From: Candidatus Microgenomates bacterium
Lineage (GTDB): Bacteria; Patescibacteriota; Microgenomatia; UBA1400; UBA12108
Assembly (NCBI GenBank): GCA_003576945.1
Contig: QEVC01000004.1
Coordinates: 1-53,708 of the forward strand
Reading direction: 5' to 3'
DNA: 53,708 bases
The notes under the pieces were generated by a model. The model searched no databases. It was not told the DNA's origin and saw only the letters and a program-made list of their open reading frames with translations. The position numbers and the translations under genes were made by a program. Shown here one piece after another: positions 1 to 53,708 of this stretch (positions within the stretch are counted from its first letter, which is position 1; each line of letters starts with the position of its first letter).

Positions 1-1143
1 TACAGCCAACACCTCGACACCTTTGGCAGATAGGACAGTTAAAAGAACCACAAAAATCGCGGAGCGAAAAGCAAAGGAAGTATTAGTGTGGAGCACGGTG
101 GCGAGAGGCGAGAGCAAGAACAGGACAAGCAATAGGAGATCACGACTTTTACCAGAAGTAACGAGACTGGCAAAACCAATCACAACAAAAGGCGCGAGAA
201 AAAGGTAGAGGTAACCGGTGCGACCAGTTGAAAAAACCCCGTTCTTCTCCCCTTTAGTAAAGAGCTGATCAGGGGAGAAAACTGAGAGGTATTTGTCGAC
301 AGCGAGACTAACAATCGCTTGGGGCTTATTACTAAAGACTTGAGTGAGTGAGTCGGGGAGGAGACTGAGCCGTCGATCATAATCAACGACTTGGCTAAAA
401 CGAGACTTATCCAAAAAGGCAATCTCGCCGCCACGACTTAAATAACTACTGGGGTTAGCCATAATCCGCAGATATAAACCACCAGTAATGAGCGCGACGA
501 TGAGTAAGGGTAGATAACGTTTTTGGCGGTAACTATGATAAAGACTGAGGATCACGGTCAGGAGGGGAAGCGCAAATTTGTAGCCATGGTAGGTATAGAA
601 GCCAATCGAGTAGAAAGTTAGAAAGGTGAAAGTAGAAAGGAGGATTGATTTTTTGTTTTTGGCTTTAAAGAGAGTAGAGAGTGATAACCACGAAAGCGTA
701 TAGAAAAAAAGACTGGTTGGCTGCTCGAGCGACGTGCGACTAAAGAGGATATGCCAGGGTGACAGGGCGAGGGCGTAGCCCGAAAACCAGCTTAGTCGCC
801 GTGAAAAACCAAGTGATAAGAGGACCAATACTAGGACTAGAGGGTAGAGTGAACTCAGGAGTGCCGAGGTTGCGTGGGCAGCAAAAAGTGAGTTGGGGAG
901 GAGGGAGAGAGTTGGGAGATTAACCGCCGGACCTAGCTCGGCCATCACGGCGTCGTTGGGGAGCAGGGACCAGGGTGACCAAGTCCCACTGAGGTCAGTA
1001 CCCGTTAGGCGCAAGCTATGTGCCTGAATAATCATATCAACCTCGTCATGGGCGAGAGATGTGGGGATAGTCCCGAGCGAGTAGAGGCGTGGGAGGAGGG
1101 AGAGGAAGAGGATCAACAGGTACGGGAAAATTAGTTTGAACAT
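1..1143 (-). CDS. GT-C fold membrane glycosyltransferase (ArnT/PMT-like), runs off left edge of window
   Basis: Not in ORF track. Manual translation from ATG at 1143 gives MFKLIFPYLLILFLSLLPRLYSLGTIPTSLAHDEVDMIIQA, with RLY...DE after TM1 and later SPWHILFSR, as in 5753..7399. Confidence 0.8.
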   Translation of the reverse strand, partial: MFKLIFPYLLILFLSLLPRLYSLGTIPTSLAHDEVDMIIQAHSLRLTGTDLSGTWSPWSLLPNDAVMAELGPAVNLPTLSLLPNSLFAAHATSALLSSLYPLVLVLVLLSLGFSRRLSWFSGYALALSPWHILFSRTSLEQPTSLFFYTLSWLSLSTLFKAKNKKSILLSTFTFLTFYSIGFYTYHGYKFALPLLTVILSLYHSYRQKRYLPLLIVALITGGLYLRIMANPSSYLSRGGEIAFLDKSRFSQVVDYDRRLSLLPDSLTQVFSNKPQAIVSLAVDKYLSVFSPDQLFTKGEKNGVFSTGRTGYLYLFLAPFVVIGFASLVTSGKSRDLLLLVLFLLSPLATVLHTNTSFAFRSAIFVVLLTVLSAKGVEVLAV

Positions 1144-1159
1144 AGATATAGTCTAGCTT

Positions 1160-2272
1160 TTACGAGACAAAAGTGCCATGAGCAAAGTGGGAGAAGAGAT
1201 AGAGCATTAAGAGAAAATTGAAAGTTAAAAGGAGGAAGAAATGAGTTCTTTTCATATTATGTGGCAAAAGAAAAGGAACCAGCACTAGGATATACCTAGG
1301 GATCGAGGATAAAGTCCCGGTTAAAGTCGGCAGGAGGAGTGAAAAAATAACATAGAGATTTATTTCGATAGTATTAGATTTGAAATTCTTAAACCAGACA
1401 TAGACTGCGAGCGCAAAAAAGACTAGCTCCAACCAAATTCTTTGATACAAAAAAGTAGTTGGGTCAACTGTAAAAATCATTTTTGCGTAGCGATACAGGA
1501 CCTGAGGCAAGAGGATGAGCTCTCCCCCACTCCGACCCGCGCCAAACATCTCCTGAACATGTAAGAACATGAGAGGATCACCAAATTTAGACCAGAGAAA
1601 ATAGGCATACAGCAAGAAGCCGCTCGCACTCAGAATAGACAAGGATAGAACATAAAGTGGCCGTGTATTCTGATGACGTTTAATTAAGTTCCAAACTAAT
1701 ACTAGTCCTAAAAATATCCCGACGAGGCGGGTGGCAGAGGCGAGGCCTGCCAAGAGACTAGCTAATATGTAGCGTTCTTTTTTGAGTGCTAGAAAGAAAG
1801 CAAGGGAGAGGAGGAGAAACAAACTCTCAGTGTAGAAGCTGACGAGAAAAAAACTAGTAGGAAAAAGCAGAAGCGCGCTAGTTTGGATGAACTTGCGTTT
1901 AGGATAGAGTTGCCAAAGCACAAGAAGCGAAGCCGATAACGCGATGAGTGAAATAGTGATCCCAGAAATATAAGCTTTCAAACCAGAGAAACTGGAAAAG
2001 GCGCGAACTAGCATTGGGTAGAGTGGGAAAAAGGCCTGTGTACCAGTATCGACGTAACCATTCTCGACTAAGCGAAGGTAGTGGACGCCGTCAAAGTAGC
2101 CCCAGAGAGCATAGGCGGCATCCTTAACATATGTTAAAAGCGAGTAATAGTAAGGGAACGTAGGACTAACTGATTGGGTGCGAAAGAACCAGACACCAAT
2201 AAGTGTCATGAGAACAGAGAAAGAGGAGACAACTCCGAAAGCACCGAACAATTTAGCGAGCGTATTTTTCAT
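1160..2272 (-). CDS. PIG-V/GT76-like mannosyltransferase (GT-C)
   Basis: DGVHYLRLVENGY...AFFPLYP, YTESLFL and PRY motifs; polytopic. Start moved to ATG 2272. Confidence 0.75.
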   Translation of the reverse strand: MKNTLAKLFGAFGVVSSFSVLMTLIGVWFFRTQSVSPTFPYYYSLLTYVKDAAYALWGYFDGVHYLRLVENGYVDTGTQAFFPLYPMLVRAFSSFSGLKAYISGITISLIALSASLLVLWQLYPKRKFIQTSALLLFPTSFFLVSFYTESLFLLLSLAFFLALKKERYILASLLAGLASATRLVGIFLGLVLVWNLIKRHQNTRPLYVLSLSILSASGFLLYAYFLWSKFGDPLMFLHVQEMFGAGRSGGELILLPQVLYRYAKMIFTVDPTTFLYQRIWLELVFFALAVYVWFKNFKSNTIEINLYVIFSLLLPTLTGTLSSIPRYILVLVPFLLPHNMKRTHFFLLLTFNFLLMLYLFSHFAHGTFVS

Positions 2273-3326
2273 AGACACGCAGAGTTTCCTCAGCAACATT
2301 CTTCCAAGTAAATTTTTTGGACCAAGCAATACCAGCTTCTTGGTACTTAGTGCGAAGTGTGTTGTTGCTGATTAGCTCTTGTAGCTTAGCGGTTAGTTCA
2401 TCTTGATTATTGGGATCAAAGTAGTGTGCATACTCTCCACCCACTTCGGGTAAACTGCCACAATTACTACTGAGCACGGAAGTTCCCTGGCTGAGTGCCT
2501 CGATGACCGGGAAACCAAAGCCTTCATACCAGGATGGTTGGACATATAAGGTCGCACCTTTGTAGATCGCACTGAGATGGTGCGTTGGCAAAAACCCGAG
2601 CCTCTTGATTAATTGCTTTTTGGGACTATTGTCGATTGCTTCATTAATCGCCTGGAGTTCTGGGGTTATCGCACTTCCAGTGAATGCTTTGCCAACTAAA
2701 ACTAGGGCAGTCTTATTATCTTTTATTTGAGAAAAAGCGTTAATCAGCCCGGCCACATTCTTATTCCAGTTAATGTCACCGACGTAGAGGATATATGAAC
2801 TAGGTAGGCTATATTCTTTGGCAATGGTTTTGCCGAGCGCGACAGTTGCTCCAATGCTACCGGCGGCGAGGGGGACAACGTGAATCCGCTCTTTGGGATA
2901 AGCGATATATTTGGCAATGTCCATGCGAGAAGCTTCGGAATCGGTAATGATGGCAGATGCTCTTTTGAGTGCGATTTTTTGAAGTTGGTACTTTAGTTTC
3001 CCGCGAATGCCACTTGGGAAATGCTCGGGAAAGCGAAGTGGGATCAAATCATGTACTGTAACTACGAATGGCGTATTCTTTGGAGCTTTGCCCCAGAGGG
3101 TTAAGAAAAAAGGATCAAAGAAGGTGTAATGAACGAGACTCACGGGGATTGTCCCCTTTTGGTCACGACTCACGATCAAGGATTCATGGGGGAGAGCTTT
3201 GGAGAGGTGTTCGCCTAATTTCCTGGTATAGACGTCGATCCCACGTGGACCTGAGCCGACATAAGGGCTTTTGCCGATTATTTCGACTTTGCCTTGGAAC
3301 TCGCGTTTTTTTTGTTTGTGTACCAT
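2253..3326 (-). CDS. GT4 glycosyltransferase (WbdB/RfaB-like)
   Basis: TVHDLIP, KNVAGLI and EGFGFPVIEA motifs. Confidence 0.9.
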   Translation of the reverse strand: MVHKQKKREFQGKVEIIGKSPYVGSGPRGIDVYTRKLGEHLSKALPHESLIVSRDQKGTIPVSLVHYTFFDPFFLTLWGKAPKNTPFVVTVHDLIPLRFPEHFPSGIRGKLKYQLQKIALKRASAIITDSEASRMDIAKYIAYPKERIHVVPLAAGSIGATVALGKTIAKEYSLPSSYILYVGDINWNKNVAGLINAFSQIKDNKTALVLVGKAFTGSAITPELQAINEAIDNSPKKQLIKRLGFLPTHHLSAIYKGATLYVQPSWYEGFGFPVIEALSQGTSVLSSNCGSLPEVGGEYAHYFDPNNQDELTAKLQELISNNTLRTKYQEAGIAWSKKFTWKNVAEETLRVYEKYAR

Positions 3327-4927
3327 AAATATCCTAGCGTTAAAACCGATAACAGTGAGACTGTATTACTTAGTAATTCAACTGGAGTACTACTCATTTT
3401 AATTTTGTAATTGTGAACGCCTAGCTCCGGCTTGAGCATAATCATACCATCCTCAGTTGGCTGAATCTCGATCTGCTTGGAATTATCTATTGTGACACGC
3501 CAGCCAGGATAATAATTACGAAGAATTGTGACCCTACCCTCACTACTATCAGGCTTATTGTTGATGGTAACATTAATTTTGAGCGGGTCATGGGAGAGTG
3601 CGTCGATCGTCATATTACCAGAATTAACGAGTAACTCGTCATTTTTGTAGCGTTCATGCGGGACACTCCATTTGGGCAATATTTCGGTGCGAAAAGTTGT
3701 ACTAGTTTTGTTGTAGTACAAACGATAGAGGTCTGTATACTCTTTGTTGTCGAGAAATTGTTGTGGGTTACGATAGTTACGAATATTGATGAAGGCTAGA
3801 ACCACAAAAAACAGCATGAGCAGGTAGCGGAATTTTTTTGATTGGAATGAGAGGAGTGCCTGACTCGCAAGTAGTGGAGTCAAGATAAGGGGCATGAAAA
3901 GAAACCGCCAAGGAAACTGGACGGATTGAAGAAGTGGCAAGCTATCCCAGATGAAATAACTCTTGGTGTGCATAAGAAAAATAGTGCCGAGGTAGGCTAG
4001 TATTAAATATAGATTGGAAAGCGTCGGAAATTTCCAAATAATTGCTAAAATTCCTAAGAGCGCCAGAGATAGCTGTGCTAACCCCAGCTGAAAGGACATC
4101 CCATCGTTGTCACCTGGCAAGGAATACCAGTAATCCCATTTACTATATAAAAGTTGCTTGAGGGCTATGAAATGTTGATCAAAGCGAAAAGTTAAATCCT
4201 TATATGCGAAAGAATAGAGTAAATTCTTTTGGGTGATCATCGGGATGATAAAGAACGCACCAATGCCAAATGAGATTAAGAGACTAGCGAGTGCGCGCTT
4301 GAGTGATGTTTTATTGGTTATCATGTATCCAAACATAAAGGCAGCAAAAAGAATACCTAGGAAGTTGTGAGCAAGTAAGACACCAGCGAGCGGGAGGGGG
4401 TGATACCACCTTAGTTTAGTATTATTTTTCTTTAAGTTCTGATAGCTATACAAGACCCATGGCATGAGACCAATGGCGAGAGTCTCACCAAGCGTACCAC
4501 GCACAAAAATGTTTAAAAATTGATAAGGAGTTAAGAGAAAGATGAGCGCGCCAAAAAGACCAAAGCTTCGCCCACGAGATGACAGTAGTAGATACATCCC
4601 GAGCCCTCCAAAAAGATAAGAGGCGATGGTAACTGCCTTGAGGGACCACATAGTGCCTATTACCACTGAAAGAAGGGAGCTTAGATAATAAGGTAGAGGG
4701 TAAACAAAGCTAAAGAGTGGGATACCAAAGCCTTGGTCAAAATTACCGGCCCAGCGGAGCGGGAAATGGCCGAGCTTGAGCATCGAAAGCGCCTCTTCGG
4801 TACGATAGATGTGAAAGATACCATCATGGGAGAGATACCAACCTGGTCTTAACAGGCTGGAGGCTAAAAATAAACCAACAACTAAGACAATAAGCTGGCA
4901 AGAATACTTTCTCAACCAAGTCTTCAT
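3278..4927 (-). CDS. PTPS-related/YfhO-like GT-C membrane protein
   Basis: HDGIFH, GFGIPLFSFVYPLPYY, VRGTLGE and QFPWRFL motifs. Start moved to ATG 4927. Confidence 0.75.
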   Translation of the reverse strand: MKTWLRKYSCQLIVLVVGLFLASSLLRPGWYLSHDGIFHIYRTEEALSMLKLGHFPLRWAGNFDQGFGIPLFSFVYPLPYYLSSLLSVVIGTMWSLKAVTIASYLFGGLGMYLLLSSRGRSFGLFGALIFLLTPYQFLNIFVRGTLGETLAIGLMPWVLYSYQNLKKNNTKLRWYHPLPLAGVLLAHNFLGILFAAFMFGYMITNKTSLKRALASLLISFGIGAFFIIPMITQKNLLYSFAYKDLTFRFDQHFIALKQLLYSKWDYWYSLPGDNDGMSFQLGLAQLSLALLGILAIIWKFPTLSNLYLILAYLGTIFLMHTKSYFIWDSLPLLQSVQFPWRFLFMPLILTPLLASQALLSFQSKKFRYLLMLFFVVLAFINIRNYRNPQQFLDNKEYTDLYRLYYNKTSTTFRTEILPKWSVPHERYKNDELLVNSGNMTIDALSHDPLKINVTINNKPDSSEGRVTILRNYYPGWRVTIDNSKQIEIQPTEDGMIMLKPELGVHNYKIKMSSTPVELLSNTVSLLSVLTLGYLWYTNKKNASSKAKSK

Positions 4928-4928
4928 A

Positions 4929-5738
4929 CTAGTTCCAATCATGTTTGAGCGTGGTTTGTTGATTAGTGGTCTTCTTTTCCCAGTATTTAACATAGGAGCT
5001 GGCGATGTGGAGCGCGGAGTAATAAGCAAAAACAAAGCCAGGGAAACCGTCTTGGAAACCTTTGTGCCTTATATAAATTTCGATAAAACGAATAAATGGC
5101 TTAAGTATCATATATTTAATAATCGTCCACGTATTGGCACCAAGACTGAGTGCTGCATAATCAGTCGCGGCAAGGGTGGTATAGCGATTGCTCCGAAGGA
5201 GGTAGCGCGTAAAAGTGGGGTCGGCGATGTGGAGTAGATCGTTTTGGAGCCAAGCCAGAGTGCCCTCGACCGTCATTAGCTCGTGGACACTGGCCTGAGG
5301 TAATTTTGCCTTCCCCTTTTTGAATAAGCGAATGACAGGATCGGGATACATCCCACCCTTGTTCATATAGCGACCAAGAAAATAGTTGCGGCGTTTGAGG
5401 TAGTAGGCGTCTGCGGCACTCGCATTCGAGATAACTTGTTTAATTTCGTTAGCCAACATCGTACTCACCCGTTCGTCGGCGTCTAGCTGCAGGATCCAGT
5501 CTCCAGTGCAGGCATCTATCGCGATTTGTTTATTGATATGAAAGTTTTGACGATTTTGTTCATGAATAATTTTGGCGCCATATTTACTTGCGACTTCAAC
5601 TGTTTTGTCGGTTGAAGAGCCATCGACAATGACGATTTCATCGGCGATAGATCTGATAGATTCTAGACATTCACTGAGCGTTGATTCTTCGTTATAAACG
5701 GCAAGAGCAATGCTTAGTTTGGGGTGGTTGTTGTCCAT
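4929..5738 (-). CDS. GT2 glycosyltransferase (WaaE/KdtX-like)
   Basis: VDGSSTD, LDADE, VHE and GFQDGFPG motifs. Confidence 0.9.
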   Translation of the reverse strand: MDNNHPKLSIALAVYNEESTLSECLESIRSIADEIVIVDGSSTDKTVEVASKYGAKIIHEQNRQNFHINKQIAIDACTGDWILQLDADERVSTMLANEIKQVISNASAADAYYLKRRNYFLGRYMNKGGMYPDPVIRLFKKGKAKLPQASVHELMTVEGTLAWLQNDLLHIADPTFTRYLLRSNRYTTLAATDYAALSLGANTWTIIKYMILKPFIRFIEIYIRHKGFQDGFPGFVFAYYSALHIASSYVKYWEKKTTNQQTTLKHDWN

Positions 5739-5752
5739 ATGTTTAGTATATC

Positions 5753-7399
5753 TTACTTCCCTTCTGAAACGTGGAAGGCTGGGGTACCATCGGGAAAGTA
5801 AATACTTAAGGGGTGGGGGGTGCCCTCCCAGAAATCATCGCCCTTGCCGATAAAGACCATTTCGTTTTTGCCGTTATCAACGGACCAGTTGATATCGCGA
5901 AAGGTATACTTGCCGAGTGAATACTCAGGGAGCTGATCGAGCCAAGGATAACCACGAGATTCGTACTCGATCAATTTCTTATTTTCACTTTGGTACCAAG
6001 TGGGATCCCACTTGTTATAGAAAGCCAAGAACAACTGTGGTTCACCATAGGCTTTCGTCATGTAAACTCGTTTATATTTTGATTCGTTATCTTTAATCCA
6101 ACTGGCAATCTCCTTGTGTCCATACTGCCAGTCGCGGGCAAAAGCTCTGGGATACCAGACAAAATAGCTATGTAAGTAGATAATTACTTCGACAGTAAGG
6201 AGGAGATAGATCGGTTTTAGATATTTGTACTTTTTTGAGATCAAATCAACGAGCGCGACTGCGGCAATGACTTGCCACCAAGGCAGAGTAAGAATACTCC
6301 TTAAAACGTGGTAGATATCTTTGGTTAAGGCGGGTGGGATAAATCCAACTAAGACCAAGTAGATGGGGAGGTAACGGAGCGGGTGAGCTGATTTCTGGAG
6401 TAAGAATAATCCATAAACAAAGAGTGTAAATTCTACAAAATATAAAACACCACGAAAAGGGATGCTGTGCTGCGCCCTTATACTACTACTCCCTAGCAAG
6501 AAGTGGGGCGAGAGGTAGGAAGTCCAGTTAGAAAAACCCTTGGTGAGAATAAAAGTATATTTATTAAAGACTAACTTGTTGCCAAGATCACCAAAGGGTG
6601 CAGTATTGCGATACCGGAAAAAACGTTCGGTTAGCTCAGCATCTGTGGTAATACCAACCTGGTTATAACGCGCCTGGGTCTTGCCGGTTACAACATCACT
6701 CGCAATTGGATACGCAAAAAATGAAAGAATTAGCACAGGATAAATTAGCATTTTGGGAGTGAAGACTTTGCGATAAACCCAAGCCAAATAGAGCAAGAGT
6801 AGCGGAACTACGATCTTGGCACTGTGGTAGGTGTGAACGGATAAGCCGAACAATAGTACTGAGTAGAAAGTATAAAGTTGAAAGTTTTTGGACTTTTTAT
6901 CAAGAGCGATCAATAACAGATTAATTGCTGCCAAAATTAAAGCGAGAGCGACGCCTGCCTCGAACGCGGGCCGACTAAGCATGAGATGCCAAGGAGAAAC
7001 AGCAAGGAGGAGAGCGGCAAATAACCCCACCCGACGGCTATATAATCGTGTTCCTAGTGCGTAAGTTAAGTAAACAGTTAAGACCCCAAAGAGTGCGGCA
7101 GGCAAGCGAACACCCCAGGCGTTCAACCCAAAGACATTAATAAATGGAATCAGCAAGTAAATATAGACTGGAGATTTCCATTCACCGTAGGAGCGAAAGA
7201 GAATAGGCCAGGGCTCGCCCCATTCGTCTCGCCCAGTCTCTGAGAGTGAATAGGCGGTGTAACCCATGCTAATTTCGTCCCAATTGAGTTCAGGAGGGTT
7301 AGTGGAAAGGTTAAAGAGCCTAAGACTTGTTGCTAAGATAATCACACTGACGAGTGCGTGTGTTTTGATAAAACTACTTATTTTTGTGATTATTTCCAT
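5753..7399 (-). CDS. ArnT/PMT-like GT-C glycosyltransferase
   Basis: NWDE after TM1, RLPAALFG, SPWHLMLSR; multi-TM. Confidence 0.85.
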   Translation of the reverse strand: MEIITKISSFIKTHALVSVIILATSLRLFNLSTNPPELNWDEISMGYTAYSLSETGRDEWGEPWPILFRSYGEWKSPVYIYLLIPFINVFGLNAWGVRLPAALFGVLTVYLTYALGTRLYSRRVGLFAALLLAVSPWHLMLSRPAFEAGVALALILAAINLLLIALDKKSKNFQLYTFYSVLLFGLSVHTYHSAKIVVPLLLLYLAWVYRKVFTPKMLIYPVLILSFFAYPIASDVVTGKTQARYNQVGITTDAELTERFFRYRNTAPFGDLGNKLVFNKYTFILTKGFSNWTSYLSPHFLLGSSSIRAQHSIPFRGVLYFVEFTLFVYGLFLLQKSAHPLRYLPIYLVLVGFIPPALTKDIYHVLRSILTLPWWQVIAAVALVDLISKKYKYLKPIYLLLTVEVIIYLHSYFVWYPRAFARDWQYGHKEIASWIKDNESKYKRVYMTKAYGEPQLFLAFYNKWDPTWYQSENKKLIEYESRGYPWLDQLPEYSLGKYTFRDINWSVDNGKNEMVFIGKGDDFWEGTPHPLSIYFPDGTPAFHVSEGK

Positions 7400-8262
7400 A
7401 ACCTTAGTATATCCTGATCTCGACGCTTCCAGTAGCGTTTATTTTTATACCGACTACGAAGGGCTATAGGAAGTTGCTGTAGTGCCTGAATGACAACCTT
7501 GGGATATCTGGCTAGATATAGTGGTAAATAGAAGAAATGAGAGATAAGTAGGGAGGGATCGCTAATGTTTTTCCAGATAAAAAGGAATTGGTTTCTCTGG
7601 GCAGTTGTATAAATAAAGTCTTTTGTAAAATTGCCTTTTATGACACTACTTTGGTGATCATGGACGCAGTGGCAATCTTGGCCCCAGACCACTTTCCAAC
7701 CACGTTTCCAGGCGTTATAACCAAGATCAGTATCTTCCCAATAAAAAGGTTTGTACATTGGATCCATACCACCCAACTCGAGATATTTCTTGCGATCAAA
7801 AACAGCTTGGCCACCGGAGGCCCAGAGACTAATCTCAGACCCCTCTCCTCTGAAGTGATGAAATAATCCTTTTTCCCAGTTAACTCGCATACTCCCCTCG
7901 TTACTATTAAAACCAACGGCAAAAACTTTGGGGTCTTCAAAGTAGCGCATGGCGTTTAAAAAACAATCCAGCTCGGGACGAACGTCGGTATTTAAGAGTA
8001 CTACCAGATCGCTATCAGCAGCCGCTACCCCGCGATTAACTGTCTCACCAAAGCCAAGGTTTTGGGGATTTGTGAGTAAAGTAAAATCAGCTTTAAGGCT
8101 CTTTAAATACTCAATGCTGTTGTCACTACTTTGATCATCAATAATAATGATTTTGGCAGACGCAGCTTTGGCTGCTTTTATCACGCTACTTAAATTTTTT
8201 TGCAGTAGCTCGGCGCTGTTCCAACATGGAATGACAATGGTGAGTGAGAGTTTTTTGCTCAT
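7390..8262 (-). CDS. GT2 glycosyltransferase (WbbL-like)
   Basis: DDQSSD, NLGFG, LLNTD and YWEDTDL motifs. Confidence 0.9.
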   Translation of the reverse strand: MSKKLSLTIVIPCWNSAELLQKNLSSVIKAAKAASAKIIIIDDQSSDNSIEYLKSLKADFTLLTNPQNLGFGETVNRGVAAADSDLVVLLNTDVRPELDCFLNAMRYFEDPKVFAVGFNSNEGSMRVNWEKGLFHHFRGEGSEISLWASGGQAVFDRKKYLELGGMDPMYKPFYWEDTDLGYNAWKRGWKVVWGQDCHCVHDHQSSVIKGNFTKDFIYTTAQRNQFLFIWKNISDPSLLISHFFYLPLYLARYPKVVIQALQQLPIALRSRYKNKRYWKRRDQDILRLWK

Positions 8263-8276
8263 AATTGTAGGTTGCT

Positions 8277-9626
8277 TTATTGTAACTCATGCTTCACGAG
8301 GCGATAGGCGCCAAAGTAACCCAACTCTGTCGCTAGTTCACCTTTGATAAATAAACTTGGATCATTCTTCTCACTGATCATCATAATAATGTTACTGCCC
8401 TCGACGATGTTTACACCTTCTCTTTTTAGCAGAATGGGGAGCCCACTCTCGCGGCCAAATGGTAGATCGTAGATGATACTAATCTCTCTAGATTCTTGGG
8501 CAATTCTACTTACGAGTTTTAGTTTATTTTCGAGACTGTAGGGAGTAGGAGAAAAACTTATTTTTGTTAAGAGATAGATGGCGAGTGCAGCTGCGAAGAA
8601 TATCCCCAATCGATGCTTTGAGAGAAAGTAGGAAAAAATAAGAACTGTTACAAGGGTGGCAACCAGTAAATAGTATTCAGGGAAGCCAACCGACCCTAAG
8701 AGTAGTACTAGCGCTAGGTTGATCAAAATCGTAAGAGAAGCGAGACGGATAAGACTAGGTTTCATAAAAAGCATAGCTATAGAGAGAGATGTGGCTACAA
8801 TCCCGAGTGGAAGATTGAGATCGCTTTTGCCGCCAAAAAACATTGCGAGGTTTTTGCCATAGCGAGAAAGTACCGAATGGGCAACCTCTAGTATGGGTTG
8901 CCTGACGGATTCTTGACCGATTATCAGCTCTTTGATGAGGTTGGACTGGAGACCCATGTGTCTTAGATCAAAGAGGATGAGTGGTGAGAGAGGGAGTAGG
9001 TAACCGATTAAAAGATAGAAAATTCGTGGAGAAAAAAGTGAAAGTGAACGAGTGCGGAAGAGCAGCAGGATCGGAGCAAGTGGGATAAGGGCCGCGTGGA
9101 TATGCCAAGAAAGAGATGCTAGAACACCAACTATAAGTAGCTCAAGATTAGAGTATTTGCGCTTACTTAAATAGTAGACCATGCCAATGTACCAAAGCGG
9201 AACGAAGATCACGTTCCAGGAGATACGTGACGCATCGACCGCGCTGGGGGAGACAGCCCAAAGAAGGGTAAAAATATAACCAAAACTTACATTCTTTAAG
9301 AAAAATCCTAATCCTAGAATTGAGACAATTGTGAGCGAGTCAATCATCACGCTTGTTGCTGGCAGCGAAATGGGATTACCGCCAGATAAAATATAGAACG
9401 GAGTTAAGAGATAATAATAGAGTGGACCCAAGAAGAAACCACCCTCCCCTCTGGCAACTGGGCCAATCAAAGTTGGCTTGCCTGAGACAATTTTCGTCAC
9501 TTCTTGGTAGTCACGATTTTGATCCCAATCAAAAGGAGCGTGGCTAGAGAGAGAATTGGTGCGTAGAAAGATGCCTAGTGCCAAGATTAATGCTGGAATG
9601 AGTGCTTTTTTTAGGAATATGATCAT
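8277..9626 (-). CDS. GT-C membrane glycosyltransferase
   Basis: DWDQNRD, LGPLYYY and SWN motifs; similar to 21074..22564. Confidence 0.75.
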   Translation of the reverse strand: MIIFLKKALIPALILALGIFLRTNSLSSHAPFDWDQNRDYQEVTKIVSGKPTLIGPVARGEGGFFLGPLYYYLLTPFYILSGGNPISLPATSVMIDSLTIVSILGLGFFLKNVSFGYIFTLLWAVSPSAVDASRISWNVIFVPLWYIGMVYYLSKRKYSNLELLIVGVLASLSWHIHAALIPLAPILLLFRTRSLSLFSPRIFYLLIGYLLPLSPLILFDLRHMGLQSNLIKELIIGQESVRQPILEVAHSVLSRYGKNLAMFFGGKSDLNLPLGIVATSLSIAMLFMKPSLIRLASLTILINLALVLLLGSVGFPEYYLLVATLVTVLIFSYFLSKHRLGIFFAAALAIYLLTKISFSPTPYSLENKLKLVSRIAQESREISIIYDLPFGRESGLPILLKREGVNIVEGSNIIMMISEKNDPSLFIKGELATELGYFGAYRLVKHELQ

Positions 9627-10660
9627 AGTAGCCTACTTAGCGAGTTTAGGAATGCTTGTTCAGTAAAGTCACTTATGTCTAGAAAACCTTCGTAGTCTTT
9701 GAAGTTCTTGGTGGTGAGGTTTTTAGTTTTAGTAATTAGCTCGTCCTCAGATTCCCATAAAAGTTCTTGATTTTTAACTATTTCGGTTTGTCCACCTGCT
9801 TTATAAACCAATGGAATCACGCGAGCGGCAATAGCCTCGACAGTGCTAATGCCAAAATGTTCAACTAGCTCGGGACTTTTGGTCTGATCAACAGCATAGC
9901 CGGCAGCGTGCCAATAAATGCTCGCCCGACCGTAGAGGTCTATTAGTTGCTGATATTCTGCGTTGGGTAAAAGCTCAATGTTATAGCCACTTGCCATGCC
10001 TCTTAATTTTTCGATCCAGGAATCTTCGACGCTCCCACCAACCAGAACAAGTTTCCAGTCTGGAATATCTTGGGATAATTTTTTAAATACATCAATTAAA
10101 ACATCTTGTTTTTTGACATTAAGGGAGGGTTCAAAGCGACCAACGGAGAGAATAATTTTTTCCTTAGCTTGAGTTTTTGCAATTTGAGGAACTGGAGGAT
10201 AAAGGACGTCAGAGTTAATCCCGTATTCATGGTCTACAATCGACTTGGTAAAGTTGGAATTGACGATAACATTTTTAATAGTATTAAGCTTTAGTTTATT
10301 CTTCCAATTTTTGCCGCCAACATTATGAAAAGGCACTTGCATGTGTAAGAGGTTAGTCTTTCCTCCAAGCATGGGGATAGAGCCATCAGAGAGGTAAACC
10401 ACGACATCGTAGGGACGGGTTGCCATAAACATAGCGAGCGGGCTTGCGCTATGGTACAAAGATTTAATTTTTGCATCTAGCACTGGATGCTTTAGATCGA
10501 TTGAGAGGAACTTGGTAATATTGCGAATGGATTCTAAATTATCCCAACCGATGTAGACTTCATAACCCAAAGTTTCTAAGGCTTGGCCACAGGTGAGCAT
10601 GTAGCGCTCTCCCCCACCCAAGTGATCTAAGTAGGGAGAGACAATTAATGCTTTTTTCAT
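9623..10660 (-). CDS. GT4 glycosyltransferase
   Basis: GGGER, SVGRF, KKQD and EHFGISTVEA motifs. Confidence 0.9.
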   Translation of the reverse strand: MKKALIVSPYLDHLGGGERYMLTCGQALETLGYEVYIGWDNLESIRNITKFLSIDLKHPVLDAKIKSLYHSASPLAMFMATRPYDVVVYLSDGSIPMLGGKTNLLHMQVPFHNVGGKNWKNKLKLNTIKNVIVNSNFTKSIVDHEYGINSDVLYPPVPQIAKTQAKEKIILSVGRFEPSLNVKKQDVLIDVFKKLSQDIPDWKLVLVGGSVEDSWIEKLRGMASGYNIELLPNAEYQQLIDLYGRASIYWHAAGYAVDQTKSPELVEHFGISTVEAIAARVIPLVYKAGGQTEIVKNQELLWESEDELITKTKNLTTKNFKDYEGFLDISDFTEQAFLNSLSRLL

Positions 10661-11427
10661 AAAATCCCTTTGTTTTTTTGGAGTTCGTAGAGCTTGGCGT
10701 ACCTTAAATAGATCGCGTAGCTTTGATAGAGTGCCTGGATCATGCCTATACGACCATCCAAGAAACCTGCTTTGAGAAAGTAGCGACGGATGAATTCCAT
10801 CAGCGTTTTGCGGATAAGGGTTGTTGTAGTTACCGCCTCCACTTTGGCTTGGAAGAATTGCAGTGCTTCAACATCGGTATAGCGATTGGTCTTATCTACC
10901 ATTTGGGCGAGACTCGCGTCTTTGTGATGCTCCATCGGACTTGATGCATAACCAAATTCTCCGCGGATTTTGGGCATACCATGGATCTCTTTTGACCAAC
11001 TAACAAAATTTTGCTTATAAAATAAGCGCGGCACTTGGTCGTCACCAAAACCACCATGGCGAAGTGGATAGCCGAGAGAAAAGTTGCGCCGAGTTAGATA
11101 ATAGGCACCAAATTCAGTAACTACCTCACTAGATATAGATTTAATCTCGCTGGCTAAAGCGTCTGGAATTACCTCATCGTAATCCATAATGAGCACCCAT
11201 TTATATTTACTCTCGACAATCTGTTGACCACGGATATACTCAACCACTTTGGGAGTTTTAATATTTATTACACGAGCCTTACATTTTTTGAATAATTGAA
11301 GAACTTCTTTATCTTCACGTTCCATATTAAAGATGATAATTTCGTCAGCAAAAGAAACACTGTTTAACATTCTAGTGAATGTAGGGAGGTCATCCCCCAC
11401 GGCGATTTGGGTGCTAACGGTTAGCAT
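10657..11427 (-). CDS. GT2 glycosyltransferase (WaaE-like, divergent N-terminus)
   Basis: MDYDE, RLF, IHG and GFLDGRIG motifs. Start moved to ATG 11427. Confidence 0.8.
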   Translation of the reverse strand: MLTVSTQIAVGDDLPTFTRMLNSVSFADEIIIFNMEREDKEVLQLFKKCKARVINIKTPKVVEYIRGQQIVESKYKWVLIMDYDEVIPDALASEIKSISSEVVTEFGAYYLTRRNFSLGYPLRHGGFGDDQVPRLFYKQNFVSWSKEIHGMPKIRGEFGYASSPMEHHKDASLAQMVDKTNRYTDVEALQFFQAKVEAVTTTTLIRKTLMEFIRRYFLKAGFLDGRIGMIQALYQSYAIYLRYAKLYELQKNKGIL

Positions 11428-12838
11428 AGAGACTATCTTTCTGGTATGCGTAGTAACTACCAACCTTAGCGATTAATAAATAACCAGGAGGAACTTTGTC
11501 TATGTCACCCTCGGTGACAATCGCGAGAGGATGGATATTACTACTTAGATCTCTCGCAAATTCATTGTAGTTGTAGTAGAAAGCAACGTGTTTTTTGCTA
11601 TAAAAAACAACAGAGGGGGCTCCGCCATACCTAAAACTACTACTAAGGCGCTGATCCTGGGGCAAAATTGCTTCGGCGGTTCTTTCACTGGAACTTACTA
11701 AATAAGCAATGCTTGAATCCGGCAACTCTGAGAGTATTGAGGCGATCTTAATGTGATCGGGGTAGGTTGTGATGCTACGACTGAATTCGGTGGTACGACT
11801 TAAATGGAGGAGAGATTGAAGTGCTGCACCAATAACTAGCACAATAACAGCCAAAGAATATTTCTTATTGACTCTACTAGCTAGATATGAAAAGAGATAA
11901 CCAATTCCGAGGGCAATCGCGGGATAAACAGGGAGTATGTACCAAGACAACCTAGTTTTGGCGAGAGTAAAGAGTGCAAGCGGAAAAAGAACCCACCACA
12001 AAGGTAAGTATTTCTTTTGCATTAAGGCTAAGATTAGGCCGATGGACGCTGTCAACAATATACCAACTCCTAGATCACGATAGAGGTGCTCAAAATAAAA
12101 CCACCTTGATTCAAGGTGAAACTCAATTGGGACAGTCGCACGCCTAATAACTTGTTCAAGTAGATATGGAGTATAGAAGTCTGCTCCATTCTCGAAAAAT
12201 TGGTAAGCATGCCAAGGGATGGTAAATAGTAAAAAGTAAAAAATAGAAAGTAGAAAGTATTTTTTTGATTTATTAAGAAAGAGTGGAGCGGCAATAATCA
12301 GTGCTAGCAAGCCTGCTGGACCTTTGGCAAAGATAGCGAGCGCGAGCGCGAGCGCTACCAAATATGGTTTGGCATTGTTGAGGAGCAAGGCTACAGCTGA
12401 CGTGATCCCGGCGAGCAGGAGTATATCTGTATTCACACTCCGACTGCGACCAATAAAGAGATCGAAATAGATGAGTATGATCGTGGCAACTGAAGCGGCA
12501 ACTGTACCGCCATAATGACCACCAATTACATAAACAGAAACCAAAGTAATAATGGTAAAAACCGGGATAAACAACCTTGCCCCTAGTTCGGGATCACTAC
12601 TTATTGAGCTACCAAGGGATGTAATATGAGCGATCAGGGGCGGTTTTTCGAGCCATAGACCACCATTCCAGGTTGGAGTAATAAACGTGCTGATACTTTG
12701 CTCAACCCCAAGCTGTGCATAGATACTCTCATCCCAATCATAGAGGTAATCACGCCCTAAGTTATGATAAAGCAGGATGGATACGACGAAGAGAAATAAT
12801 CCTGTTATGGTCTTAAGTAGGTTTAGTTTGAGCGTCAT
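11414..12838 (-). CDS. ArnT-like GT-C glycosyltransferase (GT83-like)
   Basis: DWDESIY, EKPPL, AKGPAG and YILPVYPA motifs. Confidence 0.85.
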   Translation of the reverse strand: MTLKLNLLKTITGLFLFVVSILLYHNLGRDYLYDWDESIYAQLGVEQSISTFITPTWNGGLWLEKPPLIAHITSLGSSISSDPELGARLFIPVFTIITLVSVYVIGGHYGGTVAASVATIILIYFDLFIGRSRSVNTDILLLAGITSAVALLLNNAKPYLVALALALAIFAKGPAGLLALIIAAPLFLNKSKKYFLLSIFYFLLFTIPWHAYQFFENGADFYTPYLLEQVIRRATVPIEFHLESRWFYFEHLYRDLGVGILLTASIGLILALMQKKYLPLWWVLFPLALFTLAKTRLSWYILPVYPAIALGIGYLFSYLASRVNKKYSLAVIVLVIGAALQSLLHLSRTTEFSRSITTYPDHIKIASILSELPDSSIAYLVSSSERTAEAILPQDQRLSSSFRYGGAPSVVFYSKKHVAFYYNYNEFARDLSSNIHPLAIVTEGDIDKVPPGYLLIAKVGSYYAYQKDSLYANR

Positions 12839-12840
12839 GT

Positions 12841-13761
12841 TTAAAGCTTATTGTTGATAATTTTAATTGCGTCGTTACGATTACCCATCCGACCAAAGAG
12901 ATAATCTAAATAGGCGAGATGCCTCATGGGGTTTGGCAAGTTTCTGAGTATTGCTTCTCGGTGTAAGGCAAGCCTTAGCCGCCAGCTACCGTAGCGCCGG
13001 GCAATCATGAATCGATTACGGGTCATATAGTAATCAACGAGAGTGCTCCCGGCTAATGTACTACCACCATTTAGGTGATATAGCACGAGATTGGGGTTGT
13101 AAATTAACTCGATCCCGGCTTTTTCGGCGCGGAGACAAAAATCGGTGTCTTCTAAGTAAAGGAAAAATGACTCGTCAAACATACCAATTTTCTTAAAAAC
13201 TGTCCTCGGAACTGCCATAAAGCAACCAGTAATAAAATCTACATTTTTTATAGTGTCATGTTGGCCAAGGTCAACTTCGTCGATACCATAGTGACGCGAG
13301 ACTGCCATGCGATAGTCAAAATAGCCGCCTGCGTACCAGAGGATGTTGCCTTGCCCTCTTTGGCTTTCGTGATATTCGTAACCTTTGGCATAATATATTT
13401 TTGCGCCAGCAATACGATTCTTTTTGGCTACGTAGCGATAACTTCGGAAAAACAAGTTTTCGTCGACGAGAGTGTCATTGTTGATAATGTAGACTACTTC
13501 GGCACCCAGACGCAGTGCTTTTTTAATGCCCACGTTATTGCCAGCAGAGAAACCGATGTTGGCGCCTGTTTCGATTAGATCGAGACCGGGACATAGACCC
13601 TTTAACTCATTAAGGCACTCCTCACTACTTCCATTGTCCACCACTATAATATGTGGGGCATCCTTAGATTTTTGGATAGACTTAACACAGGTTGCCGTAG
13701 TCTTGGCATCTCTAAAGTTGATAAGGATGGCAGCGTGTTTGATTTTTTTGGTCTTTTTCAT
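12841..13761 (-). CDS. GT2 glycosyltransferase (WbbL-like)
   Basis: VDNGS, NIGFSAGNN, NNDT and YLEDTDFC motifs. Confidence 0.9.
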   Translation of the reverse strand: MKKTKKIKHAAILINFRDAKTTATCVKSIQKSKDAPHIIVVDNGSSEECLNELKGLCPGLDLIETGANIGFSAGNNVGIKKALRLGAEVVYIINNDTLVDENLFFRSYRYVAKKNRIAGAKIYYAKGYEYHESQRGQGNILWYAGGYFDYRMAVSRHYGIDEVDLGQHDTIKNVDFITGCFMAVPRTVFKKIGMFDESFFLYLEDTDFCLRAEKAGIELIYNPNLVLYHLNGGSTLAGSTLVDYYMTRNRFMIARRYGSWRLRLALHREAILRNLPNPMRHLAYLDYLFGRMGNRNDAIKIINNKL

Positions 13762-14660
13762 GCAATTAATTTTCTAGTAAACTTGCCCTTAATTTTTTTG
13801 ATTAAACTATCATCTTTACCATCCCAATAGAGAATCTCAGACAAACCATGGGTAAACCAAGATCTTGGGAATGATTTTAGTTCTGTAGCACTCAGTGAGT
13901 TCTCGTACTTTTTGCCTTCCCAATAGTAAGCGTACACAAAGAAGTAATAGAAAGATTGAAGAATTGATAACATGAATCCATGCATGCCATCAGTGTAGCC
14001 TCCTCCAGCAAAAAAGCGACTCACTAGCTCAGAAATAGAAAGTTTCATCGCATCTTGTAGAGTAAAGCTCTGATTTGAATTTAACCGATCTAATGCATCG
14101 ACTTTTGCATAACGACGATTTTTATCAAACCATTCGTCAAGATTTTGATAGTTTAGATGGGTTATAGCAAGCTTGGGATCGGGATCCAAGGTTACTCCAG
14201 TTCCACGTGTAAGCGCCTCGCTGTGAAGTGTGGTTGGAAATGTAACCATTCCACGCTTAAAGAATCTTACCTGGTAATCTGGCCACCAACGACTAGCTTT
14301 AACCCAGGAATTAAAAATATAGTTAGCCCTCGGGATTTTGACAAAATCAACCCCTTCTTCTGCCAGACTTTTCAGCTTTGTGATTAGATCATCCCCTACT
14401 GATTCGTCTGCATCAAGGTAAAGTAGATAGTCCTCCTTACGACTGTTAAAGACTTGAGACCTAACGGGTTCGACAATACTAGCGTAGGGCAGCTTAGTGT
14501 ACGTTGCTCCCCATTTTTTGCAGACCGCAGCGATATCTTCGGTACTACTCAGATCAGCAACGTGTAGGTTAAAGCCAGATTTTGAGAGCTTCTCTAAGGA
14601 TTCGCTTAAAAGATTGGCTTGGTTGTAAACAATAAAAACAGCGCCAATATTACTGGTCAT
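13758..14660 (-). CDS. GT2 glycosyltransferase (WaaE-like)
   Basis: LDADE, WWPDYQVRFF and GYTDGMHG motifs. Confidence 0.85.
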   Translation of the reverse strand: MTSNIGAVFIVYNQANLLSESLEKLSKSGFNLHVADLSSTEDIAAVCKKWGATYTKLPYASIVEPVRSQVFNSRKEDYLLYLDADESVGDDLITKLKSLAEEGVDFVKIPRANYIFNSWVKASRWWPDYQVRFFKRGMVTFPTTLHSEALTRGTGVTLDPDPKLAITHLNYQNLDEWFDKNRRYAKVDALDRLNSNQSFTLQDAMKLSISELVSRFFAGGGYTDGMHGFMLSILQSFYYFFVYAYYWEGKKYENSLSATELKSFPRSWFTHGLSEILYWDGKDDSLIKKIKGKFTRKLIA

Positions 14661-16134
14661 ATGACCTAATTGTAGCTGAGTCCTTTAGAGTATGCCAGAC
14701 TTTGCCAAGTTCGGCCTTTAGCATCTTTTGATCAAAGAAGTAGATCAAAACACAGTAGAGAACGATCGCAAGAAGAATCGCTAAGACGAGCGACAGTAGC
14801 CCAGTAACATAAGTGGTCACGCCGAGATAGGTAACTACACCCATAATCAAACTGGCGATGAGCGGACGCTTAATCATTTCCCAGGTTTCCAATTTGACGA
14901 TTTTGTTGATTTCGTGGACTACCAAAGGAATTGTGATATAGGTGATGGCCGCGACCGTGATGGCGATACCGCTATAGCCAACCCACCTAATTAGGGGCAG
15001 GCCGATCGCCCAAGTCAGTGCTGTATAGAGCACCATTAGTCTCAAGACTACTTTAGGCCTACCGAGGGCGTAGAGCGCGTTCGTGTAGGTGGTGGTAATA
15101 AAGACTGGGACGGCGGAGAGTAAGAAGAAGATAAGGGTCGTAAGCGCGGGCAACCATTTATCGCTTTTATCGGCGTAGAGATACATAAGCAGTGGCTGGG
15201 CGGTTACGAGTAAACCGATGATGGCGGGGAAATATAGTACTGCCATTAAGTGAATTGATTTCTCGATCCAACTCTTAAGCCGTGCTGTATCACCCTGTAT
15301 ACGCGAGTACGTGGGAAAAGTAATGCGCGAGATGATGGTTGAGAGCTCTAAAGGACGACTACTAATATTCTGAGCGAGGTTGACGTAGGCGACAGCGGCT
15401 GGGCCATACCAAAGCGCGATCACGGTGGGAGCGAGATTATCTTTGAGGAGGGCCAGCACGGAGTTTAGCTGATAGGGAATGCCAAAGTGGAGGAGATCGT
15501 GGACACTCTTTTTGGCAAGTTTATAACCGATGGGCCAAGGCTTAATAAATGAGAGGGCGATGGCGCCTAGAGTAGTTCTAGCAACTACCGCCACGACCAA
15601 ACTCCAAACACCATAGCCATGTGTTGCCATAATAACAGCGACTGCATTGTAGGTAATAGTTTCGATAACTTCAGGAATGACGAGGAGTTCGAACCTTAGG
15701 TCCCGCTCGAGGAGGATGGAGGGGATGGTTTTGAAGGAAGTAATAAATAGTGAAAGACTGAGCATTCTGATCAACCATACTCCCTCAGTTCCAAGATTAT
15801 AGAAACTGGATAGTGGTCCGGCGGCCAAGAAGGCGAGAACAAGTAGGACAGTAACTAAAATTTGTTGGACGGTGAAGGTAGTTTTTAGATCATCTTCTTC
15901 GATTTTTTCCTTTTGAATTAAGGCTGCGCCGAGACCAACATCTGAAAAGAACGAGAGAAAGGTAAAAACAACAAAACTAATAATTGCAAAAACACCGAAA
16001 GACTCTTGTGGAAGTAGTCTAGCTAAATAAATAATACCGACTGTGTCGATGACCTTAAGGAGAAGTCGGCGAAAAGTAAGGGTAAAGACTCCACGCAGGG
16101 CTTTTTGTTTGATCACGGAGAATGCATCACTCAT
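14650..16134 (-). CDS. wzx: Wzx-type oligosaccharide flippase
   Basis: ARLLPQESFG, SDVGLGAALIQ and GYGVWSLV motifs; about 12-14 TM. Confidence 0.85.
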   Translation of the reverse strand: MSDAFSVIKQKALRGVFTLTFRRLLLKVIDTVGIIYLARLLPQESFGVFAIISFVVFTFLSFFSDVGLGAALIQKEKIEEDDLKTTFTVQQILVTVLLVLAFLAAGPLSSFYNLGTEGVWLIRMLSLSLFITSFKTIPSILLERDLRFELLVIPEVIETITYNAVAVIMATHGYGVWSLVVAVVARTTLGAIALSFIKPWPIGYKLAKKSVHDLLHFGIPYQLNSVLALLKDNLAPTVIALWYGPAAVAYVNLAQNISSRPLELSTIISRITFPTYSRIQGDTARLKSWIEKSIHLMAVLYFPAIIGLLVTAQPLLMYLYADKSDKWLPALTTLIFFLLSAVPVFITTTYTNALYALGRPKVVLRLMVLYTALTWAIGLPLIRWVGYSGIAITVAAITYITIPLVVHEINKIVKLETWEMIKRPLIASLIMGVVTYLGVTTYVTGLLSLVLAILLAIVLYCVLIYFFDQKMLKAELGKVWHTLKDSATIRSYDQ

Positions 16135-17708
16135 AGCGCTAATCCTAACACAACAATCAGGGTAACTAGACTTAAGACAACTCCCAACTTCTCAACTGGA
16201 GTCTGCTGCCAGGTTAAGTCGACGGCGTAGGTGCCTGGAGGAACTGGGGCATGAGTACGAATAGTGCCATCAGGATTTGGTACGATATCAGTTGGATAAC
16301 CATTTAAGTTTAGTTTCCAGTGTGGCATATACGCGGTTTGAATGGTGAGTGTTTGCACGAGCTTATTTTCGATTTGGCCCGTGACACGGGTACTGCTTCG
16401 AGTTAGACCATCACTAGACTCACTTTCGGGGAATTGAGGCATCCAAGTTGGCAAGTATTCTGGGATCTTATCTTTGGCGACAGTTGCAAGGGTAGGTTTA
16501 GAAAGGAAGGTTCTATCATCATAATTTCTAATTTCCTGTGGCTGAAAGAATGGAGAACTAAAGTAGATTAGCAAGATAGAAAGAATGACGGTTATTGTGC
16601 TACCTTTTAAATCTTCAATTTCTGATGGAAGTAACCATGCGACCATATAGGCAATCCCAAAAGTTGCGTAGAGAAGCAATCTCCAGGGGAATTGAATGAA
16701 CTCGGCGAGAGGGAAAATATTCCAGAGCCACTGACTATTGATGGTGGTTGCATAGGCAAAGCCAAAAGTTATTAAGAAAACTATAAATTTGTAGCGAGAG
16801 AGAGACCTGGTGGCGATAGTTCTGAAAAGTGAGAGTGCCAACAAGACAAGTGGAAACTTGCCAAGCATGAAGGACATTCCATCACTCTCGCCCATCGGGG
16901 CTGAACCACCATAGCCCCAGGCCGAATGCCAGAGCTGAGTAAAGTTTAAGAAGTGGTCGCTGAGTTTAGTCTGGGTTGCAACCCGCGCTACCTGGACGAA
17001 AGATTGTTCAAAGATGATTGGTAATGTAGCAAATGAGGTGAGAAGGAATGAAAGAGCGAGAGCTAGAACAGATCTTGGACGATCGACGCGCTTTTGCAAA
17101 AAGATGATAATCAAAATGAGAATGGGAAGAATAAACCAGACGACAGTATTATGAGAGAGTAAAAAAGCAGCAGTGATTAGTGAGGGAGCAAGAATTTGTT
17201 TGCGAGTGGAAATGGGATTAGTCCAGTAATAGATCACCCAGGGAAGGAGGGTCCAGACCATGACCTCAGCAAAGGCGCCACGAACGTAGATGGTTAGGGC
17301 GTGATATGGCAAAACTGCATAACAAACGGTTGCAAGTAGTGCGTTGTAACGGCCGTACTTTTTCGTCAAGGTGTACATACCCAGCAGTGAAAGGACTACG
17401 CAAGACAATAAAGTTAGTTTAATAGCTAAAATCAGAGTCGGAGTGGCGAGTGAAATGAGTGCAGAAAAATAGGTAAAGAGTGGAGCATAGTAGAGGAATA
17501 AGGGATAGCCAAAACCGTTGTTGAGCATGTTGTTCCAAGCGGCAGGAATTTGCCCCTCCCCTAGTGTACTTTTAAGCATCGAAAGTCTCGCGACAGCCGT
17601 AGGATCATGAACGTCAAACCATCCCTGTTGAGACAGTGGCAAGGTGACGAAGATGGTCGCAACAATTAGCGTTATTATGGGAATAAAACGAGAAAGATAC
17701 TTAATCAT
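16131..17708 (-). CDS. PTPS-related/YfhO-like GT-C membrane protein
   Basis: GFGYPLFLYYAPL, VRGAFAE and QFPWR motifs; paralog of 3278..4927. Confidence 0.75.
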   Translation of the reverse strand: MIKYLSRFIPIITLIVATIFVTLPLSQQGWFDVHDPTAVARLSMLKSTLGEGQIPAAWNNMLNNGFGYPLFLYYAPLFTYFSALISLATPTLILAIKLTLLSCVVLSLLGMYTLTKKYGRYNALLATVCYAVLPYHALTIYVRGAFAEVMVWTLLPWVIYYWTNPISTRKQILAPSLITAAFLLSHNTVVWFILPILILIIIFLQKRVDRPRSVLALALSFLLTSFATLPIIFEQSFVQVARVATQTKLSDHFLNFTQLWHSAWGYGGSAPMGESDGMSFMLGKFPLVLLALSLFRTIATRSLSRYKFIVFLITFGFAYATTINSQWLWNIFPLAEFIQFPWRLLLYATFGIAYMVAWLLPSEIEDLKGSTITVILSILLIYFSSPFFQPQEIRNYDDRTFLSKPTLATVAKDKIPEYLPTWMPQFPESESSDGLTRSSTRVTGQIENKLVQTLTIQTAYMPHWKLNLNGYPTDIVPNPDGTIRTHAPVPPGTYAVDLTWQQTPVEKLGVVLSLVTLIVVLGLAL

Positions 17709-19189
17709 GGACTAATCTGGTAGAGTCTAATATAACTCTCGTCGGCTTTTTTAAAAGACATAACCTCGGTGGAGTTTGGGGGGAGGGACGTTACTTGAGT
17801 ATTATTTAAGATGAAGTAGATTTCTTTGTTTTTTTCGGCATTTTGTCGAACAGCAAGTGGCAAGATGTCGCTAATTGGATAGAGACCAGTGATCTTGAGT
17901 TTTTTGGTAAGTCCATCACTATATAGCTCCAACCCATGTGGTAGCAGGCCAAATGTACCTTCGGTATATACTTCGACGTCACTTTTACTACTTCTAGCCC
18001 TAGTTACTAAGTACTCTGAGATCTCTTTAACTCCCCTACCCGCAGCCCAACCTGAGACGTAGTCGGAGTCTGCACGAACGAGTGGCATGTTGTCTGGATT
18101 AGTATAAGCAAGGTAATAAAATCTGATTGACATAATTGAGAGTATTGCGAGTGCAAGTAGCAGGCGACTAAACCTAAGTTTAGAGAGGGCAAAAGCAGCG
18201 TAAAGGAGGGCAAAGGGCGCAGAGAAGACGATGTAGCGTGGGCGGAATAACATGGCGGTAGTGACCGTGGCCATGAGTGGGCCCCAGAACCAAGCAGAGT
18301 AGATGAAAAAGTTCATAAGCTCAGCTTTTAGAAGAAGGTAAAGACCGGCTACCGCAAGGAGATAAATGGGTGGAGTGAGATATGCCCAAAGCCAGGACTG
18401 GGCATCGGTGAAATTTTGAACGATTCGATAAGGATTATCCTTAAGCATTGAAAATGGTGAAACCACGAAGTCATTATTTTTATCAGCAATCATGTGCATC
18501 CATGGAGAGAGGCGCTGAATGTTGTAGATGGCTGCCGTTAGTACAAATGCGATGCCAAGTAGAACTAGAAAGCGTGTGATTTTTTTAGCTTTAAATGGAT
18601 TGCTCGCAAGAAATGGATAGGTTAGAGGGATGAGGAGGAGGTAGACTAGTGCGGGTGATTTGGTGAGCATAGACAGACCACCAGCTAGTCCTAGAATAAG
18701 CGCGACATCGAGCCTTAGGGTTGTGATTAAGAGGATCCCCAAATTTAGTAACCAGATACCACTAGCGGTGAGCATGGATTCCATGGTGGCAAAACGGTCG
18801 TAGAAAAAGAGAAAGGGGGTAAGAAGATAGAGAGCCGATGCGATAAAGCCCAGGCGAATATTCTTTAATAGAAAGCCAGTATAAACTAAGCCGAGCATCC
18901 CGATTAGACCAGAAAGTACCGAGGTTAAGCGCGTGGCAAAAAGTGGGTCAGCGAGTAGTTTTAGAGGTACCATGCTGATCCAGACCCAGAGCGGCTGCTT
19001 GCCGTCGGTAAGGCTGATAAACCGCCAAGAAGCATCGTGGAGGGCAATCTGGCTCCAGCGCGAATAGATGGCTTCATCAACAAAAATGGGGAGACTTGTT
19101 AGGTTGTAGAGGCGAGTGGCAAGGTAGAGGATCACCAGTGCAACTAGATAGAGCTTCTGCCGGAGGGTAAAGGTTGGGAAAAATTGCAT
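17705..19189 (-). CDS. ArnT/PMT-like GT-C glycosyltransferase
   Basis: RLYNL...FVDEAIY, DGKQPL, LTKS and PRY motifs. Confidence 0.8.
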   Translation of the reverse strand: MQFFPTFTLRQKLYLVALVILYLATRLYNLTSLPIFVDEAIYSRWSQIALHDASWRFISLTDGKQPLWVWISMVPLKLLADPLFATRLTSVLSGLIGMLGLVYTGFLLKNIRLGFIASALYLLTPFLFFYDRFATMESMLTASGIWLLNLGILLITTLRLDVALILGLAGGLSMLTKSPALVYLLLIPLTYPFLASNPFKAKKITRFLVLLGIAFVLTAAIYNIQRLSPWMHMIADKNNDFVVSPFSMLKDNPYRIVQNFTDAQSWLWAYLTPPIYLLAVAGLYLLLKAELMNFFIYSAWFWGPLMATVTTAMLFRPRYIVFSAPFALLYAAFALSKLRFSRLLLALAILSIMSIRFYYLAYTNPDNMPLVRADSDYVSGWAAGRGVKEISEYLVTRARSSKSDVEVYTEGTFGLLPHGLELYSDGLTKKLKITGLYPISDILPLAVRQNAEKNKEIYFILNNTQVTSLPPNSTEVMSFKKADESYIRLYQISP

Positions 19190-19203
19190 AAAACCATTAT
19201 AGA

Positions 19204-20316
19204 CTAGATGCGCTTTTTGAGGTAAACAAAATATATGGCTGTGAGGGTAGTTGGCCCGTAAATTATTGACAGTCTATAAATGTCACTGAGATTCCAAAAA
19301 CCTGTAGCGATATACGGATTATAGTAAGCGATACCCACCATGCTTGTTAGGATAATCCATACTCTAGCCCAACCCGCGTTAACCAAAGCAGCGGGGATCA
19401 AGGGCCAGACTAGATACCAGGGTTGAAAACGACCAGGCGAAAATAGAATTGGGGCGAGGAGCGCGAGTGTCATGAGAGTAATTTTGAGATGGTTATTCTT
19501 GAGCAAAAAGAATGGGGTTGTAACTGCGGTTACATACTTTACGCCAATAGAGGAGGTAAGACTTAGAAAACTCAGAATTTTCTTGTTGCCCATTGATGTT
19601 TTTAGTGCGTAGAGTAGAAAAGCGATCATGACCGCATCATTATGAGCATTAACCACAAGTTCTAACCATAAAAATGGATTGAATGCCAATAACAACTGTG
19701 AGAATATCCTTACATTTTTACCTACTTTTAGCTGAGCGCCAATTTGGTCTACTAAGGATACACACCAAATATAAAAAAGAATCATAGTCGCTTTCATTAA
19801 ATATAGAACTGGAACAAATTTACCGAGACCTAGGAGGTAAGCAGGTGACTCGACAATGGTAAAAATTGGACCATAAGCCGAAGGAGTATGTACCCAGCGC
19901 ATAAAACGAAGCCAGAGGTCTCCCTCGAAAACTAGAGGAGCTAGCGTGTGTGGATTGGCCCCATATAACCACAATATTTTGCCGTGGAACATATAGTTAA
20001 AAACGTCATAACTGAGCATGGGGTATGCGAGCCAGAGGATAAACATAATTAAGAGGTAGATTTTCCAGGGGAAATGGGTAGGTCTATATTTTGGCAAAAT
20101 AATCAAGAGAGAGAGTGCAAAGAGAGATAAGAAGATAAACGCGTAAAACTGTACTGAGAGTGGACGATTAAAGTACACAAGGTGCTGAAGGGGAGCGACA
20201 AGTTTAAGAAACAAGGGGTGACTACTAAGGGTTAGGTTAAAGTCGAGATAACCATACGAATAAATGGTGAGTAAAATGGAGAAGATAAAAAATAGTGGAA
20301 AGAGTAGTTTAGACAT
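19204..20316 (-). CDS. MptA/MptB-like polyprenol-P-mannose-dependent mannosyltransferase (GT-C)
   Basis: SYDVFNY, SAYGP, AHNDAVM and QPWY motifs. Start moved to ATG 20316. Confidence 0.7.
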   Translation of the reverse strand: MSKLLFPLFFIFSILLTIYSYGYLDFNLTLSSHPLFLKLVAPLQHLVYFNRPLSVQFYAFIFLSLFALSLLIILPKYRPTHFPWKIYLLIMFILWLAYPMLSYDVFNYMFHGKILWLYGANPHTLAPLVFEGDLWLRFMRWVHTPSAYGPIFTIVESPAYLLGLGKFVPVLYLMKATMILFYIWCVSLVDQIGAQLKVGKNVRIFSQLLLAFNPFLWLELVVNAHNDAVMIAFLLYALKTSMGNKKILSFLSLTSSIGVKYVTAVTTPFFLLKNNHLKITLMTLALLAPILFSPGRFQPWYLVWPLIPAALVNAGWARVWIILTSMVGIAYYNPYIATGFWNLSDIYRLSIIYGPTTLTAIYFVYLKKRI

Positions 20317-21064
20317 TGTATTTGCCAAGCATGTCATTCACACGAACGCGAAGAATTTCGAAAAGCATCTCCAGACTCTCTTTAACAAAGTTGCGCGATT
20401 TACCGCTACTGGTATCTTCGTTTTTCCAGACGACACGAACTTCTTTAATCTGTGCGCCCATAATTTTGCCTAAATGCAGCATTTCGACGTCGTAGGCGGT
20501 AACTTTCCAACCTACCGCATTATTGGCTCTGCCAAAAATACGCATACGAGAAAATATTTTCTTGGCGAGATCTGTCTTTACCAACTTAAAACCGCATTGG
20601 GTGTCTTTTATTTCGGGTAAAAGGATGAAGCGCCTGACCATTAGAAAGATAATAGAGGCAAGTTGTCTGATAACCGTTGAGTCAGCTCGCCTTGCCCCGC
20701 GACTACCGATGACAATCTGGTATTTGGGGGTATGTGCGATTAGCTTAAGGAGTTCTTGGATCGGCGTACTTTGATCCATGTCGGTGAGTAGTAAGTACTT
20801 TCCCCGTGCGGCGTTAACGGCACTACGGAGGGCATAGGGCTTGCCAGCATGTGCGTTTATTAACAAGCGAACTCGCTCGTCTTTTTTTGTATAGCTTGCG
20901 ATAAGAGAAAGGCTATTATCGGTACTGCCATCATCACTAATTAAGACTTCCCAGGTAAACTTTTGCTTTTTGAGAAAGGATATGACTTCGGTTAAGACGC
21001 CACGAGAGATGTTCTCGTATTCGTTGTAGTTGGGGATGATGATAGAAATGTCTACTTTTTGCAT
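20309..21064 (-). CDS. Polyprenol-phosphate glycosyltransferase (DPG/DPM synthase-like GT2)
   Basis: DDGSTD, TDMDQS, GSR, DTQCGFK and DVE motifs. Confidence 0.85.
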   Translation of the reverse strand: MQKVDISIIIPNYNEYENISRGVLTEVISFLKKQKFTWEVLISDDGSTDNSLSLIASYTKKDERVRLLINAHAGKPYALRSAVNAARGKYLLLTDMDQSTPIQELLKLIAHTPKYQIVIGSRGARRADSTVIRQLASIIFLMVRRFILLPEIKDTQCGFKLVKTDLAKKIFSRMRIFGRANNAVGWKVTAYDVEMLHLGKIMGAQIKEVRVVWKNEDTSSGKSRNFVKESLEMLFEILRVRVNDMLGKYNV

Positions 21065-21073
21065 AAAGGTTGA

Positions 21074-22564
21074 TTACTGCCCTACTATAACACGAGCTAC
21101 CCAGACTCCATAGACTATGTGTGTTGAGCTAACGAGGGTTTTTGTGGTATCTGATGATGGGCGATATGGGTGTGCGAGATATGAAATTAGGCTGGGGTGA
21201 GCAGGTCCGCGATTATAGATGGCAGGACTATTAACATCCTCCTCGGTGCAAGGTCTATCCTCGCAAATAATATAAAGTAAGTCTGAAGCCTCATTGGTGG
21301 GAGGGTTATTTAACTTATGGAGATAGAATAAGTAGGTAGTTTCGCGAGAGTTATCATATGCGGCTACGACGTTATATTTATGATCCTTTGCATCACGCAT
21401 GATATAGCCTGCAACTTCCCTCCCCTTTAATTTTTGGTGGGAATCGCCGGCGGTCATATTGGCGTAGGTTACTGGCACACTGTGAATAAGCCAGACCACA
21501 AAGAAGATTACGCCGAAAATGCGGACAATTTTTGAACCTGAGGCAAAGACGGCTGCTATAGCTAGTGAAATGATCGGAAAGAGATAACCAATATAGTGAG
21601 GATGTATCGCGTCACGCAAAATTGAGGTACCAGCAACTGAGACGAGAATAATTATTAATAAGAAGTTGTAGGTCGACTTTGCAAGGCCTTTTTTGGGTAG
21701 CGTAAACTTTGTTAAAACGAGCAATATCGCGCTTAAGACTACCATAAAATTTGGTGTAGTATTGTTGGTTAGTGTTTTACTAGCAATAAGATCGGTAATT
21801 ATTTTTAATCCGTTTTGAATAAAGCGTGAAAGGTAGCTAGGAGTATTTGGATCTGAGCCTCGCTCGGAGATGATGAAATTGAAGAATGCTTGCAGATTAA
21901 TCCAATCGTGCCTAATTTCAAACACCCAAAATGGAAGTGAACTTATAAAAAATCCACCAATGATTGTAATTAGCCCCTTTACTGAGCGCGACTGGTAGAG
22001 AAGGGACAAAGTAAGTGTAGCGAAAAATAACATCGCGACGTAGTGGAGTTGGAAGAGAATCCCACCTAGTAGGCCTAAGAATAAATATTGTTTTTTGTCG
22101 TAGGTAAACAACATGAGAAGTGCGATAAAAGGAATTAGATTGGGATTCCATGAACTTTTGGTGTAGTGAATAAAAATTGGAGATAGTGACATAACTAAAG
22201 CAGCTGCAACGCCTACCCACGCTGAGAACATACGTCTGCCATAAAAATACAACCCTATACTAGTTAGGATCCCGCTTAGCGCGATCATAATCGCGGGCCC
22301 GACTGGATCTCCCCCGGCAAGGAGTAAGCCGGGAACCATAAAATAGTAATAGATCGGGCCGAGATACATATTGCCGACTGAGGTTTGCGGGCCGAGCAAA
22401 GTGGGTGAACCTGTCTCAATCATGGCGCTGGCAATCATCGCATCGCGACCCTCATCGTTATGAAAGGTATGAAGCTCGTTAATACGATATAGATGAGTAA
22501 TAGAGCTGATAATAAAAATCCCCAAAACTATGAATGATGTGCGTAGATTTAGTTTTGAAATCAT
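21074..22564 (-). CDS. GT-C membrane glycosyltransferase
   Basis: NDEGRD, LGPIYYY and SSWNPN motifs; ATGA overlap with the upstream gene. Confidence 0.8.
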   Translation of the reverse strand: MISKLNLRTSFIVLGIFIISSITHLYRINELHTFHNDEGRDAMIASAMIETGSPTLLGPQTSVGNMYLGPIYYYFMVPGLLLAGGDPVGPAIMIALSGILTSIGLYFYGRRMFSAWVGVAAALVMSLSPIFIHYTKSSWNPNLIPFIALLMLFTYDKKQYLFLGLLGGILFQLHYVAMLFFATLTLSLLYQSRSVKGLITIIGGFFISSLPFWVFEIRHDWINLQAFFNFIISERGSDPNTPSYLSRFIQNGLKIITDLIASKTLTNNTTPNFMVVLSAILLVLTKFTLPKKGLAKSTYNFLLIIILVSVAGTSILRDAIHPHYIGYLFPIISLAIAAVFASGSKIVRIFGVIFFVVWLIHSVPVTYANMTAGDSHQKLKGREVAGYIMRDAKDHKYNVVAAYDNSRETTYLFYLHKLNNPPTNEASDLLYIICEDRPCTEEDVNSPAIYNRGPAHPSLISYLAHPYRPSSDTTKTLVSSTHIVYGVWVARVIVGQ

Positions 22565-23256
22565 AAACTTTGCCATAAAGCGACACTTTCTCTTAGGGCT
22601 TTATACATTACACTTGGGTGGTTGCCAGTTTGATGACCATAGGGTCTTGGATAATGAGTAACTGGCACCTCTTTGTATTTGTATCCCTTCTTTATTAGCT
22701 TGTGGAGGAGTTCGGTTACAGTGATTGCACTTTCGGTGATCAAAGTTAGCTTGCTTAAACATTTTTTGGGAATTAATTTGTAGGCACAATCGACATCTTT
22801 GACTGTTAAGCCAAAGAGTAAGTAGTTCCAGACCCGAAGAAAACCTTGGGCAATGATTAGACGGATCAATGGGTCACGACGTTTCTTGCGATAGCCAATG
22901 ATAAAGTCGGCAGACTCGCGATGCGAGATAAAGGAGGACAGTTCTTCAAAACGAAATTGACGATCGGAGTCAGTAAAGAAAATCCAATCGTAACGAGATG
23001 ATTTGAGCCCAGTCTTGACGGCTGCACCATAGCCCCGATTACGCAAATGATTAATGAGTCTAATCTCCTTGTATCTTTCGGAGTATGTTTTGACAATCCT
23101 CGCAGTTTGGTCTGTTGAACCATCGTTAACCACAATGAGTTCCCATTTTTTTGCCAAGGGTGGGACATATTTTAAAACATCTTCGATAATCAGACTGATA
23201 TTGGCTTCTTCGTTATAGGTGGGAACGAAAATAGAGAGTGAGGAGAGTTTAGTCAT
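22561..23256 (-). CDS. Polyprenol-phosphate glycosyltransferase (DPM synthase-like GT2)
   Basis: NDGSTD, NRGYG, TDSD and DVDCAYK motifs. Confidence 0.85.
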   Translation of the reverse strand: MTKLSSLSIFVPTYNEEANISLIIEDVLKYVPPLAKKWELIVVNDGSTDQTARIVKTYSERYKEIRLINHLRNRGYGAAVKTGLKSSRYDWIFFTDSDRQFRFEELSSFISHRESADFIIGYRKKRRDPLIRLIIAQGFLRVWNYLLFGLTVKDVDCAYKLIPKKCLSKLTLITESAITVTELLHKLIKKGYKYKEVPVTHYPRPYGHQTGNHPSVMYKALRESVALWQSL

Positions 23257-25000
23257 TATTGCTTTCTTGCTCTATTTTTCTATTAATTAACATTATACGA
23301 TCACGTTCGTAGAGAATTATCTCATTGTTTTCATACAAAACTTTAAAGGCGGGGTCAGATTTGATTTTATCATTGATAATAGAGAAGTCCTCGTCACTCT
23401 TACGAAGATACCAATACCTCACATCTATATCTTGTGGAACTAGTAACCATGGTCTGATCACGATCTGCTCACGCTCGGTAGCACTCACCCGCGTCACGTC
23501 GAGTTGGTCAATATCAGTAAAATAGGTGGGTTTGCCACTAAAAGCAGAAATATAGGCATCTTTTTTGTGACTGTGAGTCACAAAAACATTGCCGCTCGGT
23601 AGACTTTCCAGATACTCAAGCGCCTCTAACTCAGCTTGAGTAGTAACCCTCTGTGGTTCAGACAAATATCTGAACTGATCAAAGTGCGTCGGAACTGTAG
23701 CTGCAACAATCAACATGATTAATATGTATGATAAAATCCGATTTTTAAATACGGTCAGCAGCCTAAAGAGCGCATCTGCAGCAAAGTATGAAGAGAGGAA
23801 GATGGCGTAATAAAGAAATTGCATTGTATTGTAAAAGCTACCGCGCTGGACAAAGAGAATTGGGAATAGAGTAAGTACAACGATTGTGATGAGGAGAGCA
23901 GTGTCGAAAAGGTTCCACTGTTTATTCTTTATTTTTGCAATGATGCTGTAAACCGCAATAATTCTAGTACCATAATTAACTAACAAAAATAGAATAATGT
24001 TTAGCGCTTCGATCGCTACTAACCTTGGGGAAACACCATGAGCCGTTAAAAAATAACGAGCATTGGTTAGGTACTGGTTGTAAAACAAATTAATGTCTTC
24101 TGTCATGTGGTGGGTAATCGCAAATGGATCGTAGGCAAAACCGGAATTAGCCAACTCCTTAAAGGGGTTGTAAAACCAAACAATGCTCAGGAGGACGCCT
24201 AGCGCAGTCGGAAGCAAAAGATCCCAAAACCTTTTAAGTGAAGCGGTTTTGAGAACTTGCCAAGTACCATAGACTCCGACGAGTAGAGTTAAAACGAAGA
24301 CAGCATAAAATTTGAGACTTACGGCAATGGCAGACAGAACCAACAGAGCTAATGCCTGTAATGGAGTACGAGATTTAAGCTGCATAAGGTAAATCACTAC
24401 AAGGAGAACAAGGAGGGAATAGGCGTACTGCATATTGAGAAATACAGTAGTTGGCTGAATACTCGTTACCACTGGAAAACCGGCGAGTGTTGAGTAATAT
24501 AGGCCGCGACCTATGTAGAGTGAGATTAAATAGGAGAATGAGGTTCCGAGCAAGGCAAAGAAAAGGAAGGAGTTGAGATAGATGTTACTCTTGTTATAGA
24601 GGCGACTATTTTTGAAAAGAAAGTAAAGATAAGGTGGGAAAAAGATCATGGGAAGGATTTTAAAGAACATATCGATCGGGGAGATGCCAATTTTTGAAAC
24701 AAGATAGACTAGATAGTCTAGTAAATAATTGTACCCATCGAGTACTGCCCCAGAGTAGTTGGGGTGCATTAGTGGAAATGAGTTAAATGACATTTTAATT
24801 AGTGCGAGGTGCCAGATGTAGTCATGCTTATGCCACTGCCCTATCCAGAGGCCACAGATATCTCCTTCACAGCGATAATTACCATTTGTCACAATAAAGG
24901 AAAGCGCGAGAAAAACGCCTGTAAGGACAATTAGCAGAGTAAGTTGGTGGGTCTTGAGCTTTTTGACAATAGATTTGAGCTTAGATGTATATTTCTCCAT
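23249..25000 (-). CDS. Polytopic membrane protein, probable GT-C
   Basis: C-x4-CG...HKHDYIWHLAL and GYNY motifs; paralog of 26173..27849. Start at 25000 chosen from -10 spacing. Confidence 0.65.
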   Translation of the reverse strand: MEKYTSKLKSIVKKLKTHQLTLLIVLTGVFLALSFIVTNGNYRCEGDICGLWIGQWHKHDYIWHLALIKMSFNSFPLMHPNYSGAVLDGYNYLLDYLVYLVSKIGISPIDMFFKILPMIFFPPYLYFLFKNSRLYNKSNIYLNSFLFFALLGTSFSYLISLYIGRGLYYSTLAGFPVVTSIQPTTVFLNMQYAYSLLVLLVVIYLMQLKSRTPLQALALLVLSAIAVSLKFYAVFVLTLLVGVYGTWQVLKTASLKRFWDLLLPTALGVLLSIVWFYNPFKELANSGFAYDPFAITHHMTEDINLFYNQYLTNARYFLTAHGVSPRLVAIEALNIILFLLVNYGTRIIAVYSIIAKIKNKQWNLFDTALLITIVVLTLFPILFVQRGSFYNTMQFLYYAIFLSSYFAADALFRLLTVFKNRILSYILIMLIVAATVPTHFDQFRYLSEPQRVTTQAELEALEYLESLPSGNVFVTHSHKKDAYISAFSGKPTYFTDIDQLDVTRVSATEREQIVIRPWLLVPQDIDVRYWYLRKSDEDFSIINDKIKSDPAFKVLYENNEIILYERDRIMLINRKIEQESNND

Positions 25001-25007
25001 CGGAATC

Positions 25008-25015
25008 ATTATAAT
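25008..25015. promoter_or_regulatory. Palindromic ATTATAAT: overlapping -10 boxes for two divergent leaderless genes
   Basis: TATAAT on + lies 6 nt before ATG 25022; TATAAT on - lies 7 nt before ATG 25000. Confidence 0.6.
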
Positions 25016-25021
25016 CTACTT

Positions 25022-26176
25022 ATGAGTGAGATTCGTAAATATCTTTTAGTGGTAATAATCGCATTAGCTAGTGTTTTTGTCATCTGGAGTCCGTTCGCTC
25101 TACGAATAGAGCAGTTTTGGGGTATTAATTTTAAAGACAAATCGATGTTAACTATTGCCCAGAATTATGATGCCATGAACTTCCTCGTAGTTGCTCGAAG
25201 TTGGTATGATCCAACAATAATCGAGCAGAACTATGGGACTTTGGTTGGAGAGCGTGGCACTAGATATTTTGCGGCACACTACCCACTGTATGCAGGAGTG
25301 ATTGCTTTTTTTGATCTCTTCTTGAGTGGACCCTACGCCATCTACGTGAGTATATTGCTAAGTAACATACTCTTTGCAATCAGTTTAATCATATTCTTTA
25401 GGCGGTTTGCCACGGATAAGCGGATGATTATTCCGCTTGCCATACTCGCCATATTCTTGCCACCTAGAATACTCCCCTTACGTGCGATTGGATCTAACGA
25501 GTTTTTATGCCTAACTTTTATACTATTATCAATAGTTTCACACGACCAGAAAAAACATAGTCTGAGTGCAATACTTGGTGCGCTGGCAGTGCTGACTAGA
25601 TCCCCGGCGATCTTATTGTTTGGAGCGTACGTGATAGAAATAGTCTGGAAGAGGGGTGGGAAGATAAAAGAGATTCTTGGGAATTTGTCTCCGTATCTAA
25701 TGATGCCACTAGCCCTGCTTGTCCTGTGGAGTTATTACGGGATTGTGTACGGAGACATGCTCGCCTACTTTAAGGTGGGAGGCAATCTTAACCTATATGT
25801 CCCACCCTTTATGGTGTTTGGATCGGAACTGCCATGGGTATCTGGATTCTGGCGAGAGGACATTATGTATTTGTACATTTTTATCATGATGGGAGTCGGG
25901 CTACTTTGGGAGAGAAGTCGAAGAGAACTTAATTTAAGGTTAATTGCAATATTTTCGAGCATTTATGCATTCTCACTGTTTTTTGTAGCCCACCGCGATG
26001 TTTCGAGATATAGCATCTTAATCGCGCCACTTTTGGTACTCGGTTATGGCCCGTATATTATTAAGTTCCGTTTCCACTGGTTATTATATGTCTTGTTGAT
26101 CCCTCTTGTTTTGTATAGTTGGAATTTTATTTTGGGCAATATCCAACCAATCGCTGATTGGACGCCTTTTCTATGA
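25022..26176 (+). CDS. PIG-V-like GT-C membrane glycosyltransferase
   Basis: NYDAMNF, AHYPLY, LTRSPA and RY motifs; multi-TM. Start moved to ATG 25022. Confidence 0.7.
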   Translation: MSEIRKYLLVVIIALASVFVIWSPFALRIEQFWGINFKDKSMLTIAQNYDAMNFLVVARSWYDPTIIEQNYGTLVGERGTRYFAAHYPLYAGVIAFFDLFLSGPYAIYVSILLSNILFAISLIIFFRRFATDKRMIIPLAILAIFLPPRILPLRAIGSNEFLCLTFILLSIVSHDQKKHSLSAILGALAVLTRSPAILLFGAYVIEIVWKRGGKIKEILGNLSPYLMMPLALLVLWSYYGIVYGDMLAYFKVGGNLNLYVPPFMVFGSELPWVSGFWREDIMYLYIFIMMGVGLLWERSRRELNLRLIAIFSSIYAFSLFFVAHRDVSRYSILIAPLLVLGYGPYIIKFRFHWLLYVLLIPLVLYSWNFILGNIQPIADWTPFL

Positions 26177-27849
26177 ACTATCGCAAAATATTGCTAGGCA
26201 TTTTTGCTCTTTTTTGTTTGATCATAAGCTTGATAGTAATAATGCCTAGCGGCATGAGTAGATGTGAAAATAACGCTTGTGGTGATTACTACTACGGCGC
26301 ACATGAGCATGACGGAGTTTGGCATATCGCAGTTTCAGAAATGCTTATTAACAGTGGCAACTGGCAAATGCCAACTTTTGCCGGTGAAAACCTAACAGGC
26401 TACAACTATGGAATTGATTTACTGGTCGCAGGATTGTCGCGCGCAACGACAATCAGTACAAAAGATTGGTACTTTAGAGGGTTGCCGCTCTTATGGGGAC
26501 TTGGAATTATTTATTATCTTTTCCAATTTGCAAAAAGATACAGGCCAACCCCGAGCTTCCCGTGGTTCTTGTTAATATTTAGCTTTTTTGGAAGCTCATT
26601 CTCGTATGCTTTAAATCTATTTCATAACGGAACCATCTGGGGATCGAGTGGACTATTATCGATGCAGGCATTACAGGTAATGACCAATCCTCAACTTGGT
26701 TTGTCATTACTACTCCTACTAGTGTACCTAAATAGATTGATGGGTAGTCATAAGACAAGCTATAAAGAGAGTCTAGTTTTGGGATTGCTAGTCGCTGCAT
26801 CTTTTGCACTCAAATTTTACACCGGGGTTATATTGGCATTTATAGTTTTTGTTAACTTTATTCTAGAGCTTAAATCTAATTCTAAAAATTGGTTTCAGGA
26901 AATTTCTCGGCATTTAGTTATGGCCATACCAGTTCTACTGGTTGCAGTCTGGTTATATCAACCAAGTGGGAAACCCTTCCCTCTCGTATGGAAACCTTTT
27001 GCGACAGTTGCCCCGCTCATCGAAGATTCACAGTTATTTTATATATCAATCTGGGCTCAGCGATTATATACAACAAGTGGAGTTGCATTATTTGGACTTA
27101 ACTTGCTAATTACCTTGATCTTTATTGTGATGAATTATGGAGTCAGATTTGTAGCCCTATTTGCTCCATTAATTAAGAAGAGGGCTGAGAGCAGTCGCAC
27201 ACTTACTTTACTAATTACTGGTTCGGTAGTAGGACTTTTAATTAGTGTGCTTTTTGTGCAAACTGGAATATGGTGGAATACCGTACAGTTTCTACACGTG
27301 TCGTTATTCTTAAGCGGCATTATCGCGGCAGAAGTTTTTGACCAGCTATATGTAGCAACAAAATGGAGATTTGCTAAAGCTTCATTGCTTATCTTACTTG
27401 TTGCCGCGTTACTTCCCAACAATCTGGATGTAATCAGAACCTTTACAAGCTCTAAAGGTACTAGCTATGTTTCAGAACAAGAAATCGAGGCACTAAATCA
27501 TTTAAGGGATCTTCCCGAGGGTATTGTATTTACATCTTTATTTAAACCTGGTGAGCAGACTTCAAACACTACCCCCCTGCTATCACATCGTTTTGATACG
27601 GCTTACGTTACAGCTTACTCTGGCAAGGTAACTTATTTTGCAGACTTAACTCAATTACAACTACTATCTATCCCCTACACGGAGCGCGAAAAAATGGTTG
27701 CGAGCTATGATTGTCAAATACTTAAAGAAGTAGATTATCTATACGAAGAACATCGGAACCGTTACTTACACCTATTTTCTGGTTGTAGTGCGGAACTAAG
27801 AGAGCGATTTAGGAACGAGTTTGTATCGATTCATGAGATTGTACAGTGA
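26173..27849 (+). CDS. Polytopic membrane protein, probable GT-C
   Basis: C-x4-CG...HEHDGVWHIA, GYNY, KFY and NTVQF motifs; ATGA overlap with the previous gene. Confidence 0.65.
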   Translation: MNYRKILLGIFALFCLIISLIVIMPSGMSRCENNACGDYYYGAHEHDGVWHIAVSEMLINSGNWQMPTFAGENLTGYNYGIDLLVAGLSRATTISTKDWYFRGLPLLWGLGIIYYLFQFAKRYRPTPSFPWFLLIFSFFGSSFSYALNLFHNGTIWGSSGLLSMQALQVMTNPQLGLSLLLLLVYLNRLMGSHKTSYKESLVLGLLVAASFALKFYTGVILAFIVFVNFILELKSNSKNWFQEISRHLVMAIPVLLVAVWLYQPSGKPFPLVWKPFATVAPLIEDSQLFYISIWAQRLYTTSGVALFGLNLLITLIFIVMNYGVRFVALFAPLIKKRAESSRTLTLLITGSVVGLLISVLFVQTGIWWNTVQFLHVSLFLSGIIAAEVFDQLYVATKWRFAKASLLILLVAALLPNNLDVIRTFTSSKGTSYVSEQEIEALNHLRDLPEGIVFTSLFKPGEQTSNTTPLLSHRFDTAYVTAYSGKVTYFADLTQLQLLSIPYTEREKMVASYDCQILKEVDYLYEEHRNRYLHLFSGCSAELRERFRNEFVSIHEIVQ

Positions 27850-28872
27850 TGACACAAGCACGAGATAAACAAAGGGAATAGCGATCATAAAGTATCTCGG
27901 AAAGGGAGCCTGTACCCCTAAATATAAGAGATAAGTAGCAGGAATAACACCCCAGAAGGATCGCTCAATAACTCCTAGAATTAATCCTAAGGGCCAGAGT
28001 GGTGTCCAGAGATTTGTGTGCAGCCAAGATAAATCTCCCCACCAAGTTTTCCACCAACCAGTAGTAAAGAGAATAGCGGAAGCGCCAAAAAAGCTAGCAG
28101 TACTGTGATCGACGAAAAATTTCCCCATTCGCAAAACATGCCAAAAAATGTTAAAGAAACCCCCCCTGAGAGCAAATGCCTGAATATAGGTAAGGGTAAA
28201 AACAACAAAGGCCACCAGGAGATGCTTGAAATATTGCCAGGAGAGTTCTTTGTTTAGCAAGAAGCGTAGCGTGATAATCCCAACAATAAATATCGCGGCG
28301 GCAGGAAACTTAAAAGATGCCAGTAATCCAAGAATAATACCACTTCCTAAACTGCCTGGTCTTTTGGTGAAATAATATAGATAGATTAGAAGAAGCGCGG
28401 ATTGTCCCAGATCTAGCAAAGTGACGCCCAAGACATCTTGGAAAAGCGGGTCGATTAGAAGGCCAAGGGCGGCGAGTAAGCCGAATAGACGGTGATGCGT
28501 TAGATCTGTCCCCAATTTTGCAGTATAGAGTAGGAGGAGAAAGCCCCAAATGAGTTGGATCACAAGTGGGTTGTTTGTTAATAGTGTACTTAAACCGAAA
28601 AAATACTTGCCGAGTGGTGGATGTTCAAAATTTTCGAAAGCAGGATCGCCTCCCCTAAAATATAGAACACCAGTGGCTGCATAGATATCTTGGTCTGAGA
28701 GAAAGAGCCTGTTCCCTGCGACTTCGTAGGGAATGTCCTGTGAGAGATAGAACTGGCGGGTTAAGTCTTCGTTAAAACGATGTGTCAGGATATCTCCACG
28801 AAAGGTGATTACGTATAGTAGATATATCGTTGTTAGAACTAAGAGATGCCAATTTTTGCTTATTGCCAACAT
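27796..28872 (-). CDS. PMT-like GT-C membrane glycosyltransferase
   Basis: SDQDIY, NFEHPPLGKY and FPRY motifs. Confidence 0.75.
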   Translation of the reverse strand: MLAISKNWHLLVLTTIYLLYVITFRGDILTHRFNEDLTRQFYLSQDIPYEVAGNRLFLSDQDIYAATGVLYFRGGDPAFENFEHPPLGKYFFGLSTLLTNNPLVIQLIWGFLLLLYTAKLGTDLTHHRLFGLLAALGLLIDPLFQDVLGVTLLDLGQSALLLIYLYYFTKRPGSLGSGIILGLLASFKFPAAAIFIVGIITLRFLLNKELSWQYFKHLLVAFVVFTLTYIQAFALRGGFFNIFWHVLRMGKFFVDHSTASFFGASAILFTTGWWKTWWGDLSWLHTNLWTPLWPLGLILGVIERSFWGVIPATYLLYLGVQAPFPRYFMIAIPFVYLVLVSSLYNLMNRYKLVPKSLS

Positions 28873-28877
28873 TTACC

Positions 28878-30050
28878 TTACTTCTTCTTCCAAACAATAT
28901 GGGAGTAGGCAAAAAAGTTCCAGAACATTCCTACGAGAATACCGGTTACGGCAAACATAGCCCCAGTATCTAAGGAAAAGTTGAAAGTAGAAAGTTGAAA
29001 GGTAAAAAGAGTATAAAGACCAATAAATTTTTCACCTAAGAAGGCAATGGTTTGTTGAATTAGGATGGAGCCGCCCGAAGCTAAGTTAAATTGAAAAAAC
29101 TTGCCAGGAATTTGAGTAGGTTTTAATTTGCGATCCTTGAAAGTCCAGGCATTGTTCCAAATAAAGTTGCTAAGAACCGCTGTTTCAATTGCGAGAAAAA
29201 AGGCTAGTTGAAATGAAGGTAGAGCCCTACGATAAAAGTGAAGCGCAATAAACTGAATGGCTGCGCCACTTCCGCCAACGATGACAAATTTTAAGAGTCG
29301 TGAATGGAGCAACTGGCTAAGCCTAACTTTCATAATATACCTCATGGTGTTAATAATGTATTCTGGACCCAACTTGGATGCCCCTTGCTCCCGATCACGG
29401 AAGTAAAATGGTACCTCGGTAACAGTATAGCCGCTTTGAAGAGTTTTAACCAGAAAGCCTATTTGCCAAGTGTATCCTTGGAAGGCGTGATGTGATAGCT
29501 CGGGAACGATCTTTTCGACCACGTCGCGAGTGATCGCGCGATAGCCTGTGGTCCAATCTCTGATTTTAAAGTTACCCATGAGAACCCTTATAAAAATATT
29601 ACCGATGACTGACAAAAACTTGCGATACCAGGGCCAGTTATTCGGTATTCCCCCACCCGTCATATAACGTGAGCCAAGCACCAGTTGACTACCTGATTCG
29701 ATTGCACTAAGCATGAGTGGGATCTTACTGGGATCGTGGGAGAGGTCGGCATCGAACTCAAAAACAATATCTGCTTTTAATTTATCTAATGCGTAGATCA
29801 TACCCTTTTTATAGGCATGGCCAAGTCCACCTTTGCGCTTGTTTTCGAGTAATTTAACATAACTATATTTTTTGATTAAGTTTTTGATGATTTTACTAGT
29901 TCCATCTGGACTTTGATCGTCAACAAAAAGAATGAGTGGATCGTACTGGGACTTTAGTGTGGCAAAGATCTTACCTAGGGCATGAGAGACTGGTGCGACG
30001 TTACCAGACTCGTTGTAGGTTGGGATAATAACAACAACTCGTTTAATCAT
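28878..30050 (-). CDS. Polyprenol-P-mannose synthase-like GT2 fused to a GtrA-like membrane domain
   Basis: PTYNE, DDQSPDGT, DADLSH and DWTTGYRA motifs; C-terminal KFVIVG...NFIWNNAWTF. Confidence 0.85.
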   Translation of the reverse strand: MIKRVVVIIPTYNESGNVAPVSHALGKIFATLKSQYDPLILFVDDQSPDGTSKIIKNLIKKYSYVKLLENKRKGGLGHAYKKGMIYALDKLKADIVFEFDADLSHDPSKIPLMLSAIESGSQLVLGSRYMTGGGIPNNWPWYRKFLSVIGNIFIRVLMGNFKIRDWTTGYRAITRDVVEKIVPELSHHAFQGYTWQIGFLVKTLQSGYTVTEVPFYFRDREQGASKLGPEYIINTMRYIMKVRLSQLLHSRLLKFVIVGGSGAAIQFIALHFYRRALPSFQLAFFLAIETAVLSNFIWNNAWTFKDRKLKPTQIPGKFFQFNLASGGSILIQQTIAFLGEKFIGLYTLFTFQLSTFNFSLDTGAMFAVTGILVGMFWNFFAYSHIVWKKK

Positions 30051-31006
30051 AAGGATAGGTAGTAATCTAGGGTATTTTTTATGCCTGTTTTAAAATCTAC
30101 TACTGGCTCCCAGTTTAAGATTTCTTTGGCTCGTGCAATGTCTGGTTTGCGTTTTTTAGGGTCATCACTTTGGACATCAACCTGTACAGTCGCGAGCTGA
30201 GCCCCGATTACAGATTCAAAAATACGAAGTGCCTCGGAGAGAGTGTGTTCGGTTGGGTTACCAAGATTGATAACATTGCCAATCATTGCATCTGATTCAT
30301 AAACTTTGGCGATGCCACCAACTAAATCGTCAATATAACAGAAAGAGCGAGTAATAAGGGCCATATCGCCGTGCAAGCGAAATGGAGTTTTATTGAGATA
30401 AGAGGCAACGAGATTAATGGTGAAGCGCCCATCATCGAGACGCATCCGGGGCCCATAAGTATTAAAGATGCGAATAATCTTGGTTTTAACACCATACTCG
30501 CGATGATAAACCATGGAGAGGGCTTCCATAAATCTTTTGCCTTCGTCATAGCAAGCGCGCACCCCCGTACAGCTCACATTGCCGCGGTAATCTTCGGTTT
30601 GAGGATGCACAAGTGGATCACCATAAACTTCGCTAGTACTCGCCAGGATGATCTGGCAATTATTGGCTCGGGCCAAATCAAGCAGGTGCTTGGTGCCCTG
30701 GGAAGTGACCATCATGGTTTCGACCGGGTGAGACATATAGGAGACAGGACTAAATGGATTGGGAGAAGCAGGGGTCGCGAAATGAAAGATAGCGTCGAGG
30801 TTAGAAATCTTATGTGGGAGAGGTAGGCTGCAGTCGTGCTCGATTAGCTGAAAATTAGAGTTTTCGAGGTAGGGTTTTATATTATCCCGGCTACCTGATA
30901 AGAAATTGTCGAGACAGATGACACTGTGCCCTGCGTTTAAAAAGTGTGCAACGAGGTGACTACCGATAAAACCAGCACCGCCGGTGATCAAGATTTTTTT
31001 AGTCAT
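30047..31006 (-). CDS. uxs: UDP-glucuronate decarboxylase (UDP-xylose synthase)-like SDR
   Basis: GGAGFIGSH, ASTSEVYGDP, CYDEGKR and RIFNTYGPRM motifs. Confidence 0.85.
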   Translation of the reverse strand: MTKKILITGGAGFIGSHLVAHFLNAGHSVICLDNFLSGSRDNIKPYLENSNFQLIEHDCSLPLPHKISNLDAIFHFATPASPNPFSPVSYMSHPVETMMVTSQGTKHLLDLARANNCQIILASTSEVYGDPLVHPQTEDYRGNVSCTGVRACYDEGKRFMEALSMVYHREYGVKTKIIRIFNTYGPRMRLDDGRFTINLVASYLNKTPFRLHGDMALITRSFCYIDDLVGGIAKVYESDAMIGNVINLGNPTEHTLSEALRIFESVIGAQLATVQVDVQSDDPKKRKPDIARAKEILNWEPVVDFKTGIKNTLDYYLSL

Positions 31007-31019
31007 AAGTACCGAGTAC

Positions 31020-31988
31020 CTAGTTTTTTTCAAGTTCTAGGTCAGATTCGACCATGAGTCTAACTAGTTCGTCAAAACTGGTTTTGGGGACCCAGCCTAG
31101 TTTGGCTTTGGCTTTGCTAGGGTCTCCAATCAAATGATCTACCTCAGCCGGACGATTGAACCTTGGATCATTCCAGACGACCCTACTTTCCCAGTCTTTA
31201 ATACCGGCAACAGCAAAGGCCTTCTCGACAAACTCTCTCACTTCATGAGTTTCACCGGTTGCGATAACATAGTCGTCAGGGGTGTCCTGCTGAAGCATTA
31301 GGTGCATCATTTCAACATAATCTTTGGCGTATCCCCAGTCACGTTTGGCATCGGGGTTTCCGAGATATAATTTGTCGACTTTGCCGTACTTAATTTTGGC
31401 GACAGTATTACTAATCTTGCGGGTTACAAACTCGAGTCCACGGCGAGGAGACTCATGGTTAAAGAGGATGCCTGAGACAGCGAAAAGATCATAACTCTCG
31501 CGGTAGTTAACCGTAATCCAGTGTCCATAAACCTTAGCTACCCCATAAGGTGAGCGAGGATAAAAGGGTGTACTTTCTTTTTGGGGGATTTCGACAACTT
31601 TGCCAAACATCTCACTGCTACTGGCCTGATAAAACTTGGCTGTCGGCTTACTCATGCGCATCGCATCAAGCATCCGAGTCACACCGAGGGCGGTAGACTC
31701 ACCCGTAAACATGGGTTGCTCCCAACTCGCTTTGACAAAACTCTGGGCCGCAAGGTTATAAATCTCGTCGGGATCTGACTCCTGAATGGCTTTAAACAGG
31801 GAGTATTGATCAAGTAGATCACCGGAGATCATATGAAGAGAGTCAACGATGTGGCTGATGCGCGAGTGATTGGGGGTACTGGTCCTTCTGGTTAGACCAT
31901 AAACCTCATAACCTTTTTCGAGGAGGAGCTCGGCTAAGTAAGAACCGTCTTGCCCGGTAATACCGGTAATAAGTGCGCGCTTTGTCAT
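31020..31988 (-). CDS. gmd: GDP-mannose 4,6-dehydratase
   Basis: [31 protein letters not shown] and RDWG motifs. Confidence 0.95.
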
Positions 31989-32938
31989 GATTTATTCCTT
32001 TCGTACTCTAGTATATCTGAAATAGTCCTCTCAAGCGAGATTAAGGGGAAGTAACCTGTTAATTCTTTAAATTTAGTGATATCAGCAACCAGCACAGGAA
32101 CGTCAGAAGAGCGAGAAAGCTCAGGTTTCTCGACAATCTTGAAGGGTTTTTTTGAGAAGGTGGAAAAAATTTCGGCAACTGCTCTTATGCTCGTACCAAC
32201 GCCAGATCCGATATTGTATATTTCACCACTCTGACCCATGGCCGCGGCTAGAACGTAGGCTTTGACCATGTCACGAACGTCGGTAAAGTCCCTAATCGCC
32301 TCACCGCTACCTAGTTCAAGTACAGGGAGTTTGGATTCTTTTTCGATGGCAACTACAGACTGTGCAAGTTTGGGTAGAACAAAATCGGCGGTCTGTCCTG
32401 GTCCACTGTGATTAAAGGGGCGAACAATCACTACATCTAGACCGTAAGAAAGGCCAGCCTGCAAAGCGATCATTTCTTGGGTAATTTTACTAACGGCATA
32501 AGGATTAAGTGGTCTAAGGGGAGCTGATTCATCGATTGGGATGTTGCTTGCTAGTACTGAACCGTAGACATTGGCAGAACAAACTGCGAGAGTACGTGCG
32601 CGAGGACAGTGGTTGCGAATCGCCTCAAAAAGGTTATAGGAAATGGCAGTATTCCCCTGTAGCGTAGCTAGAGCATTTACCGTGCTATTGTGGACCACGG
32701 ATAAGGCTGCAAGGTGGTAGATTACATCAGGATTGGCAGTTTTGACATGGTTATTAGCAATATCCTGCTTTGTTAGATCGCCAGTTAGAATGTGATCTTT
32801 GGGTAGGAGGGGTTTAATATCACTAGTTGATTTGTAGACTGAACCATAAATCTCATTATTCTCGTCTTTCTTTAATTCTTTGATTAAGTAGCTACCAACA
32901 AATCCACCAGCACCGGTAATTAAAATTCGTTTTGTCAT
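31985..32938 (-). CDS. GDP-4-keto-6-deoxy-mannose reductase-like SDR (Rmd-like)
   Basis: [23 protein letters not shown] and RDFTDVRD motifs; adjacent to gmd. Confidence 0.75.
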
Positions 32939-32943
32939 AGGCA

Positions 32944-34233
32944 CTACCTACCTACACCAATGTATTTAAAACCTGCATTTATAACTGTCTTTGGCTCATA
33001 TTGATTGCGAGTGTCAATAAACACTGGATTTGCTTTCATGAGTTTTGCGAGTCTTGAAAGGTCGAGATTGGTATAGTCGTCCCATTCAACTAGCAAGATA
33101 ATAATATCTGAGTTGGTAGCGGCCGCATAAGCATCTTTAGCATAGACAACTTCTTTGGGTAAAAGTGCTTTTGCCTCATCCACCGCCTGAGGATCAGTGG
33201 CACGAACTGTTGCCCCCTGACTTATTAGCCATGGGATTACAGCCAGGGATGGAGCGACGCGAGTGTCATTGGTATTCTTTTTGAAAGATAGTCCTAACAC
33301 AGCCACTGTTTTATTACTAAATGTTCCGGTCTCTTTTTTAAATTGTTCTAGTTTGCGGCTCACGCGTGCTTCATTGAGTGCATTAATCTTAATAAAGAGA
33401 CTATCTGGTTCGCCGACTTTTTTGGCATACGCCGCGATTTCTTTGACATCTTTAGGAAAACATGAACCACCATAACCGAGACCTGGATACCAATACCCTG
33501 GTCCAATACGACGATCCGCGCCAATTCCCTTAATCACCTCTTCGATGTCGGCACCATTATATTCACAGAGATCGGCGATCTGGTTAATGAAGGTAATACG
33601 GGTTGCTAAATAGTTGTTGGCAGCGTATTTGGTCATCTGAGCACTCTCGGGATTCATGACCAGGATGTTACTAGTTAGTGGCTCGTGCAACTTGGTTAAG
33701 ACTTCTTTAGAAAATTCGTCCTCTACTCCGATTACGACGCGGTCAGGATGGAGGGTATCCTCGACTGCTGTCCCCTCTTTAAGAAATTCGGGAACAGAGG
33801 CCAGATGGAAGACTTTTGTTGTTTTACTGCCAATCAAATCACGAATGTGCTTGTTGGTTCCAGGTGGGACGGTACTCTTAATTACGACAACCGCATTTTC
33901 TTTTAAGTGAGGGGCAATGCTCTCGGCAACACTCTCGACAAAGCGAAGATCAGCAGAGCCATCGGGAGCGCTAGGGGTGCCCACCATGATCATGACAACG
34001 TCAGAGTCGGGCACTGCGAGGTGGTAGTCGGTTGTAAAAGTAAGATTGCCACTCTTTTGAGTATTGATGAGGAGCTCAGATAGACCAGGTTCAAAAAAGG
34101 GTACGACTCCCTCTTTTAATTTGGCGATTTTGTCTTCGTCTATATCTAGGCCGATAACCTTGTTCCCTAGTTTGGCTAAGACTGCGGTCGTTACTACACC
34201 GACAAAACCAGTTCCAATACAGGTAATTTTCAT
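32944..34233 (-). CDS. ugd: UDP-glucose 6-dehydrogenase
   Basis: GTGFVG, VGTP, KSTVPPGT, PEFLKEG and GGSCFPKD motifs. Start moved to ATG 34233. Confidence 0.9.
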   Translation of the reverse strand: MKITCIGTGFVGVVTTAVLAKLGNKVIGLDIDEDKIAKLKEGVVPFFEPGLSELLINTQKSGNLTFTTDYHLAVPDSDVVMIMVGTPSAPDGSADLRFVESVAESIAPHLKENAVVVIKSTVPPGTNKHIRDLIGSKTTKVFHLASVPEFLKEGTAVEDTLHPDRVVIGVEDEFSKEVLTKLHEPLTSNILVMNPESAQMTKYAANNYLATRITFINQIADLCEYNGADIEEVIKGIGADRRIGPGYWYPGLGYGGSCFPKDVKEIAAYAKKVGEPDSLFIKINALNEARVSRKLEQFKKETGTFSNKTVAVLGLSFKKNTNDTRVAPSLAVIPWLISQGATVRATDPQAVDEAKALLPKEVVYAKDAYAAATNSDIIILLVEWDDYTNLDLSRLAKLMKANPVFIDTRNQYEPKTVINAGFKYIGVGR

Positions 34234-34341
34234 ACTCCGATTATGATAGCACCCGAGGCTGTTATTGGCTACGCTTGCCGAAAGCAAATTTCTGTTGATC
34301 CCTATATCGCCTAACGTATGGTGTGTATGCGAGGTTTTGCT

Positions 34342-34560
34342 TTAAATTTTGAGAAATTCCTCGACTGTCATCTCACATTGTCTGAGAATTGCGCGTAAGG
34401 CACCTTTCGGGATATCTCGGCTATGCAAAGCTACCGTAGACGCACGACCATCCGGATGAATAAGTCTAGCGTGACTACCAGTTTGCCGTGAAATCTTAAA
34501 TCCAGCTTTTTCTAACTTCTTGACTACTGCCAGTGGTTTGAGAACTGGGAGTTTGGGCAT
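34342..34560 (-). CDS. hicA: HicA-family toxin (mRNA interferase)
   Basis: LEKAGF..RQTGSH...H..DIPKGALRAILRQ; 72 aa. Confidence 0.9.
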   Translation of the reverse strand: MPKLPVLKPLAVVKKLEKAGFKISRQTGSHARLIHPDGRASTVALHSRDIPKGALRAILRQCEMTVEEFLKI

Positions 34561-34561
34561 A

Positions 34562-34849
34562 CTAAACGGCAAATCTGGTATAGGGAGTAACCTGGAAAGG
34601 TACCTGGGTATTAGTCACCAATTCTTCGTTAGGCTTATCAACGGGAATTTCTTTATGTTCTTTTTGCAAACACTCGACATGAAAGGCGATAGTGCTCTGG
34701 ATATTATCGAGTGCTTCTTGAGGGGTAGGCCCATCGTCGACCACACCTAGAGTGGGACAATATGCAACATAGCACGCTTTTTTGCTACCCAGGCTTTTAT
34801 CAAGGCGTAATATTACACGATAGTCGAGAACGGTCTTTTGTTGTTTCAT
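34562..34849 (-). CDS. hicB: HicB-family antitoxin (short form)
   Basis: YVAYCPTLGVVDDGPTPQEALDNIQSTI...EIP. Start moved to ATG 34849, behind extended -10 TGCTATACT. Confidence 0.85.
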   Translation of the reverse strand: MKQQKTVLDYRVILRLDKSLGSKKACYVAYCPTLGVVDDGPTPQEALDNIQSTIAFHVECLQKEHKEIPVDKPNEELVTNTQVPFQVTPYTRFAV

Positions 34850-35029
34850 AGTACTTGGAGTATAGCAAAAATCGGGAAAATATAAAGGCAAATTGTGGGC
34901 GAACGACTGCAAGGAGTGGAGCCGCATACACGCTAGTTAGGTGACCCGAGCGGAATGTGGCAAAATGCTCCCCTGCCACACGAAGTGAGAGTGCAACGGG
35001 GTGCGAGTGAAACGAGCAAGTTACAAACT

Positions 35030-35488
35030 TTACGATCTATTTATTAGCTCGGACAATGGCGGAACGCCATAGTCCTTTCGTTCTTGGTCTGATGTTTTGG
35101 GATCGTAGTCGCAGATTATTCCTGTGGCATTATTAAATTGGGTTCCGAATTTCTGTTTTTTACCTTGAGATACGAGCCACCTATCCAGACTGGCGGCATA
35201 CAACCACTTCGTTACGTTGGAACCCAATTTAATTGCCTTTTGAGCGTACTCATGCGCCAGTTTGTATGTGGCGGGAACATCAGACCATGAATGCATGAGC
35301 AATAAACAGGCATAATGACAATTCCATATTTCATTTTCATCTAGTGTTGGAAGAATTGTATTTAACACCTCTTGCCGATGAATATCGTTTTGTTTGAGTT
35401 GATCCTCGGATAATTTGCCTTCGTCAAATAGCTGACGATCACTTTTATCACTTAAATACAATTCTTCCAACTGTAAATGGATTGTCAT
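35030..35488 (-). CDS. Hypothetical helical protein (DUF6624-like C-terminal motif), cassette gene
   Basis: 152-aa ORF with LYAASLDRWLVSQGKKQKFGTQF...ERKDYGVPPL; family recalled, not verified. Confidence 0.6.
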   Translation of the reverse strand: MTIHLQLEELYLSDKSDRQLFDEGKLSEDQLKQNDIHRQEVLNTILPTLDENEIWNCHYACLLLMHSWSDVPATYKLAHEYAQKAIKLGSNVTKWLYAASLDRWLVSQGKKQKFGTQFNNATGIICDYDPKTSDQERKDYGVPPLSELINRS

Positions 35489-35510
35489 TATGAGTAAATT
35501 TTGTAATTAC

Positions 35511-35627
35511 GTCTAACGTATGGTGTGTATCTGATGTTTGGCGGACTTATAATGGATTATACTCACAAATCCGCCTGATATGGGAGAACGAGTGCAACGA
35601 AGTGAACCAGATACACGCTAGTTCTAC
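35511..35627 (-). repeat. attC-like site (117 bp, no gene in loop)
   Basis: GTCTAAC-gta-TGGTGTGTATCTG ... CAGATACACGCTA-GTTCTAC; inner GGCGGA/TCCGCC stem. Confidence 0.75.
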
Positions 35628-35722
35628 GACCCGAATGGAGCGAAGTATAATCTGAAAGCTCTTAATACTCCGCGGAATGAGAGTGCAACGCGATCGAGGA
35701 GCGTAGCGACGAAGACGTAATG

Positions 35723-35935
35723 CTACTCTGAGGAAGAACCTTCTTCATGCTCTAGCCAAGGGCCATCTACAATTATCTTGCGAAGGATCCTCATTTTATC
35801 TACGGAGAGTCTTTCTAACTGTTTCAGTTGAGATTTAAACTCCTCGTTAGTCGCTTCACCTTGGTATCTAACATAATCCTGAGCAAGTCTTCCCTCCTTG
35901 GCTAGAGACTCAGCTATGTCCATTAAGTTTGCCAT
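35723..35935 (-). CDS. Small hypothetical helical protein, cassette gene
   Basis: 70-aa ORF with upstream AAAGGAG; fills the space between two sites. Confidence 0.7.
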   Translation of the reverse strand: MANLMDIAESLAKEGRLAQDYVRYQGEATNEEFKSQLKQLERLSVDKMRILRKIIVDGPWLEHEEGSSSE

Positions 35936-35967
35936 ATTTCTTACTCCTTTCTGAGTAGCATTATGTC

Positions 35968-36409
35968 GCCTAACGTACAGCGTGTATGCGAGGTTATTAA
36001 GTTTTTGATACCTCCTCTAATATTTGCCTAAGTTTTCTAGATTCTTTCATGGCCTCCTCCACTTTTTCTTGAGTTATGGATTTGCTAAGCAGGATTGGAA
36101 TAATGCGAGACTGGTGAGCGATGAAACTATCGAGAGGCATAAGGGCACCGCCATGTTTTGACCAAGCCTCCTTTGCACCCTCCCAATTTTTGATTGAGGC
36201 ATCGATCACCAAAGTCTCTCGCAACTTCTTAAATTCATAATGCTTAGAAATCCATACCGTGATAATTGAGGCCATGAAACCTATGAGCGAACCTCCCAAT
36301 CCTGCGATTAATGTAGTAAGCTCTGGTGTCATGATGATAATTGTATCAAAAACTAAATAATCTGGGCGAACGACTGCAAGGAGTGGAGCCGCATACACGC
36401 TAGTTAGAT
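35968..36409 (-). repeat. Expanded attC-like site (442 bp) enclosing a 111-aa ORF
   Basis: GCCTAAC-gta-CAGCGTGTATGCG (35968-35990) pairs with CGCATACACGCTA-GTTAGAT (36390-36409). Confidence 0.7.
35997..36332 (-). CDS. Hypothetical protein with N-terminal TM helix
   Basis: MTPELTTLIAGLGGSLIGFMASIITVWI. Start moved to ATG 36332, 7 nt after extended -10 TGATACAAT. Confidence 0.7.
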   Translation of the reverse strand: MTPELTTLIAGLGGSLIGFMASIITVWISKHYEFKKLRETLVIDASIKNWEGAKEAWSKHGGALMPLDSFIAHQSRIIPILLSKSITQEKVEEAMKESRKLRQILEEVSKT

Positions 36410-36507
36410 GACCTGAGCGCGAGGTGATATGATCCCCCGATCACCTCGAGCGAGAGTGCAACGCGGTGCGGAGTGAAACGGAGCAAGTTAGCAACTCTCA
36501 CTAAAAA

Positions 36508-36852
36508 TTAGTTAATCTTTTCGAAGCCGTTGAAGTGAGGCTTATCGTCGTTGAATACTTCTATAACTTTATATCTTCCTTTTGTCCAGACCTCGCCAGC
36601 TTCTAGATAGTGAGTAGCGTCGAGGATGATAATACTAGCTTTGGGACGGGATAAAACTTGATTGCCTTGTGTCTCTAGGAGCGGAAGTTCGCCGTGCAAC
36701 CAATACAACCTCTGATCTTTTTTGAGAAAGGAATAGGTTTGGCCAACCTCTAACTTTTCGGGGATACATTCCTCTATTTTTCGGTTGCCGGCATGAAATT
36801 CCGCGACATTGCGTAAAGCGAGGTCTGGATTGTATTCAACGACGATACCCAT
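36508..36852 (-). CDS. Hypothetical protein, cassette gene
   Basis: 114-aa ORF; TATAAT just upstream; enclosed by a perfect 14-bp inverted repeat. Confidence 0.75.
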   Translation of the reverse strand: MGIVVEYNPDLALRNVAEFHAGNRKIEECIPEKLEVGQTYSFLKKDQRLYWLHGELPLLETQGNQVLSRPKASIIILDATHYLEAGEVWTKGRYKVIEVFNDDKPHFNGFEKIN

Positions 36853-36898
36853 ATATGTTGATTATAACCCTTCCTTGATTGTGAGAGTTGCTAATTTC

Positions 36899-37018
36899 AT
36901 CTAACGGGCACTGTATATCTGACGTTGGACGGGTTGATAATTGAGTTTATTGTACCCTAACCCGTCCAATGTGGGTCGAAGGAGTGCAACGACTGAGCCA
37001 GATATACAGTAGTTGTAC
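36899..37018 (-). repeat. attC-like site (120 bp, no gene in loop)
   Basis: ATCTAAC-ggg-CACTGTATATCTG ... CAGATATACAGTA-GTTGTAC; inner 14-bp stem at 36922-36935/36959-36972. Confidence 0.75.
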
Positions 37019-37248
37019 GACCCGAAGCCCACACGCTAAAATCACTCAACTTAAAGCGGGTGGGCTGAGAGTGCAACGAGGTCGAACGACTGCAAGGAGT
37101 GAGATGTCTATTTGTTCCTTAATTCAGTTCGCGCGCGCTTTTACATGTACCCTGTATTCATTTTCAGCTCAGTGTAGAGGGGTTAGGGGTGAATACACTG
37201 AGCTGAATGCTCCCCTAGTCTCCAACTCTGGTGGATATGTCCTATAAC

Positions 37249-37277
37249 TTGACAAAAAGCTATATATCTGGTATGCT
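37249..37277 (+). promoter_or_regulatory. Sigma70 promoter TTGACA-17-TATGCT with extended TG
   Basis: Consensus -35 and 17-bp spacer; both boxes are conserved in copy 2 while the spacer varies. Confidence 0.8.
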
Positions 37278-37284
37278 ACCAAAT

Positions 37285-37475
37285 GTTGTAGTAGTCTGCC
37301 ATGCTGCAAATAGATTGCTATTTCCCAGCGTGAATGAACCAACTATAACTGCACCTTAAAATGCGGAAGTTATCTCCTTTGCCAAGTGGGTAATTTTGTG
37401 GATATTGTCGTGTCTACAAAAATACCCATTTGGGTAGAAAAACGTTTTTCTATTCTGTTCTACAAAAGGAGATAT
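37285..37475 (+). ncRNA. Putative structured leader RNA, copy 1
   Basis: Nested stems GTTGTAGT/ACTATAAC, CATGCTG/CAGCGTG and AAATAG/CTATTT; long hairpin 37382-37433; anti-SD TATCTCCTTT. Confidence 0.55.
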
Positions 37476-37478
37476 ACC

Positions 37479-38063
37479 ATGTTCAAGAAAGCCCCCCGTA
37501 AGGAAGATGGATTGGATCTGTTTGCTCGCGCACTCGGAGCCAAATCCGGATCGGACGCCATTCTCAGACAAGAAGCTGACGGTCAACGCTCGTTCGTAGG
37601 TAGCGACACGCTCCCAACCGAAATGAGTGCTGATGATCGCACTGCTCTCGAAGCCGCAGGCGTTGTGTTCGGCGAAGTTGTGCCAGGCGATGACTTGTTC
37701 CAGTATGTTCAGCTCCCCGCTGGATGGACCAAGCGTAGCACGAGCCACTCGATGCACAATGACCTTCTCGATGAGAAAGGTCGCAAGCGTGCAGGCATTT
37801 TCTACAAAGCCGCGTTCTACGACCGCAACGCTCACCTCTACTGTGTGCGCCGCTTCGGCATCAACCTGGACTATGACCAGCTCGAGAATGGGATTGTGCT
37901 TGTGCAGGTGACTGACTGCGATGAAGTGGTTTACTCCACTAATCCTGTTCCGTTCGAAAAGAGCGAAGAGCGCCTTGCACGTGAACAGGCATTCGAAGTC
38001 GCCAAGTCCTGGCTGAACAGCAACTATCCCGAATGGGAAAACGCCGCCGCCTACTGGGACTAA
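37479..38063 (+). CDS. Hypothetical, probably phage-type protein (cargo 1, 194 aa)
   Basis: Strong SD AAAAGGAG. LPAGW...HSMH..LLDEKGRKRAGIFYKAAFYDR is recalled from phage hypothetical proteins (unverified). GC is higher than in the flanks. Confidence 0.75.
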   Translation: MFKKAPRKEDGLDLFARALGAKSGSDAILRQEADGQRSFVGSDTLPTEMSADDRTALEAAGVVFGEVVPGDDLFQYVQLPAGWTKRSTSHSMHNDLLDEKGRKRAGIFYKAAFYDRNAHLYCVRRFGINLDYDQLENGIVLVQVTDCDEVVYSTNPVPFEKSEERLAREQAFEVAKSWLNSNYPEWENAAAYWD

Positions 38064-38095
38064 TTCCTCACCTTCCGCAAGGTGCAAAACGCTCG

Positions 38096-38148
38096 ACCCC
38101 TCCGGTCACGTCCACGTAAGTGGAAAGATTGGAGGGGTGTTTTGTATC
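38096..38148 (+). terminator. Terminator-like hairpin, copy 1
   Basis: ACCCCTCC...GGAGGGGT followed by GTTTTGTAT. Confidence 0.55.
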
Positions 38149-38352
38149 TATTAACTTTCGCTATACAAAGTGGCAATTTTAGCGCTTTAATTAACAAAAG
38201 TCGCCGTAGGCGACACCTCATCCCCCTCTAAAAATAATATACCTTTACATGTACTCTGTATTCCATTTCAGCTCAGTGTAGAGGGGTTAGGGGTGAATAC
38301 ACTGAGCTGAATGCTACCCATACCATCACCTCTGGTGGATATGTCCTATAAC

Positions 38353-38381
38353 TTGACAAATGACTACATATCTGGTATGCT
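38353..38381 (+). promoter_or_regulatory. Sigma70 promoter TTGACA-17-TATGCT
   Basis: Same as 37249-37277, offset by 1104 bp. Confidence 0.8.
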
Positions 38382-38388
38382 ACGAGAT

Positions 38389-38570
38389 GTTGTAGTAGTC
38401 TGCCATGCTGCAAATAGTTTGCTATTTCCCAGCGTGAAAGAACCCACTATAACTGCACATTAAAATGCGGAAGTTATCTCCTTCTATTGTGGGTAGCACT
38501 TTTGGTATCAAAAGTGGTACTAAGTGTGCTACTCACAAGTAGTGAAACCCCAACCCACCCAAAAGGAGTA
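38389..38570 (+). ncRNA. Putative structured leader RNA, copy 2
   Basis: Same stems as copy 1; a hairpin of different sequence at the equivalent place (38487-38538); CTCCTT anti-SD. Confidence 0.55.
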
Positions 38571-38577
38571 CTGAAAA

Positions 38578-38886
38578 ATGAACGATAAAGTTATTACCCT
38601 CCCGAGCGCTGATGAAATGATTGCTCGCCTGATGAAAGTTCAGGATGATGAACTCGCCCAGTCACTGTACAGGAACGTTGCGCAGCGTGCTGGCGAGGAG
38701 AAGGTTGCGGCTGGCATCATTATGATGTTCAGTCTTGGCATCTACGATGTCTGCCAGGGATACCCTCCCATGATGCAGAACCTTCTCTCCTACAACATCC
38801 CCGCGTGGGTCGACGCCCTTGTTGATGACAAGGAAGTTGCCGATGCGGCTAAGGCTTTCTGGAAGGAAGCTACGAGCAAGAAATAA
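38578..38886 (+). CDS. Hypothetical protein (cargo 2, 102 aa)
   Basis: SD AAAAGGAG at 38561-38568; no similarity to cargo 1. Confidence 0.75.
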   Translation: MNDKVITLPSADEMIARLMKVQDDELAQSLYRNVAQRAGEEKVAAGIIMMFSLGIYDVCQGYPPMMQNLLSYNIPAWVDALVDDKEVADAAKAFWKEATSKK

Positions 38887-38984
38887 GTCTTCGCGAGGTC
38901 AAATATTGAAACCACTAGCTGGGCGACGTAAGTCGACGGGTTACTCCGTTATCAGTTATACTTCCGCAAAAGAAGTGCAGACAT

Positions 38985-39054
38985 CCCCTCCGAATAGTCG
39001 GAAATTGTTGCGTAAGTTGCAACGTTTTTGATTATAGGAGGGGTGTTTTGTATC
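38985..39054 (+). terminator. Terminator-like hairpin, copy 2
   Basis: CCCCTCC...GGAGGGG followed by TGTTTTGTATC. Confidence 0.55.
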
Positions 39055-39168
39055 ACTTTAGTTAATGAAAGTCGCCGTAGGCGACACCTCATCCCCCTCT
39101 AAAAATAATATACCTTTACATGTAATGTAAAAGCGCGCGCGAACATATAAATAGTACAAATAGATATC

Positions 39169-39207
39169 GTACAACTAGTGTGTATGCGAATAATGTTCGC
39201 ATACACA
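39169..39207 (-). other. attI-like recombination site
   Basis: Core GTTGTAC on - strand, next to a perfect 12-bp hairpin TGTGTATGCGAA-taatg-TTCGCATACACA, 21 bp upstream of the integrase start. Confidence 0.65.
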
Positions 39208-39228
39208 GACATTTGGTAGAATATTAGC

Positions 39229-40035
39229 ATGTGGAAAGAACGATTACAACTATATATGCAGGCTCGTGCATACAGCAGACGAACCATATCTGCGTATATT
39301 GATTCTGTCGATCGGATAGTCAAGAAAACGAGAAAAGATCCAGCTAATATAGATGAGCAAACGCTAGAAAAATACCTGAGCCAACTATACAGCTCTGGCA
39401 TGTCGCCCTATACCCTCAACCAGCACCACATGGCGTTAAAATTACTTAAGACTGCGGTACTTGGTCAGTCGTGGGACCCTAAGTTTGGCTATGCCAAAAG
39501 ACCAAAGAAAATCCCCGTTACACTAACTAAGAATGAGATCTCAAAATTAATAGATTCGACTGCTAATCCAAAACATCAGTTAATACTGGCTCTCGCATAT
39601 GGCGCAGGCCTACGGGTCAGCGAAATAATCGCCCTTAAAGTAATGGATATCGATTTTGAGAACATGCGGGTTGTAGTACGGAGTGGCAAAGGACAAAAAG
39701 ATCGAACGACAGTCCTCCCTGATAAGTTAGTCACCACTCTCAATTCGTATCTCGCAGGACGCAAAAAAGACGACCATGTCTTTTTGAGTGAGCGAGGTGG
39801 GACACTAACTACCAGGACGCTACAAGCGATATTTGCTAAATCGCTAAATCGTGCCGCGATTAATAAGGCCGCCACCTTTCACAGTCTCAGACACAGTTTT
39901 GCCACTCACCTCCTTGAGCAGGGTGTAGATATTAGGTATATCCAGACACTGCTCGGCCATGCTAGTATTACGACAACTCAGATTTATACTCATGTTGCGA
40001 GTACTGCACTACATAATATCAGGAGCCCATTATGA
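39229..40035 (+). CDS. IntI-like tyrosine recombinase (268 aa) lacking the integron-specific insert
   Basis: YGAGLRVSE (R), GKGQKDR (K), HSLRHSFATHLLE (HxxR), LLGH, TTQIYTHV (Y); C-terminal RSPL as in IntI. Confidence 0.9.
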   Translation: MWKERLQLYMQARAYSRRTISAYIDSVDRIVKKTRKDPANIDEQTLEKYLSQLYSSGMSPYTLNQHHMALKLLKTAVLGQSWDPKFGYAKRPKKIPVTLTKNEISKLIDSTANPKHQLILALAYGAGLRVSEIIALKVMDIDFENMRVVVRSGKGQKDRTTVLPDKLVTTLNSYLAGRKKDDHVFLSERGGTLTTRTLQAIFAKSLNRAAINKAATFHSLRHSFATHLLEQGVDIRYIQTLLGHASITTTQIYTHVASTALHNIRSPL

Positions 40036-40715
40036 GGATCGACATTATTACCCTTTTTCCAGAATTTTTTGATGGCCTAAAAAAACACAGCATTGTGGGT
40101 CGCGCGATTGATAATGAGAAAGTTGAGCTACACACACACAACTTACGTGAGTGGGCGGTAGATAGCTATGGAACAGTAGATGATCACCCCTATGGTGGTG
40201 GGCCAGGAATGGTTTTGAAAGTAGATGTCATGCATGCGGCAATAAAAGCAGTAAAAGAGAAAGTTAAAGATTTTGATGGGAAAGTCATCCTGCTTACACC
40301 ACAAGGCAAAGTCTATAAACAAAAAAAGGCACTAGAGCTGGCGAAAGAAAAAAATATAATCTTGATTTGTGGACACTACGAAGGATTTGACGAGCGGATC
40401 AGAGAGTACGTGGACTTAGAAATATCGGTTGGAGATTATGTACTGACAGGTGGGGAAATCCCTGCGATGATCCTAGTTGATTCAGTATCGAGATTATTAC
40501 CAGGAGTACTTGGAGATGATGCTAGTAGCCATGATGAATCACATAGTGAAGGACTATTAGAATACCCACAATATACGAGGCCAGCCAAATATGATAATAA
40601 GGGAGTGCCAGAAATACTATTATCTGGCGATCATCCAAAAATTGATGCCTGGAGAAAAGAGCAAGCGATAATTAAAACTCAAAAAAGAAGGCCAGACTTA
40701 CTTAAAACGAAGTGA
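40032..40715 (+). CDS. trmD: tRNA (guanine37-N1)-methyltransferase
   Basis: VDDHPYGGGPGMVL, CGHYEGFDER, GDYVLTGGE and LLEYPQYTRP motifs. Confidence 0.97.
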   Translation: MRIDIITLFPEFFDGLKKHSIVGRAIDNEKVELHTHNLREWAVDSYGTVDDHPYGGGPGMVLKVDVMHAAIKAVKEKVKDFDGKVILLTPQGKVYKQKKALELAKEKNIILICGHYEGFDERIREYVDLEISVGDYVLTGGEIPAMILVDSVSRLLPGVLGDDASSHDESHSEGLLEYPQYTRPAKYDNKGVPEILLSGDHPKIDAWRKEQAIIKTQKRRPDLLKTK

Positions 40716-41312
40716 GTTTAACATCGAATTTACAACTACCTGATACTCTAACTTTGCTTGATCACTACCGAAAGCCATGATAATTAGGCGATATAGGGTA
40801 TCGGCCAGCATAAGGTAGTGATAGTCACCTTCGCCTAAGCAACCGCCGTAAAACGTAATAGTTTCATAGTCGCCAACTTTACCTGATTTGATAGGTGTTG
40901 CATTTTCTTCACTACAGGCATCGATAATCCCCTTGCGATCTACCTCCGCTTGCAACTTGTCCGGATCATCACCCACCGTCTCGAAACGAGTTATTGCAAG
41001 AACGTATCCATCCCAGAGTTCTGTTTGAGTACGCCCAGACTTCTTTTGTTCTTCGCCCATGTAGCTAATTACCCATTCTCGCGAATCGGGAGCACGTGAG
41101 GCACTAGTGGTCGCGCTAGAGCTATGTGATATGGTGAAATATTCATTATTAATGGTTTCAGACAATGAAACCTTGGGGCTTGGACTTGGTGTACTAACCA
41201 TACTGGTTGGGGATACTACTGGAGCAACTGTAGTTGAGCCACCATAACTAAAACGCAGATAGATTAAAATAATTGCAACTAAAGACAAGACTATGTAGAG
41301 CGCGGTCTTCAT
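40698..41312 (-). CDS. Hypothetical exported or membrane-anchored protein
   Basis: N-terminal TM, S/T/P-rich linker and a small domain with two Cys. Confidence 0.65.
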   Translation of the reverse strand: MKTALYIVLSLVAIILIYLRFSYGGSTTVAPVVSPTSMVSTPSPSPKVSLSETINNEYFTISHSSSATTSASRAPDSREWVISYMGEEQKKSGRTQTELWDGYVLAITRFETVGDDPDKLQAEVDRKGIIDACSEENATPIKSGKVGDYETITFYGGCLGEGDYHYLMLADTLYRLIIMAFGSDQAKLEYQVVVNSMLNSLRFK

Positions 41313-42193
41313 GATATTTGCTGCTTTTTAATTTCGAATAAACCCGCCTCTAAGGATGCAAAGCTTAGTCCAAGCTCACTGGTTGCCTTAACGTTACTCA
41401 TCGCCACATATCTTGCAAATGGTCTAGTTGCAGTCTTTAGATACTCAGTGAGTGAGCCTTCTTTAACGACCGAAGGATCAAAGCCATAGATTGTTGCCAC
41501 TTTTTTAGCTAAATCGTAAGGCGAAAGACTAGTGGAACCCACGACATGATAAATGCCCGTTAGCTGACGGTCTACTAATACTGCAAATGCTCGTGCGATA
41601 TCATCTATGAGAGTGGGTGTAATTATGGTGTCGGTAAACTGCGGATATAGTTTGCCAGACTCAAGGCCAGCACGAATTTTGCCGATAATATCTGGTTTTA
41701 AGTTGTAGTTGGCACGGTATGGATAACTTATTCTTACTATTGAGTAATTTAGTTTTGAGTTAGTAACCACATCTTCAGCCATCGCTTTAGTTTCACCATA
41801 CCACTCTATTGGACTCTTTAAGTCTTCTTCGGTATAGGGGTTTGATTTGTTGCCATCAAAGACGAAATCGGTGGAGACATGAATTAAATAGAGCGAGTGC
41901 TTTTGACAAGCCTCTACAATGTTTTTAGTACCTAAAACATTGACCCGGTAACAGATCCCCTCTTTATCCCCTGCTTCACTCTCGGCACGTGCTGTATCGG
42001 TAAAGGCGGCCAAGTGGATGAGTGCAGTTGCGGAGTGAGCGCTAATAAATGCCTCGACTTGCTCGGCATTAGTTATATCGACACCGGTTGCGAGGTCAAG
42101 GTTATATATCTCAAACTGGTCACGATAGAGCTCGACAAAACGAGAGCCAACGAGTCCGGTTGCTCCCGTTAGAATGAGACTTAGTTTTTGCAT
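41309..42193 (-). CDS. rmlD: dTDP-4-dehydrorhamnose reductase-like
   Basis: GATGLVG, HLAAFT, STDFVFDG and YGETK motifs. Confidence 0.85.
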   Translation of the reverse strand: MQKLSLILTGATGLVGSRFVELYRDQFEIYNLDLATGVDITNAEQVEAFISAHSATALIHLAAFTDTARAESEAGDKEGICYRVNVLGTKNIVEACQKHSLYLIHVSTDFVFDGNKSNPYTEEDLKSPIEWYGETKAMAEDVVTNSKLNYSIVRISYPYRANYNLKPDIIGKIRAGLESGKLYPQFTDTIITPTLIDDIARAFAVLVDRQLTGIYHVVGSTSLSPYDLAKKVATIYGFDPSVVKEGSLTEYLKTATRPFARYVAMSNVKATSELGLSFASLEAGLFEIKKQQIS

Positions 42194-42582
42194 AGCTGTT
42201 TAAACTCCAGGTAGTCTTCGACGTAGTCGGCGCGGGTGGGATCATAGTTGGTGCTAGTTAGCGCGAGGATAATACAGTCGCTACTTAAATCTTTAAACCC
42301 ATGCCAAACCATATGTGGAACATAGATCGCATTTTTGGGACCACTTAAGAGGATCTCCTGCATACCACTACCATCATCGACACAGATCGTGCTAGATCCC
42401 TGGATCTGGACAAAGAGTTCATCTTCTTCGGCTCTATGGGCATGGTTGCCGGTGTCACCTGTGGGGTTAGAGATAAAGTAAACTCGCTTGACCTCAAAAT
42501 CTAAGTAATCTTTGAGCTCCAAGGGGGTCATGAGAAAGTTGGCCGCCTGGATGTTGTTGAGGGTAAAGAGTTTGTAGCTCAT
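42181..42582 (-). CDS. FdtA/QdtA (WxcM)-like cupin, sugar 3,4-ketoisomerase family
   Basis: FEVKRVYFI, GNHAH, VWH and YDPTRADYVEDY motifs. Start moved to ATG 42582. Confidence 0.75.
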   Translation of the reverse strand: MSYKLFTLNNIQAANFLMTPLELKDYLDFEVKRVYFISNPTGDTGNHAHRAEEDELFVQIQGSSTICVDDGSGMQEILLSGPKNAIYVPHMVWHGFKDLSSDCIILALTSTNYDPTRADYVEDYLEFKQLCKN

Positions 42583-42583
42583 C

Positions 42584-43597
42584 TTATTTAATATGTTGAT
42601 TAATTTCACTCATCCTAGCACGAATCTTTTCGACCCACTCGGTGTTATCTAGGTACCACTGAACTGTTTCTTTGAGTCCAGTCTCAAACATATCTCTCGT
42701 ATATTTAGGCTTCCAGCCGAGCTTCATGATTTTACTCGCGTCGATAGCATAGCGGCGGTCATGACCAGGGCGGTCCGCGACATAAGTCATGAGAGACTCG
42801 GGTTTGCCGAGGATGCCGAGCACCATTTTGGTGATCTCTAGATTATTTCGCTCGTTGTCGACCCCAATGTTGTAGACCTCACCATCGACTCCCTGGTGTA
42901 GTAGCAGGTCGAGAGCACTACTATGGTCTAGTGCATGGATCCAGTCGCGGACATTTAAACCGTCACCATACACAGGTACTGGCTCGTCTTTCATCGCTTT
43001 AAAAATAAAGAAGGGGATCAATTTTTCGGGGAACTGGTAGGGGCCGTAGTTATTACTACAGTGAGTAACTATTACTGGAGTTTTGTGGGTAACATAATAA
43101 GCATGACACATGAGGTCTCCCCCGGCCTTCGCTGCGGCATAGGGCATGTTGGGCATAATGGGAGTATCTTCGGTAAAGAAAGTGTTCTCCCCGAGCTTGA
43201 GGGCGCCATAAACTTCGTCGGTGCTGACGTTGATCATCCGTTCTATCTTGTTGGCACGTACAGCGTCGAGGAGCATCTGCACACCGAGACTATTAGTTAA
43301 GACAAAGTCTTTAATACCACCGTGGATTGAGCGGTCGACGTGGGTTTCCGCAGCAAAATTGATTAAGTGTGTGACCTGATGTTTCTGCATCACCTCATTG
43401 ATACGTACTAGATCAGTAATATCCCCTTGTTCAAAATGATAGTGTGGATTGTTTTCAATATCCTTTAAGTTATCGAGGTTGCCTGCGTAGGTTAGCTTGT
43501 CGTAGTTGATGATCTCGTAGTCCGGATGAGACTCCAACATGTAATGGATAAAATTGCTCCCGATAAAACCTGCACCACCTGCGACCATGAGCTTCAT
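42584..43597 (-). CDS. rmlB: dTDP-glucose 4,6-dehydratase
   Basis: GGAGFIGSNF, DKLTYAGN, AAETHVDRSI, STDEVYG and DRPGHDRRYA motifs. Confidence 0.95.
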   Translation of the reverse strand: MKLMVAGGAGFIGSNFIHYMLESHPDYEIINYDKLTYAGNLDNLKDIENNPHYHFEQGDITDLVRINEVMQKHQVTHLINFAAETHVDRSIHGGIKDFVLTNSLGVQMLLDAVRANKIERMINVSTDEVYGALKLGENTFFTEDTPIMPNMPYAAAKAGGDLMCHAYYVTHKTPVIVTHCSNNYGPYQFPEKLIPFFIFKAMKDEPVPVYGDGLNVRDWIHALDHSSALDLLLHQGVDGEVYNIGVDNERNNLEITKMVLGILGKPESLMTYVADRPGHDRRYAIDASKIMKLGWKPKYTRDMFETGLKETVQWYLDNTEWVEKIRARMSEINQHIK

Positions 43598-43601
43598 AAA
43601 A

Positions 43602-44303
43602 CTATCTCCTTATTACTTTTTTACCGAGTATTTTCTCTATTATACGACGAAGGCCGTATGAGATACCGATAATAACAAGAATTGCCCCTACTGTCACGAA
43701 CAGAACCTGGTTTAGAGCCATGAGCAAATCGGTGGCACCAAATATAAACGAAGTAGGAATGGTAAATGGCAAAACGTAGTAAAAGACAGTTAGGATAACC
43801 ATGAGGATCGCGACAAAGGGCCAGGCCCGTCGATCTTCTTTGGAGAGTAGCATGCTACTACCAACAACAATGATCCCATAGAGAATTAGAGCATACTGCC
43901 ACAATAACCAGCCGCCGCTCAGCAGTAAATTACCGAGAATCCAGAGGATGAATAGGCCAGTAAAAAAGGGCGCGGCACCGATCAGGAAGCTCCGGATTGG
44001 ACCAGTTTTTGCGGTCTGGACACTACCTAGGCGCTCTCGATTATCCTCCGGATCAACCTCAAAATCTGGGAGGATGCTAATCTCGCCTGTTCTTACCCCT
44101 AAGAGTTCGGCCACGATCCAGTGAGAGAGCTCATGCAATATTGTGCCTGGCAAAAAGATGAGGGTGTATAGCCACTTACCGATCAGATTAGTCCGAAAGA
44201 CTAAGAGTGAGAGAGCGACAAACTCAAAGTGTAGTCTAGCGCGCAGGACGCTAAGCGTGATGATCGCGAGTATTATGAGGAGAGTCGCTCCCAAGAGGCC
44301 CAT
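43602..44303 (-). CDS. Membrane zinc metalloprotease-like protein (M50-like)
   Basis: PGTILHELSH (HExxH), IGAAP and LSKED motifs; multi-TM. Confidence 0.7.
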   Translation of the reverse strand: MGLLGATLLIILAIITLSVLRARLHFEFVALSLLVFRTNLIGKWLYTLIFLPGTILHELSHWIVAELLGVRTGEISILPDFEVDPEDNRERLGSVQTAKTGPIRSFLIGAAPFFTGLFILWILGNLLLSGGWLLWQYALILYGIIVVGSSMLLSKEDRRAWPFVAILMVILTVFYYVLPFTIPTSFIFGATDLLMALNQVLFVTVGAILVIIGISYGLRRIIEKILGKKVIRR

Positions 44304-44309
44304 TGGCTC

Positions 44310-45023
44310 TTAAAGTCCAAAGTTTTTAAGTTTGGCCTCGGCTTTAACCATCTCAAACCAGTCGCGGAAGGCTTCGACCAATTTGGCTTGGACTAGCTCG
44401 TCCCTGACCTGGTCTTTGACGTCATCAAATTTTTTGTCTTTGTATGTTGTTGCAGATGCCTCGTCGAAAGCTTTTTTGACTTCTTCGTCGGTTGGATTAA
44501 CTTTATCTTTGAGGATTTCCTCAACAGAGAGTTGAGTCTTAACCTGCTTGACTAGCTCGTCTCTGGTCATCCCACGCTGTTCAAGCGCAGCGTCGAGCCC
44601 CCCGAGTGACTCAAACTGAGACTCTAGACTCTTGATCTGATCATCAACCTTAGATTGATCGACCTTGACACCAGACTTTGCGATCGCACTATCTAAGATC
44701 TTCTCGTTAACCACGTCATCTAGTGTCTGGGCGCCATAACCCTTTTCCATTCTGTTCCAAATCTCAAAGCGAGTGATTGGAGTAGTGTCAACGATCGCTG
44801 GAACAAAGTAAGGACCAGCCTTATAAATTAATAGGGCGATACCAATTACAATTAGCGAGAGTGGGAGAATGCGAGAAGAAAGCTTTGATGTTTTTGGGGG
44901 TTGAACCATGACAGGAGTATCCATGGCTGGTGCACTATTGACCATAACTAGCTCTGGTTTTACAGTTTTGACTGCCTTCTTAACTGTTTTCTTGGTTGTT
45001 TTTGCTGCTACTTTTTTAGCCAT
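44310..45023 (-). CDS. SurA N-terminal/PrsA-like membrane-anchored chaperone
   Basis: K/A-rich tail, TM, then AIVDTTPITRFE...LDDVVNEKIL. Start moved to ATG 45023, with SD AAGGAG. Confidence 0.7.
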   Translation of the reverse strand: MAKKVAAKTTKKTVKKAVKTVKPELVMVNSAPAMDTPVMVQPPKTSKLSSRILPLSLIVIGIALLIYKAGPYFVPAIVDTTPITRFEIWNRMEKGYGAQTLDDVVNEKILDSAIAKSGVKVDQSKVDDQIKSLESQFESLGGLDAALEQRGMTRDELVKQVKTQLSVEEILKDKVNPTDEEVKKAFDEASATTYKDKKFDDVKDQVRDELVQAKLVEAFRDWFEMVKAEAKLKNFGL

Positions 45024-45114
45024 AAAAGATCTCCTTAAATATATGTAACTTACGTACGAATCAGTATACCATCCTGGAGTACTGTGTCTAGTGTTCTTAA
45101 AATTAACAGATCCA

Positions 45115-45732
45115 CTATTTTGTGTCGAGCGAATGCCACAGCGCAATCGAACCATAGGACTCGTATGGCGACCAACGAGAGACTACCATTTTAATTTTAT
45201 CTGGACTAGGTGAGCTAATGCCGTAGAGTTTTGCAAAGCCATTTTTGAGACCGAGATCGCCATAACTAAAGATGTTCTCTCTGTGGAGCGTAAAGAGTAA
45301 AAACATCTCGGCAGTCCAGCGGCCGATCCCTTTGACTTTGACTAGTTCGGTGATTACTGCCTCGTTATCCAGAGATTCTAGGTGAGACAAACTAACTTCT
45401 TGACTCTCAACTTTGGTTGCCAAATCTTTGACATAACTTACTTTGGCCCACGAAAGTCCCGCATCTCTTAGTTTTTGGTCGTCGACTGCTAAAACATTGA
45501 CTGGAGTTACGTTAGTCACAAGTTTTTCAAAGCGACCAAAGATGGTGCTTGCCACCTTGCCTGCGAGCTGTTGGTAGATAATGTTACGTGTGAGGTTGTA
45601 AAAGTGGTCACTGCTAGGGCGATCCTCAAACCAATCTACCCAGTTAATCTGGGGTAAGACCTGAGCGATCTTTGGGTCCACTCGCTCGTAGTGGCTAATG
45701 ACTGTACTGAAACTAGTGAGGTCAGCAATCAT
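45115..45732 (-). CDS. alkA: DNA-3-methyladenine glycosylase II (HhH-GPD)
   Basis: IIYQQL, VKGIGRWTAEMFLLF, GDLG and WSPY motifs. Confidence 0.9.
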   Translation of the reverse strand: MIADLTSFSTVISHYERVDPKIAQVLPQINWVDWFEDRPSSDHFYNLTRNIIYQQLAGKVASTIFGRFEKLVTNVTPVNVLAVDDQKLRDAGLSWAKVSYVKDLATKVESQEVSLSHLESLDNEAVITELVKVKGIGRWTAEMFLLFTLHRENIFSYGDLGLKNGFAKLYGISSPSPDKIKMVVSRWSPYESYGSIALWHSLDTK

Positions 45733-46328
45733 AGCGTGTCGAGTGAATAAGTATTACCATCTTTAGTGAGGACAAAAATGGAACCGTTACCGACCATCCG
45801 AAAACCCTCCATACTCTCTTTGAGCCCATAAAATTCGAGGATCCGGTTAATAGTGCCGCAGTGAGTGACGATGCCAACGGATTGATCAGGGTGAATATTT
45901 GGCAAATTAGATAAAAAGCCATTTACTCTCTTTAACATCTCCCCTATCGACTCACCCTGGTGGGCGCTCCAGTCTAAAATATGGTTATCACGAGCGTACT
46001 CAAACTCTATCCAGAGTTTGTCTTTTTCTTCATCACGCTCTTTCTCCCATGCCCAACCGGCAAAGATGCCCATATCAGTCTCACGGAGAGCTGGAGCATG
46101 CCTAATCTCGATATTCAATGTTTCGGAGACATACGTCGCTGTCTCTTTTGCGCGCACGAGGTCTGAGCTGTAGAGTGCATGGAGCTCGTGACCTACGAGT
46201 TTTTTGGCAGCTTCTTTGGCTTGTTTGTGACCAGTCTCGTTTAGCGGGATGTCGAGCCATCCCTGCATACGACGTTTTAGGTTATAGTCCGTCTCGCCGT
46301 GTCTAATTAGGTATATTTTTTTCGGCAT
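45729..46328 (-). CDS. Histidine phosphatase (PGM family)
   Basis: RHGET, SSDLVRA, LRE and VTH motifs. Confidence 0.9.
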   Translation of the reverse strand: MPKKIYLIRHGETDYNLKRRMQGWLDIPLNETGHKQAKEAAKKLVGHELHALYSSDLVRAKETATYVSETLNIEIRHAPALRETDMGIFAGWAWEKERDEEKDKLWIEFEYARDNHILDWSAHQGESIGEMLKRVNGFLSNLPNIHPDQSVGIVTHCGTINRILEFYGLKESMEGFRMVGNGSIFVLTKDGNTYSLDTL

Positions 46329-46329
46329 A

Positions 46330-47496
46330 TCAGCCTTCCATAAAATATTTTTTATTTTTTATTTTATCTGGGAGAAATGATTCTTGATCGCGCATATCAT
46401 AGCCCTTTCCGTAACCTAGATTTTTCATAAGTTTGGTTGGCGCATTCCTTACCTTGAGTGGAATTGGGAGATTGCCGTATTTTTTGACATCATCTAGTGC
46501 AGCGAAAAAGCCATCATTAACTGCTCGACTCTTCTTGCAACTTGCGAGATAGACGACTCCTTCGGCGAGGTTTAGTTGACACTCGGGATAGCCTATTGTT
46601 TCACAAGCTCTAAAAACAGCATTGGCCACAACCAGCGCGGTCGGAACAGCAATCCCAATATCCTCGGAGGCAAAGATGACCATACGCCGAGCAATAAAGA
46701 GCGGATCCTCCCCAGCTGCGACCATCCGGGCGAGGTAGTAGAGGGCGCTGTCGACCTGACTCGCGCGCATACTCTTAATAAAGGCGCTGATTGTGTCGTA
46801 GTGTTCTTCGCCAGCCTGGTCATAGCGCAGGTAAGGTGATTGTAGTGTGCTCAGGATATGATCCTTGGTTAGCTTACTCCCATATAGACTATGGGCAGAT
46901 TCTAGTACGTTAATCGCTTTACGGCCGTCGCCACTGGCATAGGTCGATAAGAATTCGAGGGCAGCTTTGTCGAGCTTTACTTTCAGTTCTTTGGCAGCTT
47001 GGGTTAGGAGATAAGAGAGCTCAGACACATCTAATGGTTTTAGCACGTAGACATGACAACGAGAGAGGAGTGGGCCAATGACCTCGAAACTAGGATTTTC
47101 GGTGGTGGCACCGATTAGGATCAAGGTACCATCCTCGACATAAGGGAGGAGAAAATCTTGCTGGGATTTGTTAAAACGATGAATTTCGTCGAGGAATAAG
47201 ACGGTTTTAGCGTTATTCCGTGAATCCGTAGATCCGTGAACCCGTTCTACGATGGCTCTAATATCTTCTTTTTTGGCAGAGACGGCTGAGAGGATATGAA
47301 AGTCGGCGCCCACGCTTCTAGCGAGGATCTTGGCTAGCGTAGTCTTGCCACAGCCGGGTGGACCCCAGAAGATTAAAGAGTGAAGGTCGCCTGTTTCGAT
47401 GACTTTTTTAAGTGGAGCGTTGTCCCCGACTAAATGAGCTTGACCAATATACGAATCGAGAGTGGTTGGTCGGATGAGATCAGCAAGCGGTTGCAT
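46330..47496 (-). CDS. rarA: Replication-associated recombination protein A (MgsA)
   Basis: GPPGCGKTT, DEIHRFNKSQQD, ATTENPSF, SAFIKSMR and ASEDIG motifs. Confidence 0.95.
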   Translation of the reverse strand: MQPLADLIRPTTLDSYIGQAHLVGDNAPLKKVIETGDLHSLIFWGPPGCGKTTLAKILARSVGADFHILSAVSAKKEDIRAIVERVHGSTDSRNNAKTVLFLDEIHRFNKSQQDFLLPYVEDGTLILIGATTENPSFEVIGPLLSRCHVYVLKPLDVSELSYLLTQAAKELKVKLDKAALEFLSTYASGDGRKAINVLESAHSLYGSKLTKDHILSTLQSPYLRYDQAGEEHYDTISAFIKSMRASQVDSALYYLARMVAAGEDPLFIARRMVIFASEDIGIAVPTALVVANAVFRACETIGYPECQLNLAEGVVYLASCKKSRAVNDGFFAALDDVKKYGNLPIPLKVRNAPTKLMKNLGYGKGYDMRDQESFLPDKIKNKKYFMEG

Positions 47497-47536
47497 GAAC
47501 TAATCTTCGCCCTTTTTTCGGAAAAAATCAAGAAGA

Positions 47537-48268
47537 TTAGATTTCGCCGAGTGATTTTTTGGCCCAATAGGCGTTGGTCCTAAAGAGTGATTCAAAGGTC
47601 CCAGCATCCGACCAAAAACCATCAAGGATTGCCCAGGTTAGTTTGCCCTCTTTGATATAGGCATTATTAAGATCGGTCACCTCAAGCTCTCCTCTACCAC
47701 TTGGTTTGAGTGTCCTAATTTTGTCAAAAACCGTGTTGTCATAGAGATAGAGACCGGTAACTGCCTTATTGCTAGGGGGTTCTTTTGGTTTTTCGAGGAT
47801 TTCTTCGATGACGCTCGGGTCACTCTCACTAAAGCGTGGAATACCAAACCTTTGTGGATCAGTTACTTCTTTGAGAAAAACCATCGCACCGCTATTAAAA
47901 TTTTTAATTGCACCACTAATATCAGCGTCGGTAGTGTTATCACCCAAAATTACAGCAATATTGTCCCCATCGGCAAAATCCTCGGCATATTTTAAGGCAT
48001 CAGAAATTCCGGCACTGCCCCCTTCTTGATAGGCGTATTCGACGTGAGTTAGACCTAGCTCATGACCGTTTTTTATAACATTGATAAAGTCGCCAGCGTG
48101 GACGTCACCAGTCACTATTAAGACTTCGGTGATCCCGGCATTCATTAGAGTCTGGATGGGATAGTAGACCATGGGACGATCATAAACAGGCAAGAGATGT
48201 TTGTTGGTGGCATGTGTCAGGGGATAGAGCCTAGTACCTTTACCGCCGGCTAAAATGACACCTTTCAT
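47537..48268 (-). CDS. rmlA: Glucose-1-phosphate thymidylyltransferase (short, SpsI/RmlA-like)
   Basis: LAGGKGTRLYPLT, KHLLPVYD, EKP, RGELEVTD and WSDAGT motifs. Confidence 0.85.
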   Translation of the reverse strand: MKGVILAGGKGTRLYPLTHATNKHLLPVYDRPMVYYPIQTLMNAGITEVLIVTGDVHAGDFINVIKNGHELGLTHVEYAYQEGGSAGISDALKYAEDFADGDNIAVILGDNTTDADISGAIKNFNSGAMVFLKEVTDPQRFGIPRFSESDPSVIEEILEKPKEPPSNKAVTGLYLYDNTVFDKIRTLKPSGRGELEVTDLNNAYIKEGKLTWAILDGFWSDAGTFESLFRTNAYWAKKSLGEI

Positions 48269-48283
48269 AGAATACTCCTTCTT

Positions 48284-48541
48284 TTAGAGTACGAGCGTAC
48301 TCATAACTGCTATACCTAGGGCAGTGACCAGAAAATATTCTAACATGATTCGGCTCGTTAGGTTTTTCTCATAAAGATGATGGATTATGCCCCAGAAAAA
48401 ATAGAGTACCCCAAACGAAATAGTAGCAATTAATAATACCTGAGGAATGTTGCGCAGTAAAAAAACTAAGCCGAGATAGACGATCGCAAATGCTGCGAGG
48501 AGACTATAGGCGATTTTGTGTTTGGCGACGTCTTGCATCAT
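48284..48541 (-). CDS. Small 3-TM hypothetical protein
   Basis: 85-aa hydrophobic ORF (WGIIHH...LEY) in operon orientation. Confidence 0.7.
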   Translation of the reverse strand: MMQDVAKHKIAYSLLAAFAIVYLGLVFLLRNIPQVLLIATISFGVLYFFWGIIHHLYEKNLTSRIMLEYFLVTALGIAVMSTLVL

Positions 48542-48550
48542 AGATATCCT

Positions 48551-49501
48551 TTATAAAATAGATCCGGCGTTAACGATAGTGGTGGCGAGGAGAATGACGT
48601 TAATAAAGATAATGTGTGCCCAGTTCTTGCCAACCCGACGGGAGAGAACACGAGACTCGGCGAGAGCTAGATCAACTACCAATACCAACATAAATAGGAG
48701 AGTCGTTGCGAGACTCATGGTCTTTTTGAGAGTAAATTCGTTTAACTTAGGTTGAGGTTGAATCTCTGCAACGAGGGCTTCGACGCTCTCGGGAGTGGCC
48801 GACTGCACCTCGGGCTCCGGCTCATCAACTATGGAGACCGTCGGAACGACAGTGGGCGCAGGAGTCTTAGCTGGGACCACTGCTTTTTCGGCGACTGTAC
48901 TGTTGCCACCGCCTGTTGTAGCTACAGTGCCATTTGCTGGTGCACCAAAGAGCTGGACCACGAGCATAGTATCTTTGCCCTGGAGAGTGCCCGGAACTAC
49001 TGCGACACCTATCTCCGTATACTTGGCGTTTACGATGTTGTCGCGATGGGTGGGTGAAGCCATCCAGGCTGCAACCATACGATCGGTACTACCAAAGTCT
49101 TTGGCTAGATTCTCACCTGCATAGAGATAACTGTAGCCAGCGGCTTTAAACCATACCCAGGGAGTTTTGCCTGAGGGAGAGTTGTGGGCCCAGTAATCTT
49201 CTTCGAGCATGTTGGCGGCTTTGCGACGGGCGGCATCGGCTAGTTTTTCAGAGTAGGTAAGGGTGGGCAGACCGGCGCGGGTACGCTCGCTATTGGTGTT
49301 AGTTACTACCTCGTTGATGGTGATACTACTAGTAAAACCGAGGATGTGATAGGGAGTCGCGTCGAGGAGGCGGACAAAGAGGTTCCCAGTTAATAGTACT
49401 CCAATAAAGAAAAAGATTCCCGAATTGTGTAAGAGTTTGGCACGGAAATTATTGGTGTGGTGTGGAGTAAAATAATGCCTAATTTTGGCGCTAAAAGACA
49501 T
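48551..49501 (-). CDS. CAP (SCP) domain membrane protein
   Basis: TNSER, YWAH, AGENLA, WMASPTHRDNI and VVQLFG motifs. Confidence 0.9.
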   Translation of the reverse strand: MSFSAKIRHYFTPHHTNNFRAKLLHNSGIFFFIGVLLTGNLFVRLLDATPYHILGFTSSITINEVVTNTNSERTRAGLPTLTYSEKLADAARRKAANMLEEDYWAHNSPSGKTPWVWFKAAGYSYLYAGENLAKDFGSTDRMVAAWMASPTHRDNIVNAKYTEIGVAVVPGTLQGKDTMLVVQLFGAPANGTVATTGGGNSTVAEKAVVPAKTPAPTVVPTVSIVDEPEPEVQSATPESVEALVAEIQPQPKLNEFTLKKTMSLATTLLFMLVLVVDLALAESRVLSRRVGKNWAHIIFINVILLATTIVNAGSIL

Positions 49502-49610
49502 GCCTTTATTATGGTCACAAAAGAGTCGTTACGGCAAGTGTCTATTTGAGCAAAATTACGTCGGGGTATAAACCCCAGATGAGAGCGATAGTTGAAGCGA
49601 GAAAGCTCAA

Positions 49611-52600
49611 CTACTTATTGTGTGAACGCAAGTATCGATAAATAGCATAGAGGATAATCAAAAGAAATAGTAATAACCACCAGTAGTTAAAGTAACTCTC
49701 ACTCTCACCTAAAACTGATCCTTCGATCTGTTCGGGAGTAATCTGTGTTGATTCGTTCTGAGCGGCAGTCTCATCGCCGAGAACGGCTGGTGCAAACCCC
49801 TCGGCTGGAGTCTCGGGAGCGACACCGGGTGCACCAGTGATGTTACCCGTATTTACCTCGTTAGAAAAAGGACTTCCGTTTGAGACTGCGTCTGTTGCCT
49901 GAACTACAAAATAGTAACTGCCTGCACCTAGACCTTGGACAGTATAGCTATTAATATTGCCAACATTTGCGGCGAACGGATAGATTCCTGTGCTAGTACC
50001 ATACCAGATTAGGTAGCTGGTAGCGCCAGCAACTGAGCTCCAGCTCAGGCTCGCTGTGCCAACACCAGTCGAAGTTAGGGTTAGGGTGGGTGAGCTAGGT
50101 GGTGTGCGATCTACAGTCAGCGTGGTGGATGCCGATTTATTGTGTCCGGCAGAATCATAGGCTCGCACAATAATATCCCATTCGCCTTCGGTTAGTTGAT
50201 CGATCTCCAACTCAGTTTCATTTGAACCCAGATTTTTAGTATAGGTAGTACCACCTAGTTTCCATTGGATTTCGTAGTAGTCGATACCAATGTTATCGAG
50301 TGCTGGGTCCCACGAAACGGTTGACACAGTACCACTAGTAGGATTAGGGTTGACTGCAACATTTTGTGGACCTTCCTCAAGCTCTGTCTGGTCGTAACGA
50401 ATGGTTTTTACCCCAACATCACTAGTATTGCCTGCAGTGTCATGAGCGCGGTAATACAGGGTGTGAGAACCCTCACCAACTATATCAAAGGGAGCGCTAT
50501 AGCTCGTCCATAACCCAGTCTGGCTATCCCACTGGTATTCTATGGAGTCAATGTGGGAATCCGTTGCAGTTAGAGTAACCACTGGTTTGGTGAGGTACCA
50601 ACTATTGCTCCCATCGGGGGTGGTGGGACTAAGTGATATTCCGACTTCGGGGATAGTCTTATCGAGAATGATAGTGAGTTGGTAAGAATCCTCCGTGTTA
50701 GTTGCGAGATCTGTAGCGTGCGAAGTGAGGGTGTAGGTGTCTTCTGTGGGAACAAAGCCTAAGTCGTAGCTCCAGGAGTTGGTTCCTGCAGCGAGTACTC
50801 TAGTTGCTAGCTCAGTCCCAACTACCCAGTCTGTCCCATTCCAATACAGATTGTCGGATTCACGCTTAATAGAGAGACTTACTGAGGCGACATCACTAAT
50901 ACTGTCGCTTGCAGTACCCTCAATGATCCCATCCCAAGCATTAGTGATCAGGACAGTATTGTCTCCTAGGTTAACAGGACTAGTTATGGTACTATCTGGG
51001 TCACTCCAGTCCAGGTTAGCCGGGTGCGAGGTAACAAGAGTGGTATTAGTGTTACCTGCATTGTCTACTACATTTGGGGTCACACTACAGGTCTGAGATG
51101 TTCCTTCGGTTGCGATAGTACAGCTAGCGGGGTTACCAGAAGCAATTCCATATGCATCCGTGTAGGTAAACTCTGAAAGCTGAGGAGTGTTATACCAGCC
51201 AGAATACTCGGTTTGGTCTACTAAAGTGGGGGCGGTATTGTCGATAATCAGTTCCCTAGACTCACTCCATGAACTAATATTCCCTGCAGCGTCCCGGGCG
51301 CGGACTCTCCACCAAAAATGACTATTGGGCTGGCCAGCGGTGACCAACTTGGTGGGTGAGGAATACGAACTAGTAAATTTTGGTGAAGAACAGACTGTAC
51401 TAATATCTCCTGGATCGACGTTACAGCTCTCGTAGTCGTAGGATATAGCACCTGGCACTAAACCCCATGACTGGGAAAAGGCTACACCCTTGGTAATAAA
51501 TCCATCAATTGGACTAATGATACTAGGAGTGCTAGGGGCAATGGTATCTATTGTGACTTGCTCAGCCTCGCTCCAGTCGCTTTGGTTACCCGCATTATCT
51601 TGAGACCTGACTTGCCACAGATATGTTCCATCTGAGGTAGTACCTGCCTGAAGTTCGGAGGTAGTTCGCCAGAGCCCAGTAGTGTTGGGGTAGATCGAGA
51701 GACATGTAGCTAGAGAGGATGGGTCGCTACAGTTGTAATAAACTCTGTAGAGATACCCTGCGACTCCATAGGTATCTATTGAATCTTCCCACTGCATGAA
51801 TGGAGTGTTGTCATTAGTAAATAAATTGTTGATAGGCCAAGTCAAAACAGGTACTGATGGTGGGGTAGCATCGTAATAATAATGTCGCCACCCACTCCAA
51901 TCCCCATAATTGCCAGCGTTATCTATTGCCTGTACACGAAAACGGACTCCTCCTTGCTCGGTGATCCCGGGTGCGTGGCTGCGTGAGTTAGTCGTTGTGT
52001 AACGATATGGAGCATCATAGAAAGAATGACCATCGTCGTAAACATACTCTATGCGGTATTGTTCAATACCAGAGATATCAGAGATTGTAGTCCACTCGTT
52101 GGAGATTGGGGTAGTTTTAAAGTACTGTGCCTCAGCTGGATAACTGATCGTCGGGGCTATGGGGCGTGACTTATCTAGTTTAATAGTGACACTCATGGAT
52201 GAAGGTCCTCCTGCACTAGTGGCGGAACAGGTTAAAGTAGTAGCATCCTCCGCAGTGACTATTGTGGGATCGCAACCATCAGTCGTGTAAGGTGATTCTG
52301 GTTCGTTTACAATCCAGGTAACTGTGACGTCTGTATTATGCCAACCATGAGCATTTGCCGGGTGACTAAGTGAATAGTGGATTACAGGAGGAGTAGAGTC
52401 TCCGAGGTTAGTATAACCAGGTGTGGGTGTATCATAACTAGTCCAATCGCTACCACCATCAGGCGAGCGTCCTATTGATTTATCCTGCATGATGTTGTCA
52501 CTAGAGACTAAATCACCGCCTAGTAAGATCCCCAATAATAGGGATCTAGTATAAGTCAGTCTGTCGACAATATTTAGGATTGGGTAAGATAAGGTGATCG

Positions 52601-53624
52601 TCTCTGTCGAAGAACTACTGCCAGTGTTATTGAGAAAATTAACATTTACTAGTTTGTACCCCATTGCAGGGATCGTGCCAGACAATACTACGTAATTGAG
52701 GCTAGTATCTGACAAGCGCCAGTTAGTTAGATCGACTTCAGTGGTTTCGGTGTTATATAGCTCGATCCATTCACTACCAGAGCTCGGGTTGTAAACAAAT
52801 TCATTAATCCTAACTCCTGGACTATTTTGAATACCTGTAATAACAAAAATGGTAAAGTGATCCAGCTCTGAGACTGTAACCTCACTGTTGGTTGCCGCAA
52901 CTTCTGTTATGGGATAAAAATTGGCACCATCCTCAGAATATTGAATCGCAACGGATTGAGTATCAGTTGGGTTGGGGAGAGTGAGCGAATAAGAAAATGT
53001 ACCGTCTGTCATTGATGAGGTAACCTCGTAAGCAACCTCGTCTAGTGCCCCGCTCTGGGCTATCTGTTCTTTTGTTAACGTTATCTGGTTAAATGTAATG
53101 CTGCCGGGATTAGATGGGAGAGTGTCAAAAGTTAGTGAAAAATCTGGGTTAAAAGGTGCAGAATAGATAACTCCTGTACGGAGGTCTGCGTAAGTATTAG
53201 GGTTTAGTAGCCATCCTTGCTCAGCGGCGGTAATCTCTTTGCTGAGAGTGGGTAGTGCTAAAACAATCTCAATATCTTGATTATCGACTACAAAGTAATA
53301 GGTATCAGAATTAATTTTGAGAATTCCTCTTAGGAGATTGTCTGGACTGATGCCGTCTGTTGAGGCGCTACCAACAAAAATAGTACTACCAGTACCAAAT
53401 ACTGCTTCGGTAGAACTTTCTGTCTGGTAATAAAGTGAGTAAGTGTGAGTAGAACCTAGAGAGAGGATGTGGTTGTTCTGATTATAATTCAACTCGAGAG
53501 TGCCAGATTCTTGAGCATGGATCGGTTGGGGGTGAACTAAGAGATAGGCTATGACTACAGGTTGAATGATCGTGGATAAAATCGAGAAAAATGATAAAAA
53601 GCTAAAGAGTGTCAAGTCCCCCAT
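49611..53624 (-). CDS. Large surface protein: lamin-tail domain plus Ig/FN3-like repeats and C-terminal TM anchor
   Basis: INEFVYNP..SEWIELYN (LTD); repeated W/F-x-VRA-x-D-x-AGN...D-x-T-x-P modules; C-terminal WWLLLFLLIILY followed by a basic tail. Confidence 0.85.
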   Translation of the reverse strand: MGDLTLFSFLSFFSILSTIIQPVVIAYLLVHPQPIHAQESGTLELNYNQNNHILSLGSTHTYSLYYQTESSTEAVFGTGSTIFVGSASTDGISPDNLLRGILKINSDTYYFVVDNQDIEIVLALPTLSKEITAAEQGWLLNPNTYADLRTGVIYSAPFNPDFSLTFDTLPSNPGSITFNQITLTKEQIAQSGALDEVAYEVTSSMTDGTFSYSLTLPNPTDTQSVAIQYSEDGANFYPITEVAATNSEVTVSELDHFTIFVITGIQNSPGVRINEFVYNPSSGSEWIELYNTETTEVDLTNWRLSDTSLNYVVLSGTIPAMGYKLVNVNFLNNTGSSSSTETITLSYPILNIVDRLTYTRSLLLGILLGGDLVSSDNIMQDKSIGRSPDGGSDWTSYDTPTPGYTNLGDSTPPVIHYSLSHPANAHGWHNTDVTVTWIVNEPESPYTTDGCDPTIVTAEDATTLTCSATSAGGPSSMSVTIKLDKSRPIAPTISYPAEAQYFKTTPISNEWTTISDISGIEQYRIEYVYDDGHSFYDAPYRYTTTNSRSHAPGITEQGGVRFRVQAIDNAGNYGDWSGWRHYYYDATPPSVPVLTWPINNLFTNDNTPFMQWEDSIDTYGVAGYLYRVYYNCSDPSSLATCLSIYPNTTGLWRTTSELQAGTTSDGTYLWQVRSQDNAGNQSDWSEAEQVTIDTIAPSTPSIISPIDGFITKGVAFSQSWGLVPGAISYDYESCNVDPGDISTVCSSPKFTSSYSSPTKLVTAGQPNSHFWWRVRARDAAGNISSWSESRELIIDNTAPTLVDQTEYSGWYNTPQLSEFTYTDAYGIASGNPASCTIATEGTSQTCSVTPNVVDNAGNTNTTLVTSHPANLDWSDPDSTITSPVNLGDNTVLITNAWDGIIEGTASDSISDVASVSLSIKRESDNLYWNGTDWVVGTELATRVLAAGTNSWSYDLGFVPTEDTYTLTSHATDLATNTEDSYQLTIILDKTIPEVGISLSPTTPDGSNSWYLTKPVVTLTATDSHIDSIEYQWDSQTGLWTSYSAPFDIVGEGSHTLYYRAHDTAGNTSDVGVKTIRYDQTELEEGPQNVAVNPNPTSGTVSTVSWDPALDNIGIDYYEIQWKLGGTTYTKNLGSNETELEIDQLTEGEWDIIVRAYDSAGHNKSASTTLTVDRTPPSSPTLTLTSTGVGTASLSWSSVAGATSYLIWYGTSTGIYPFAANVGNINSYTVQGLGAGSYYFVVQATDAVSNGSPFSNEVNTGNITGAPGVAPETPAEGFAPAVLGDETAAQNESTQITPEQIEGSVLGESESYFNYWWLLLFLLIILYAIYRYLRSHNK

Positions 53625-53708
53625 TTTTGCTACACGCTCCGAAGTAGTTGTTGGGCATAGGTAACAGGCGACATGTTAAGGCTTGTATGGATGCGGTCGT
53701 AGTTGTAG

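Follow-up and report, generated by a model that had tools for sequence, protein, structure and literature searches.

The hok mRNAs are characterised by a 5'-3' fold-back and a sequestered ribosome site, the full-length molecule being locked and processing activating it. Pairing of the 5' UTR with the 3' UTR also occurs in the hbs mRNA of Bacillus subtilis, whose mature form is 5'-processed in a host with RNase Y and RNase J, as described in the available part of Braun, Durand and Condon (2017; PMC5737220), and intramolecular RNase III duplexes of 10-36 bp, spanning up to 505 nt, are reported for B. subtilis mRNAs in the available part of Taggart et al. (2025; PMC11780869). With regard to DNA, the PeSL cassettes of T4-type phages are described, in the part of the paper available, as conserved modules of a promoter and a stem-loop terminator, placed around small genes of unknown function, by which modular shuffling is brought about (Arbiol et al., 2010; PMC2839356). 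Literature searches yielded no description of integrons or of structured UTRs in CPR bacteria.

The two units described here lie in a window (the whole stretch of DNA analysed, 53,708 nt) of Candidatus Microgenomates bacterium, a member of the CPR (contig QEVC01000004.1 of assembly GCA_003576945.1). They are tandem copies that share a 240-nt repeat with 91% identity (37140-37379 vs. 38244-38483), and their ORFs are unrelated (Table 1). In both, a strong sigma-70-type promoter is followed by a 5' UTR about 190 nt long, by a G+C-rich ORF that is exchangeable and by a short 3' UTR with an intrinsic terminator. The extended promoter motif TCCTATAACTTGACA was found genome-wide at these two sites only. 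We propose, with a probability of about one half, that each copy is a self-contained expression cassette whose non-coding parts form a portable mRNA chassis, which would keep translation off until it is cut by a nuclease and which resembles the 5'/3'-UTR interaction of hbs.

Table 1. Coordinates of the features of both units and of their surroundings in the window.
Feature	Position	Strand	Details
Left arm of 44-nt inverted repeat (palindromic insertion site flanking both units jointly)	37103-37146		80% complementary to 39125-39168
Junction decamer TTTACATGTA	37140-37149		again at 38244-38253 and 39115-39124, the unit boundaries
Cassette 5'-end hairpin hp, unit 1	37163-37207	+	14-bp stem, 17-nt G-rich loop
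Promoter, unit 1	37249-37277	+	TTGACA, 17 nt, TG-extended TATGCT; 10/12, top score of region
Leader domain (type A), unit 1	37285-37349	+	stacked stem-loop, from folds
Bipartite 5' arm, unit 1	37350-37369	+	7 bp, 5-nt A-rich bulge, 8 bp
Anti-Shine-Dalgarno stretch, unit 1	37371-37380	+	pairs with 37465-37474 (AAAGGAGATA); -14.5 kcal/mol, 1/300 shuffles
Long 5'-UTR hairpin, unit 1	37382-37433	+	23 bp, from fold
Cargo ORF 1	37479-38063	+	194 aa; GC 0.55 vs. 0.44 for the window
3' arm, unit 1	38072-38086	+	complement of 5' arm, fold, RNAduplex
Intrinsic terminator, unit 1	38096-38148	+	12-bp G+C stem, inner GUAA-loop hairpin, U tract
Cassette 3' end, hairpin hp2 and C-rich tail	38200-38243		hp2 (38200-38214) terminator-like on - strand; second copy at 39071-39114
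Hairpin hp, unit 2	38267-38311	+	DNA fold z -4.5
Promoter, unit 2	38353-38381	+	same type as unit 1
Leader domain, unit 2	38389-38453	+	stacked stem-loop, from folds
Bipartite 5' arm, unit 2	38453-38474	+	complement and fold
Anti-Shine-Dalgarno stretch, unit 2	38478-38483	+	pairs with 38563-38568; 22/300 shuffles
Long 5'-UTR hairpin, unit 2	38484-38542	+	differs from unit 1 hairpin; from fold
Cargo ORF 2	38578-38886	+	102 aa; GC 0.51
3' arm, unit 2	38960-38980	+	GUAA-loop hairpin 38924-38935 upstream; complement, fold, RNAduplex
Intrinsic terminator, unit 2	38981-39056	+	from whole-transcript fold
Right arm of 44-nt inverted repeat	39125-39168		complement of left arm
Tyrosine recombinase (XerA/integron-integrase-like)	39229-40035	+	268 aa

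The resemblance to hbs lies in the 5'/3'-UTR pairing and, putatively, in a mature form that is 5'-processed. As in the hbs host, RNase Y (TIGR03319, 532.9 bits) and RNase J (TIGR00649, 421.9 bits), both above their cut-offs, are encoded in this genome, which also encodes RNase III. In contrast to hbs, as far as the available part of its description goes, the chassis is portable, around unrelated ORFs on mobile cassettes, and it has a duplex in two parts whose junction motif is invariant, cleavage being here a putative step; furthermore, the closing helix is predicted to stack on an anti-Shine-Dalgarno (anti-SD) helix, so that the closed form should be untranslatable. Promoter and terminator modules around small genes are shared with the PeSL cassettes, but these are phage DNA motifs for which neither 5'-3' pairing nor an anti-SD is described in the part of the paper available (PMC2839356). 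Membership of that family was rejected, as the chassis lies in a bacterial chromosome and no credible copy of it was found on viral contigs: the promoter-plus-junction pattern had no match there, and the chassis was present in none of the 25 matches of the junction pattern and none of the six of the promoter pattern on inspection.

Complementary arms and the anti-Shine-Dalgarno helix

An earlier note on this DNA had described nested 5'/3' complements around each ORF, and all eight motifs were found where it had placed them, amounting to 15 bp per copy. In unit 1, TGCACCT (37350-37356) and TGCGGAAG (37362-37369) pair with CTTCCGCA (38072-38079) and AGGTGCA (38080-38086), just downstream of the stop codon (38061-38063); in unit 2, CTGCAC (38453-38458) and TGCGGAAGT (38466-38474) pair with ACTTCCGCA (38960-38968) and GTGCAG (38975-38980). 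The arms lie on opposite sides of the ORF, 700 nt (unit 1) and 485 nt (unit 2) from each other, between the strong promoter and the intrinsic terminator. When the whole predicted transcripts (37285-38150 and 38389-39056) were folded, the closing helix appeared in the MFE and centroid structures of both, with z-scores of -4.67 (unit 1) and -8.98 (unit 2) compared to 20 shuffles each. The probability of such pairing by chance was assayed with RNAduplex and 300 shuffles, a 5' window of 48 nt being paired with the 110 nt that follow the stop codon; the 5' window had to be fixed beforehand for the scoring to be informative, as duplex or local-alignment scores gave too much noise when whole UTRs were used. 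The energy in unit 1 (-24.2 kcal/mol) was equalled by 21 of the 300 shuffles and that in unit 2 (-25.5 kcal/mol) by 10. Thus, each copy in the window is only modestly above chance, and the weight rests on the relatives.

In these, the pairing is kept around unrelated ORFs, partly with other letters, as RNAduplex and the comparison of the arms revealed. The closing helix was tested in 14 units, each with its own 3' region against 300 shuffles, in statistics that are overstated because the units are kin. The own pairing was matched by 0-1 shuffles in L018, L014, L032, L090 and L020 (none at all in L014, L018 and L032), by 2-10 in L085, L084, L079, L003 and unit 2, and by 19-21 in unit 1, L081 and L042; in L039, where the promoter is present, no 5'-3' pairing was detected by RNAduplex (189/300). 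Complementarity of about 14-19 bp was found, by reading and RNAduplex, in 13 of the 14 units, which makes these hbs-type if that is taken as at least ~14 bp between the 5' UTR and the 3' UTR of one mRNA. The leader of L014 is of the type found in the window and its arm letters differ (13 bp), L018 and L032 have arms of unrelated sequence (14 and 15 bp) whose own pairs score above every non-own pair, and L003 shows an A-U to U-A swap inside the inner helix, which is down to 5-6 bp in L084, L079 and L042. As the arm letters are common to most units, truly independent compensations are few. The motif GCAC.TT.A in the 5' arm is invariant in 12/12 aligned 5' UTRs, beyond what pairing needs.

The units are mosaic: modules for the leader, the arm, the hairpin, the 3' UTR and the terminator are found again around different ORFs in varying combinations. 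Leader types vary among units with a common core, and a homologue of ORF 1 is carried by another leader type (L085). Searches for further units had little yield: an order-wide BLAST with the 5' UTR gave, beyond G001, G011 and G019, weak matches to the promoter only or inside unrelated genes; homologues of ORF 1 were present in only four of the 401 genomes of the class, three of them distant; and no closing helix was found in G094, a match to the strict pattern (z -0.7). The same pattern also matched G161, where no ORF was called.

Directly beside the closing helix, a stretch complementary to the Shine-Dalgarno (SD) pairs with it in 10/10 units, with 0-7 of 300 shuffles doing as well in seven of them, and the register of the anti-SD covaries with the letters after the SD. 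In the predicted folds, this helix and the long 5'-UTR hairpin are stacked on the closing helix. For the long hairpin, RNAalifold on seven sequences gave 24 pairs, three of them compensatory, with many G-U/G-C alternations that are compatible with the sense strand only. An A/U-rich hairpin precedes the SD, and among the hairpins of the 3' UTRs there are GUAA and UUCG tetraloops. Neither the anti-SD helix nor the cassette context at the DNA level had been noticed in the earlier note.

The upstream domain, previously described as having three stems, was predicted to fold as one stacked stem-loop domain of 65 nt, with no compensatory pair among the 21 predicted and three wobble-compatible one-sided changes in five sequences. 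Competition of the terminator for the 3' arm, also proposed before, would be minor, since the two overlap by at most ~3 nt. An Rfam scan of the whole window gave no match at the gathering score, in agreement with the former failure to recognise any family, and at E <= 5 the sole match in 36850-39250 was to a miRNA model (E 0.52).

Cassette context and cargo

Both units are cassettes with hairpin ends that sit in a palindromic site, next to an Xer-type recombinase and an attC-like array. The arms of the inverted repeat covary between genomes in five of the seven relatives compared, and 7/24 family genomes each have a single copy of the junction with the right palindrome half; all seven of these sites were occupied, and no unoccupied insertion site was found in the 24 genomes. 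Hairpin hp is conserved in 15/24 family genomes, ahead of unrelated interiors, and in relatives hp2 plus tail likewise close cassettes whose interiors are unrelated. Neither L014 nor L020 belongs to a hairpin-ended cassette.

The recombinase, one of three tyrosine recombinases in the genome, passed the cut-off of the XerA-type model NF040815 (225.7 bits, cut-off 220); its identity as IntI was rejected, as it reached 215.3 bits in two stretches against TIGR02249 (cut-off 265). The neighbouring array, in which imperfect palindromes alternate with small ORFs and a tyrosine recombinase lies alongside, resembles integron cassettes and Xer-type integron-like systems. In contrast to integron cassettes, the units bring their own promoter and terminators, and their end structures are unlike those of the neighbouring array, which lies on the opposite strand. 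An attC site was also discarded for the arms, which straddle the ORF instead of being adjacent palindrome halves and lie away from the homology breakpoints.

No Pfam, NCBIfam or PHROG family was found for either cargo ORF. ORF 1 has 542 homologues, all hypothetical, and its structural model (pLDDT 92.3) gave no fold match in the PDB at E <= 0.001; the Atlas gave no lead on cargo function. Among the cargo ORFs of 10 relatives scanned, nine were without a Pfam family and one had a DnaJ-type zinc finger.

RNA contigs and rival explanations

Both units were present in RNA libraries, as a check of transcription in metatranscriptomes revealed. Six metatranscriptome runs contained 0.40-0.55 of the sampled words, and DNA runs of two of these studies 0.82-0.91. 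RNA contigs without any differing letter were compared over 36400-39600 in four runs from four studies. Those on unit 1 started at 37421, 37434, 37435 and 37439 and ended at 38051-38123 (depth 11-346), and those on unit 2 started at 38539-38551 and ended at 38773-39015 (depth 2.7-61). All eight thus began 40-60 nt upstream of the AUG, at or just past the 3' base of the long hairpin, although contigs cannot prove RNA ends, and none included the leader, the 5' arm or the anti-SD. At the contig level, the 3' arm was crossed into the terminator in 3/4 runs for unit 1 and passed in 2/4 for unit 2. The only other contig in the region covered the recombinase (depth 2.4); leader, hp, tail and neighbouring cassettes were without RNA cover, an absence that is no proof.

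As the RNA contigs of four studies lack leader and 5' arm, a stable closed scaffold is not the abundant form of the RNA; a closed form, should there be one, is a precursor. The earlier idea of a structured RNA with a swappable ORF holds for the complements, the unrelated cargo, the presence in RNA and the lack of an Rfam match, but not for covariation of the leader, for an abundant closed form or for the analogy with ORFs in intron or HEARO loops. There was no match to a ribozyme or guide RNA, and no splicing or circularisation joint in the RNA contigs of the four runs, which drop rare forms. A HEARO/OMEGA or intron-borne ORF was rejected, as no IscB, TnpB, reverse transcriptase or homing endonuclease ORF was present in the cargo scanned.

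Contigs that begin 40-60 nt before the AUG, without the leader, would also be expected if an internal promoter in the 5' UTR started the ORF RNA, in which case the arms would never meet in one molecule and would be inherited scaffold pieces without a pairing role. A weak promoter-like site (9/12) at 37379-37408 could indeed start the RNA of unit 1, but none is predicted for unit 2, and the -35-like letters are not kept among seven aligned relatives, whereas the upstream promoter scores best of the region, with strict conservation of its extended motif. As the arms of L014, L018 and L032 also remain complementary with unrelated letters, we regard an internal promoter as unlikely. The arms of the units could instead act in folded single-stranded DNA, where boxes and unpaired spacer would come together like attC R/L boxes, for the neighbouring recombinase to swap the ORF; each arm has two parts and a spacer that stays unpaired, mosaicism is seen in the cargo, and the units lie between the attC-like array and an Xer/IntI-like recombinase. 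Such a role in DNA is nevertheless quite unlikely, because the breakpoints between shared and unshared sequence lie away from the arms: unit 1 and L020 share the whole stretch from arm to SD, and about 45 nt of 3' UTR upstream of the arm are common to unit 2 and L081. Moreover, the cassettes own distinct end hairpins and a junction decamer, L014 and L020 lie outside such cassettes, and G-U pairs and GNRA/UUCG loops indicate a sense-strand RNA.

An RNA role of the closing helix could also be that of an RNase III processing stem, like those of rRNA or intervening sequences, both strands being cut to release the ORF. Its 14-19 bp, the RNase III encoded in the genome and the long-range RNase III duplexes of 10-36 bp reported for B. 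subtilis mRNAs in the available part of PMC11780869, which are likewise intramolecular, would fit, but the RNA contigs do not end in the arms: they traverse the 3' arm in 3/4 runs (unit 1) and 2/4 (unit 2), and none starts in the 5' arm. Cutting of this helix is thus very unlikely, and the 23-24-bp hairpin of the 5' UTR is a better RNase III candidate than the closing duplex. A sensor of the riboswitch or RNA thermometer kind, with an anti-SD helix opened by ligand or temperature, would account for the ribosome site sequestered in 10/10 units, for the A/U-rich hairpin ahead of the SD and for the invariance of GCAC.TT.A beyond pairing; however, Rfam gave no match and the leader types differ among units with the same core, so that no conserved aptamer is apparent, and we consider a sensor highly improbable. 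The hok/sok systems share a 5'-3' pairing and hidden ribosome site, with the full-length mRNA proposed to be locked and processing to activate it, but a toxin mRNA under the control of an antisense RNA is hardly credible here, since the cargo proteins (77-228 aa) are diverse and mostly soluble, ORFs of 194 and 102 aa are not small hydrophobic toxins, and no antisense promoter was found within the units.

Proposed mechanism and significance

In the nuclease-gated chassis that we favour, the bipartite 5' arm (14-19 bp in total) of the primary transcript would pair just upstream of the terminator, placing the ORF in a closed loop, and the anti-SD stretch, stacked directly on the closing helix, would pair with the ribosome binding site, the 23-24-bp hairpin being located between the two. 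With the closing and anti-SD:SD helices formed, the prediction for the full-length RNA is a closed molecule that is not translated. A cut at or just past the long hairpin, for which RNase III and RNase Y are candidate endonucleases, might then leave a message without anti-SD and 5' arm, with subsequent trimming by RNase J. The product would be the abundant form of the metatranscriptomes, whose start lies about 40 nt upstream of the AUG, whose ribosome site is free and which retains 3' arm and terminator. Formation of the closing helix in vivo, processing as the origin of the contigs' 5' boundary and activation of translation by this processing are what we infer.

The chassis would travel with mobile DNA. 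A tentative and rather doubtful extension is that the units belong to a gene-capture system of Microgenomates (CPR), in which cassettes would be complete natural expression vectors, with promoter, two-way terminators and a nuclease-gated closed-loop chassis, which an Xer-type recombinase would insert into a palindromic site, at its tip, and silencing new, possibly harmful genes until RNA processing; the released leader of about 150 nt may even be a stable regulatory RNA.

Long-range 5'-3' pairing is known from single bacterial genes, whereas here many unrelated genes are set in one and the same frame, which is carried by mobile cassettes. Public metatranscriptomes hold the RNAs, and raw reads can decide between a primary start and a processed end. 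If the proposal is true, the chassis would be a natural, standardised module for expression and insulation in bacteria that do not yet grow in pure culture and about whose gene regulation hardly anything is known. Synthetic biology may also find a compact part in it, and it would offer a testable model for the post-transcriptional control of horizontally acquired genes in ultra-small bacteria.

Pairing around the cargo genes

The units form a tandem pair, with 240 nt repeated at 91% identity, and enclose unrelated ORFs of 194 versus 102 aa. The nested complements that the earlier note had reported around these ORFs were all recovered on reading the window sequence, at the positions listed in the Table; in unit 1 a distance of 9 nt takes the reader from the stop codon to the first base of the 3' arm. 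When a 48-nt 5' window was compared by RNAduplex with the 110 nt past the stop, duplexes of -24.2 kcal/mol (unit 1) and -25.5 kcal/mol (unit 2) were obtained, with 21/300 and 10/300 shuffles as good, so the pairing of each window copy by itself is only modestly above chance. The closing helix between the arms appears in the minimum-energy and centroid structures of both whole predicted transcripts, whose fold z-scores were -4.67 and -8.98, respectively (20 shuffles each).

Coordinates of features in the window and of promoter-headed gene rows in two related loci (L032, L057)
Feature	Position	Strand	Remark
Integron-like array	34289-37100	-	at least four cassettes; small ORFs; upstream of the units
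HicA-family toxin gene	34342-34572	-	Pfam E 3.8e-18; inside array
Upstream partner ORF of HicA	34562-34927	-	no Pfam family; inside array
Inverted repeat, left arm	37103-37146		44 nt
Junction decamer	37140-37149		repeats directly after the C-rich tail
hp (5'-end hairpin)	37163-37207		14 bp
Unit 1 promoter	37249-37277		TTGACA, 17 nt, TG-extended TATGCT
Unit 1 leader	37285-37349		stacked stem-loop, 65 nt
Unit 1 5' arm, bipartite	37350-37369		TGCACCT (37350-37356), TGCGGAAG (37362-37369)
Unit 1 anti-Shine-Dalgarno (anti-SD)	37371-37380		one nt past 5' arm
Unit 1 long hairpin	37382-37433		23 bp
Unit 1 A/U-rich hairpin	37434-37453		
Unit 1 anti-SD partner	37465-37474		AAAGGAGATA
Unit 1 ORF	37479-38063		
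Unit 1 3' arm	38072-38086		CTTCCGCA (38072-38079), AGGTGCA (38080-38086); nested complements of the 5' arm boxes
Unit 1 intrinsic terminator	38096-38148		
hp2, terminator-like hairpin	38200-38214	-	
C-rich tail	38215-38243		
Unit 2 5' arm boxes	38453-38458, 38466-38474		CTGCAC, TGCGGAAGT
Unit 2 ORF	38578-38886		
Unit 2 3' arm boxes	38960-38968, 38975-38980		ACTTCCGCA, GTGCAG; pair with TGCGGAAGT, CTGCAC
Inverted repeat, right arm	39125-39168		44 nt
Tyrosine recombinase gene	39229-40035	+	268 aa; overlaps trmD start at 40032
Promoter-headed gene row, L032	6047-7190		tandem
Promoter-headed gene row, L057	369-1089	-	tandem

The same comparison, own 3' region against 300 shuffles, was made for 14 units with both ends available. 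The own pairing was matched by 0-1 shuffles in the related loci L018, L014, L032, L090 and L020, by 2-10 in L085, L084, L079, L003 and unit 2, and by a modest 19-21 in unit 1, L081 and L042; L039 gave no pairing signal in this duplex test (189/300 as good). L014 has the leader type of the window, yet its arms form 13 base pairs from other letters, and arms of unrelated letters form 14 bp, including one G-U, in L018 and 15 bp in L032, the own-pair scores of these two exceeding every non-own pair. An A-U to U-A swap lies within the inner helix of L003. In three type-C units the inner helix has shrunk to 5-6 bp and the outer one has 10 bp with one constant mismatch, the total still reaching 14-19 bp. 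Pairing around different cargo genes, as noted earlier, is kept in relatives, in some with other letters, although the independent events are few, because most units have identical arm letters and all are relatives.

An element absent from the earlier note is the anti-SD stretch. Its helix stacks on the closing helix in the predicted fold, which would place the start codon at a three-way junction. The anti-SD:SD helix was found in 10/10 units, matched by 0-7/300 shuffles in seven of them, and its register tracks the letters past the SD, which vary among units. The long hairpin (24 pairs, n = 7 sequences) showed three compensatory changes and many G-U/G-C and U-G/C-G alternations, which on the other strand would give A-C mismatches. 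GUAA tetraloops cap hairpins of the 3' UTR and terminator, and a UUCG or UUUC loop is present in the 3' UTR of L018 and L032. At the arm, GCAC.TT.A was invariant in all 12 aligned 5' UTRs, preceded by leaders of at least four types, a conservation that exceeds what pairing needs. None of the 21 predicted pairs of the type-A leader domain showed compensatory change, and its structure remains a prediction.

RNA libraries and cargo genes

Sampled words from 37140-39124 were present at 0.40-0.55 in six metatranscriptome runs, next to absent in four further RNA runs, and at 0.82-0.93 in DNA runs, including most of the words in DNA runs from two of the contig-source studies. Contigs from four RNA runs of four studies were aligned to 36400-39600. 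Those of unit 1 ran from 37421, 37434, 37435 or 37439 to 38051-38123 (depths 64, 23.5, 346 and 11.5) and those of unit 2 from 38539-38551 to 38773-39015 (depths 2.7-61), without a differing letter. The sole other contig in this span lay on the recombinase gene (depth 2.4); the RNA libraries thus contain both units at much greater depth than the sequence around them, a contrast that speaks against carried-over DNA. No contig in these runs showed a joint of the kind that splicing or circularisation would leave.

All eight contigs that fall on the units lack the leader, 5' arm and anti-SD; they start at, or at most a dozen nt from, the long hairpin's 3' base (37433, 38542). With differences between the two leaders spaced at under 31 nt, a 31-mer assembly should not be interrupted by the repeat. 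Because a contig start is no proof of an RNA end, these starts are only a hint, one that favours 5' shortening of the abundant RNA.

The 14 cargo ORFs (the two of the window and those of L003, L014, L018, L020, L032, L039, L042, L079, L081, L084, L085 and L090) are richer in G+C (0.47-0.55; third position 0.46-0.67) than their host loci (0.34-0.51) and stay in this range independently of the locus value; their 5' UTRs have 0.27-0.45. The family of the unit 1 ORF numbers at least 542 hypothetical proteins, those named being exclusively from Patescibacteria records, mostly contigs of 1-2 kb; the structure model of the ORF is confident (pLDDT 92.3) but matched no PDB fold at E <= 0.001.

Cassette ends, insertion site and distribution

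The unit pair is enclosed by inverted repeat arms, and the junction decamer marks both outer ends of the pair as well as the boundary between its members. In five of seven relatives inspected, the same end hairpins bound a cassette that lies inside the same kind of palindrome, the arms varying in letters between genomes while keeping complementarity. A long palindrome is interrupted at its centre by the insertion, and 10 nt are duplicated (37103-37149, 39115-39168); such palindrome-centred cassettes, seen in the window, L004, L005, L007, L008 and L009, suggest a hairpin-type attachment site. The junction with the right palindrome half occurs once per genome in 7/24 family genomes, and no unoccupied site was found among the 24. 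About 8 nt of the G-rich loop of hp (37177-37193) match the C-rich tail (38222-38233) as complements, and loop and tail would adjoin in a circular cassette.

The recombinase downstream of the units is recognised by an XerA-type NCBIfam model but not by the IntI model; its gene adjoins the cassette site in genomes G000 and G001 (L003), and the window genome (CPR, 0.83 Mb, 98% complete) has three tyrosine recombinases in all, the other two on other contigs. The array fills the stretch between a UDP-glucose dehydrogenase gene and the site where the units are inserted; its spacers, imperfect palindromes of repeat families D2 and D3, have attC-like folds, and in two cases ORFs lie between two palindrome halves. 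Toxin-antitoxin pairs are often found inside integron arrays.

The hp is common, being matched in 15/24 family genomes, mostly at query positions 1-76 only, and hp, hp2 and tail surround quite different interiors in relatives. The chassis, searched as promoter, 75-115 nt and junction motif, is rarer and patchy (5/286 genomes of the order and 13 metagenome contigs, with no match in viral contigs); inspection found it in 8 of the 13, three of these being truncated or cut by the contig end. In genome G019 two copies lie outside hp/tail cassettes, one downstream of a ribosomal-protein-like gene, so chassis and cassette ends are separable modules. The promoter motif without the rest of the chassis precedes many small G+C-rich genes of the order.

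Elsewhere in the order, the extended promoter motif (TCCTATAACTTGACA type) also heads tandem rows of such genes, and in L032 the next promoter directly follows the 15-bp pairing. In L080 (50-400) a copy with promoter, leader, arm, anti-SD and hairpin has its ORF apparently replaced by unrelated opposite-strand sequence, and this unit may have decayed or been interrupted.

Reading of the chassis

The units, whose anatomy, conservation and transcription are observed, are best read as carrying a portable mRNA chassis, with a probability of about 0.5 for the chassis at the RNA level. The 5'-3' helix would close the full-length transcript, and its ribosome site would be paired; cleavage within or just past the long hairpin would strip the anti-SD and 5' arm, and the product would be the translatable form seen in the RNA libraries. 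We infer this cut and its effect, and hold the nuclease-gating step more tentatively than the chassis itself. RNase III, RNase Y and RNase J are encoded in the genome; of these, RNase III could plausibly act on the 23-24-bp hairpin and RNase Y on the G-rich/A-rich stretch past it.

The earlier note had likened the units to ORFs in intron or HEARO loops. The complements it rested on are real and kept around unrelated ORFs, but the likeness is not supported, as the defining ORFs of such elements are absent; that it recognised no known family agrees with an Rfam scan, which gave no family membership. The arms are unlikely to be sites of site-specific exchange, the shared-sequence breakpoints between units lying elsewhere, and the mosaic of modules fits ordinary recombination at conserved non-coding segments.

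Fold-back inhibition is known from hok-type mRNAs. Closest in mechanism to the portable mRNA chassis is the Bacillus subtilis hbs mRNA, in which a 14-bp 5'/3'-UTR interaction influences how RNase Y cuts a structured leader (PMC5737220); B. subtilis mRNAs are also described to form long-range RNase III duplexes (PMC11780869). In genome role the nearest counterpart is the PeSL type of promoter/stem-loop cassette, from T4-type phages (PMC2839356). Exact-word searches of a limited literature collection turned up no account of a chassis like this one, nor of integron-like systems in CPR. The kind of control is itself known; in the present reading, long-range UTR pairing and ribosome-site masking would be combined and made portable on mobile cassettes.
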